Shown here: positions 1 to 64,000 of the stretch, piece by piece
How the letters are laid out: every line of letters begins with the position of its first letter
Numbering within the stretch: position 1 is the first letter of the stretch
Origin: Podarcis melisellensis
Taxonomy: Eukaryota
Direction: 5' to 3' (one strand)
DNA length: 64,000 bases
NCBI GenBank assembly: GCA_964234715.1
Contig: OZ174275.1
The notes under the pieces: model-generated
Databases searched by the model: none
Seen by the model: the letters and a program-made list of their open reading frames with translations, nothing else
What the model was told of the DNA's origin: nothing
Translations under genes and position numbers: made by a program

Positions 1-226
1 ACCAGTATTTTAACATTTTGGTTATCTTCTTGATAAAAAGACAGCAAATTATAGCCCATTCCATATGTGCTCATACTGTGCATTCATTTTAATATGAGAT
101 TTCAGATTACTTCATCTAATATATTGGTTGTTCAATACATGTAATTTTCAGTGTCCTTTAGCATCTGACATGGTGTGCTTTGTAGTACTCTGATTAATAC
201 TCTTTGAGCTGGCTTTAGAGGATTAA

Positions 227-505
<279 letters not shown>

Positions 506-3500
506 TAAGTTCATCACACTGCATCAGAGGCACAATGAACAGAGGCAGGATAACTTAGAATTTAATGTGAGAATTAATCACTGCCCTGCTACGATTCAGA
601 ATATTTTATTTTATTGAAACTGCGAGGAATGATTTGTAGAGACTGGTAAAAATAGTCTTAAATCACTTTGAGCCACTGTGTGTAGTGGATGAGAAGAACT
701 GTAGATAAGGTAAAGTGAGTATGATTAAATGGTTACTGTATAAATATTTTTGAAGTAGATATTTACAGAATATTGTTAAATTGTTATGAAGTGGGACCTG
801 GTGATTTATTTGCTTACTCCTGCTAGGCAGTGTCTGCCAGCTACTGAGCAAAACGCGTAGATTCAAATAACACTGAATGCAATATTTTACTTCCTGCAGG
901 AGTTTTGTGTTTGCATGTGGAGTATTCATATCATCACATAGTGCCTGCTACTGGCAACAGAGTGTCTGCTGTTATCATCATGGTTGTGTGTTGTGCCTCG
1001 TGAGGTGTTTTAACTCTCTTAATTTTTGTTTTGATGGATGTTTTAGTTTATATCTGTCTGGTTGGTCTGATTTTATGTTTTACTTTCTTTTTGTCTGTTT
1101 AAGTAGTGCATTGCCCTGAGAACCCCAGCTATAGCATCACCAGCTATAGCATCACCTAGAGAACTCAGGTTAAGAGGTGATGGATGAATGAAAATCATAA
1201 AATAAATAATAAATTTTGGGTGACTCGGCCTGTATCCAGACAGTACTTGTTTCCATTTTCATGACATTTCCTTTCCTGATAATTTATGTGTTTCATGTGA
1301 TCTTTCATAGATATGTAAAAGCCACTCCTAGAAATCAAGCAGAATCTAGTGGAAGTTTAGTGCTAATTTTCATGATATTTGCTTCCAGAAAAAAATCTGT
1401 TTTCAACCCTGTTAACCTGGAGAACGAGAAGAGTGTTTGTGCTGTAATTTTCCTGTGGTTTTCATACATCGTGCCACTGCCATTCATGTGATTAAATTTG
1501 GGTATTCCAGCATACAGTGCTTTCTCACCATTTTCATGGCTGAATCATGGGGGCACAGAAGTGCACATGTGCATAAAGGGTGGCAGTATGGTTGATGGTG
1601 TCCACTCTTGCACCACAGCATGCCCACTGTTGTGAATTAAACTTAGCATAACATCTACCATGTGTAATGCAAGTCAACCCTTATTCGATTTTAATTAACA
1701 CAGTGCAGTAAAAAGAGGCAGTCTGCAGCAATCACCCTCCCACCATTCAATTTACTTTTTTTGCTTTCTAAGAAGTGGATCCACCTTTCCTCATGAGGAG
1801 TATGTAGTCATCTGACTGCAAGTTCTAACTGGCCAAAGGCTCCTTGTTATATCCCTGCCTCTATAAGGCAGGAAATTTATAATATGTCTGTAATGGCTAA
1901 TTAACATATAATATCCAGCTGGCTTTAATGAGATCACACTTTGTGCCAGAGCCAATGTCTTTCAGACATTCTCTTTCATATAACTGGGACCTGCTCAGGC
2001 TGTTCAGTGCTCTTCTTCAGTTCCATGCCTCTGATTTCCAAGACTGCTCCAAACTCATGGATGGTTACAGGAGGAGCATTTCTTCAGCCTTAGATGAAAC
2101 CTACCCTTGCCTCCTTCCCCATCTCACTGCTTCTCAGCATATTTGCTATTTTTCTCTTTCGGAGTAGTCAGGACCTTGTGGGAAGCACAAAACTGTGTCA
2201 TCCCAAAAGGAAACTCCCCCTTACTACTTTTAAACTTTATTGGGACAGGTTTCTATGAATCCAGGGTGGAATTCAATGCAGCCAGGATAAGCCTCAGCTG
2301 AAGGTTAGTTGGACCATCCGAGCAGTAAGCAGAGACAGATTAATCTGTCTCTGGTTAACTGCCTGAAATACCATTGCGTCCCAGATGTGCACTGTGACTC
2401 TGTACTGTTAAGTCACAGTGAAAATCCAGGGAGCTGTTTCTGTTCTCTCCTTTTGGGGACAGGTATTTATTGTGTTTCCACCCTCTTTGGTCCCCCCCTC
2501 TACTTTTCATATTTCTCAGATCTTGTTTACCTACATCAGCCTTCGCCAACATCTGACCTCCAGATGTTTTGGACTGCAGCTCCGCTCCACACAGCTGTGC
2601 TGGCTGGGGCTGATGAAAGCTGTAGCCCAGAACCAGGTTGGCAAAGGCTATCACAAGATCTGTAATGTTGCTATTTGCACGTGAACTTTCCCCCTTCCTG
2701 GTGTTTTTGGCTAACCCACTGCATTTCTGAATACCCATCCTAAATTTCCATATAAGGAAATGCTCTGCCTTTTAGACTCCCTGTCACTATCTCTTTACTA
2801 GCAGCTAAGCTTATAGTCCAGGCAGTGTGGGTTTGTATGGCCTCATGCTGAACCTTTATCCTTCTGTATTGCTGAATACTGGTGGACCATGTCGCAAAGC
2901 CATTATACTTTCTGCCTGCCATTTTGTGCAAATAAACTTCTCCCCCCCCTCCCCAATTTGGATTGGTATTTAATTAGTTTTGCCAGTTTCTTCCAAATAA
3001 GCAAAACAACATTGGTATTTGCAGAGTATTTGTGTCCATTGCAACAACATCTGTGGAGAGTAATTGTCCACAGCAAAGGTGCCCAATGTGATAGATATAT
3101 GTCATCATGTGTGCGTGATATGAGTTCACATGTATGTACAGTATAGATGCTTGAGTTTTTTTCTCGTTTTGTTCTATTTTAATATCACTGCTATTTAACT
3201 TTTTTTACTGGTTGCAGAAATCTATAAATATTTAATAAATGAATTAAATTGAAAGGGAGGTCAGTTTCTCACTTTTGATATTGCAATCAGTGGACAGGAG
3301 AACACTAATGACTGTCAGCACCACCGCACATTTCCCTTGCAACTGGGCATGAAGGTGGGAGAAGATAAACTATCTTTTCACAAATCATGTGAAAATAGCT
3401 GAAATACACTTTTTCAGCTTGTAACTGGGACCCCCACAAAATATTAGCACATCTGCTTAGATCTAATGTGATATATTATTAGCAGTGGTATGGCAACTGT

Positions 3501-4412
3501 TTGCCCTTAGCACTGATCAGCTGGTCAGAAATCATGCCATTGCCCTTGATCCATGCATTATTGAAACATGGTTAAAAAACCCAAAAAAACCTACTTGAAA
3601 TTTGCTCTCACATTCCTACCACTAAGGTATAAATTGGTTCTATTGGTCCTAAGTGTCCTGTTCTGCTGGGGCTACAGGCCCACCGTGGAAGTGGTAACAA
3701 ATACAGAACCAGAACAAATACTGTACCAGAACCTCTTGCAATCCAGGGTAAAGCAGGACAAAGCAAGTCAAATCAGGACCTTGGGCAGCTCCCACTGGCC
3801 CCTGCTGAGTTTAGGAAGATGTCTCAGCAGATATTTTCCTGAAACCCTAAAAAGACTGGCAGAACTTAATATTCCAGTGGCACAACTCCCCCAGTTTGCA
3901 ATATTTAATGGGCCTACAGCCTGTTCCACATTTGCATGCTCCTGCATGGTGGTAAGAATAGGAGAGGCTGTGTGGGAATCAACCTCAGACTTTGAGGATA
4001 ATGGAAGAGCCATGTCCTCAGGCCAATGAAGTGTAGAATTGAGTGCAGAGGGATCCTTCTCAAGTCAGAGTCTTCCTTTGGTCAAAACTGGGATCCTGAG
4101 GCAGGGGACATAATACCAGGACAATATCATGCAGATAAGAGTTCTGAGTGTCCATGGGTCCCATTAAATTCTATAGAGCAAAGTGAGAGGGATGCAATTA
4201 GCAATACTTTGCAGGAAGAAGAACAACCTACTTTGCCCCATACAAAATTAACATAAGGAGGGGCAGACTTGGCCTGCTCAACACACTCCATTAGTGTTCC
4301 TTAGTGGTACTGCTACAAGCAATTGTAACAAAATAGATGGTGCTATGTTTCTCCCCTCCCCTCAGATGAATGCAGATTTAATGGTGGAAAGTAATATATC
4401 TCTCTCACATCT

Positions 4413-4417
<5 letters not shown>

Positions 4418-4453
<36 letters not shown>
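4418..4453. repeat. (CA)n microsatellite
   Basis: Seen directly; further CA/TG runs near 8027, 20417 and 23138. Confidence 0.95.
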
Positions 4454-4454
<1 letters not shown>

Positions 4455-5178
4455 CTGCCAATAAATTTTTTTGGGTGTGGGTGTGTGTTGAGTTCATAAC
4501 GAAACCTGATACCATAGGATAAGTGCATATCTTCTTATTCTGGTGGCGATATTTTTTTAAAGTTTTGTTTATCATAGTATTAAAAATGGCAATGTTTGTT
4601 GAAGTAATAATTTAATTCACTCTACTTTGAGATATAAATTGAAATTATTCAAGTTTTGTTGTTGTTTTGAGCTCCCTGTTGTGACCACATGATAAAGTTT
4701 CAGGGTTTCTTAAAAAGTAGGAAATAATGAGAAATATCAAGTCCCTGCATATTAATATACAGTTTATTCTGATGCAATCTAAAAATAGGCAGATACTTGA
4801 ATGAATTCAGCAAATAGTGTTGTGCACAGCATGCTAGTAGAAGCAGTATTGGTGGGAGAATTGGGCTCACTTGAAATAAAATCAAGGACGATTACTAGTC
4901 AGAGTCTTCAAGAAACTTTATGCACCATTCACTCCCTTCTCCTTTCTCTCCAACTCCTTGTTGGTGCACAGAGGTCATAATGTCACCAGATATGAAAGGA
5001 TGCATACAATTCACTGTGTAATGCAGGCATTCTGTAATGCAGCCATTCAGCAACTGAACGAGGTGAATCCTGGATAAAACTTCCTTCAACCTTTTCCAGC
5101 TATTTTTAGAGCTGAGAATGTTTAATATTCTTTCTTATTACCTTTTTCAACACTGCATTTTTAACCATTCATCTTTGA

Positions 5179-5403
<225 letters not shown>

Positions 5404-5932
5404 TGAGGAAAATTGGGGTGGGAAGAGATGGACGATCAATTTTTTTGTTTGTTTTATAATGTTTGAAAGTCAATTCCTAGCCTTATATGCATTTATTCAA
5501 TGTGACCAGAATGTATACTCTGTAGTTTAGCATAGACAGCTCAAGGAGGTGAGCAGAGGTGGATGCTCTTTCAGGAGAGCATTACCTAACCTTGGTGCTA
5601 CAACAGAAACATCCCTAGTGCCCACCTGTTATCTGTCTCATGGTGAAAGGGCACAGAGCAGGCCCTTCAATACTGACCTCAACATTCACGGGGACAGCTG
5701 TGGATACAAATCAAAACAGAAAGTTGACTTTCAGAGTAATACTGAAAATTACTAGACCTCAAGTAGGGAAAATAACCTCAGAAATAAAGGAAAGAACCCA
5801 AATCGAATATATATATAATGGGCCTAGTTTTGGCAGTTTGCACTTTAAGAGGGAATTTGTATGTTCAGGTGATAGGACTATACAGTATTAACAAATATTA
5901 TTGGCAGGGAAGAATAACGTGCAGGAAAAGAA

Positions 5933-5977
<45 letters not shown>
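5933..5977. repeat. (ATT)n microsatellite
   Basis: Seen directly. Confidence 0.95.
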
Positions 5978-5978
<1 letters not shown>

Positions 5979-6446
5979 TGAAAATGTTTATCCTTGAAAT
6001 TACTGAAATAAGCCCCATGGAATCAGGACCCTATGGGAGCAAGACTACTCTACTCGCTTCCCTGCTACGGAAATACTCCTCATGAATCTCAGCATGAATC
6101 TTAGAGCAGCTGTTCTTCATACAATTAATTTAACCCAGCATTTGAACTGTGAAGCATTTAAGGAAGTTTTAAATATATATATATATATGTATTCATTTAT
6201 CATTGCCATTAAAGAATGATTTGATTTCAATAGGAACAGAATTTGAGTGGGCACAAGGGTGCTATGTTTCATGCTGGCTGTACGGTACTCAATCAGGATG
6301 CATGTGTGTGCTCTGCCTTGTCTGTGTCAGGAGAGACATTTAAAAAAGGAAGGAAGAAAAGGAAGGCTTTTATGGCAACGGTACTGTCAGTAACACGCCT
6401 CCTGTGAGAGCCTGAATTCTTTTTCCTGCAACTCAAGCCGTTTCTT

Positions 6447-6572
6447 CATTATTACTATTATTTATTTATTAAATTTGCATACCACCCTCCATCCAAACAT
6501 CACAGGGCAGTTCACAACATAAAAATACAATATAAAAATGAGAACATAAAAAACAAGAACAGAAACAAACAA
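6447..6572 (-). mobile_element. LINE (L2-like) 3' tail remnant
   Basis: tttattaaatttgcataccaccct...atcacagggcagttcacaacataaaaatac; a close sibling lies at 44031-44183 (-) and an opposite-strand copy near 60990-61060. Confidence 0.55.
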
Positions 6573-6851
6573 GGGGGGATGGAAGATCTGTAAAAGCAGC
6601 CTTCTGAAATCCCCTCTCTATGAATTTCTACCCCAGGTTTAGTGATGCTGATTGAAAGCAGCACTCACACATTTGCTGTCTACTGTTATTCTGACTTGGA
6701 TTTCCAAGAACTGTAAATTGTCAGTGCTCACATGACATGGCAAGTTGAACTACAGCTTACTGGGACAGAAAGAATGTGTTGGCTCCTGGAGAGTTTGCAG
6801 CTGCTTTGTTGTTCCCTAGGCTTTTTTTTTTTTTTTACTATTGCACTTCAC

Positions 6852-7434
6852 TGTCATGGCCCTCACTACCAGATGAAGAACTTGAACTCCCAGGTCACTT
6901 TCTTCCAAAGACTTTAATGCTTAAAAATCAGAGGAGTACATAAGCGAGGCAGTGTTCCATAGTGCGGTAGATGTGCAAAAGGATTAGCTCCAACAAGCGG
7001 CATGCCCCCTGCACGTTTCTTTTGAAGGATGTGTGGGCACAGCGCTAAGTGCAACAAACAGCAGGAGTCTTGAGGCTGGAGAATCAAAGAGGCACTCCTC
7101 CAGGTGGATTCAGCTTGCAAGTTCTGTTTATGCTGGCACTCAGCATCTGATTTACCCTCAGTAGCCTCCTCCTCTGAAGGAACCTCATCACTGATAGGAG
7201 GAGCTGCTACAGCAGGAGGCATCTGACATGGGGTGCCCAGTGGCTCTGGAGCAGAACACTTCTCTGCTAATCTGCCAGGACTCTCCCCTGGATCTTACTC
7301 TCCATCCTGCACATTACCAGCTCCTTCTGGATTCTGACACTTCTTGGAGTCCTCCTTTTCGCTAATACCTTCCTCAGGGTTGTTCAGTTCTCTGAGCTTC
7401 TCCCATTCTTCCTCAGGATCAGACCACCATGACA
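6852..7434 (-). mobile_element. Solo LTR, gypsy-like (older copy)
   Basis: Inverted termini TGTCATGG...CCATGACA; minus-strand ATTAAA near 6913-6918; acidic reading frame. TSD not recognisable. Confidence 0.65.
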
Positions 7435-7757
7435 CATCTTTAGGACTCATGTCATGGGCTGAGCTATGTCCTTAGTGTGTTGTCTGTACCTGGACTGGTG
7501 CTGAAGCTCTTTCCCTACTAACCACAAACAGCCAATAACAAACCTTGGCTACAACACATGGTTAGAGGAGTGAATTTGTTGTTGCTGTAGATTGTTGTTG
7601 CTTCCTCCGTTCGTCATCGCTTCCCTTCCCCAACTTACCCTTCCCTTTTACCTCAAGCAACTGTGTACAATAACCCTAGAAACTCCAGCAGTGCTCACCA
7701 ATCAGATACCACTATCCACATGGCGAGAACCAATGAATTCATAAAACAAGAATAGGC

Positions 7758-7896
7758 CAGGGTTAGCCAACATGGTGCCCTCTCGATTTTGCTGGACTCC
7801 AGCTCCCATCAGCCCCAGCCAGCATGTCTAATGATCAGGGATGATGGGAGGTAGAATCCAACAATGTTGGGGAGAACACCATACTGGCTACCCCTG
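7758..7896. mobile_element. Palindromic hAT-like MITE (related copies near 2537-2650, 28280-28416, 39595-39690)
   Basis: CAGGG...CCCTG ends; internal ctcccatcagccccagccagcatg...gatgatgggag motif recurs in the window in both orientations. Confidence 0.6.
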
Positions 7897-8170
7897 CTGT
7901 AGTGTCTCCACTTCATCAGCCCGATTTATTACTTTAGAAATATTTATAAACCACTTAATTAAAGAGCTCTCTAAGCAGTGCACATAATAAAATTATAAAG
8001 CAGCTAAAATCTACAACCCTATTATACACACACACACACACACACAAAATAATTATCATTCCATTGAAATCTTGGATAATATAATTAGGCTGCAATCCCC
8101 TATGTCCACTTATGTGAAGGTAAGCTTCTCGCAAAATAGAATTATCCTAAGGAAGATCCACTTATCTTTT

Positions 8171-8240
8171 CTGTGAATGGCTCTGAGACCTCCAGGTATA
8201 GGGCGGTATATAAATTAAATAAATAATAATATTAATAAAA
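8171..8240 (+). mobile_element. LINE (L2-like) 3' tail remnant
   Basis: tgtgaatggctctgagacctccaggtatagggcggtatataaattaaataaata. Family assignment is from recall. Confidence 0.55.
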
Positions 8241-8584
8241 CAATAATTTATTCTCATAGGCAGCTATATTATACTGATTTTGTGATGTTTGAAAATACCC
8301 AATTTGGGCAATTTCTTCAATTACCCACAACTTCCAGTCCAATCTTACCTCTAAGATTCTGGTATAATAAATATTACATCATTTTGCTTTAGGCAATATC
8401 ATAAACATTATATATCTTTATTTTATGCACTTCTGAAAAACATGTCTTGCTTCCAAACACCATTGTATCTTATATAATAACCAGTTAAATCTGCTGGGCT
8501 GTGAAATATAGACTGTGATAACAGAAAAGAACAAAGCAGCTTTGGATTATTTTTCTCAGTAACCATGTTTTTGATGGCTTATAA

Positions 8585-8818
<234 letters not shown>

Positions 8819-10494
8819 TGACATACATTTATTTGTACTTTCCAATTTTATCCCTTAAGACTCATGTTAGCATGCTTTCACATCTACAAGAGGTATTCTC
8901 GAGGAAATAAAACAACCAAGAGAAATTAAGTGAAGCCTAGCACTATTGGAGTACACACAAACACTGAAGCTGGGTAGAGTTCAAATCAGAAAGATGTTTC
9001 TGCTGTTCCATACCTGCCCTGTTTCCATGGGATTTGTGCTTGGGAGTAATACAGAGAGCTTATGTAGTTTATACTTCAGCCCAGTTAGTTAATTCTAAGC
9101 TAACTAACAGCCCAGTTAGTTACACAATGGAGGTAAGTGAATGTTCCTGCCTATCTAGGGGATCTTTTTTCACTTACAACTACTCTAGCTGCTTAAAGTG
9201 CTAGCAGAGGCAATATGAAACATAGCCATCTTGGGAGATGTGGTCTTGTAAATCTGCGGTATTGAAAACTGCATGGAAGTGAAAATCAGTAGAAAATCTG
9301 GGCCCAAACAAAATAACATCTTCATTACTAAATAAGATAGAATGGCTCTTGAACTTCACATTCAGGGCATGGTAATCTATCCTCCCCTTTGGGAGGAAGG
9401 TTCTTTTTAAATGCCAGATACAGCACACATTTGTTATAATTAGCCTGCATATGGTGTTGTGTCCTCAGGACTTTTCCTGCATTTAGTATGCTTGACTTCG
9501 CTACATGTCTTTGATCTGGCTGCATTCACAATTTTCAATCACACACACGGCTGGTGTATTTCTGATTGTGATAACTCATCAGTGGCAATCAGTAAAGGGC
9601 CTAGGATATCAAAGGGCAGCTGGCTCCCCTGTGATGAATGATTTGGCCTTTCTGTCTTGCCACATGTCAAACAGTTTTAAGCCACATACTGTATACGATG
9701 ACAAAACTGGGATTTCTTAAAATGCTGATATTAACAGAACTACTTTTTCTGTTGCTTTGAATGTATTGTCTTAGGTAAAATAGTGATTCATTAATGTTTT
9801 TGCTGGGTGGATTTATTTTCCTAAATCACAGGGAAATTTTAACTGGGTTTGAATGTAGAACCTTTCTATATACTATGCTTTTTATGGTCCTTTACTTGGA
9901 GTCTGGATCCTAAGAAAACTTTTGGGAGCATGTGGTGGGCAGAGTGTACCTCCTCTTGACTGCAAACCAAGACTCTTGTCCTTAGCATTGAACAAAGCAA
10001 CACATAAATGGTCACATTGAACCCACGAGCCTGAGTTCAGAACAGAAAAAGGTTAATTTTTCTTTGGCTCTGTCTCTTTCTTTTCTGCTATGTGGTGTGA
10101 AAGAGAAGTATAATATTCTCTTATAATGTGCCAAAATCAAAAGGATATTTACTGTGAATTTCAGTAATTCTGTGCTCTCTCTTTCTAATAAAATCAGTGG
10201 TGTACAAGAGACAGAAAGGGCTTTTTCTTCACCTTAATTTTAAAAAGTAATCCATATTCTTTAGTTAAACATTGCATCCCTGAAAGGCTGAGAGCAATTA
10301 CTCACTGCAAAACTGTTGCTTCAGGCGGCCATGGGGAAGAGAAGCTGCAGCTGGAAGAATAACATTTTGGTAGCTACACAACACATTTCCTATCCAGACA
10401 CCAGCTGCAGATACGTTAGATTTGAGCAACTAGCCAACTGATTTCTTGGTGCTTCAAAGGCATCTGTAAATGTGAATGGGTTTATCTACAATAA

Positions 10495-10806
<312 letters not shown>

Positions 10807-11395
10807 TAGTCTGTTTTTGTGTTGGCTTAAATGTTTCTGGAAGACATGCTGAGCTGCGACATATTGAAAGTGTTAAACTCCCTGGGTGGTATTTAGCTTA
10901 GTTTTTTCTCAAAAACATGAATTGGCAGCTTCCACATATATTTTATTTGAAAAAACTTTTGTTGCTCATTCTATAGGATCTCCACTAGAAAGTAATATCT
11001 TGATCTGCAGATGTTGCATGTTTCTGATGTAAGCATGGATTTTAATATCTAATACAGAGGCTGAGATCATGAGAAAGTTTAGTTTTCAAAAGCAGGTTTC
11101 TAGACCTCTTTTTGTGTAGGACAAATTAAATTGTGCAGTAGACAGTACCACGGGTAACAGCTCAAGTACCCAAAGGAATCTTGAATTGGATCAGGGCATT
11201 GGTATTTTGTGTTGCTCATGGTCCTCTTCTGTCTAGCTTTCCATCATTCAACAGCTTGATATGGGTGACAGGCCTGCCTGAAGCCCTTCATGCTTGGAAA
11301 ATTAAGTCTAAAGCTCCTCAATCCATCTAACTGCTTTTGTAAACCAACCTTAAATTTATCACTGTGGACAATTTCTGATAAGAAATCTTTGGGAT

Positions 11396-12600
11396 GGACT
11401 TCTGGCACTGCCACCTTGGCGAACTGCAGATCCCACGATAGCGAACACCAGCCGTGCAGTTAATTAAGGATAATCTGGGAGCAATTATCCTTGCAGGCCC
11501 CAGGTCAGGGGCGGAGCTTTCACTCACGGATTGTCCAATAACTGCCTCTCGCTCTGATGGAATGCAGAGCAGGGACACAGAGTGCATAGCACTGCACGTA
11601 TTGGAAACCCCCCAACGCGGTCGCCATGAGTGGAGGTACTTCTGTTTCTTTTAAGATGGATCTGAATTTGGACTTAAGAAACAGATGTGCTCTGGATGAA
11701 GGAGAAAGCTAACCTGCTAAATGAATCAGCCACCGAGTGCCAATGTTTAGATCTGGAGAGGACTGTCATCGTAATTGGATTGCTATGTAATTGAAGGGGA
11801 AGGCTTTGCTCTCTTTTTACATTATATTTGTTTGCTATGATTCAGCAAACCTTCACTGAAGAAGAATTAATTAATTAATTACTAATGGAATAAAATTACT
11901 AATGGATTACAACTATATATGGAATGCAAGAGGGATTCAACAAGAACTATAATTTTCTTCACGGAGTTCTGGAAAGAATAGACTGTGTGAAATACTGTGA
12001 TGATTTGTGACATTGCCTACTAAAGAGGGCTCTAACTCTGGTTTTGGTGAGACACCAGCTTGTTAGTAGATTGGAAAGGACTAAAAGAGATAAAAGCAGG
12101 AAGCAAACCAGGAGTCACTGCCAGACGCTGGAATAATTTCGGTTTTAGAAAGGCAAAATGGAAGCTGTGGCATAATGAGAATTAAGTTCTCGAGGGAGGG
12201 GCAATGTTGAAGAGGATTGATTGATTACAACATGAAGGAAAAGAAGAATGTAAACAAATATTTCACACAGAAAACTGCAAGAAATAAATTCCCATTGCAA
12301 GTTAATGGATATGGATTTGCTAAATACGAACGAAAGTCATCACACCAGTGGCTGTTAAAATAAAGGATGAAGATCAGAATTGTTGTATTTGGACTAATTA
12401 AGAGAATTGGCGCCGGACCAAGGAATAACATCAACTCCTAATAGCCAGAACACGGGAAGTCATCCAAAAATGCTGAATTCAGAACTGATTAATTGGATCT
12501 TTTGATTATATCATGATTTGGTATGATTTGGTGTTGTATTAATGTGGCCTCCATTGGATTGTTATTAATAAATAAAAATAAAAATTATTTCTAAAAAAAA
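11396..12600 (+). mobile_element. Non-autonomous or internally deleted L1-like retroposon
   Basis: CpG-rich 5' end starting GGACTTTCTGGC (resembles the GGACTTCCGG L1 start); A-rich body; AATAAA cluster plus A tail; degenerate TSD AAGAAATCTTTGGGATG (11380-11396) / AAGAAATATTTGGGGATG (12599-12616). Confidence 0.7.
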
Positions 12601-12631
12601 GAAATATTTGGGGATGCTAAGTATGGACACT

Positions 12632-12920
12632 TTCAAGACGGAGCAAGCTTGTTTTCTACTGCTCTGAAGCGTAGGACCCAAACCAATGAATTCAAGTTAC
12701 AAGAAAGGAGATTCTAACTAAACATCAGGAATAACTTTCTGCAGTAAAGTGCTGTTCATCTTCGGAACAAACTCCCATGAGAGGTGGACTCTCCTTCATT
12801 GGAGGTTTTTAAGCAGAGGTTGGATGGCCATTTGTCATGTATGATTTAGTTGAGATTCCTGCATTGCAGGGCGTCAGACTAGGTGACCCTTGGGGTCCCT
12901 TCCAATTCTATGATTCTATA
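12632..12920 (+). mobile_element. CR1 LINE 3' fragment
   Basis: ggaggtttttaagcagaggttggatggcca...gagattcctgcattgcagg...ggtcccttccaattctatgattcta, with the CR1 (ATTCTATG)n terminus. Confidence 0.9.
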
Positions 12921-15900
12921 GTGCACTTTTCTGAGAAACCATTTCATTGTTTTTAAAGCATACACATTGTTTGGTTGAGACGCATTGTTCCATTCTGCCC
13001 AGTAAGATATGTTCTCTTCTTATTACGAGCAAAGTTGTCCTAGTGGAACAAGTATTCAGAAAGTATTTTCAGCGAGGTAAAGTACTGAACACAGTTGCTG
13101 TGAAACTGCAAATATTCGTACAAATGTTAATAACCCATAGCATTCTCTGATACACAGAAATGGAACATTTTGTTACTGGTAAAAAAAATTGTTGAGAACT
13201 AGACACATGTTACTGCTGAGTAGGGAGCTGGAAGAAAGCAGATTGCTGGTGTGTGTGTCTGTGTGTTTGAAGTAGGTTTCTTTCATTACTTAGCAAACAT
13301 AACCAGAAAAATGTCTAGAGTTTGTTTCTGGAAATAGAACAGCACTGTCCATATGACAGAATGGATTTTATTTTGTCACATGCTGCCTTGAGTACCTCCC
13401 ATTGAAACAAAAAAGTAGTATATAAATGTGTTTAAAATTAATAATAAAATAAATATATATGTGGCTGCTTGTGTGGGCCAATGGATGTGGAAAATTTGAA
13501 GTATCAGGTAAATTGGCAGGGTCCACTGATCCATGAATCGTCCAGCAGCCATAAAGTGGTTGTATGATTGCTTCACTCAAGTTCCACTTGGTTTCCGTTT
13601 GCTATGCACCACTGCCCAGCCTCATACTTCATAGCTTTCTCAACAAGCTAGTGTGATCATGTTCTCCCAAGCAGTATAAATTCTAGAGAATGTGAGAATG
13701 CTAAAATATCAGCTTTTACTTTATAAAGTGATTTTCAAGCTATCAGCAAATGGTGTGGTTTGTTGGAGGTGTTCAAAACACATCAGAAAATCAGAGGCAC
13801 TGTGGACAGGGCTTCCAGTAATCAACCAAAGGGGCTCCTCTATTATCTGCGCTTTTTCTCCCCATGGTCTTATCACTAGGCAGGAGCGCTGCAAAATTTC
13901 TTAAACTTCAGGCAATTTTTAAAAATCAGTTGCTGCGGTTTCTAGTGCTTCAAACGCTGAAAAGATTTGTAAGGCCTAAACTTCCATTTTGCTTCCTCTT
14001 GCTGCCAATCAGAGGCAGTTGTTGAAACTGCCCCTGATGTATCATGACCTTAATAATCAGCCTACTGTCAGCTAAGAGGAGACTGGGAAGCAGAGGAATA
14101 GAAACATTTACACCCTTGTAACATATTGACAACTAACAGCCTTTTTTGTAACACTGGAGTAATATGATTAGTGTAATACAATCACCTGTTGAAAACAATG
14201 TTTTCACATTTAAAACTATGTTAAAGCTTCCAGACTGTCTTCAGGGGCAGCTCCACATGGAAGACATTACAGTGGTCATAAGACTCTTAGGGAAATCTAT
14301 GGCGCTTGTTTGTATCTGTAACTCATTCTGAACCTTTCCCTTTCTGAATTTAATTCTTATTCTTGCTTGGAAAACTATCTATATACCAATATTTATTGTC
14401 TGCCTTAAAATATTCCCTCAAAATTTAATTTTAAAGGAATTATTGCTTTTAAAGATGCAGAATGAGTCATGTTATTTCCATAGTGTGCTCCAACCATCTA
14501 CAAAGTTGTGCAGAGTAATCTAAAGCCCAAACAAAGTGTGCATAGATTTAGGAGTGAACTTTCAAACTGTTTCAAAAGGGATGTTAACAGCTGTGGTTCA
14601 TTAGAGTTTCTTTAGAGTTTCTTTAATGTTATTGGGAAGCCTTTCTCACTCCAATGCTTTACAGCAAGCCCATGGTGAAAACACATTTTATTTGTTCAGC
14701 TGAATACTTTAAAAGTCAATTGATTATTAACCTGTGAATTATTACAGCTATAGCTTTCCCTGGAAAGAGCTGGGTTTAAATATATCACTGCCCTGTCATA
14801 AAGCGGCTGGATTTGGCTTCCTGTGGGATGAGTCATAATCAAAATCACTTAGTGAAATTGGAATTTATATTGATTTTGGCCTGTTGTTCGTTTCCAGTCC
14901 AGATCCAAATGGGTTTCCCTTTCACTTTAGAGCATCTGAGACGATGAATGGTCTCAAATCCATTACCAAATTACCCTCACTCTTAGGATTAGAGGAAGAG
15001 TGGGCTGCCACCAACCAGTACCTGGTGCTTACTCAACTCAACTTTTGCTGATACAGTAGAAAGTCTGGAGAACTCTAGAATGCCTACATGTGGTTGCATT
15101 TTAGCATAATGGTGCTTGGAAATATCTGAAATTGTTTTTTTCTTCTCTCTCTCATTAGGAAAATTTTCTGTTTTCAAGAGTACATGCCATTGGCTTGGAT
15201 GTTAAGGCAATGAGTTGAAACTTGGATTAATTGGATATAAAGAATGTGTAATGTGTATGGGGGCTGACTCTCTCTGTAGAATACTTAATAAAATAGGTGG
15301 CTGGTTTTTCACATTCTCTTATGCTAAGACACAGATAATTAAGGGTGTGCCTTCTACCATTATCTACCATATCATCTAGTTGTTTGTTTCTCCAAACTGT
15401 CCTGTCCAGTAGTTTTCCACTTTCTTCAAACGGAAGACTTTGCTTGGGCTTCCACCAAATATGTCTGCCCCCCCAACCCCCCACACAGCTACTTCTGACT
15501 ACTTCCAGTTCTGTCCCTTTATAGCATCTTTGACTGCTTAGTCTTTCATCTGCAAACCAGATCAAAAATAGAGGTCTAAGAATACCATGACGTGAAATAT
15601 TGCAGTACAAAACTGAGGCACTGAACTGTCAAAAATTTAGTGCTTCCTAGAATGTCAGATCAGGGAATAGAGATTCAGCCTGGTTCTGTCAATGAGCCTG
15701 GATGCCCAGATTTCAGCAGTGGCAAGGAGTGGTTTTGCATAGCTGAGACTGGTGCACCTTTGAAATTCCTGCCTAGTCTTTTTTAAGGAGTTAGTCAGCC
15801 ATTAGGCAAATACCTTTTTTTTTTAAAGGCCTTTAACCTGTTGGTGTTTTACTTTGGGTTTATTTCTCATCTTTACAAGTTTTTATGTGTTCCCGTTGGT

Positions 15901-16461
15901 TTTGTCATACTATTACTGGATGTTCTTTAAAAAACTGATTTTTGTTATGATTATTGTTAGCCACCTTGGATGCTATATGTAGAAAACTGAAATATAAACT
16001 GAAATGATGATGATGATATTGATAAAGTTTTTTGGTGTAAAATTATTTTCCACCATAAGTTCCAGGGAGGCATTCTTCTAATATGTTGCTATTTCAGTAG
16101 AAATGAGGACCAAACTATGTGTGATGTTTATCACATAGTTTGCCCAAGAGTGTAAACTTCTTCCTGCACAAAGTGCTATAATGAATGGCCAAATCCATAT
16201 CAGGACCTTGGCATATCAGATCCCTTTGCTGTCCACCATGGTCTCAGTCTCAATGAGGGGTCCCACATCTGCAATACCCATTTTTGGGGGCATTCAATTT
16301 GTCTCAGTCAGAACGTCCCCCCTATATAAATTGTTGGTGTGGGGTAGGCAGGGCTTATACAGATCAAGATTGCGGTGAGGGAAGTAAAGAGTTAAAGGGT
16401 TTGATCAGACTCCCACACTGGCAATTTATGAAACCAAAAGCTTGTACTCAAGGGCAAAGTA

Positions 16462-16527
16462 TGTCATAAGCATCATGTGTAGTTTGGCCCTTCATGTGTC
16501 ATAAGCATCATGTGTAGTTTGGCCCTT
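16462..16527. repeat. 31-bp direct tandem duplication
   Basis: tgtcataagcatcatgtgtagtttggccctt at 16462-16492 and 16497-16527. Confidence 0.9.
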
Positions 16528-17506
16528 AGATCGGTGCAGAGAAAGTCAGAATTAAAACCAGTTATTGCAGCAAGAGCAATTACGATTCTTGAAAACTTAC
16601 TTATATTGAAATTGTTCCGTCTGCAGGAGCTGACTTGACACTGAGCATTCCACAGCATTATTCTGCTTTTTCATCAAAAAGAAAATTATTTAGTGCTTTT
16701 CTATGGGTCTTCAGGCTCCACTTAAATCCTGAGATATTTAATGTCTCCAAAAACTGATAAAATCTTCAATTTGGATGAAATGTCTGCTTAAAGGTTACTG
16801 CCTTTGTTAGTTTGTCTGTGCATTTAGAGATAATAGGCATATCTGTTACTTCATTGAAAGTGGTGATCAGAGAAGTGTCTGGGGAATGCATTAATCCATA
16901 TACATAGTTTCTTGTTAAATGCATGTTAACACCATAGGAGCCTGCGTGAGCTAACAAGCATTTTGTGTAATGCAGATACATATTATTTATGCATATAAAT
17001 GCTGATTTCCAGCCACATCCTAAGATCCAAATTTATAAGGTTAATGCTAAAAGGGCTTTTGAAGTCATTGCTTTGTTACCTATTATTTGTGGTGTATTTA
17101 AGGATGAGTTAACAAATCAGTTTTGGTTTCTCTCAGGTTCTTATTTTTCCCATCGTAAGTTCAGCTAGCAATTTCTTTAAAAGTCTGAATGCAAATTGAT
17201 AACATTTCTGTGCATTTTTCTCCTAACATAAACATTTTTGTTTATATTGGTGCTGCACTGTTATTATTAATGCTTATTATTATATGTATACTACTTATAT
17301 CCCAAAATAGCTTCTATTAAATTAATACATACTTAAAATACACAATAACCTTAAATCATCCTTAAAGTATACAATAAAACAAGCAATTAAAAAGCATAAC
17401 ACACAAATTAAAACACTTAAAAACAGTTAAAACTACAGGTCTGTTTTCAGAAGGCAGCAGAATGCCAACACTGATGGGGCTTCTCATATTTTGGTAGGGA
17501 GGGTAA

Positions 17507-17873
17507 GGTAAAGGTAAAGGTAAAGGTACCCCTGCCCGTACGGGCCAGTCTTGCCAGACTCTGGGGTTGTGCGCCCATCTCACTTAAGAGGCCAGGGGCC
17601 AGCGCTGTCCGGAGACACTTCCGGGTCACGTGGCCAGCGTGACATCGCTGCTCTGGCGAGCCAGAGCTGCACACGGAAACGCCGTTTACCTTCCCGCTGG
17701 TAAGCGGTCCCTATTTATCTACTTGCACCCGGAGGTGCTTTCGAACTGCTAGGTTGGCAGGCGCTGGGACCGAGCAGCGGGAGCGCACCCCGCTGCAGGG
17801 ATTCGAACCGCCGGCCTTTCGATCGGCAAGTCCTAGGCGCTGAGGCTTTAACCCACAGCGCCACCTGTGTCCC
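17507..17873 (-). mobile_element. Sauria SINE (Squam1), full length, young
   Basis: tRNA-like head (minus-strand GGTTCGAATCC), (ACCTTT)n tail, many intact CpGs, TSD GTAGGGAGGGTAA (17494-17506 and 17875-17887). Confidence 0.93.
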
Positions 17874-20183
17874 TGTAGGGAGGGTAAACAGACAGGCAAA
17901 TCAGACACTCTCCATCCAGTTCACCCTTTTCGATCTCAGTGATGCAAGCTAGTTTGGTTCCCTCATCCATTGATGGGTAAGGTCCTATTACTTACTGACC
18001 TGGTGTTGCATAACAGCAACATCAGACTATAGAGCCTGGAGGATGCTCTTAGCCTGCACAAAGCTATATCCAGCCGCAAGTGCATGGCTTTTTATTAAGG
18101 AGTACCCGGTGTCATTTGTTATAAGGCAGTATGTAAATACTGTAAATGAATAAATAAAGTACCCATGGTGGGGGAGTTACACAGCTCATTTTCAAGGTAC
18201 TCTGTCCAATGGAGGACAAGCACCTCACTTCACCTTAACAAAGGAAAGGTACACTGCGGCACATGTACTTAGAAGCACTGAGCCCAAATTTTCAAACTCT
18301 GGATGATGGAATGGAAATGTCTCCAACATTTATATCATATTTAAAGGTTAAATCTGCTAAACCTGGCCTCCTTAGTTGTACCAACATTTGTAACCTTGAG
18401 GGAAGATTCAACCCCTGCCTCAGCAGATAGATGAGACAGATTTGGGTTGATGTGCCTCATTTCCTTGGCCAGCCCTAATGCTGGAATGTCTTCCCACAAT
18501 TGTCCCTATTCTTACTGTGTTTATGGCAATTAAGCTAATGCCTGGATTTTCATGGGAGATTCCCAGAGAGAATGGGAAAAGGTACTAGATGGATACACAA
18601 AGCTATAGGAAAGAGGTTAATCTCTATTCCTTCGTTTTTCAGCAAACGCTTTAGGAGATTACTGTAACATTTCCTAATTGTAGTAGCTTAAATGCTCTAC
18701 CCTATGATGATGATGATCAGCACAATCACTATTATCCCTGAATCCTCCAGACAAATTTCATTTACGAAGAGCTTTGCAAAGGAGGACATGTATTAAGTTT
18801 CCAAGATGATGTAAAGAGTAATTAATGTCTCTAGAAAATGTGGATGAGTAACTGCAAATTCCTTTATCCTATTTGCTTAAAGGCTCATCAGAACATAAAG
18901 GAGTTGTTGTAGTGTAGCACAACAAATTTCTCATTCTGGCCACTAGTGGCATTTGTCCCACAACTAACAGCACAATCCTATGTTTGGGAGAAGTTAACCC
19001 TGCTGACTTCAGTGGGACTTACTCCTGATACACGTATGTAGTGTCATGGCCTGAGTCATGTGAAACCATTCTTGGCTTCAGTTTTCATCCCCTGGAGGTG
19101 GTTCTCTTACTGTTGTTTACATCCATGTGAGATTTTGATCAGCTCCTGCCCATCTGGAACTGATACAGGCTCATCTTATCTTGAGCCCAAGCAGAGTAGT
19201 CCAGCAACGAAAGGATAAGTAGGTAAATGTGCTACATTGCTAAAGTTTATTTACACTCTATGCTGAGAGAATACAAACATGCATCTTGCCTCTGTGAGAG
19301 CAGAGAAGCAACTCCCCTAGGAAACAAAGAACACCGAGAGAACACTGAAAAACAGGAAACCAGTGTACATCACATCCAGTCTCCCATTCCTGTGGGAACC
19401 CAACAGTAACTTAGACTGTGGAATGCAAAACAAAGTCTTGTGACATGCATTCGCTGCTCAGTGAGGAAGCAGAAACCAACAATCCATCTGTCTTGGGAGG
19501 AGTGTACCTTTGAGGGTGAAGTCAAACTGTTGGAAGCTTGCAGTGCCTGGTGTGGCTGTAGAAATTGATGCAGGAGAGACATGTTTTGTTGTAGCTGGGG
19601 CAGATGAAGGCATCTGGTTTTGCTGTTGCAGATGCACCATGGTGTTTCTCTTACTAGGCTGGGTGAAATAATGGCACTTTTGTGTCAAGGTAGCCATACA
19701 GCCAAACTATCATTTGACATACATCTCAAAATCCATCATTTGTAATATATAAGGCCTATTGTCTATGAATGCATTGGCCCAAAGCAGTTTGCAGTATGAA
19801 GAAAGTCAAATTGTCACAGTAGATCATCGTCTGTTTCAGTTTGCTCTCATGAAATGACACCTCGTTTCTTCTCAGGCTATGTAAAATGTACAATTCCTGA
19901 TGCAAGTGCAAATTTATCTAGCAAGTGAAAAATGATAGTGTATGACTCCCCACAGTTTTGTTGCATCAAGCTTACATCCCAACTCTATAGGGCAGGTATC
20001 AATATTTGGTAGATCAAGACTAAGCCAAGTGTTATGTATTCTACATTTAAACAATGGAATGTATATAAGGAAGGGGGAGGAATGTTGCAGTCATCTTATG
20101 TACTGTATCTAAATATCATTGGCTTGAGAACTGCACCAACTATTTAAAGAGTGGGGAGTTGAAGTGTCATTTTTATATATTAT

Positions 20184-20338
20184 GCACCTCATGTTTTGCA
20201 TGCAGAGAGTTCCAGGTTTGATATCTGTCATCTGCAGGCAGTACTTGGAAAGTATCCTCTTGGAGACCTTAGAAATCTGCTGCCACTCACTGTAGACAAT
20301 ACTGAGCTACATAGACCAATGGTCTGAGGCAGCTTCCT
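20184..20338 (+). mobile_element. Squam3-like tRNA-derived SINE, degenerate
   Basis: ttgcatgcaga...ccaggttt...ctgctgccactcactgtagacaatactgagcta...gaccaatggtctga...ggcagcttcct. Confidence 0.75.
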
Positions 20339-20416
20339 CCATTTATGCATGTCAGGTGATTTGGGGGGGGGGATTAATCATAACAATATTCTTTTGGCAA
20401 CTGGCCAGAATGTGCT

Positions 20417-20450
<34 letters not shown>

Positions 20451-23135
20451 TGTGTGCACGCATGTGCTGATGGTGGCTTCTCATTTTGCTTTGTTTGCTC
20501 TTTAAGATACATTTTCCATAAATTTGGTATGATCCTGTCAGTGTGAAACAGTTTCAACAGAAAAGGGAGTGGGATTGCTTGCCCACATACGACAGAAAAT
20601 AGGAGTGCATGTTCCTCTTTTGTTTCAACTCCCCAAAGTTTCCTTAAATCACATTCTGGTGACTGAAGCTAATGTTCCTTTTGGGAGGGTACCAGACCAT
20701 CATTAGGAGAAGCCACATTATGCTCTTTCAGTTACATTTTCAACTAAAATCTCTCCTGATTGTACTTACTCAAGTGTTGAACTCACTTCCTTTTTTTTAA
20801 CCCTCACCTTGCATGGGTGGGTCTCTCTACACAGTATGTTTCCCAATAGTTAATTCAATTCTACAGTCCTCATTAAATGTTTATTCTAGACTCTCACTAA
20901 TCCAGACCATCTGCTTGTAGGGATCAGTTTAAGGGCTATGTAAAAAGACATTTTTTAAAAAGGTTATCAGTGTAAACAAATCAATTAATACTGTAGGCAG
21001 ATGATCTGGCACTGGTGGCCTTTATTCCGTAAGCTGTGGGTTATAAACTTATCCCAGACTGCATTTAGTGACTTCAGATTGATTCTCAGAGCTGGCCCTG
21101 ATTTCGGTGACTGAAGGTGATCTGGGATAATTTATACTGTAATCCTGTTCACTGTGTTATTTACACTTCTTGTCTGTTTAAGTCAGTAACAAGCCAGACA
21201 GTTAGAAGCTGGTGATGCAGAAAAGATATTGATCACCAAGTAGCTGGCAATTAGACACAGAGTTTCATATTCTTGGTATTGATTAGTTGTGCTTAACTGT
21301 AGGTTCACATAGTAACAAAACTGCAATAGCAGTGCTGGTGGTGAGATAGAGAGAAGCTACATTAATGCCCCCCACCTAAAAAAAGAAAACCCCAACTTGC
21401 TGTAGAGTTGCTGTAGAACTCAGAAGCTGTTTGAAATACTTATAAAACTTTGTAGCTAACTTGAATCATTTCATACTCCATGAATTCCTCAACAATTTGG
21501 AATCAGTTGTTCTCTGGTGTTATATCTCTCCCCACCCTTTCATTTTTAAAGAAAACATATCCCCACCCCCAATTCCATTCCATCCTGTATGTACAAAGCA
21601 AACCCACTACAAAGTGCTGCACAGGTCAGTTGGACCTCAAAAACTTAGGGTTAAATTCTGTCCCAAGCTAGATTTATCTTTACATAGAAGTTTTAAACAA
21701 TTTCATAATGCAAATTTTCAAGAGTTGTTTCTAATTTATCATAGATATTTTTGAGGTGGTGGAAATTTCTTGAGGTATCTTTTTGTAGGGGTAAATTAGA
21801 CATTAGCTATTGGGGTACATTGGACCCCTTCCGTTATTTACTTTGAGTTCAGTAACTCACCTGGCATTTTGGTGGTTTTCTGATTTGTTTTCTCCTTGTT
21901 TTTTTCTGTGAGCCTAGTCTTTCACCTATGCCTCTCTCTTATTTTCTTTTGCAGGGCTTTCTTTACAGAGGAATTTATGTTAATGTTGTGAGGCCTAGTG
22001 TATCCCAATAGCTTTTGGGGGGTTTTTTGTTGCTTTTTGTGGAATGTGATACCAATTAAATCAAATTTGGCATTAAACTAGATGGCGGGGTAGGGGTGGT
22101 GATGGATTTCTTGAGGAACCCACTTGCAGAATCTGCAGTCAGCGCCTCCATGCAAACAGGTGTAATTGAAACATATTGACTAGTTACTTCTTTTCGTTTC
22201 TAATGACAACTGATTTTTTTAAGGATGGTAAATTGTGGTGATGAGAGCAATATATGATGTACTGGGGGGGGGGGTAGTTCCGTGAGTCTCAGCTGGGGAG
22301 GGGATTGCAGTAGGGCTGCTAGTGAGAATATTGAACAGAAGCCACTGGATTTCAAAGCCATGTAGCTAATAAACACTTTTGATCATGAAATAAATATAGG
22401 CTGTTTCTATTTGTGAATCTATTTATATATAGACAAAAGAAAAAGGAAAAAGAAACTCAACATTTTGAAAATAATGCAGCACTGTTTCCAACTATTGTAG
22501 TAACTGTTCTAGCAAGTACTGGGAAAATATATCTAGAAGTGTAAATATTCAGCATGGGAACTTGCGTTCAGAATTAAGTTGCATTCTTACCCATTGAGCA
22601 ATGGATGACATCTGGCAAGTGAGCCACGTGTGGTGCCTGAAGCTATTATGTGACCCACGGGCTCTTATTAAAATCTGAAGAATCTCATTTTCAATTAAAA
22701 TCATAAAGTAAGTTTCTAGGCCTCAGAGGTACAAAGATGTACATTTAAGATGTAGTGCCAAAATGCTAAACAGCTGGCATCAAAGAAGCAAATAAAAGAT
22801 ACCTGTTTATTGATTTTCAATTCTCATGGTTCCTTCATCCATATATTAACATTTTCTAAAAGCCAAATAGGACGTGACATATTTTAAAGTAACAGTTTAA
22901 GACTTCATGAATAGCAGAGAAAATAGAGCAGGAACATTTCTTTAAAAAATTAAATAAAATATTAAAATAGTATGCCAAAACCAACTCAGGGCAGGTACTT
23001 TTGGTGAGATTTGGCCCATCTCAGGGGAGAAAAATTGTTCGTAGGTAAACTGTATATGCTGCATATGCACAAATATTGAGTTTCCATAAGCAAAAATAAT
23101 ATTTTTAGTGAAAGAAGACATGAATGAGTTGTATA

Positions 23136-23169
<34 letters not shown>

Positions 23170-23348
23170 TGCACCACAGGAGCTACTGTAAATACATGCT
23201 TGTCAATAAATGGCTTGTGGCCATTTGTCCTCCTTGGACTGGGTGTGCTTAGGACTCCAATCTTCTGATTTGGTTTCAGACTCTCTTTCAACTCAAGTAA
23301 CTTAGAACATGCTGTGTAAAGCATAATGGTGAAGAAGAACACATCTGA

Positions 23349-23585
<237 letters not shown>

Positions 23586-25878
23586 TGAGGCCACCTCCTT
23601 GGGCAGAAATTTAATGGTGATGAAAGTGCAAGGGGACAAAAACAAGATGCTATTTAACAGTGGGAGGAGACTACAATTGTAACAGATAATTTACTATCAG
23701 TAGCTAAGCTTTCCTGTTACTTGACAAAAATCACAATACATGAAGAAGCTGCTCATTTCCCATACCACCTTTGTAATTCCTTGCAAATGGTTCAGCAAAA
23801 ATATAAACTAACACCCAAAAGGCAAATATTCATTTAAAGATTGGAGCTTTGGGTTTCTTTTAAGCCTTTACAAAACTTGAATAGTACCTCTATCTACCTC
23901 TGCATTGGGCGTTTTTAGGTTTTGATGGGCAATACTACTGATAGAAACCTTTTATCCTCTTACAGGCTCGTTTTGTTGGTTGGAGAGGAATTAGGTTAAG
24001 GGCGCATTTATGCACATACACAGGCCTGTCAAAGCATCAGTCTGATTTGTTGCAACAGAACAAAAGTTCAGAAGTTAAATAGGCACTGACTGGAATGAAT
24101 ATGTGAGGGCCAAAGAAATATGCAGTGAGCATAAATTGTGTCATTATTTAGTTCAGCAACACTGAAGGTCCACAGGTTCCTCACCCTTGGCTTGAAGACT
24201 GGGACAGATAGTCAAAAGCAGGAGAGCAGTATGTACCCTGCTGTATTAGTCACTTGGAAACAATTGCCATTTATTTATTATGTTTATATCCTGCCTTTCT
24301 TTTAAGGAATTCAAGGCAGCATACATAGTTCTCCATGCTCCTCCATTTATCCTCATAGTAACCCTGTAATGTAGGCAAGGCCAAGAGATAGCTATTTCTC
24401 TGCATTAGGTCACCCTTGTTACTTAGAAGTTTGGAGCTTTCCACTCCAGCATTTGCTTATGGATGGAGTCAGAGGTACTAGAAGTGACTGTTCACTTTAG
24501 TGGTTGTAATAACATGGCACCATGGTGGTGGTTCTTTTTTAAATTCCCATCTGCAAAATGCAATGTCAAGTTAAAGCCTTCATGGGCTAGAATAGTTATC
24601 CTGGGTGGGTTTTTTAAAGTCTGTTTTTTCTCACATTAGTAGCAGTCACATATGCACACGAATAGGTCAACAGGGGTGGGTCCAAAGCGACTTTTATTGT
24701 CATATGTGAAAAAACCGTAAATTAAAAATAAACAAACCAGGAAATTGTATTTTCCCCCTCTTCTGATTAATCTGAAATAAATTAGCATTGTCTTGGTATA
24801 TGACCATTGTTGATGTTCTTAGAACTTCCCATAACAGGAATAAATAAGTCACTTTTCTGTAGAGGTATTAATCATCTCTTAATGAGCATCTGACAAGACT
24901 TTACATTATCCTGCCATATTGGCAAACCCCATAGGGAAGGGAAGCCTTTTATCATCCAGCGGAGGAGGTTACCATTCAGCTGCATCTTGGCAGCCTTAAC
25001 CAGGCACTTCTGTGGAGCAGAATACATATTTCCTGTTAGCACAGCTTTCCACACTTCAGAGATGCTTGTACTTGGTATTAACTAAGAGGCCCACAGTGAG
25101 ACATGGGTTCTCATGCTGCCAATGGGAGAAAAGAATTTTGTTCAGAGATGGGAATACCAGATTAAATATTGATGGTGCTTAAAATCTCAGCATGTAACTA
25201 GCATCCAGAAAAGCATACAGTGAGGCAGGGAAGGTCAAACTGTTGATGGGGTTTCCAATGCAAATTCTTTGACATCTTTTTTTAAAAACAAGCGTTCTCA
25301 TTATCATCTGGGCAGCCACCCCCAACTAATGGTATCTGGGCATTTTCAGAATGTATATGTATAAATGGAGTGGAGGGTTACTGCTTTTTATGCACTATGC
25401 AATTCAACATGGTGTTAGAAGAAACTCTTGAACTAATTTTCAAGTTTAGGGGTTTAAAAGGCTTGATTTATTGCAATGAACAAAACCTGTATTGTGGCCA
25501 TACTTCCTAAATTATCTTTCTTAAAATGGTGTTGTACGTTCCAGGGTTGTGAGGAGGGAAAATAACAAAGATTTTAAATCAGTGATTGCATTAGAAGGGT
25601 AGTGGAGATTATTAATAATGCCGTTGTTACCTTTGTTTGAAAGCTGCCTTGAATATTTCATAGAAGAATGGGGTATAAATATTGATAATATATCAGGAAT
25701 AAAAATAAATATGCCCGTATGAATCTGCAAAATGTTTACTGAAGAGAATCTGTTGGTTGTGGAAAACACTAAAAATGTTTCATTCTCTCGCATTTTCATT
25801 CTCACGCTTCACATCACCTCTTTTTACCATATGTCTGGCACATCTGTACAAATCTCTCTTTCCTCCCCTCATACACAG

Positions 25879-26097
25879 TCCCTCTTTCATGCCACTTCCT
25901 TGCAGAAGACGCACCAGAGTGCCCTCCAGGTGCAGCAGAAGGCGGAGGTATTGCTGCAGGCTGGGCACTATGATGCTGATGCCATAAGGGAATGCGCAGA
26001 AAAGGTGGCACTGCACTGGCAGCAACTAATGTTGAAGATGGAAGACAGACTGAAGCTGGTTAATGCATCTGTCGCTTTTTATAAAACCTCAGAGCAG
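25879..26097 (+). CDS. KALRN: Kalirin coding exon (spectrin repeats); second in-frame acceptor at 25906
   Basis: CACAG acceptor; SLFHATSLQKTHQSALQVQQKAEVLLQAGHYDADAIRECAEKVALHWQQLMLKMEDRLKLVNASVAFYKTSEQ; CAG|GTGAGC donor; 219 nt. Confidence 0.96.
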
Positions 26098-27032
26098 GTG
26101 AGCCGAATGATGTGCAGTGATACTTGTAACTATTAAAAAAAATCCCATAGTATTCATTGTCATAACATTTTATTTAGGGCAGCTGTGACTTCAAATCTCT
26201 GAGCTAGACACATCTTTATATTGCCCACATATTCATTGATGCTGTCTGAATCTTACATAGTCCTAGATTGAGATTCATTAACTACAAATCCCAAGATTTG
26301 GGATCCCCTCCAAACCTCCAAAGTTTTGAGCCAAAACAAATTTTGAGCTTTTGGCTCGGCCTTCTCCACAATGGATGCATATTGTTGCTCAATGCACTGT
26401 ATGAAAGTGCATTGACAGAGAGTGTGGTCAACATCAATTCAGACTGTATTACCGATACATGAATTTTCTGTATGAATAACTTAACTACCTGCAACCCAGG
26501 ATTTTCTTGCATGGTTTGAGCACAAAAACCTAAACAATTAAAATACATATCAAGCCATTTCCAAGGCATCAGTCCTAAATTCGATGCCCTTAACTCACAA
26601 ATAAGAGAACTGGCTAGCTTAGCACCATAGCTGACAAATGCTGACTTGTTGCCCCATTGTCAGCTGGGCAGACAAAGAGACCGTTTCATGAGACCAGGTG
26701 AGTCTCAAACCTACAAACCAATATATTATTTTTCTTCTGTAGTTTTAGCCCAACTTGGAATCCTAAAGTTCTACATCATAAAAAATCCACATTAGGAAAT
26801 AGGCTTCATCAGCTACAGGGCCTGCAAATTAGGTTGGAATTTTCTCTTTAAAAGGTCAATTAATATTTCCCAAACTAGTATGTTCTGAGTTAGGAAGCCC
26901 ATATAACATTTGTCTGTGAATCTCTTCTTTTCTTGTCTTTTGTTAGCTTTCTAGGTTAATGGACTTATAGCAGTTTTTCTATGTTTCTGGATGTAGCTTT
27001 TATAGCTGAAGTACTGTGTCCTTATGCCTCAG

Positions 27033-27182
27033 GTTTGCAGTGTGCTAGAGAGTTTGGAACAGGAATATCGAAGAGATGAAGACTGGTGTGGAGGTCGGGA
27101 TAAGCTTGGGCCAGCGTCTGAAATAGACCATGTCATCCCCTTAATCAGCAAACATCTGGAACAAAAAGAAGCCTTTCTCAAG
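27033..27182 (+). CDS. KALRN: Kalirin coding exon (spectrin repeats)
   Basis: CTCAG acceptor; VCSVLESLEQEYRRDEDWCGGRDKLGPASEIDHVIPLISKHLEQKEAFLK; AAG|GTCTGT donor; 150 nt. Confidence 0.97.
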
Positions 27183-29005
27183 GTCTGTTCTAGCCTTCCT
27201 CTTTTCTTTAGTTGTTTTTATTTTTTTGGTAACTGTGAAAATAGCTGTGGTGGAAACCTGTCAGCAGAGCATGCAGATGATGTTCTGTGCACAGTCATTT
27301 CCATATAGAACGTACCTGAATATAATTTTATGGGAAGCATAAGAACAACATGGTTTTTGCATGCAGTCATAGTGTAGCTTTTCTCTAAATGTTTTATGAC
27401 TGGACAACTTGCACAATCTTTCTCCAGAATAGAGATTTCCCAATTCCTCCCCCCCCCCCCCAATCCTCATTTTGACAGCAGTTCCAACACTACAAAAATG
27501 GATATTCTGCCCATACAAGTGGCTGCTTCCACAGGCAGTGTAATGTGGGACCGACCAGCTTGTATCAGCTTGCTCCTTCCCTTTCATGGCCTGAAAGAAT
27601 TACAACTTGTGATTTTTTTTCAATTCATGCAAGGGAACAGAAGAGCTCATATTAATCTGCTGTGCTAATGTTACATCCTTCACATGAATAGCCTGCTCAT
27701 GTGGACAGTGCCTTGTGCATTGGATTCCAGTGCCTCATTTGAGCCAACTCTTTAGTGTTGCAAAAGGCCAGGTACAATTAGCAGATGGAGAGACAAGGGT
27801 TCGTAATGTTTCATTGCTCTTTGGCATTAAAAGGAGTAGAGGCCTACTAACCAAGCATGAGAGAATGTGGCTTTGAGCAGATATCAGTAGTTGGTTTTGT
27901 TTCTGGGTAGATGTGTGTTTGGTTACATAATTTCTGAAGAACATGTGTGAGAGTTGGGGTGATTAAACTGCCGGCGAGGACAGGAACAACTGTTTTCTTC
28001 TGCTCTTGGTCTTCTAAGCAGAGTTCACATTGAAAGGGTAAAGAACTCAAGGTGCATCTTTTGTTCCTGCCCTTATTGTTTCCCTTTCTCCGAGATCTCA
28101 TTTATCTGGCTCAAGTAGCTGCAGTAGGAGGAAAAATTCAAAGCTCAGTAGTCAAGCACATGATTTACATGTTGACAGTAGTATGATTCAATTCCAGGAA
28201 CTGCTAGTTAAAAGGAATTCAGAGCTGGAAAAGATCACTACCTTTTGACTTATGAAAACTGATGCCAGGCAGGGTTGACCAGGGGAACGGACAATGTGGT
28301 ACCCTCCAGATGTTGCTGAATTAGAACTCACACCATCTCTGATCACTGGCCATGCTGGCTGGGGCTGTTGGGAGTGTCCACTGTCATCTGGAAGACACCG
28401 CATTGGCTGTCTCTGGGATACATGGTACTGTGGTATATTAACAATTGTTCTGACTAGGATATGGCAAGGATAAGGACAAGTTCCTGGCCACTGTATATTC
28501 TGTTGCAGGAATGCAATGGCAAGAAATGACTGGCCTTTCTTCCATGCATCCCTAGATCCTCACCTCAGCAAGCCATAGCTTGTATATAAATGTTAAATAA
28601 TTCTTAACACCTTTGCTTTTCAAAGTTGCATACAGATAATGTAATGGTGTGTTTTTTAAAGACTGCATTCCAGAATAAATCAACTATCACCTTCTGGAAT
28701 AAAGATCAAGATGTACAATCTCCCACTAGCAGTGTTATGCTTTTGCTTTTCTACTGGAATCAGCCAATTTTTTCCACATAGCATTTTCTCTCATATCATA
28801 CCCATTCCCAAGATGATGGATGTGTGTGACTGCAGTCTGAGTTTCTCAGTGTTTTCTCATGCACGTCAACATCCTTCAGAGGTCAAATGAGAAAAGAAGC
28901 TCATGTCACAGTTCAGTGGTTCCTCTGTGTTTTATTCTTCTGATTCACTTGTCAAAAGGGTAACTGTTGTGCTTGGGGGTGGGGGGTGTTGTTTACTGCC
29001 CACAG

Positions 29006-29120
29006 GCCTGCACACTAGCACGAAGGAATGCAGAAGTGTTTCTCAAGTACATTCACCGAAACAACGTCAGCATGCCAGGGGGGGTGAGCCATACGAGGGG
29101 ACCTGAGCAACAAGTCAAAG
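29006..29120 (+). CDS. KALRN: Kalirin coding exon (spectrin repeats)
   Basis: CACAG acceptor; ACTLARRNAEVFLKYIHRNNVSMPGGVSHTRGPEQQVK; AAG|GTCAGT donor; 115 nt, phase 0 to 1. Confidence 0.97.
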
Positions 29121-31016
29121 GTCAGTGTATTTGTTGGGGAGATGCATTAATGGAATAGCAGCTTGGCTTTAGAAATGTACCACACACCCATGGATGACAC
29201 TTGTGCTCACCACTGATGCTTCCTTACACCGGATTAAATTTGCCACATAATAATTACAGGTGCACCTTTTCTGCTGAACAGAATAAGATTAGAATACAAG
29301 CAGATGGTATGAAAATGGCAGCATCTTTTTCATTTCTGCGCTGGCTCAGAAATCTTAGGAGTGGATCTAATGAAGTGTTTTGCATATAAATTTACCAGTG
29401 TGCCATCACCTGTCATTAGAACAATAGAAATTCCATTAAATCTATAGGCAATACTTCTCCTATTAGTATGTTTAGAGTATTTTTTAAAGTAGTAGTCATT
29501 AAGATCCTTTCTCTATTGCCCCTATCACGTGCTTCTCTCATATCAATCCATACTTTAAGCCTCCACTTCAAATTGTGTCAGGGTGTGGGTACTAAAATCA
29601 TAGCAGGTTCAAGCTTCTTTAAAACTATCTCATTTTACTACCCATGATCTAAGTGATGCCCTAGTAGTCATTTGATTTTTTTAAAAAAAGCAAAAGAGGT
29701 AAGAGGAGAGCAGTGATGGATTTGTAGGAAGGGGAAGGTTACTGTGCATATACAGATTCCTTCTTATTTCCAGACTGCCTACAGGTGTAAAAGAGAAACC
29801 ATCCCATCTGATTCAGAGCTTAGTTATGGAATCTGAAAGCAATTAATTACTAATCTAATTTGGGGTGGTGGTGGGGGGGAGAAAGACTGAAAATGTGGGC
29901 AGTTTAGCTACTAAGAGCTGCAGTAAATAGTATTTCCTTCGCTTGAAAGGACAATCCCTTAACTCCTTCCACTTCAGGAAGCAGTGGGCAGAAAGTGTCT
30001 GTCTCATACTACATTCAAGGACAGAACAAGTTATTATACTGGGTTTGTTTGTTTTTTGGCATTTGGAGCTATTGCAGAGTATTAATCAGGCTTCCATACC
30101 ACCCTTCTTCCAAGACAAGCAAAAATTGAAATTCACAACGTGGTCACTTTTCTCAGAGTTCAATGTCTGCTTCTCTTTCTTAGCTATTTAGCTACAGTGA
30201 CCAATAGAATGACCTTCTTATGCTTGCCTCTTTCATATGTTCAAATGAACATGGGCTGCTGTGGTGATGATACATTCTTGGAGGAGCCTGGGGTGATGCA
30301 TCCCCTGCTTTCTTTTGTAGCTGTAATCCACCAGTTGCTAATCTGTTCCTTGATTCTGTGAGGAGCTGATAAAAATGAACTAAAGTAAATCTGCAGAACT
30401 AAGCCATTTTTCATCTCTGATTGGATTACTTTTAGAGCTGTAGAAAAGAACAGATCAATGACAGTGGAGGGCAATAATAATTATGTAGTTTGATACTGAG
30501 TGCGCCATACAGTTGCTATCACTAAAGGGGTTGAAAATGCTGCTGCCTAACATAAAATCTGTACTTTAAAAATCTATATTTCTTTGGTTAATATTGCTCA
30601 AGAACTCAAAAAAAGAGTCTGCACTCGTATACATGAGTATCTTTTTTTAAAAAAAATGCACACACAATTAAGCTGGGTTCTTAAGATACAGTTTTAGGGA
30701 GAAGGCTTACTAAAATATATGGAACTGTTTATACATGTTAAGCAACAGACATAAACTTTAGGCAGCCTCTCACATTGCCATTTTAAGACATAAGATCTTT
30801 CCTATGAGGAGGCAAGCAAGGAGAGGAGGCTACTTTACACAGTGGACATAGGTCCTCTTATTATTTTTATAAATATATTTCTATACCACTGTATCATAAA
30901 AATATAACACAGCAGTTTACAACAATATAAAAACCAACCAATAACACCATAAAAGTAAAAATACTACCACATTTACAAAACTAAGCTGGGTCCAGTATGG
31001 TTTCAAATGGGGACTG

Positions 31017-31094
31017 CAGTTGAGATTCCTGCATTGCATAAGGTTGGACTAAATGACCCTAGGGTCCCTTCCAACGCTTATGATTCTGTGATTC
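31017..31094 (+). mobile_element. CR1 3' terminal fragment
   Basis: gagattcctgcattgca...ggtcccttccaac...tatgattctgtgattc. Confidence 0.85.
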
Positions 31095-32116
31095 AGGATT
31101 AAAACAAAAAACCAATATCAATAGACCATTGTAGGGGATATACACTTAATTAGTTACTAATTATTGCCTTAATTAGTAAGCTTGGCTGTGACAGACAGAA
31201 AAAGCTGGGACATTCTCTTTCACTCGCCCCATAGAAATTTATTTAACTGAAGCTTGCACAGAAGAATCTGTTGATAATCCTCCCTATTAATTAGTGAACC
31301 AGAATATGAGTTGAATTTGCCCCCTTAGCCACCAAAATGTCCTGGACTGGTCCTTGCTTGTACCTCAAAAGAATCCCGTTGGAATGTTTCATTTGTGAGT
31401 CTAGAGACAGCTCAAGGATATGTACCACAAGAACCTCTTGCAGCCCACTTTTCAGAGTTTCAATTCTAAGAAATCAATAATGTGAGCTGAGCATTCTGAA
31501 AAATTCATAGGACTGATTTTAGGGGAGGCTTTGGTGACCTAAAATTGTAATACCATTGAACAAAAAAAGAGATGCCTCTCTGGAATAGAATAGCAGAATC
31601 GTCAAATACCTTTTGTTTTAGTATAGTATGTTCACCCCAGGCCTAAGACATCATTGACTGTGCTCCAAATAAATGTTGTATAAGTGAGCAGGTGAGTGTG
31701 GGAAGTACAAGGTAGACATTTGTGAGTCTGGCCACTATTGGCGCCAAGGCATGGTGCTTGTTCCTTCTGCATTTATGAGGATACATTTAATGACTGGGTA
31801 TCTAAACTGTTGTCAGCTGTATGACTTGTAATTGTTCCCCCACTCCTGTGGCTTGGGCTTTGAACAGTGTGGTCTGAAGTGCTCTGCACTGTATCTGTAT
31901 CTATGTGTTGGGAATATAATATTTTTTCTGTTAATTTTTGTCCACACACCCTTAGTGAGCCCCTTGTGTTAAGCACTGCCCACTCTCTGCTATTTTGTTT
32001 TTTTTTCAGTTGACTCTGAAGTGCTAGGGAGCTTATATCACTGTGATGGAGTAGCAAGTTGAATTTGCATTGCACTGAGCCACTGAGGGTAACGACCATT
32101 CTCCTTTTCTCCGCAG

Positions 32117-32232
32117 CCATTCTGAGTGAGCTGCTGCAGAGAGAGAACAGAGTTCTTCACTTCTGGACCTTGAAGAAACGGCGATTAGATCAGTGCCAGC
32201 AGTATGTGGTCTTTGAGCGTAGTGCTAAGCAG
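32117..32232 (+). CDS. KALRN: Kalirin coding exon (spectrin repeats)
   Basis: CGCAG acceptor; (A)ILSELLQRENRVLHFWTLKKRRLDQCQQYVVFERSAKQ; CAG|GTAGCT donor; 116 nt, phase 1 to 0. Confidence 0.97.
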
Positions 32233-32344
32233 GTAGCTTAATAAAACTCTGCTTTCCCCTCTTGTTCTGTTGTTACGGCTGACAGGTAATAATGGACTGT
32301 GTAATAGATTAGTTGTGGGAAGGGTTGTATCTCAGGGACTGCAG

Positions 32345-32535
32345 ACTTTGCATTATGAGACCCCATGTTCAATCCTTCGCATCAATCAAGATTGGAAAAC
32401 TTTTTGTTATGAGATGCCATGTTCAATCCTTTGCATCAGCCAACACTGGTAATGACCCTGGAGAGTTAGTTTGAAACCTGACATTAGTTGAAACTGACAG
32501 TGTGAGCTGGATAGGCCATTGGCCTGAATAAAGCT
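32345..32535 (+). mobile_element. Degenerate Squam3-like SINE with duplicated head segment
   Basis: ttatgaga..ccatgttcaatcctt.gcatca occurs twice, followed by accctggagag...gagctggataggccattggcctga. Confidence 0.5.
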
Positions 32536-32844
32536 GCCAGACTGCAAACCAGAAATAAACATTTTGCCTTGTACATGCTGAATGCTGTGGGAGAAATTGT
32601 TAACTGCTCCCACCTGTTTCTTTCCTGGGTCTCCTAGCAGTTGGTCTCAGACCTCATCTGTTGTAGGGCAAAACAGAAGTTCTCCTTGTTTCAGTAGATG
32701 GAGAAGAAGGGTGAGCCAATATACCCGGGGGGTGGGGGGAGGCAGATGTGACGAGAAGCCTAACATTGGCAACCTCTCACACTGCGTCTGCACTGCAGTG
32801 ATCTCTGGTCTGAAGTCTTGTAAGACTACTACAGTCAAGATCAA

Positions 32845-32928
32845 GCAAGGAGTCTCATAACACCTTAAAGACTAACAAATTATTACCTCTTCAGCTATTG
32901 TGAGCTCACGCCTGCTTTACCAGATGCA
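32845..32928 (-). mobile_element. Degenerate Penelope-like terminal fragment
   Basis: caccttaaagactaacaaat...gtgagctcac...cagatgca matches the reverse complement of the PLE terminus; hammerhead core decayed. Confidence 0.6.
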
Positions 32929-33219
32929 AGGAAAAATATATTGTGTGTAAATGTCTGTGACCACATAAAATTCAAGGCAGTGGACAATCAGTCCCTACTG
33001 TTCTACATTTTGCTTGCTTGTTTACTGTGTAAAGTGTTGTTAGACTTGAATTTGAGGCCTGCTTTTCAGGCTTCTTCTTTTCTGAGGGATAGTGGTGCTC
33101 TTCAACTGCAAAAGAACTTGAATAATTAATTTTGAAATATGCCAATGAGAACTGGTTGCATGGGTGAAAGCAAGTCACCTTGTTTTTGTTCATTTGGTCC
33201 CCCACCCTCCCATTTGTAG

Positions 33220-33342
33220 GCCTTAGACTGGATTCAGGAAACAGGAGAGTATTATCTTTCTACTCACAACTCTACGGGGGAATCAGCAGAAGAAACTCAG
33301 GAACTTCTGAAAGAATATGGAGAATTCAAAGTACCAGCCAAG
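33220..33342 (+). CDS. KALRN: Kalirin coding exon (last spectrin repeat region)
   Basis: TGTAG acceptor; ALDWIQETGEYYLSTHNSTGESAEETQELLKEYGEFKVPAK; AAG|GTAAAC donor; 123 nt. Translated by hand. Confidence 0.97.
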
Positions 33343-34384
33343 GTAAACCCTACTATTGATTTTATAATTTCATGAGCTTCCTTTGGTAGTTTCAGTTAAG
33401 GAAATGTAGTAAATGTATACAACTCACAGGATTTAGTCTCAGTTACACTATTACTTATCTACATGCATCATTTATTACTAAATAAATGTATAACATGCTA
33501 TATTTAATAGCTCTGAATGTTATAAATGCACCCCCCCCCCATTTTGAACTCTATGGCTGAGATCCAAAAAAAATACTAAGAATGCAATCTTATGTGTGTC
33601 AAGTCCCATTGAGTGTATATAGGATTGCAGACTGAGGCTTACAGAAGGGGCCTGTTTTCCTTTGGAAGCTCACTCCATGCATTATCACAAACGTCTTTTA
33701 AAACTCACTTCAAATCCAAAAGGAGCTTGTGACGTGGCATGGAGAACAATTTCTTGAGGAAAACAACTCTGAAGCCCCCTTTTGCTAATGGAGCTAGTTT
33801 CAGAGTTCTCTTGTATACTGACCAATGATATTAATTATTTCTAAAGAACTACCAAACTTCAGAATGACCTCAGAATATTCTGCCCTTATTTTCTAAATTC
33901 CAATATCTGCCTGTTTGGGGACATCAAGCTCTGCAGTCTCCCTGCTATCACTTTGTACCCACATCCCCATGCTCATCTCTTCCTGACAAGTTCCATTCCT
34001 GTCTGCCGCAGTGTCCATTTGAAGAGAAATTCTGACCAAGCAGGTCAAAATTAACACCCATAAGCAGAATGGTGCTATTACTCTCTGCTCACATTACCAC
34101 TTTTGAAAGATTGCTTCAGAACCAAACAATTCTGCAAAGTATTGTAACCTGTAACAACTAAGTTCCATTGAGTAGTAGTGAGTGGCAGTGGGAAATTCAG
34201 AACCATTTTAGATAATAAATGAAAAGATTGCACTCCACCTACACTATGTCTCCAAAGATCTCAGGAACATTTTGTGTTAGTAATGCTTGTGAAGAATACG
34301 AGGTCCATATGGTTATTATGTGAATGAAAATTGAACAAAATGTCCATGGAAGATATGATAACCAAGGAAAACTCTTTTGGGCAG

Positions 34385-34567
34385 CAAACCAAGGAGAAAG
34401 TGAAGCTTCTCATTCAGCTGGCTGATAGCTTTGTAGAGAAAGGGCATACTCATGCCACTGAAATTAGGAAATGGGTTACCACCGTCGACAAACGCTATCG
34501 GGACTTTTCACTGAGGATGGGGAAATACCGCTACTCTTTGGAAAAAGCTCTTGGAATCAATACAGAG
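34385..34567 (+). CDS. KALRN: Kalirin coding exon (last spectrin repeat region)
   Basis: GGCAG acceptor with weak pyrimidine tract; QTKEKVKLLIQLADSFVEKGHTHATEIRKWVTTVDKRYRDFSLRMGKYRYSLEKALGINTE; GAG|GTACTG donor; 183 nt. Confidence 0.96.
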
Positions 34568-35903
34568 GTACTGTAAGTCACATGTTTTGCTGACATACTT
34601 TAAACAAATGAAAAAACCTAAGAGGAATTAGAACTGTCATATGTGAAAATACTTTCATGCATTACATAGCCAGCCTTAGCTTGCAGTGGCATAACACAGA
34701 GCACACTAGGTGTGGATTTTGTGACACAAATTTGTTCCTTTGTGACACAAAGGCTAGACAAGATGACAGGGAAATGATTGGTTGGGTGCCCAGGAAGTTG
34801 CTATAAGGAGTAATCAAGTAGACTTCCAGGTATAAATTCATGTAGATGATGATCAGTCAACATAAGACAAAATGGTAATTCATTCAAAATAGCAGGGCAA
34901 ATCAATGATTAATCTGTAATTAATTCCTAGCTGGTGCTACTTGTGAAAAGCTGCTGACTTTACTGGGCTGCACATGGCCTGTTACAAGGCTTTTCATGTT
35001 TCTGGCACTGGCCTTGTGTATGTACATGTTTGACTTGAGTCCCACAGAGCTAAATGGTTGCTATTCTGGGTAAATCTACTGTTTTGCAGCCCATTCTGTT
35101 ACGGCCAGCAGGACATGTGAAGAGCGGATTTAGGTTACCATGTATAAGCCAGGGCAATGTTAACTTTTAATTATTGCCTCAAAAATTCACTTCAGAACCA
35201 TTCAAGTGAGAAAGAGGGATTGGATCCTAATTTCCATATGTGAGTTCCTCTGACAGTCACCTTCACCTTCTTGCTATGGCCATTTTGGCTCCTAAAAATC
35301 TGCTCCTGAAGATTGGGAGGCCTTCTGGAATAGGATGGGATGCCATGAAGCTGACTGCAGCAGAAAGAGGGGATTGGCAAAATGGGGCACTTACCTAGTG
35401 CAAGCAAAAGTGTGCTTCTACTCACAGGGGTCAAAGCCAGTGTTTTTATTCAGATCTGGTTCATTTGAATGAATAATGCAATAAAAATGTGCCAAATAAA
35501 TATCATTTATGAAATTTGAGCAAATGCTGTCATTTGGGGAAAGTAGAGTACAACCCTCAGAGGCAATATTGCAGAGCAGACAAAATGTGTCTGCTTGCTG
35601 CCACCACTGATGTGTCCCAGGATTCCCATGAGGAAAGTCATCCCCTTCCTGAAGTCAAATGAGAGGAAGGGTTACTGACGAAGCCTAGAAAATTGGTTGG
35701 GGGAAAGGACTGAAACCCTCCTACCACCTGCCAAATATGTGATGCATTTAGCCAGTCATTGGTAGATCTGTATGTGCAGCTGTTTGTTTCTTTTTCTTTT
35801 TCTTTTCTTCCAGTCCTATAGCCTTTTCTTTCACTTTGTAGTTATGCTTACTTTTACAAAGCATAGAAATGTGTTTTAAATCCAAGACACTACTCTTTTT
35901 CAG

Positions 35904-36022
35904 GATAACAAGGACCTGGAATTAGACATCATTCCAGCAAGTCTGTCAGATCGCGAAGTCAAGCTGCGTGATGCCAATCACGAAGCTAATGAAGAAAAAA
36001 GGAAGTCAGCCAGAAAGAAAGA
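35904..36022 (+). CDS. KALRN: Kalirin coding exon (spectrin-to-DH linker)
   Basis: TTCAG acceptor; DNKDLELDIIPASLSDREVKLRDANHEANEEKRKSARKK(E); GA|GTAAGT donor; 119 nt, phase 0 to 2. Confidence 0.97.
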
Positions 36023-36306
36023 GTAAGTGGTGGGAAATGGGCACCTCACAAAACATAGCACATGAATGACAAACAGCAGCAGTTCCATGTGAACAATTCA
36101 CCAAGCCCACCTATTTGTGAGGCAGGTGAGATATCCTTGCAGGAATGTTATGCAAACAAAAGACCAGAGTTTGGAGAGAAGTAAGATATGTGGGATAAGT
36201 CCATGCCTGATAAATTAAAAACATAATTGTTTTTTCTCTCTATGTGTGTGTAACTAAATGCTAATTTATTCTTATTTATCAAGATAGAAACTCATATTTA
36301 TATAAC

Positions 36307-36761
36307 TGTCAGGGAACTGCCATTGGCTCAGGAGCAAGAGGGGAAAAGGTGGATTGATTACAGAGAGCCCCCAGAGATTGTGGGAAGCAGCACTTCCTCA
36401 GCGGAGGAAGGCAGCCATGGCTCTAGTGGGGAGGAGGTGCAGGGCTTGGAGGAGGCGAGGCGGTGCCAGGACACCTTGCCTGAGCAAAGCGGGGAGGAGG
36501 GTGGTCCCCCATTACCCAGGCCTTCCTTGCGCAGTAAGCTTTTGTGCAGAGAGGGGAGGCACAGACTGGGGGTCAAGAATCTACTCTGCTGGAGAAGATT
36601 TAAGGACTGCCCACTCTCAGATTCTGCCAGTGAATGAGCAAGACATGGAAAAGAGGCGCTCTGCATTCTAAAGGTTTTTACCACCAATAAGAAAGCTTTA
36701 GAACAGACTATTGAGGCATATTGCTTGATTGCTCTCGAGCAACCAACCAATACCTCCAACA
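36307..36761 (+). mobile_element. Solo LTR, gypsy-like
   Basis: TG...CA termini (TGTCAGG...CCAACA) flanked by a 5-bp TSD ATAAC (36302-36306 and 36762-36766). Confidence 0.85.
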
Positions 36762-37016
36762 ATAACCACAACAAGATTAACAACATTTATACTTGATTCT
36801 AGAAATTTATTGAATTATGCAAGTATTATGCAAATTACATAAAAATGCAGAGATGGCTACAATACATAAATCTTCAAACATGATATGATACATTCTAAAT
36901 GTATTTCCATAATCAGGGAGAAAATACAAATATGCTAGAAACGAAGAACTAATGTAAACTGATGGGAAGGGAGAAATGGCTTGAGGAATTACATTTTATT
37001 TACTTATTAACACTTG

Positions 37017-37184
37017 CCGTACTTTTACGTGTATAAGACTGGGTTTTTTTTACTTTAAAATAAGGTTAAAAATCTGGGGTCATCTTATACACAGATAGTG
37101 CATATGCCCATTTTCTAAATTTGGGGTCCCCAAAAGTAGGCGGCGTCTTAGACATAGGGATGTCTTATACAAGGAAACATAAAG
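37017..37184. mobile_element. Tc1/mariner-type MITE, degenerate
   Basis: TIR CCGTACTTTTACGTGTATAAGAC versus GTCTTATACAAGGAAACATAAAG; repeated subterminal TCTTATAC motifs. Confidence 0.65.
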
Positions 37185-37536
37185 TATATCTCACTTTTCC
37201 TCCAAAGAGCTCAAGGCAGTATACACAATTTCCTTTCCCCAATTTTATCTCTGCAGCAATTCTGTGAGATAACTTAAACTGAGATAGTGTCTGGCGCAAT
37301 CCAATGTCACCCAGTGTGCTTTGTGGCTTAGCGTAGATTTGACTGGATATCACCAGTCCCAGGCTGATTACTACATCATAGAGGAGATACTTAAGTTCTC
37401 TTTTCATACATTACAAAAAACTGGAGAAAGCAGAATAGTGTCCACACTTGCTTATTGCATGCATGAAGCATTCCCCACACTTCCAGTTTGTAATCCCTCC
37501 ATCCCTTAACATGAATGCTTTTCTAATTTGGAAATG

Positions 37537-37640
37537 ATAGAATTGTTAAGTTGGAAGGGACCACAAGGGTCATCTAGTCCAACCCCCTGCAATGCAGGAA
37601 TCTTTTGTCCAATGTGGGGCTTGAACCCATGACCTTAAAA
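37537..37640 (-). mobile_element. tRNA-head/CR1-tail SINE, 5'-truncated (lacertid P.s.1/POM-type)
   Basis: Minus strand reads B-box-like GGGTTCAAGCCCCAC joined to the CR1 tail agattcctgcattgcagggggttggactagatgacc...ccttccaac. Confidence 0.75.
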
Positions 37641-37829
37641 TGTTATAATACATGATGAGATGGTCACATAAACAATATTTTATTCTTTCATTTACAATGT
37701 ATAATTTAGGCAGCCCAGAAAGATAACAACTACAATATTCTGTACACTTACTTTCAGCAAATATCCATAGCATTGGTCTACGTAACATTGAAAGTATTTT
37801 TCTTTCTTTCTTACGAAGTTCGTGTTTAA

Positions 37830-37937
<108 letters not shown>

Positions 37938-38670
37938 TAAAGACGCTGTACTGTTTCTGATGGCTGGTGGTCATAATAACTACCACCATGATGTGGTGTT
38001 GTGGTCTTCAGTTACGGCAGGGTTTTCAAGGATTATAAACTTGCCTGGATGTAATAGTAGATGAGACCTGTGTGGAGGTTTGCTGTACTGTGCAGGCTGG
38101 TTCATGATGTTTGTGTTTCAACAATCTGAAAATGCAAACGCCTTCGATATTTTCTACAGGTAGAATGGAAGGTGGGTGCAATGTATGTGTTCTAAACTGA
38201 TATATTACTCTTGCTGTATACATGCAACACCATAAGTAATAGACAGCTTTTAATGTTATATTTTTAAATTGTTTGTGGTGAAGCGTGGGTAAGAAATGTA
38301 ATTATTATTATTAATTTGTGTGCGAAGACAAAAAGCTAACGTTCAGTTTGGACCTCAGAAAAAGGTTTTGTATGCATAGCAAAAAAAAAAAAAGGAAAGA
38401 AAGAAAAGGTTATGGTAACTGAACCTTTGAACTAGCTGAAGGTGTGTCTGAACATCAAAGCATCTATCTTTAAATTTGTTGAGATATTTCTTATCACTTA
38501 AACATCCACATTAATTGTTTTGGTTTATTAGTTGTGTTGGTTTTTATTATTATCTTTTAGCTTAAAGCTCCATGTTTTCTGAGATATTCTGTGCCTTTGG
38601 CAAGAAAACTAGATCTTTTCTTTTGTTGTGCACTTCTTCTCTGTGTTTAAGAACTGCTGTTGTCTTCTAG

Positions 38671-38780
38671 ACCTATCTTTGGGAAATGACAAGTGGCGTA
38701 GAGGAGATACCCCCAGGGATTCTTAACAAAGAGCACATAATTTTTGGCAACATCCAGGAGATTTATGACTTTCATAATAA
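38671..38780 (+). CDS. KALRN: Kalirin coding exon (DH/GEF1)
   Basis: TCTAG acceptor; [36 protein letters not shown](N); AA|GTACGT donor; 110 nt, phase 0 to 2. Confidence 0.96.
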
Positions 38781-39882
38781 GTACGTATTCTTCAACACTT
38801 TGAGAAAGGTACCCTTTTGGAAGCTTACCCTGTTTTGCAAAGCCAGGAACCAGCATTGAAGCCAAGTGCTCCTCTCCTCCGGCATCACACACTGGATCTG
38901 GTGGATAGACCCTGGCTTATTATTTAACAGTAAGCTACAGTTCCCTGGTTCAGACATAACAAGAACAAGCCAGGATCTTCATGCTGAAACCAGTGTGCCC
39001 TGAGAGAGAGCAGAGGAGGGACATGGAGAGGAGTGCTCAGTCCCAATGCTCGTTCATAGCTTCATATATAATTGATTATGAAGTGTCAAACAATTTGCAG
39101 GAGTGGGCTAATGTGTGGCAAAAACAGGTGCTGAGCTATGGAGGAGGAAAATAACTGTGCTATAGATTTTAACATGAGAAATATTGGGCAGCCCTGGCCT
39201 ACCTGCTTATGCAGGCTGGAGACATGTTCTGTGCGATGACACTCCCCACTCTTCGGCTCAGACCTACAATGTCTAGCATGGTTCCCCATGAGGATCTTTC
39301 CAGTTGTGCCAAGTGTTTCTACACCAGAAATAAGACAGTTCAGGAATATCTAGTCCCAACTTTGAAACTCATGCTCTACATAATAAGGAAATTGGCATGG
39401 CAATTATGCTAAGTATTACAGCCAGGCATGTGTGGTCTGCTATGTGGATAAGGTAACCAACCATTCACCTACCATGAAATGTGACTAATTCTGTACAGAC
39501 TAATTCTGTACTAAAAGAAGAGTTGCTACTGAATGTCTCATAAAGAAAAAATCAAAGTGAATTTGAAAGGTCCTGCTCAGCTGAAACATCTATAGCAAGG
39601 ATAGGGAACACATGAGTTGTTGGTCTCCACAACTTCCATCAGTCCCACCCAGAACACACAGTGGTCAGGGATTATGGAAACTGAATCAAGTTTGTAGGAA
39701 TTTCAAGGGGAAGTGAAATAATTTCTTTAAGATTGAAATGTCAGAGGTTGAGGTTTGCACATCTGTAATCTACTGACAGATTTGCAGCAACATTTGAGAT
39801 GAATTTGGAGGGTCCTTTTTACTGTGAAATATATGAAAGCATTTTCCATCCTCCAGCACCTGCTTCTACTAGGTGGTTGTGA

Positions 39883-40131
<249 letters not shown>

Positions 40132-40870
40132 TAACAGGGACTGAGTAGCTTTAAGTAGGCCAAAGTAGTGGACTGTGCAGTTCTTCAGGCAGTACCTTGC
40201 TGAATGGTAATTGAACCTTTATAGACAGTTTTCCTCAAACATTAATTTCAGCCATCTAATAAGTCCGCTATTTGCAAAAGGTTGCAAATCATCACAGGGC
40301 ACCAGACTTCTGCCAATGGACAATCAGATCAATATAACACAAATGCAACTTAAAATTGTGAAATTCCAGGCTTCATCTGCTAATATAGATTTGTTTTGAT
40401 CAAATAACTTCTATGTACTAAGTACAAGTTTAAGAGAGATCCAGAATTTTTAAGGTGTACAGTACCATAGGTAACAGCAACATTTATATTTCAATTTTTA
40501 GAAAATTACACTTCCTAATTTAATTATTTCTAAGAACCTCATCTTATATATTGTGCAAGATATATTTCTGTGGCAAAAAGGACTTTTAAATAGACACTGA
40601 GATATGTCAGTGGGCACTATAGATAAAATTTTCAAAAGGACACACATTTAATTAATAGGAAAGGCAATCATGATTTTCTTGCAGATTTTTTTCTATTAGT
40701 CTAACATACTCTGTTATACTTTTTATTGTTCCTTTCATTTGCAGTACATTTCTAATTAGAGGGGACAGGCATTAAGTATTCATTTATTCTGTGGAAGTTG
40801 AATCGGAAATGGTGCAAGTACAACTCTTGATTATGTTGCCTTTCCCCCCTCTTGGCATTTATTTTCACAG

Positions 40871-40960
40871 GCAGATAAATTTCAGATGTATGTTACCTAC
40901 TGTAAAAACAAGCCTGACTCCAGCCAGCTAATCCTAGAACATGCAGGAACATTCTTCGAT
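40871..40960 (+). CDS. KALRN: Kalirin coding exon (DH/GEF1)
   Basis: CACAG acceptor; [30 protein letters not shown]; GAT|GTAAGT donor; 90 nt. Confidence 0.97.
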
Positions 40961-41897
40961 GTAAGTGTTTATTGTTTTTCTATGTCAGATTAGACAATAA
41001 CCTGTGCTGCTCTTTTGCTGTTGCAATGGCCATCCACTTTGGAGGCTTGTTGGTTATATGAGAGTTTTTCGCGCTTGTGGTATTAGATACCATGCAGCAG
41101 TCACTTGATGGCTGCCTCGGTTTCCCTCTCATCTCATTTTCTCCTGGCTGCCACTGAGAAATTAGAACTGCACTGGCCCAGCTCACACACAGCAATAAGC
41201 CAAACCATGGCTAAATATGAACATGCAAGTATGTGCATACTTGTAGTAAACATTGTGACTGTTTAGCGCCTTCCCCAGTCCTACTGCTGCACTACCTGGA
41301 GCTGTGCCATGGGTTGCTTAGCATTACTGTATGTCTGACCCTGGGCTTGTGGTTTATCTATCTCAGTGGACCCAATCCAGACCTCTTTGGTGTTTCAGCC
41401 TGAGAGCTGCTGCAGCAAAACCTTCTGTCCTGGCCAGTTTGTGTGGAAGGACTGTGCAAGTGGTGGTGGTTATGCCACTTCATCAAACCCATTGCTATTG
41501 GCCAGGAGTTTAGATTAAATCTGCTCTCCTGAAGTCTCCAAAGCCCTGATGCACTAGTGGTACATTTTAATTTTCCCATACAGCTCTTTGTATTCTGGTC
41601 TGATTCCATTAATAGAAGTGTAAATTCAATGGCCAACTCAAATTTGAGTGAAAAATTTCAAATTCTAATGGCAGTGATTTGGGGCTTTTTGCTAAAATTT
41701 GGATTGTGCTACCTACATTTTAGTAATAGGATTCAAAATTACCCCTAATATTTGAGACTGTGTGTATTAAAAATACATATAAATTTAAAACTCTGGGGGG
41801 AGAAATGAATATTGTTTAATTTAAACAATTTTTAGGGCCAACTAGGTGAAACATTAGAGATCTGTGACTGGTTCTGCCTTCTTTTCAGCAGATAACA

Positions 41898-42307
41898 TGT
41901 CAGGGAAGAGTTAGAAGTTTCCAGTTTATCAGAGGGAGAAAGCATTCCCCAAGGAGAGCAGTGAATCTAATAGAAGAGAGCAAGAGGAACAACAGGGAGG
42001 GACTGGCTGTTCACAGGAAAGGCAAGGGTTAAGTTCTAGCTCAGATTCGGAGGAGGGGAGATACAAGCCAGCTCTAGCCAGAAGGTTAGAAAAAGAGCGG
42101 GAAAGCAAAGGGAAAGGCGCCTTCGCCATTTTGAGACTGGCTGGTCACGGAGAAGCAGAGCTCAGAAGGTATCCGAAATAAGTGACTCTGAGGAATAATA
42201 GTTAAGAACCGTTTATAAGATTGTTTTGTTAATACGCAATAAAAAGTTATAAGAGAACAAGAAGCGTTCGTGTGGTGATCTGAAGAGGACAACGACCAGG
42301 CCTGACA
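41898..42307 (+). mobile_element. Solo LTR, gypsy-like
   Basis: Perfect termini TGTCAGG...CCTGACA; 5-bp TSD TAACA (41893-41897 and 42308-42312); AATAAA near 42238. Confidence 0.9.
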
Positions 42308-44030
42308 TAACAGCCACAAGGAACCCATTCCAGATTAGGACAGCAGCACTGTGGAATGAAGGTTAACTCTTTTTCCAAATGCTGTTTACCCAATGAAAAT
42401 CCCCTGTCAACCACTGCTTTCTTTGCTCTGAGCCAAGGCAGTTTTTCAGGAACCAAAAACTAAGAGGGGATAGCCTTTTTTACTGCACAGAACCACTCTC
42501 AGCTTGCGCTATAGGTAGGACTCCAGTTTGGCTGGGTCCCTGCTCTACTTAGCATAATGGTTAATCTAGTCCTAAATTGAACATCTCAAATTACAAATAT
42601 CATCCCTTGGCAGTCTTTCCACCTAGATGCAGCTGTTAAAGTCTTATATGACTCGCCTCATTACACGCCCTTGATTACATTTTCTCTTTTTAGCTCATTG
42701 TTTAGAACATTTTCAAGTGAGTTAAGGAAAAAGAAAGGTGGAGAGAGTATTATTCTTTTTAATTGGGCAGCGTCCCATAGGAGTCTCTTTTAGAATTATC
42801 CCTGTCCCTTTGGTGAAAATCTGTGTGATAGTTAAATATATGAACCAGCAGGTGGCATTCTTGCCTACTCAAAGGTTTCTGGAAGGGATGTAACATTTCA
42901 GCAGATTTACATGTTTAACAGGGTATTGACACAGATTAGAATGCATTTGCCTGGCTAAGCTTTTCTAGCCCAGCTGCGCTATGCTGGTTGGAAATATTCT
43001 GATGATGCTTAATACAAAAAAAGGTTGATGTTTTATCCCATTTATGTTTTGCAAATGAGTGGTAGATTTTTCCTTTCTCTTTTTCAGTTTCTAGGCTAGA
43101 AAATCCCTTTTCCTGAAAAGCAACAGGAAGAAAAAGTAGCTGACTTTTTGTGCATTTTGGAGAGTTAGCCTGACTGTACTTTGTCATAGCTGCTCACATA
43201 GTCATCCAATCATGCAAAAAGACTGCAAAATGTTCCTTGCTTGATTTGGCACCTCTTCAGGTGTCATTTTCAGAAGGAGGGCAGCAGAAAATCAGAGATG
43301 GGGAACATTATGGTGGAAATTAGGTCCTCTGGGAACATTTTCAGATATCTTCTTGTCTAATTCTGGCCTTATACTTAGAACTGATTTTTTATTTTTTTTT
43401 AGTGTGAGCTGACAGCAGTCTAAACTAACATTGAAAATCTGGCACAAGATAGATTAAAAGCCAACAATACTGGGCATAACCCAGGCAAAGTGCACAAAGA
43501 GTGCGCTGTGGAGGCCTCCTTCCACTAAAATTATCTGAATCCAGCCTGCAGGGCATTGTGGCTTCTCCTGCTTTAACATGGCTGAACCAGAAGACAGCTT
43601 ACCTGTGACTTATTTATTTAGTAAATTTATGTACCATTCCTCTAAAGATCACATATACTGTGTGCCTCCACACACAGCATCCAATGGCCAGGTAGGGACC
43701 ATATCAAGGATGCAGGTTAATCCTGATCAGGATGCAGTTGAGGAGACTGGGCCATGATGAGAGTGTGTATTTCACAGCAAGATGGGGGATACAGTTTGGG
43801 GCAGCATTGGGTAGGACAACAGTGTGTTTGGAAACCATGTCTGTGTGTCCTGGGATCACTGTCAGCGTACTGCTGCTCTCTGTGAGGCCTGATGCCCAGG
43901 CCTGATGCCAGTGGTCAGACAGACTGGGCACTGGTCAGGAAGCCAAGGGGCTCAGCAGGATCCCTCTTCAACCCAGCCCACCTGTGCCTACAGGGCAGCT
44001 GGATGCTCATTTTAGCAGGTGGTGGTACCA

Positions 44031-44083
<53 letters not shown>

Positions 44084-44183
44084 GAATTTGTATACCACCC
44101 TTCATTGGAACATCACAGGACAGTTCACAACACAAAAATACAAAATGAGAATACATAATACATAATAAAACAAAAACAAACCA
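44031..44183 (-). mobile_element. LINE (L2-like) 3' tail remnant with expanded (TTA)n tail
   Basis: (TTA)n, then gaatttgtataccaccct...atcacaggacagttcacaacacaaaaatacaaaatgagaa. Confidence 0.55.
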
Positions 44184-46781
44184 GTGATAAGGACTGCATT
44201 CATCTGCTCCGTTCCCAATGAGCCAAAATTCATTCACAAATTGAATGTGGCTTCACATGCATGTTTGCTTGCCCATCCATGTGAGAGCTGCACTCCCTAC
44301 ACAGGTATAAGGAATAGTGCCATCTCATTCTGTGCAACTAGGTTCAAAAGCATCAGGGAAACTGGACTAATTAGGGCCCCTTCACTTGTTGCACACAGTT
44401 TCTGTATGGAAGGTACTTACAGTTTGTGTAACGAAACAGGGAAGCGCTCAGTGGGTGTCCTATGAGAAAACATGATCTCTCAGAGAATGATAACTTGGGT
44501 CTACTTTGCACAGTTGAAAGGATTACTGAACTAAACAAAAGAAGCACTATATTAAGGATGGAGAACCAGGGGCCCAGGGGGCACATCCAGCACTCACAGC
44601 CTTTCTATTAATCCTAGCACCCTCTCCTTCAAGCCCTATACCCTCATCAGCATAGGCCCAAACCCTCATACCAATGCCTGCCAAAGTAAGTCAACAGCCT
44701 CCATGCTTGGAAGCACTTGTATATTCAAAGAAGTGTCTGTGCCTTTCCATTCTTCCTCTGGCATTCTTGCCTGCACTCAGAAGTGCTTGGATGCTCCAGG
44801 GAGTTTTCTGCAGCTCTCGACTTCTTCCAAAAAGCACTTGGGTATGTTCAGAGGCACTTGTCCATTATTGCTGCCTCCCACTTATCCCAAAGCAATAATT
44901 ATCCCAATCAGAGTTGTTTCATGTCCCTCAGTCACAACCAACATAAGCAAAATCAGACTTCAGATTTCTCTCTCACACACCGCCCTGTTGTTGTTAGATT
45001 GATTGAAAGAAAGCTTTCTGTTGTCATTGTCCCACTGGGGACAGAGAGCCCAGCTTGATATAAAAGACAAATAGCATAGGGCTACTTGAAAAAGCGAGAG
45101 ATAATACACAGAGATGGGGTGGGCAGAGAGACACAGAGACTGAGATGAAGAGGGTGGAAGGGAAGGAGAGCAAAACTCCTGTCGCCCTGAACTGTAGGAA
45201 GGAGTAGCCTGATAAGATGAATCTGGAGAATCTGGAACAGGGAAAGCTGAATGTTATACAAAAGCATGCACCCAAATGTGTATTTGTGTGGAAGGATGGG
45301 TGTGAAAGGGATGTGAATAGGGTGTGTATGTGGTTCCACCCCCACCTACTTTTGCTTTATTCCCTCCTGCTGGCATGTGGCCTCCAGATGTTTACCCATG
45401 GGGAATGTGGCCCTTGAGCTGAAAGCTTTCTCCTGCACATGCACTGTACGCTATATGTAACCCTATATGCAATTGAAATTAATAAGAAACCCATGTATAG
45501 ATTGTAACTTGTGACTACATGCAAGGCTTTCATTATCCATGCCACATGCTCTGAGAAGCCACGGCCAACTAAGTTTTCTCAGTGTGAGGAGAAACTTTTT
45601 ATCAGAAGTTACAATTGACACACTAGTTTTTGTACATATCCTTATAGTAATTCTTACAGTAATCAGTCATGGGGCAAAACAGAGCATCATTTACTAAAGC
45701 ATTACGTTGTGCCTTGGAAATGAAGCAGAGCTGACTGTCTTTACTCAGCAACTCTCTTAACACATAGGTGGATTCTTGCTGCTTCCTGATTTCTCCAGAT
45801 TGGAACTATACAATATCAAAGTTGCACCTTCCTCTGAGAACAGCTGTTGCTTGTTCTTGCTACATGCACTGCAGTAGCTCATGCTACATGCATGAGCAGT
45901 CCAGGGTGGGCTCATGCTACATGCACTGCAGTCCAGGGTGGGCCTGGCCTTGTTACCTTTTGTAATCACCCCTTAAGAACATGGTTTTGCTAAAATAGGA
46001 GAGGGGGAGTCAGGAGTTAGGCCTTATTGATTTCATAACAAACTCCCTTGTCCTGCTCTGTCATAACTTGAGCAGTGCCAAACACTTTTGTTCCGGGAAA
46101 TTTTAAATTGTGTCACTGCACATCTTTGTTTAGATACACTACACAGAAACAAAGCACTTCAGTTTAGGAGCAATTTGAAGAAGACAGGGAGAACTCTCCT
46201 ATGTCTACGGATTGTGATGAGAATCAGGAAGACTTAACTGGCTTTCTATTGTTTGCTGAACAGAAAAGGAACAATACATATTATGCCCCATTAATTTTGT
46301 TGGAGCTGTATTTCACTCAGATTTAGTAAACCATTCTCAAAGGGTTCCTGCAAGTTAAAAAGCAATCGAAATTTCCATATGTAGAAGGGGTTTAGTGATT
46401 CCCCCACCATCTCTGCCAAAATATTAAAATTAATCTAGGCTTTAATGTTAATTATCAAGAAAAAGTCACCTTTTTATGGGAGTAAAGATCTGTTTAAAAC
46501 AAACCATTTATTATTTTATTGGGAAAGCCTTAACTGACATATTTGTATTGAAAGGTCTCCCTCAATGACCACAAGAACTGTTATAAAATTTCTCTGTGGA
46601 TATACTGTTATCCATCAGGTAACCACATAATAATTATTCAAAAAAAACTGGTCAGCCCAGGTATTGTGCAGCTAAAATTGATTATGTGTGACTGCTTTTC
46701 AAACTGACTAAGTCTAGGAACTTTTTCATCATGTTCTATTTATATGTTTAACTTAACTGTGGTTTTGTTTTGACTTTTTAA

Positions 46782-46886
<105 letters not shown>

Positions 46887-46956
46887 TGATTTGTTTCTAC
46901 TCTTATGATACTTATTTGCATATGCCTTTATTTAACTGATGGTACACTAACTGAGA

Positions 46957-47286
46957 GGGACGCAGGTTGCGCTGTGGGTTAAACCACAGAGCCTAGGACT
47001 TGCTGATCAGAAGGTCAGCAGTTTGAATCCCTGCAACAGGGTGAGCTCCCGTTGTTCAGTCCCAGCTCCTGCCCACCTAGCAGTTCGAAAGCACGTCAAA
47101 GTGCAAGTAGATAAATAGGTACCGCTCCGGTGGGAAGGTAAATGGCGTTTCCGTGTGCTACTCTGGCACATGACCCAGAGGCTGTACGCCGGCTCCCTCG
47201 GCCAATAAAGCGAGATGAGCGCCGCAACCTCAGAGTCGGTCACGACTGGACCTAATGGTCAGGGGTCCCTTTACCTTTACCTTTAC
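46957..47286 (+). mobile_element. Sauria SINE (Squam1) with a small internal deletion
   Basis: GGGACGCAGG...gtgcaagtagataaatagg...(ACCTTT)n; TSD TACACTAACTGAGAG (46943-46957 and 47284-47298). Confidence 0.93.
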
Positions 47287-47440
47287 ACTAACTGAGAGGA
47301 ATGTGAATCCCACACCAGCTCAGATTGAGTAATCTAACTTAGATTTCACTTACAAGGTACATTGTGATACTAGATAGCAGACTTGGAGAATCATTAAGTT
47401 TTTCATTGTTATAATAATATATGTTGCGTTTCTTCCTTGT

Positions 47441-47680
47441 CCTCTCCTGGTCCTGCTTCTGTTGTGCTACCCAGGGCTAAGCCACGGTTTGGCTTAGCAT
47501 CACATCTGAACCTGAGCATGTGGTTTGTTTCCTCTAAACAAAGCATGAGTTGTAAACCAAGAGCAAACCATAGTTGTCTGTAGTAAGACAAACCACAAGC
47601 CTGGGTTTGGATATACTGCTAAGCCAAACCATAGCTTTACCCCAGGTAATGCGGCAGCAGCAGAACTGGAGGAGGAGCAT
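47441..47680. mobile_element. Fold-back MITE-like inverted repeat (related fragment at about 41190-41370)
   Basis: Imperfect arms of about 90 nt, e.g. aagccacggtttggcttagca...tgtggtttgt versus acaaaccaca...tgctaagccaaaccatagctt. Confidence 0.65.
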
Positions 47681-48038
47681 AGCAGTCACTATAATCTCTC
47701 CAGGAACCCACATGTTTGCTCGTCTGCAAGTCACTATCAAAATGGCATGGGTCACATGCAAAGTCACTGGGTGGAGCTCAGAGATGGTTGGGTCACAAAG
47801 GAGAAAACGAGCTGAAGCAATATTGTGATAATAATACCCAGTACTGAAGTTAACTTTATTATTCAGTAAAGTGGAGAATTAGTGTTTGTTATTGATATTA
47901 TATCAACATTATCTACATCTGACAAGATACACACTCATCCAGGTGTCAAATACCTTGATTTGAATGTTCTTACTGACTGCAAATTAAGGAAGCAGCAATC
48001 TTTTATGGGGTTTTGTTTTGTTTACTGTTTCTCTTCAG

Positions 48039-48150
48039 GAGCTTCTAACATGCTGTGAAGAAGGGAAGGGAGAACTCAAGGATGGTTTGGAAGTGATGCT
48101 CAGTGTTCCCAAGAAAGCCAATGATGCCATGCATGTTAGCATGTTGGAAG
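48039..48150 (+). CDS. KALRN: Kalirin coding exon (DH/GEF1 C-terminal helix)
   Basis: TTCAG acceptor; [37 protein letters not shown](G); AAG|GTAAGC donor; 112 nt, phase 0 to 1. Confidence 0.97.
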
Positions 48151-48186
48151 GTAAGCAGATTTTGACAGTAGGGAGAGGAATGTTAC

Positions 48187-48227
48187 TACATACATACATA
48201 CATACATACATACATACATACATACAT
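48187..48227. repeat. (TACA)n microsatellite
   Basis: Seen directly, 36 nt downstream of an exon donor. Confidence 0.95.
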
Positions 48228-48874
48228 GAATATGCCAGTAAGTGCAGAAGTGAGCGTTCTTTTGAATGGATAAATAGATAACAGCATTTACAGATACTTG
48301 GTTTTACTAAGTAACTTTGCAGATTCCTGCTCCCAAAGAAAGAATGAAAGAAAGAACTTGAGACTGTCTATAACTTGTGCCACACATTCTTAAAAGTTTT
48401 TGTTTTCAACACACAACATATCTCCTTGAAGTTGCCACATTTTGTCCAAGTTTAACTAGTACCCCATTCCTTTCTCGGCACATCTTCACCAATCCCTTTC
48501 CCTCTTGTTGCATAATCTATTTTTTGTTCTGTACAGTAGTTTTGTACAACTTTAGCAAGTGTGTATTTGCATCAGAGTTCCAAAGGGTCATTGCTTCCTC
48601 ACCCCATTTATGGAATCCCTCTTTTGGGAAGGAAAAGGGGGTCTCGGTGGTGGAACACAAGATTGATATGGCAAGGAGGTCAGACACAATCTCGGACCTG
48701 CACAGAATTTCATGGCATTTATAGATATGACACATATGTCCTCTTCCCTTACTTTTGGTAATTCTTTAGAGAACAAGTTTCATTTCTCAGTCTCTGTCTT
48801 ATCAGTTTGTCTAAAACCAACTTCATTTCATGATCTTTATGTTTTTCATTTGATCTGATTTGTTTTATATGTAG

Positions 48875-49065
48875 GATTTGATGAAAATCTGGATGTTCAG
48901 GGAGAACTGATCCTTCAAGATTCCTTTCAAGTGTGGGACCCCAAATCTCTCATCCGGAAGGGTCGTGAGAGACATTTGTTTCTCTTTGAAATTTCTCTTG
49001 TTTTCAGCAAAGAGATCAAAGATTCTGCAGGGCACACTAAATATGTTTACAAGAACAAATTACTG
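48875..49065 (+). CDS. KALRN: Kalirin coding exon (PH1)
   Basis: TGTAG acceptor; FDENLDVQGELILQDSFQVWDPKSLIRKGRERHLFLFEISLVFSKEIKDSAGHTKYVYKNKLL; CTG|GTATGT donor; 191 nt, phase 1 to 0. Confidence 0.97.
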
Positions 49066-49373
49066 GTATGTTTGCTGAGACTAGGATGAATGTTTGTATG
49101 GGCTTATTTTTTAAGTATGAAGGGCGCGGAAATAAGGTGTGCATGTCTTTGTACCAAATTTGGAAGATGCTAGCAGTTTGGTGCCACATCCCATGAGGAT
49201 TAGCTTTATTCTACTTTACTTGAGAAGCAATGTGCAGAGGATACCCGAAAAGGCTTAACACTATTCAATAAAGTTATATCCATTGCAGTATGATACTAGA
49301 TGTGAGTTTCTTTCTAGCCTCAGTTCTAAATCTGTAGAAAATGTGTTTCCCAACCATCTCTCTTTCCTAACAG

Positions 49374-49475
49374 ACCTCAGAGCTGGGAGTGACAGAGCAT
49401 GTGGAAGGAGATCCCTGCAAATTTGCCTTGTGGTCTGGACGGACTCCCTCCTCAGATAACAAAACAGTGCTGAAA
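49374..49475 (+). CDS. KALRN: Kalirin coding exon (PH1)
   Basis: AACAG acceptor; TSELGVTEHVEGDPCKFALWSGRTPSSDNKTVLK; AAA|GTGAGT donor; 102 nt. Confidence 0.97.
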
Positions 49476-49954
49476 GTGAGTCTCCAAGTTTATTTTCCGT
49501 GTCTTCATCTCATTGTTCTACCTCAGCAGCCATATGTTGTTAGATAAGCCTAGCTCTGTTGTACAGCTGGCAGTTTGATATTGAGTTTGATGTAGAATAG
49601 AGTCCAGTTCTTTAGACTGTGGTTCCTTAGCAGTTCTCTACTTCCACAGCTGGGAGTCTGCATACTTATACAGTCCAACTGATGATGTTGCATTCATAAT
49701 GATGTAGCAGCTGAACTGGCCTTGAGGTAGGAGTTAGGATGCTGTGCCCATATGATTTAGCCACCTTGGGTCCCGTTCTGTGATGGGGATGCAGATCCTG
49801 CCAAACACAATGGCTCCTGTTCACCCACTCTCCCCGTTTCAGGGCTCTCTACCAGCAAGTGATTGGGTTACACCCCCCCCCCCGCCAAGCTACTTATCAC
49901 CAATTGGCCTAAAAGTTTCCCTCATGTCTCCCCAAGAACAACTTAAAGTAGCAT

Positions 49955-50296
49955 AAAGTTAAAGGACCCCTGACCGTTAGGTCCAGTCGTGGGTGACTCT
50001 GGGGTTGCGGCGTTCATCTCACTTTATTGGCCAAAGGAGCCAGCGTACAACTTCCGGGTCATGTGGTCAGCATGACTAAGCTGCTTCTGGCGAACCAGAG
50101 CAGCGCATGGAAATGCCATTTACCTTCCCGCCAGAGCGGTACCTATTTATCTACTTGCACTTCATGCTTTTGAACTGCTAGGTTGGCAAGAGCTGGGACA
50201 GAGCAACGAGCGCTCACCCCGTTGCAGGGATTCGAACTGCCGACCTTCTGATCGGCAAGCCCTAGGCTCTGTGGTTTAACCCACAGTGCCACCTGC
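49955..50296 (-). mobile_element. Sauria SINE (Squam1)
   Basis: Reverse-complement similarity along the 46957-47286 copy. Confidence 0.92.
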
Positions 50297-51525
50297 ACAG
50301 AACTTGGCTTAAGACATGCATGGTGAATAATCAGAGATAACAAGGTTTTAATGAAGCGTAGATAAAAGTGTACTAAAGTGATACAGTAATTTCTTAAGAA
50401 AAGGATTTTACGTGGAAAGGTTATAGAAAAACAAACTCAACCCACAAATGGAAAAAAACAACAACAAATTAATCATGAAGGCTTACACACAAATTCCACA
50501 CACTCTCTAGTCACATTCCTTAAGGCTACAGACTTAGGACCATCTTGCAATAGTGATCTGCCTCTCTAAGGATTTCCTGGGTACTTGTAACCTGAAAGCT
50601 CATTTACAAATTTACAAATTGATTTACAAATCAAACAACACACCTTTCAAAGGCTTGAAAGAGAATGATGGCCCTTGTCCTTGATAGACAACATACTTTC
50701 CTAACTAAAACAAGGCACCTAGCAAGTTAATTTTTTTTTTTAAAAAAAGTAAGGTCTAGAAGGTTGATAGGAAATTAAATAATGCCCAGGCATTGCTAGG
50801 AAAAGTCCATGTGGTCCAATTGAATGCAGATCAGGTACAAATTATCAGATTCATGAGACTGAAGTAGTCTCGGGGGGGGGGGGGTTAAAATTGGTTTTTA
50901 TTAAAGATTTTCTTATGTTAAAAAACAAACACATAAACAAGGAAGAGGACACATAGCGTCTCCAATTTCAATTCATAGAGTCTTTTTCATAGTTGGTTTA
51001 TGTTCGGTATGAGACACAATTGTTATAGACATGCAGTTGTGGGGGGAGAGAGGGGGGAGGGGGAAATGATCTGCGGTGTTGACGTGGTGTGATGTAAGGA
51101 ATGTATTTGCTATGAAGAGAATCAAGTTCACTGAAAGTTCCTTTATAGTATTCCCCCCCCCCCCGCCCCTTAACTACTGCCCAGTCTCTCTGGATTGTTT
51201 TGACTCTAACGATTTTTTCACCACCTGAACAAGCTGGTCATTTTTGCTGATTGATTTTGTTTTAACAAGGACCTTGTAGCATACAGAAATCCTAGTGATG
51301 GAACAACATCCTATTTCCCCCTCTGTCAGGCGTATTGTATTTCATGTACTACACACATTTATCTGGTTTTTGCTAAAGCAGCTGGTCAGGTGCTTTTGAC
51401 ACTTGAACTACTTATGATTTACCCAGGCAGATTGTTCTCTAATGAAGAACAAAGGAATGGAAGAAACTGAAACAAAGCACTAGAACATGAAGCCATACTT
51501 CTGCTTTCTCTGTTGAATTCTTTAG

Positions 51526-51668
51526 GCATCCAATATTGAAACAAAACAAGAGTGGATAAAAAATATTCGGGAAGTGATTCAGGAAAGGATGATACACTTA
51601 AAGGGAGCCTTGAAAGAGCCAATACAGCTCCCCAAAACCCCAGCAAAGCAAAGAAACAACAGTAAGAG
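51526..51668 (+). CDS. KALRN: Kalirin coding exon (PH1 C-terminal helix)
   Basis: TTTAG acceptor; ASNIETKQEWIKNIREVIQERMIHLKGALKEPIQLPKTPAKQRNNSK(R); AG|GTAATC donor; 143 nt, phase 0 to 2. Confidence 0.97.
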
Positions 51669-52698
51669 GTAATCTTAGTAATTCCTTGGAATAGCTATGA
51701 TTTTTAATCACTTGATGCTCTGCTTAAGGTAATTAGTTTGCTATGCAAAGGCTTTGTGAAGATTTGTCAATGAGGGAGTAATTGTATAAATAGTTGTTTC
51801 AGTGAATATCAGCAGCACAATAAACTTTGTCTACAGGGATCAGTTTCTCCCATAGCCATATTCTTGGATCCAGCAGAAATCAGGCATGGCTCTGTCTCTC
51901 AGCTGCCCAGCTGGTTCCTTGCTTCTAGTTCACACTCCTCAACTCTGGCCTTTGTCTTTCTAACTAACAATTATATATGGGAGCCCTCCCCCGACCCATT
52001 TTACCTCTAGCTTGGAGCCACTTCCTTTGTTACTTTAGCAACCCATACTTAGCCAGCCATTATCAAGAAACTTGCCTGGCTATTCCAGCAATTGAATCCT
52101 TGTTGGATTCAGGAATTAGAAGGGACTCAAGCATACAACCTGCCGCCTGCTACATACAAAGAAACCCCACAATAGTATGACTTACAGAGAGAACATTTGA
52201 ATGGAAAGGTATGAAATACTCCAAACTCTTGTAAAATGTGGAAAATATATAAAATGGAGGGGAAGGGTATCAGTACATTAATGTTTTGTACGTTTTTCCT
52301 TAAAGATTGTTATGATTTCTTAATTCAAACTACTTAAAAAATGCAAAGACTGAGAAATGACCCTTGGCAATTGGTGTCCGTTTTCCAAAACAGCAAAGCT
52401 ATAATCTAGATAGCTTGGTTTGGTTATGTGAGAAATCCAAGCAGAATGGGCTATGGGCAGGCCACCCTCATTACAGAGCTATTTTAAGAAACATTGCTGT
52501 CACCATATAAGCCCAGGATAGTCAATTTCCAAGAGCAAACATGGTTATTATGTGCTAGCTTCATGGTAGAGGTGACATCATTCTAAATTACAGATTGAGT
52601 TGTAACACAAATGTGACCGGCTGAGCAACTGACTTTTCACACACTAGCAGAGCAGTTTTCAAATCCATTGACGAAATTTTCTGGTTCTTTCCCTGCAG

Positions 52699-52801
52699 AG
52701 AGGGAGGAGAAGATGCTGACAGCCAAGGAGATGGGAGCAGTCAGCCAGACACAATTTCAATTGCATCCAGAACTTCTCAAAATACAGTGGACAGTGACAA
52801 G
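52699..52801 (+). CDS. KALRN: Kalirin coding exon (post-PH linker; last exon shared by Kal7 and longer isoforms)
   Basis: TGCAG acceptor; EGGEDADSQGDGSSQPDTISIASRTSQNTVDSDK; AAG|GTAGGA donor; 103 nt, phase 2 to 0. Confidence 0.97.
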
Positions 52802-53142
52802 GTAGGATTTGTTCTTGAAAATATAGCACTGCTGATTCTAGGTAGAAGAATCTGAAGTATTAAACTGTCGTCAGAGATAAAAATTAAGTGTTCTGTCTTT
52901 TTGGAACTGCTTAAACTGTCCGTTTACGTTCCATGGCTGCATAGAGTTCATATCAGGTCATGTCCAACTTTGTCCCTCAGCTGACAGAAGTCTCTTTGAT
53001 CCTGTGGAGGTTTCCATGAGTGGAAAGGGACAGGAGATGATTTTTGCAAATTTCCCTTGTGCCGCTTTCCATTCTATTCAAAAACATCCTCTGGAGCAGA
53101 TTTGAGGGGCACAGAAAATATTACCTCCTCCCTCAGGAGGTT

Positions 53143-53304
53143 GTACAGTCTCCCTCAGGAGGTTGTGGATTCTCCTTCCATGGAGGTTTTTAAGCAGAGG
53201 TTGGATGGCCATCTGTCATGGATGCTTTAGCTGAGATTCCTGCATTGCAGATGGTTGGAATAGATGACCTTTGGGTCCTTTCCAACTCAAAGATTCTATG
53301 ATTC
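53143..53304 (+). mobile_element. CR1 LINE 3' fragment
   Basis: Same CR1 3' consensus as 12632-12920, ending gattctatgattc. Confidence 0.9.
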
Positions 53305-54241
53305 AATGTTTCTGCCTTTCTACTCATAGAAGCTTCAATTGGATCAAATTGCCCTTCTCTCATTGAAGAGACACAATTGAATACAACTCATTCTTTGTGA
53401 GTGTGAGCATCCTGGAAAAGTAAAGCAGCCAGGCTGGATTCGCTCCATAAACTGGATCCAGGGTTATTTTTTCTTTCTTTCTTGGCACATTGGCATTGTG
53501 AATTGCACGTCATCCTTAAGTAGTTATCACCAATAATTTATGTGATGCAAATGTAAAAGAGCTGAGTTGCACTCAAATCTGTGGCACCATAACCATCTGT
53601 AATGGTAGGTGGAGGAGGAAGGATGGGCAAGGAGGCAAGGGCTGATTAGCAGGGCCAGCCTGATAGCATAAGCAACCTAAGTAGTCACTTGGGGAAGGAA
53701 TGTTTTTAAGGTTGTAAGTAGATTAGTGTGTGATTTGTGATTTGTAGCCCAGAAACTCTTTCAATATTCTGGTGGCCATCAGGGTACTACTTCTGGATTG
53801 AGGGAGGCTCTGCTTGCTTCCTCGAAATTTTAAGGCACACATTTCAGATTGTACAGCACAATTGCTTGGAGGCATAGACAGATGGGGAATGTGAGCTTGT
53901 TGGACCCTGGAAATTGGTGGTGTTAGAAGAGGCCCTGTCAGGAATTGATAAACCACATATGAAGAGGGCTGCCAGGTCCAGGAACTCAAACACACTTCAG
54001 CAAGAACAGCACAAGACTTTAGTGTGGTGTCCAAGGTGCAAAACCTGGTAAGGAGTCATTTTGTGGGGTTGAATAGTATCTATCTTTTCTCTCTTTGACA
54101 TAGTGGAATGCTTGAAGATGATTGGATTCTGTTTTCATTGAATGCATTGTTCAGATCTGGATATTCAGTTGCCATATTAATTTGATTGGGAACAGAAATG
54201 CATCTGCTTGGTATTGTTTCCTGATCTTTCAGCGGTGACAG

Positions 54242-54303
<62 letters not shown>
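54242..54303. repeat. (GATA)n microsatellite
   Basis: Seen directly. Confidence 0.95.
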
Positions 54304-54304
<1 letters not shown>

Positions 54305-54338
54305 GTCCCAAGGCACACAATTCAGAATGCAGACTTCT

Positions 54339-54480
54339 GATTCAGTGTATCTGAAGAAGTGTGCATGCACACGAAAGCTTATACCCAGAACAAACTTAGT
54401 TGGTCTCTAAGGTGCTACTGGACAATTTTTTTTATTTCATTTCGACTGCGTCAGACCAACACGGCTACCTACCTGAATCT
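54339..54480 (+). mobile_element. Penelope-like element terminal (pseudo-LTR) fragment
   Basis: Reptile PLE hallmark text: ctgaagaagtg...cacgaaagct...ttagttggtctctaaggtgctac...cagaccaacacggctacctacctgaatct. Confidence 0.8.
54341..54390 (+). ncRNA. Minimal type I hammerhead ribozyme motif (Penelope-associated)
   Basis: Stem I GTAT/ATAC (extendable TTC/GAA); core CTGAAGA 54351-54357; extra A; stem II GTGTG-CATG-CACAC 54359-54372; GAAA 54373-54376; palindromic AGCT helix III; predicted cleavage 3' of 54380. Confidence 0.8.
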
Positions 54481-54646
54481 AGAATCATGCAGAAGCAATT
54501 ACTGAGCTGTAGTTTGCTGATTGCTATTGAGTCTTGAAATAACACTGTTTGGTTCAGGTACAAAAGCAGTAAAGGTATAAAAAATTTCCTAAACTGCCTG
54601 AAGAGTATTGTCTGTGGTACATTTGGGACAATGTTATGGTACATGC

Positions 54647-54808
54647 CATAGAATTATAGAAGTGTAGAGTTGGAAGGGTCATTTAGTCCAAAACCCTGCA
54701 ATGCAGGAATCTGAACTAAACCATCGATGGCCATCCAACCTCTGCTTAGAAACCTTCAATGAAGGAGAGTCCACAACCACCTGAGGGAGTCTGTTCCATG
54801 GTCGAACA
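54647..54808 (-). mobile_element. CR1 LINE 3' fragment
   Basis: catagaat...gagttggaaggg...tgcaatgcaggaatct...tggccatccaacctctgctt, the reverse complement of the CR1 3' end. Confidence 0.9.
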
Positions 54809-55808
54809 TATGTCCTTTCCAGAAGCAGGGTAAATATCATAAGCAGCATTGTTGGCAGAGCAAACCTGTGAAACAGGAGTAAATCTTAAATGAATAACTT
54901 TTATAGGAGTCCTAAGATATACAAATTATGTTTGCATTAAAGGCATATTCTGGTGTTATTGGTTTAATTTCCTTCCAATAAAGTGGCAGTCATATGATCC
55001 TTCACAGATGTCTAAAAGGTCAGTAGGGCTGGGCAAATGCACTGTTCCAAACACATTGTTCAGAAGCAGCACAAAAGTTAGCTATGCTTCTTCCTTTTGT
55101 TTTCTTTTCTTAGGACCAATTTTGTATGTGGTTTGCTTAAGTGATTAGAGATCAAGCTCTAGTTTGTTATCATGGTTGTACACTTGCTTAACTTTCTTGG
55201 CAGTCTGAATCTCTGAATTTCAATTTTTTTTGTAAAGAATGACATATTACAATTAAGCACATAATCAAAGCCCTTGAGAAACCACAATAATCTTGCTCAC
55301 AATAAAAGTGACCTTAAAGCAAGGAACCAAGTCTGTTGGCAATACATTTTGAAGTCTGCAATATTTTGTCTGAAGGATCTTTTCCTTTTTTTCATTTCAA
55401 AATTTGGAAACTGTGGCAGAATTTAGACTGTACACCTTATCCTGACTATTGCAAACCCTAGCAGCTGGCAGCAGATCTACTCACTTATTGACCACTCTGG
55501 CCACCAACATCCCCATCCTCAAAGAAGATTATGCATTTTCTGAGAATTTAAGGCAAATTTCCCATGGCAACACATCTGCAGTGCCTCTCCAGCTGTTCCC
55601 ATCCCTGCAAAACTGAAGCAAAGGCCAATCATTCGGTGATTTCCTATTATGTGCATATGTCACACATTGCTTTCTCAGGGAGTGATGCAGGTTTTTTGAA
55701 ACATCCAAAGGCTGCATGTTGCAGGTGGAATAAATGATTTCTAACCGGTCACATTTATACTAAAACATACTCAGCCAATTTATATATCACTCACTGAAAA
55801 TATATATA

Positions 55809-55997
55809 CAGTGGTACCTCCGGTTGCGGACGGAATCTGTTCCAGAGGTCTGGCCAGATTCTGAGGTTTTCGCAACTGGAGAGACTGCTTCTGCGCACGT
55901 GCATGTGGCAAAAACCCGGAAATATACTTCTGGGTTTGCTGCTTACGTATCCTGAAGTTGACGTCACCGGAGGGATATGTAAGCGAATGTACGACTG
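55809..55997. mobile_element. Tc1/mariner (Tigger/pogo-type) MITE
   Basis: TA|CAGTGGTACCTC ... ATGTACGACTG|TA: imperfect TIRs with a TA target duplication. Confidence 0.8.
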
Positions 55998-56195
55998 TAT
56001 ATGTGTGTGTGTGTGTATTCCTGTAGGCTGTGAACAATAAGAAAAAATTATCCAGGCTGTATTAATGCCATCAGAAAAAGTGTCTGAACAGTTGGACACA
56101 TTAGGTTGATATGGTGGCAGAATTTACCTGTCTCTTGCCTTCCATTTGCCTGCTCTTCTACTGCCTGTGTTCATTTTGCTTGGCTCAATATGCAG

Positions 56196-56234
<39 letters not shown>
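56196..56234. repeat. (CTTA)n microsatellite
   Basis: Seen directly. Confidence 0.95.
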
Positions 56235-56941
56235 TGTGCCTTAGTTATGCAACTGCTAAAATTCATCAAGTCCCAGCTACCACAGTCAGGAGCCAGGGGC
56301 CCATGGGGCTCTCATCTGAAGTCCATGCTTATGTTATATTTTCATATTATATGGTATGGAGACTCCCTTCTGTTTGACTTGTATTTTGGTAACTTATTTC
56401 AAATTTTCTCCATGATGGGGAGGGGGCAGAATATGATTGTCACTTTGCCTTTTAGAGTTCTAGTCTGGCTTGTATTATTTTTGAGCATGTGTCTTCCTGC
56501 GATGCCACTGGGGAGCTGTAGCGGGAGGGTAGGCAAGCAGCTCTGTGTTGCTTGATGTCCTGTTTGGCTTGCATCATTGTGGATCCTGATTGGCTGCTGG
56601 AACATGGAGGAGGAAGCGTTGGCAGCTCCAGTGGCATTTAACTATTTTTTAAAGTTAAATGTTTCTTTTGTGAGCATGAAGTCTCCCTTTGACTATACAA
56701 CTCAGAATCCACTTATGATAACTTTCCCATATGGATTATCTGCAGAGGAATAGACAATGCCCTTTTTACCTTCAAATGTGCTGCTATCAAATATGCTGCC
56801 AAGAGTCTTTATGCTGTATTGATGTAGCTCCCTCTCCCCAAATAGAAAACTCTTTTTATTCTAGTGGTCATAACTGTTTCAAGTGTAAGAATCAAACAAC
56901 AACAGAACAAAAAGCTATGTGGTTAGTGTTTTGTATAAAGG

Positions 56942-57075
56942 CAGTGCTTTTTTTCAGGGGTTACTCAAGGGTACACGGTACCGGTACACCTCTCTTTTTT
57001 TGTTAAAAAATGTGGCACTTACTGTAACAGCTTCATGGTGCATACTGGCACCTGTTTTTCTAGAAACAAGCACTG
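56942..57075. mobile_element. hAT-type MITE
   Basis: TIR CAGTGCTT...AAGCACTG; 8-bp TSD TATAAAGG / TATACAGG (7 of 8 match). Confidence 0.8.
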
Positions 57076-58039
57076 TATACAGGAATCAAGTCTTATCTAT
57101 CAGATAGTAAAGAGAATGCCACTGTAGAGCAGGTGTACATTCCTGCAACATGTATCCTCAAATCTCTCCCCCCCCCAACACACATATGGAAGTGGAGCCA
57201 ATTCAGTAAGTGGGAATTATAAGAGCAGGCACAGGTTGAGATTCTGAATGCACACCCTCCCCACCCCTCCCTAGCAATAGAGAAAAAAAGACTGGACTAA
57301 ACCGCAATTCTCTGGCAGAAACAGCAGTTTCCCAGTAAGAGGTTAAAGCAATCAAGTTCTGAGAACTCTTCATTGACCTACCCCAATAAATGCTGACCAC
57401 ACAGGTACTAATGTGAGACATCCAGTTGTTATTAATTAGTAATTTCAAAAGGTTAGGGTGCGTGACTCACAACGAACAGTGAAAATTCATGTTATTTATT
57501 CATTTGTTTGTTGAAAATCTGATGCCCTGCACTTCCAATGCATTTGCATCACTCATGGTGGCAGATGGTTATCTACGCACAGCATTTTGTGGGTGGTGTC
57601 ACTGACGTCTCTTCTGGAGACTTCAATGCCTGAATTTGTGTGCGTATGTAATCAATGGTGACACATACATTATTGCTTTCTTTCCTGGATAATTTCCAAT
57701 ACTGCTGAGATTATTATTATTATTATTTTAAAGAGTTGTTCTGTCTTAGGTAGGACTCTGAAATAGGTAACTGCCTACATGGAATTGCTGTGGAAGAAAT
57801 AAACAATTCATCATGGAAATGGAAAGGTTGACAAAGGGCAGGAAATAGAGAGAATGGTGTCTGTTTCTTCCCACAGAGCTATTTCCCCTTCTAAGGTAGG
57901 GCAGCAAGATCACCAGATTGGTTCTTCAGATTAACTCAGTTACAGCACAAGAGACCCAGCCAGGGTGGGAGGAATGCCATAATGAGAACCCACAGCAAAA
58001 TGTTGCTTGGATTAAAAAGCTTAGTGCCCTATACAACAC

Positions 58040-58495
58040 CTCGCTCCTGATTCTCCCTTCCCTTCCCCTACCTGTCACCCTGTTTCTAACTTCCTCTTCT
58101 GCAATCCCTACTGTGTCTTTCATTTTATACTTCTCTCCTTTCTCCCCTTTGTGTTCCACTGTTTATGCTGCCATTTCCCCTCCCTCCACCTCTGCTCCTG
58201 TCCATTCTCTCTCACTTGATCACTCTGTTCTCCTCTGCCCCCAGCCCCACCCTCACCATCTCTTGTTCTTGGTCCTTTTCATCCTACCTTCTCCTTACTC
58301 CTCTTTGCTGCCTCTGCTCTCACCCAACTCCTCTGTTGCCTTCTCTCACTCACTATGTCATAAATTGTATTTCACTACCTCCTACCTCCTGCTTTCTCCT
58401 TATTGCCCCCTCCTCGCTGTCATCCTTTGGGTTTCTTCTTTTCTCCACTCAGTTTCTCCTTCTGCTTCTTGCTTCTGTTGTCCTTCTTCTGTCAG
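58040..58495. repeat. CT-rich low-complexity tract
   Basis: About 450 nt of strongly pyrimidine-biased sequence on the + strand. Confidence 0.8.
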
Positions 58496-61400
58496 GAGCC
58501 TGTGTGATGGTTTTTGAAAGCTTGCCATGCAAACCCTGACCCTACAGATTATGAGACAGCCAAAGAGCACAGCAAGATTAACATATACTGCATGCTTGTG
58601 CAGTTGCATTCAAAACCTTGGGGGGGGGGGGAGAAGTGCCCCATCTGTGTTTGTTTCTCAACCCCACCCCAATTTTTTGTGTTTCTATATTCCTCAAGAT
58701 TCACCAAGCATGCAGATATCTTTCTCTTGCTCTTTTGTCAACCCATCTTGGCTACAAAGCTTGTTGAGGCTGACCTCCCATCTCTCACACTTTGTTCTAC
58801 AGCATTATTGTGGTGCCCCCTGCAGCATGGTGCCCAGTGCAGGTATCTGATGTGGTGGAGCGGCAATCACCCACCCCCAATGTGCTAGGGACTTGTACTA
58901 TGTTTGGTCTCTGAAGCGTCACACCCATCCTGGGCTGTGGTGAAGTCACCGGGCATTGGCAGCCAATGGCTCCTGTCCACAGACTACCTTAGTGTTCATG
59001 TGCACAAAGCTGTTCAGAATTACTTGAGATATAAAATGAATGATTCGGCTTAGTAACTCATTGAGATTTTGGGGACTGTGGACTGTAGGAAATATTGTAA
59101 TAGGGTTCCCACCCCACCTCCCTTGCTTAAGGGACAAAAGTTGAGATTACAAATACTTAAAACTTTTTTGAAGGGGAATTTTCAGTGACAGTAACATCCC
59201 ATTTTATGTGTAGAACAAAATAACTGATCATTTAGAAGTTATTTAGCAATATGGGGGTAAATCTGTTTGAGTAGTTTGGACTCCCCCCCCCAAAAAAAAA
59301 GATATATCTATGATCCGGTTCAGCATCACTTGTTGAAATGAATCAAGTATTCCTCAGTTTCGTGAAGCATCCTGATATTTTGGTTTTGACTGATTTGTGG
59401 ATATCTGTAAGCCACAGGTTGGCAACTCAGTTCCAAATCATCAGAGTTCCTTTCTTCCTGTTTGTTTCCTCCTTGCTTTTCTCTCTCTTCGTGTAGTTTT
59501 AGAGCAATTGAAAGATAGTATTTTATTCGATAAAAATAACTTGATTTTTTAAATTTAAAGCTCCTGGTTGTTTGGCTTAGAGTAAATAAGTTTTTCCCTA
59601 GTCATCCACTTGGTAGACTTCTGTCCTGTGTGTTTGTAGCATACTAAAGTCAGAAGAGAAATACTTCCTCTTGTTTTCCAAAAAAAGGAGCATTGCACTT
59701 TAAGTGTCCTCTATGCACCTGTTTGAAAGTTACTCTATCAAACTAAATGAGGCTTACTTTTCAGTAAACCTGGATGAGATTGTGAATTCTAACATGAGAT
59801 GCACACTGTGAAAATTGAAGTAGGGTGGTCTCTTTCCATTTAGTTCATGAGAACACATAGAGTAATGATCCATAAGAAAATGGCTTAAATATACTTCAGA
59901 GCCTTAAACTATTAAGTTTTAGCAGCAGGAACTTATTGGCTTATAGTTGGGAAGGCGGTGACCAAGAAAGAACTTTGCCATTGCTATAGATTGTTCATCA
60001 TTTATAAAAGCAAACCGTCCAAAGCATGTGCTTGCAGTGTAAATTTTGATTACCCCATCTGCTTCTGAGCAGAGTTTAACCAGCAATTCCTATAATGCAA
60101 CAATTATGACTCCCCCCTCCCTTTCTGGGTCACCCACGTAAAGCTGTCCATGTGATTCCCCACCCCCATCCTTGGCAGGCTCTTGAATTGACTGTGATGC
60201 ATAAAGGGGTCGATCGACAAAGCGGTTGCCTGGGTGGAAAGACACATACACAAATGAATCAAGAGCACAAAGATTTCATGTTTGCTTCCCACACTCAAGA
60301 CTTTGAGAAATATTCATTTTTCTGTCGCCACCTTTGGGGTTCTGCACTGAAGGGGACAGGTAGGCGTTTTCAAATAGCAATAATTTGTGCTTCTATGGCC
60401 TTTTGCATCTGCACCCAGGGAGCACTGCATATGTGAATCACAAGCAGGCTTTTCTTTTTCCTCCCCTCCCCCTTTCTATCCTTTAAAATATCTGATCTAT
60501 GCCCGATAGTTGTGGAGGTGGGGAGGGAATAAGGAAGCATGCTGAGTCCTCTTCTTCTGCTACTACTATCTTTCATCCAGTACAATGTCATCATAAGGTC
60601 AAGAATGACAGCAAGAGGCTACCCTGCAGTAGGCTGCATGCTGACAGCGCCATGCAGAATCAATAGAGTAAGGGAGAGGCCAGGTGATGGAGAAGTTCAC
60701 TCAGCAGAAGCAGGGCTAGGGGCAAAAGGTGCTATGGCAGTGAAGAACAGATGGATGAGATATGGGGAAGCTGAATTGGATATTTAAATGTTACTTACCT
60801 TCTGTTCCACCTTCCAGCCTCAGCAATGCTCATATACTCTGTCCAACCGTTGACCAGTTTTTAGAGTCTGTATCTGACACTGGGAATTCAAGATATGATT
60901 AGCAACTAGTCTACTAGGAGTGGAGTTGCACTGCTGCCCCATCACATTCATTGGGCACGTTATTGGCCCTATAATGATCAAAAACCTATGATTTTATATT
61001 GCAAACTGCCCTGTGATCTTTGGATGATGAGCAGTAGAATGAATGAATGAATGAATGAATGTTGTGGATGCCTGAAATGAAGAAGCCTATGGCTGAGCAG
61101 CTGCTTGCATTCAGACTTCAACAAAATTTGTAAGACTTTTTAGGAAGGCTTGGTATAAAGAGTTAGTTATAATGTAAGAGATTGCATGGATTTGCCTGCC
61201 CCCGTGCCCCCAACACCTCTGAATTGATTTTCGAGAAAGGATTCATTCTGTTTGCACCTTAACGTCGTGACACGGTCTTCTTGTTACCATTGTCATGGCA
61301 CCCTCTTCTGCCAGACACTTGTGTTGGGTTTCAAATAATCTACTATCACCTGTCCCTGGCCACTAAATTAGACCAGGCTTTGAACATAGCTCCCATTGTG

Positions 61401-62666
61401 AAGTTATATTTAATGTACAAACCTTTGAAAGGGTTTTTGTAGAGCATGCAAATAGCCTAGTCATATTGGCTGACGATCTTGGAATGTATGTGTGCCTTTT
61501 ACAGGAGAATGCATCTTGGAACAATTTCAGAAATTGTGGGATACAGTACACCATATTCACACTTGGTTTAGTTTTTGCGTGCGTTTGATATTTTGTGTTA
61601 ATTTATAGGCAAGATTAATGTGTGGTGTGTGTGTAAATGGTAAAGGAATCCTATCTTTTCAAGATGCAGGAGCTGCTGAAAGTTCTTCAGGTCACTTCTA
61701 ACTCTGTGATTATGCATGGCTTTAATCAAATTAATAAGACATTTATGTTTGACTAGTACAAATCATATGGTGTGCATTATTAGTGCTCTTCCACATCATC
61801 CAAAAGAGACGTTTGAAAGGTTGCCAGAGGACATCCTTCCCAAACTTCTCAACACACCCACAATTTATTATAACCAGGTCAGTTTTAAAAGCAAAAACAA
61901 CTTTCATACTTAATGTTGAATTAGGAGATAAACAGTGTGTTTTGAGAATAGCTAACTCTTAATATAGAGACAGCAAAATCTGAATTTCTGTTTTGAATTT
62001 GGGACTGTAGTTTGACAAAGCACCCTTAGAAACACTGTTTTATGTAAGAGCTTCACACTGTAATCACCGAAAGATGCTCGAGACACAACTCTTATAGGCA
62101 TCTGGTTCATTCTGAGCAAAGCTCTCTTATTTATGATTTGCTGCTTCTCAACCACACAATTGATATACACCTTCATTCTTGTAACCTTCAGTTACAGTTT
62201 AGCATTGCATTTAAACACAACCATAGAATAGACTGAAGACAGCCAAACAGCTTTTTTAAAAGCATAATATTGAAATAGAGGAGTTGAATGTCCTTAGCCA
62301 GCTAATCAAATTGTCAGCCAATCACTGCCTTGTAGTTTAGGCAGTGTGAAAAAAATCATTTTACAATCAGTACCTTCATAAAATGTCTTTGTAGTGCAAA
62401 CACCATAGCTTTCAGCTAAACCTCATGTTAGTGAACTATTTGCTATTGCAGCTAATTGCTTATGCAATGTCTGTAAATCACAAGATGCTTCTGATGTACA
62501 TGTGATCTCGCTGTAGGCAGAATGGCTGAATCTTCCAAAGCATAAGGGAAGCCCAGTTACTGACATAAAAGTTGGCAGCCCATGCAAGTTGCAGAGGTGG
62601 TACAAAGTCTCTGTTCAGAATGACTGTGTGGTGCTAAATTGCAGGAAATAAACCATGTTGCAAACC

Positions 62667-62673
62667 TATAAAG
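62667..62673 (+). promoter_or_regulatory. Candidate TATA box of an internal promoter
   Basis: TATAAAG about 120 nt upstream of the ATG at 62790, followed by a GA-rich putative 5' UTR. Confidence 0.45.
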
Positions 62674-62789
62674 CTTCACTGGAAAGTCAGACAGGCAAGG
62701 GGAGGGGAAGAGAGAGAGAGAGAGACAGACAGAAACATTTTCAGTTTTGCCTTCAACCGCAAAGAGGCTGCAGCCAACAAAGGAGCAGA

Positions 62790-62837
62790 ATGTTAAAGTG
62801 GATGAGTTCGAGGCAACCAAAACAGATCAAGAAGAGA
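62790..62837 (+). CDS. KALRN: Candidate alternative first coding exon of an N-terminally truncated kalirin isoform
   Basis: ATG with A at -3; MLKWMSSRQPKQIKKR; strong donor AGA|GTGAGT in phase 0, the same phase as the preceding exon end; upstream TATA box. Confidence 0.65.
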
Positions 62838-64000
62838 GTGAGTATGACCTGAACCCCTCCTTTTCCTCTTACATCACATTAGGTCAAGGGGATAATAATA
62901 GTATAATCATGATCAGCTAGTAAAATGAACTATTCAAACCCAAGTCTGTAAAGGTACAAAACTGTGTTCCGATTCAATTTCTAATTAGGAGAAAGAGTGT
63001 TCTCCCCTTTTGAAGAAGCCAGATTTTATTTTGCTATTTGAATTAACAATTTAGGATGTAAATGTGTTGTAAGAATTTGTAGAGTGTGTAAATATGGTGG
63101 GCAATCATTTGTGTAAATGCAGAAAAACAGCTCCATGTTATAGGGACATGGTCACTAACATAGTTACCAATCAGTCAAGATTTCTAGCAAATGGGTGAAT
63201 AACTTGAAAAGATCAGAATAGACTTGTGGCAGAATAAACTTGCAAGCATTTTAAGTAGGTGTAAAGTTGAAATGGAAAGTGTAAATACTGTGATGTTATG
63301 TTTTGTCAGCTTATTAGAGGCTACCTAAGTGTTTAAGCGAGGACCTAAAAAAATAATTATCCATTTCTCTAGAATAAGCAGCTCCAGTCCACATATTCCT
63401 TTTTAATATACTTATTTGCCGTCAAAGAGAGTATCAAGGAAGTGCTTCCTCAGACCACCCATAAAAGGGAATAATGGGTGTGGTGAAATGTTGCGGACAT
63501 TCCCTCTTTGCTGCTGAGCAAACTGCCCTGCTGGGGTTATTTGCAGTCCAGCCTGTCTTTCATAAATGGGAGCACTTGTGGAAAGTTAACTAAAGGAGGA
63601 ACAGTGTATGATCATGCAGTTAAAGGTTTCTTTTTTATTTTTTGTACTTTTTTATTTTCAACACTCTTGTTGTTTTAAGTGCCCATTTAATATATGTCTG
63701 TCATGCTGTCCCTAAACATTGGTGACATGGAAATGCGTACATTGTACTGATATCAATGACACTTATCTAATGGTTTGAGAGTAGGGGAAAACATAGCTAA
63801 TGTTGATTCCCAGCTAGCTCTGTCCATTTCAAACTAGCTATGTGCATATGCCTGTTTTGGGTGAGGTTCATATTTACACTGGCATTTTACAAGCCAAACC
63901 CTGATAACAGTAGTGCATGCACATGAACAACCTGGCCCAAGGTTCCTATTTACTAGAAGCTAGTGTGTGTACCCTTTTCCCCTCAACAGCTCCACGCTGA

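What the first reader, a model, noticed from the sequence alone, without database searches (positions are those of the whole stretch)
62300..62843. Hidden internal promoter and coding first exon for a GEF1-less kalirin isoform
Seen: CCAAT near 62318, TATAAAG at 62667, a GA-rich leader, AGAATG at 62790, 16 codons (MLKWMSSRQPKQIKKR) and a consensus donor AGA|GTGAGT in phase 0, about 10 kb into the intron after the ...SDK exon. Knowledge: downstream KALRN exons encode SH3, the RhoA-specific GEF2 and a kinase, and internal promoters (Duet) exist. I recall a similar mammalian predicted N-terminus (MLKWISWRQ...) but cannot verify it. Inference: a transcript encoding SH3-GEF2(-kinase) behind a short basic, amphipathic leader. 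If spliced to the Kal7 terminal exon it would instead give a PDZ-binding micropeptide. Alternatively TTTTCAG|62745 would make a 93-nt in-frame cassette exon.
Basis: partly seen in the sequence, partly recalled or inferred. Interest (0 to 1): 0.7.

Follow-up and report, generated by a model that had tools for sequence, protein, structure and literature searches.

The report
Internal first exon of kalirin gene
A short exon about 10 kb inside a kalirin (KALRN) intron is transcribed and spliced in frame onto the SH3-domain exon, giving a kalirin message without the first exchange-factor half; internal starts of this kind are already known for this gene, and human annotation has one at the same relative position.

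Summary
On their own they are not beyond chance: 3 of 24 consensus donors on this strand end an ATG frame of 16 or more codons.

Assembled contigs from two independent studies of one organism settle the main point. They run colinear with the genome from 62558 or 62634 to 62837. They leave it exactly at the GT donor and continue with letters that read LSGGCELTVV, the start of kalirin's SH3 exon, in frame with MLKWMSSRQPKQIKKR. They do not splice at 62745 and carry no upstream exon, so this is an alternative first exon, not a cassette.

- The transcripts include the TATAAAG at 62667, so the predicted start at 62695-62700 is not supported.
- Three more ATGs lie upstream. ATG 62655 is in frame in this genome, but the contigs are 2 nt shorter in the GA repeat, which turns it into an overlapping upstream frame.
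- The leader is basic but not amphipathic.
- GEF2 and kinase content lies outside the window and was not seen.

The exon is not canonical Duet, which starts after the SH3 exon. It sits where human annotation places a start site (ENST00000393496). Deep conservation could not be tested. The finding is real but ordinary.

The parts
62558..62837 (+). Alternative first exon of KALRN, minimum extent seen in RNA-derived contigs
   Evidence: table 8. X1 record 8 (553 nt, depth 19.7) lies on 62558-62837 and X5 record 16 (838 nt, depth 90.2) on 62634-62837. Both records end at their upstream edge, with no loose end before it. Both leave the genome at 62837. No other contig covers this stretch, so it is unique sequence and not a dispersed repeat.
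62790..62837 (+). 16-codon frame MLKWMSSRQPKQIKKR, ending in phase 0; ATG context AGCAGAATGT (A at -3)
   Evidence: The frame stays open across the observed junction into LSGGCELTVV.
62838..62843 (+). Splice donor GTGAGT, shown to be used
   Evidence: table 7. In X1 and X5 (two studies) one contig each has loose letters behind 62837. The same 30-letter consensus appears in both, with agreement 1.
62655..62657 (+). Upstream ATG, in frame with 62790 in this genome (would give a 61-residue leader); out of frame in the 2-nt-shorter transcripts of organism A
   Evidence: The record spans are 278 letters against 280 on the window (X1) and 202 against 204 (X5).
62582..62637 (+). Two short upstream reading frames (ATG 62582, 13 codons; ATG 62620, 5 codons) inside the transcribed leader
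   Evidence: 62582 is covered only by the X1 contig and 62620 also only by X1; the X5 contig starts at 62634.
62694..62740 (+). GA-rich microsatellite in the leader, probably length-polymorphic (2 nt shorter in organism A)
   Evidence: TRF 62709-62733, AG x 12.5; read laying skipped 62694-62740 as a repeat, each contig has 2 gap letters, and no gap is listed elsewhere in table 4.
62667..62673 (+). TATAAAG; lies inside the observed transcripts, so its promoter role is not shown
62318..62322 (+). CCAAT, about 240 nt upstream of the most upstream contig end; function untested
52699..52801 (+). Preceding constitutive KALRN exon (...GDGSSQPDTISIASRTSQNTVDSDK), ends in phase 0; 'exon 33' in the human and rodent numbering
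   Evidence: The human exon-33 primer in PMC11630257 Table S1 encodes SQPDTIS.

Best explanation
This is an alternative first exon of KALRN, driven by an internal promoter in the intron after the last GEF1-region exon (...DSDK). Shown: transcription begins at or upstream of 62558-62634. The exon ends at 62837 and is spliced in phase 0 to the exon that begins LSGGCELTVV, the first SH3 domain. Inferred: the message lacks Sec14, the spectrin repeats and GEF1. It would encode a kalirin that starts with a short, strongly basic leader (+6) followed by SH3-1 and whatever 3' exons are used (a Kal8-, Kal9- or Kal12-type end). The likely start codon is 62790, the only ATG of the exon's two long frames that is in frame in both allelic forms seen. 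The long leader carries two short upstream frames. Depending on the length of a GA microsatellite, it also carries either an in-frame 45-codon extension (this genome) or a 65-codon overlapping upstream frame (organism A). Translation from long-leader transcripts is therefore probably inefficient and may depend on start-site choice. The exon is not canonical Duet and is most likely the counterpart of the annotated human start site ENST00000393496.
For:: in two runs from two studies, contigs of 553 and 838 nt match 62558-62837 and 62634-62837 with one other letter (A>G at 62777). Both break exactly at the GT donor and carry the same 30 following letters, which translate in frame to LSGGCELTVV. 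Depth is 0 in all neighbouring intron bins of those runs, so this is not unspliced RNA or genomic DNA. Neither contig carries sequence of an upstream exon; five runs hold 0.39-0.43 of the sampled words of 62640-62900, about the share expected if only the exon part is present; the window holds the KALRN GEF1 exons upstream; the human order is exon 33 (chr3:124,496,351), an annotated TSS (124,504,879; 8.5 kb later), the KALRN-7 end (124,518,593), then the SH3 exon (124,563,035). This matches a first exon 9.8 kb after exon 33 here; internal promoters giving GEF1-less kalirin are established.
Against: Contigs cannot show a true 5' end or the strand. The runs are only guessed to be RNA, although a spliced contig can hardly come from DNA. 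One real RNA-seq run of the same species label (X23, 1.9 Gb read) had no read on the exon, so expression is tissue-restricted or low there. Up to three upstream ATGs precede 62790 in the observed leaders, which argues against efficient use of that start. No protein relative was found. Conservation of the 16 codons outside close relatives was not testable. The 3' content of the message (GEF2, kinase) was not seen. That LSGGCELTVV opens the SH3 exon rests on my knowledge of kalirin, not on a tool result.
Confidence: 0.8

Rival explanations
1. The exon is a real first exon but only a non-coding leader. The 16 codons are incidental. Translation starts at a later Met in the SH3, linker or GEF2 exons, or the message is mostly silenced by its upstream frames.
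For:: ATGs at 62582, 62620 and 62655 precede 62790. In the 2-nt-shorter form seen in both contigs, the 62655 frame overlaps and passes the 62790 ATG. ATG frames of this length before a consensus donor are common by chance; no protein with this N-terminus was found in the reachable length range. A frame-changing microsatellite sits inside the would-be extended coding region.
Against: The 62790 frame is open across the junction and joins the SH3 exon in the correct kalirin frame. The phase-0 end matches the phase-0 end of exon 33 that normally feeds that exon. The ATG has A at -3.
Confidence: 0.28
2. It is a 93-nt in-frame cassette exon (acceptor TTTTCAG|62745) included between exon 33 and the SH3 exon.
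For: The frame is open from 62745 and 93 is a multiple of 3.
Against:: both contigs run colinear with the genome through 62745 for 110-190 more bases. No loose end or joint is reported at 62745. Contigs drop rare variants, so a minor form is not excluded.
Confidence: 0.03
3. It is an artefact: a chance ORF in an intron, with contigs that are chimeric, from unspliced RNA or from genomic DNA.
For: The runs are labelled 'RNA? (a guess)'. The motif set is not beyond chance.
Against: Two studies give the same break, exactly before GT, with identical following letters in the correct kalirin frame. The surrounding intron has zero depth.
Confidence: 0.02
4. The exon also splices to the Kal7 terminal exon and yields a 36-residue peptide that ends in a PDZ ligand.
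For: Both exons would be in phase 0 (inference from known KALRN structure). In human, the equivalent start site lies upstream of the Kal7 exon.
Against: The only junction seen goes to the SH3 exon. No Kal7-type end (STYV) is encoded in 52802-64000, so this cannot be examined in the window.
Confidence: 0.05

Closest known systems
Annotated human KALRN start site 'ENST00000393496_5 TSS' (PMC11630257, Table S2)
   Same: It lies in the same interval: about 8.5 kb after exon 33, before the KALRN-7 terminal exon and the SH3 exon. Here the exon lies 9.8 kb after exon 33, no Kal7 exon lies before it, and it splices to the SH3 exon.
   Different: Only the position was compared. The sequence, encoded peptide and 3' structure of the human transcript were not available, and no human letters were sent to any tool.
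Duet / Kal Duet9 / Kal Duet12 (canonical internal KALRN promoter)
   Same: It is an internal promoter giving kalirin without Sec14, the spectrin repeats or GEF1. Expression is tissue-restricted, in muscle, pituitary and cortex.
   Different: [quoted passage not shown] The mouse Duet reverse primer encodes ...RGPSLG..., a different first exon. The exon here lies before the SH3 exon and includes SH3-1 in the product.
Delta-kalirin promoter (intron before exon 11/12)
   Same: It is another internal KALRN promoter that trims N-terminal domains.
   Different: Delta isoforms keep spectrin repeats 5-9 and GEF1.
C. elegans UNC-73 RhoGEF-2-only isoforms
   Same: They are internally initiated Trio/kalirin-family isoforms with only the second GEF half, cited as resembling Kal Duet9.
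   Different: The lineage is distant and the exons are unrelated. This is a functional analogy only.
Kalirin exon-1C N-terminus (promoter-specific leader that alters localisation and phosphoinositide binding)
   Same: It is a promoter-specific short N-terminal peptide that could tune localisation (cites Miller et al. 2015).
   Different: That leader precedes Sec14 on full-length kalirin. The leader here is basic but shows no amphipathic periodicity, and its function is untested.

Membership tests
Internal-promoter, GEF1-less KALRN isoform (Duet-like in the broad sense) | The transcript begins inside the gene, downstream of the GEF1 exons, with no upstream exon attached | tested here: met
   the contigs end at 62558 and 62634 with no loose letters before them, and the intron upstream has zero depth. 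Caveat: contigs cannot fix the true 5' end.
Internal-promoter, GEF1-less KALRN isoform (Duet-like in the broad sense) | Spliced in frame to downstream kalirin coding exons | tested here: met
   62837 joins letters reading LSGGCELTVV in the frame of ATG 62790. The phase matches exon 33.
Internal-promoter, GEF1-less KALRN isoform (Duet-like in the broad sense) | The product contains GEF2 (DH2-PH2), with or without the kinase | not testable with these tools
   The downstream exons lie beyond the window. Read laying shows only 30 loose letters. The contigs carry 275 and 636 nt beyond the junction but their content is not shown. A Kal8-type SH3-only end is not excluded.
Canonical Duet first exon | The first exon lies in the intron after the SH3 exon, so the product starts just before GEF2 without SH3-1 | tested here: not met
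   The exon here splices into the SH3 exon. [quoted passage not shown]
Orthologue of human ENST00000393496 first exon | Same position relative to exon 33, the Kal7 exon and the SH3 exon | tested here: met
   8.5 kb after exon 33 in human and 9.8 kb here; upstream of the SH3 exon in both. No Kal7-type exon lies between exon 33 and this exon.
Orthologue of human ENST00000393496 first exon | Sequence similarity of the exon or the encoded N-terminus | not tested
   No vertebrate genome or isoform collection is reachable for a 16-residue peptide. One search was blank (the length window excludes full isoforms). One search found no paper.
   both contigs contain the TATAAAG and extend 33 and 109 nt upstream of it. 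A minor downstream start is not excluded, because the one raw-read run had no reads here.
Cassette exon | Use of the acceptor at 62744|62745 | tested here: not met
   the contigs are colinear through 62745, with no joint or loose end there.

The most novel reading that the evidence does not exclude
The exon encodes an SH3-first kalirin whose N-terminus is switched by a GA-microsatellite length polymorphism in the leader. One allele gives a 61-residue extended N-terminus from ATG 62655. An allele 2 nt shorter turns the same ATG into a 65-codon upstream frame that overlaps and suppresses the MLKW start. Repeat length would then tune the dose or form of a GEF1-less (possibly SH3-only, Kal8-type) kalirin between individuals or closely related species.
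Probability: 0.1. Interest if true: 0.45.

Novelty: new member of a known kind. Interest (0 to 1): 0.25.

Why it matters
Kalirin isoforms differ sharply in function: GEF1 acts on Rac/RhoG and GEF2 on RhoA. Most antibodies and knock-outs target the N-terminal half, so internally initiated isoforms escape them. Confirming that a non-mammalian amniote uses a start site between exon 33 and the SH3 exon, where human annotation also has one, suggests this little-studied SH3-containing, GEF1-less form is old and not annotation noise. It also gives a concrete exon to target. Beyond that it is an ordinary alternative first exon. The upstream-frame and microsatellite detail is the only unexpected element.

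Tried and rejected
- **Word search.** The stop-free 61-residue translation (window:62655-62837) gave one candidate and nothing at E<=10. The tool only sees proteins of 34-107 residues for this query, so it says nothing about full isoforms.
- **Paper search.** MLKWIS, MLKWMS, MLKWI and ENST00000393496 matched no main text.
- **Big protein search, atlas, structure prediction.** Not run. A 16-residue match cannot pass HMMER's filters against 1.8 billion proteins, cluster representatives would rarely carry this N-terminus, and the low-complexity RE-rich part would fill the hit list.
- **Raw-read run X23.** It had no read on the exon or intron, so strand and 5' ends could not be read.
- **Organism B (X6).** It holds 62592-62693 with 0/102 changes, against about 2.5% in two intron pieces. 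Its depth (2.9) equals that of its intron pieces, so it may be DNA or pre-mRNA. The difference is not significant (P about 0.08) and is not used as conservation evidence.
- **Cassette reading and TATA-positioned start.** Both rejected.
- **'Amphipathic' leader.** Rejected.
- **Transposon-derived promoter.** Unlikely: only one contig per run lies on the exon, whereas the true repeat at 60992-61027 attracts dozens.
- **Rfam.** No RNA family in 52000-64000.
- **Joined models.** The only joined step was a local translation of the exon plus the 30 letters printed by read laying.
- The human primer letters read in the paper were not sent to any tool.

Full report
**What is in the sequence**

The window is part of KALRN. 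Its + strand carries the GEF1 exons: DH1 from about 37.8 kb and PH1 to about 51.7 kb. One DH1 exon (38671-38778) is 36/36 identical to PDB chains named Kalirin and scores lower against TRIO. A PH1 exon matches TRIO's DH1-PH1 structures at about 85%.

The exon that ends ...SQPDTISIASRTSQNTVDSDK occupies 52699-52801 and ends in phase 0. It corresponds to 'exon 33' of the human numbering, whose published primer encodes SQPDTIS.

- CCAAT at 62318
- TATAAAG at 62667
- a GA-rich run, with TRF calling 62709-62733
- the ATG at 62790
- 16 codons MLKWMSSRQPKQIKKR
- AGA|GTGAGT with the GT at 62838

**Is it more than chance?**

Not as sequence alone. The + strand has 24 GTRAGT sites. Three of them end an ATG-initiated frame of at least 16 codons in phase 0, and one of those is a real DH exon. 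The - strand has 5 of 38. The region is not a CpG island (observed/expected 0.15).

**RNA evidence**

The look-up of sequencing runs found five small runs of 'organism A' from two studies. They hold 0.39-0.43 of the sampled words of 62640-62900, about the share expected if only the exon part is present.

Read laying on 60001-64000 gave these results:
- One contig per run lies on 62558-62837 (X1: 553 nt, depth 19.7) and on 62634-62837 (X5: 838 nt, depth 90.2).
- Each contig ends at its upstream edge, with no extra letters there.
- Each leaves the genome exactly at 62837.
- Both carry the same following 30 letters. In the frame of ATG 62790 these read LSGGCELTVV.

From my knowledge of kalirin, LSGGCELTVV is the start of the first SH3 exon, the exon that follows ...DSDK in Kalirin-9 and -12.

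Neighbouring intron bins have zero depth in both runs. The contigs are therefore spliced cDNA, not DNA or pre-mRNA. The donor is used, in frame, in two independent studies.

**First exon or cassette?**

Both contigs run straight through the proposed acceptor at 62745 for 110-190 more bases. No joint or loose end is reported there. No good acceptor precedes 62558, because the sequence upstream is purine-rich. The exon therefore behaves as a first exon of at least 280 nt.

- *TATA-driven start.* The TATAAAG at 62667 lies inside both contigs. A TATA-driven start at 62695-62700 is not what these runs show. Contigs cannot fix a 5' end, and the one raw-read RNA run (X23) had no reads here. The true start sites remain open, but they reach at least to 62558.
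- *Upstream ATGs.* The leader carries ATGs at 62582 (13 codons), 62620 (5 codons) and 62655. In this genome 62655 is in frame with 62790, so the first long frame would give a 61-residue leader rather than 16.
- *Length difference in the GA repeat.* Both contigs are 2 letters shorter than the window over their aligned span (278 against 280; 202 against 204). No gap is listed outside the skipped GA repeat 62694-62740. A 2-nt loss there puts 62655 out of frame. It then opens a 65-codon frame that overlaps the MLKW ATG and stops 17 nt into the next exon (simulated).
- *Which start codon.* ATG 62790, with the in-frame Met 4 codons later, is the only start common to both forms. Long-leader transcripts should translate it poorly.
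- *'Amphipathic' leader.* The 16-mer is strongly basic (+6). Its helical hydrophobic moment equals the shuffle mean and it holds a proline at position 10, so 'amphipathic' is not supported.

**What it most likely does**

Shown: an internal first exon is spliced in frame to the SH3 exon.

Inferred: the product lacks Sec14, the spectrin repeats and GEF1. It begins with a short basic leader followed by SH3-1.

Not seen: the 3' part of the message. The contigs extend 275 and 636 nt past the junction, but their letters are not shown and the exons lie outside the window. The product could be SH3-GEF2 (Kal9-type), SH3-GEF2-kinase (Kal12-type) or a small SH3-only protein (Kal8-type end).

Other notes of this scan place a candidate Kal9-type 3' end and the SH3-Ig linker 80-86 kb beyond the window. 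I did not check them.

**Comparison with what is known**

Internal KALRN promoters are established. The Delta promoter and the Duet promoter give N-terminally trimmed isoforms, and Duet is expressed in muscle, pituitary and cortex.

Canonical Duet is a different exon:
- Its human start (chr3:124,584,857) lies after the SH3 exon (124,563,035).
- The mouse Duet primers encode an unrelated peptide.

The same human study lists, among its forward primers, an annotated start 'ENST00000393496_5 TSS' at chr3:124,504,879. That is 8.5 kb after exon 33 and before both the KALRN-7 terminal exon (124,518,593) and the SH3 exon. The exon here lies 9.8 kb after exon 33, no Kal7-type exon lies before it, and it splices to the SH3 exon. 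By position it is the counterpart of that annotated human start.

I could not compare sequences. No vertebrate collection is reachable for a 16-residue peptide, the word search was blank, and no paper holds the peptide.

**Verdict**

The cassette alternative is rejected. The promoter anatomy and the 'amphipathic' label are not supported. Coding use of the 16 codons is plausible but unproven, and it is complicated by the upstream ATGs.

The exon is a further member of a known kind, the internal KALRN promoters, and is probably already annotated. Interest is low to moderate.

The only joined step was the local translation, which used the 30 letters printed by read laying.

Noticed in passing
window 60992-61027 (next to (GAAT)6 at 61037-61061): A 36-nt segment is held by dozens of unrelated contigs at summed depths of 280-660 in all four runs, including another species and the raw RNA-seq run. 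Each contig diverges on both sides. This looks like the conserved end of a dispersed, expressed repeat (a LINE or SINE tail with a microsatellite), not part of KALRN.
   Followed up: partly
window 54341-54390: Another first-stage note (s1-489357) calls this an intact hammerhead ribozyme core. An Rfam scan of 52000-64000 at gathering thresholds found no family at all, hammerheads included.
   Followed up: partly
window 62777: A>G in the leader in both organism-A contigs. Together with the 2-nt GA-repeat difference, this means the RNA runs come from a different individual, strain or close relative of the assembled genome.
   Followed up: no
window 63968-64000: A pyrimidine-rich tract followed by CAG (ccttttcccctcaacag|ctccacgctga) sits at the very end of the window and looks like a splice acceptor. 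No RNA contig lay there, and it does not encode the Kal7 tail.
   Followed up: no
window 54080-54370 and 56106-56555: Short tandem arrays appear in the intron, read as (SIYL)n and (LTYL)n in ORF translations. They are ordinary microsatellites.
   Followed up: no
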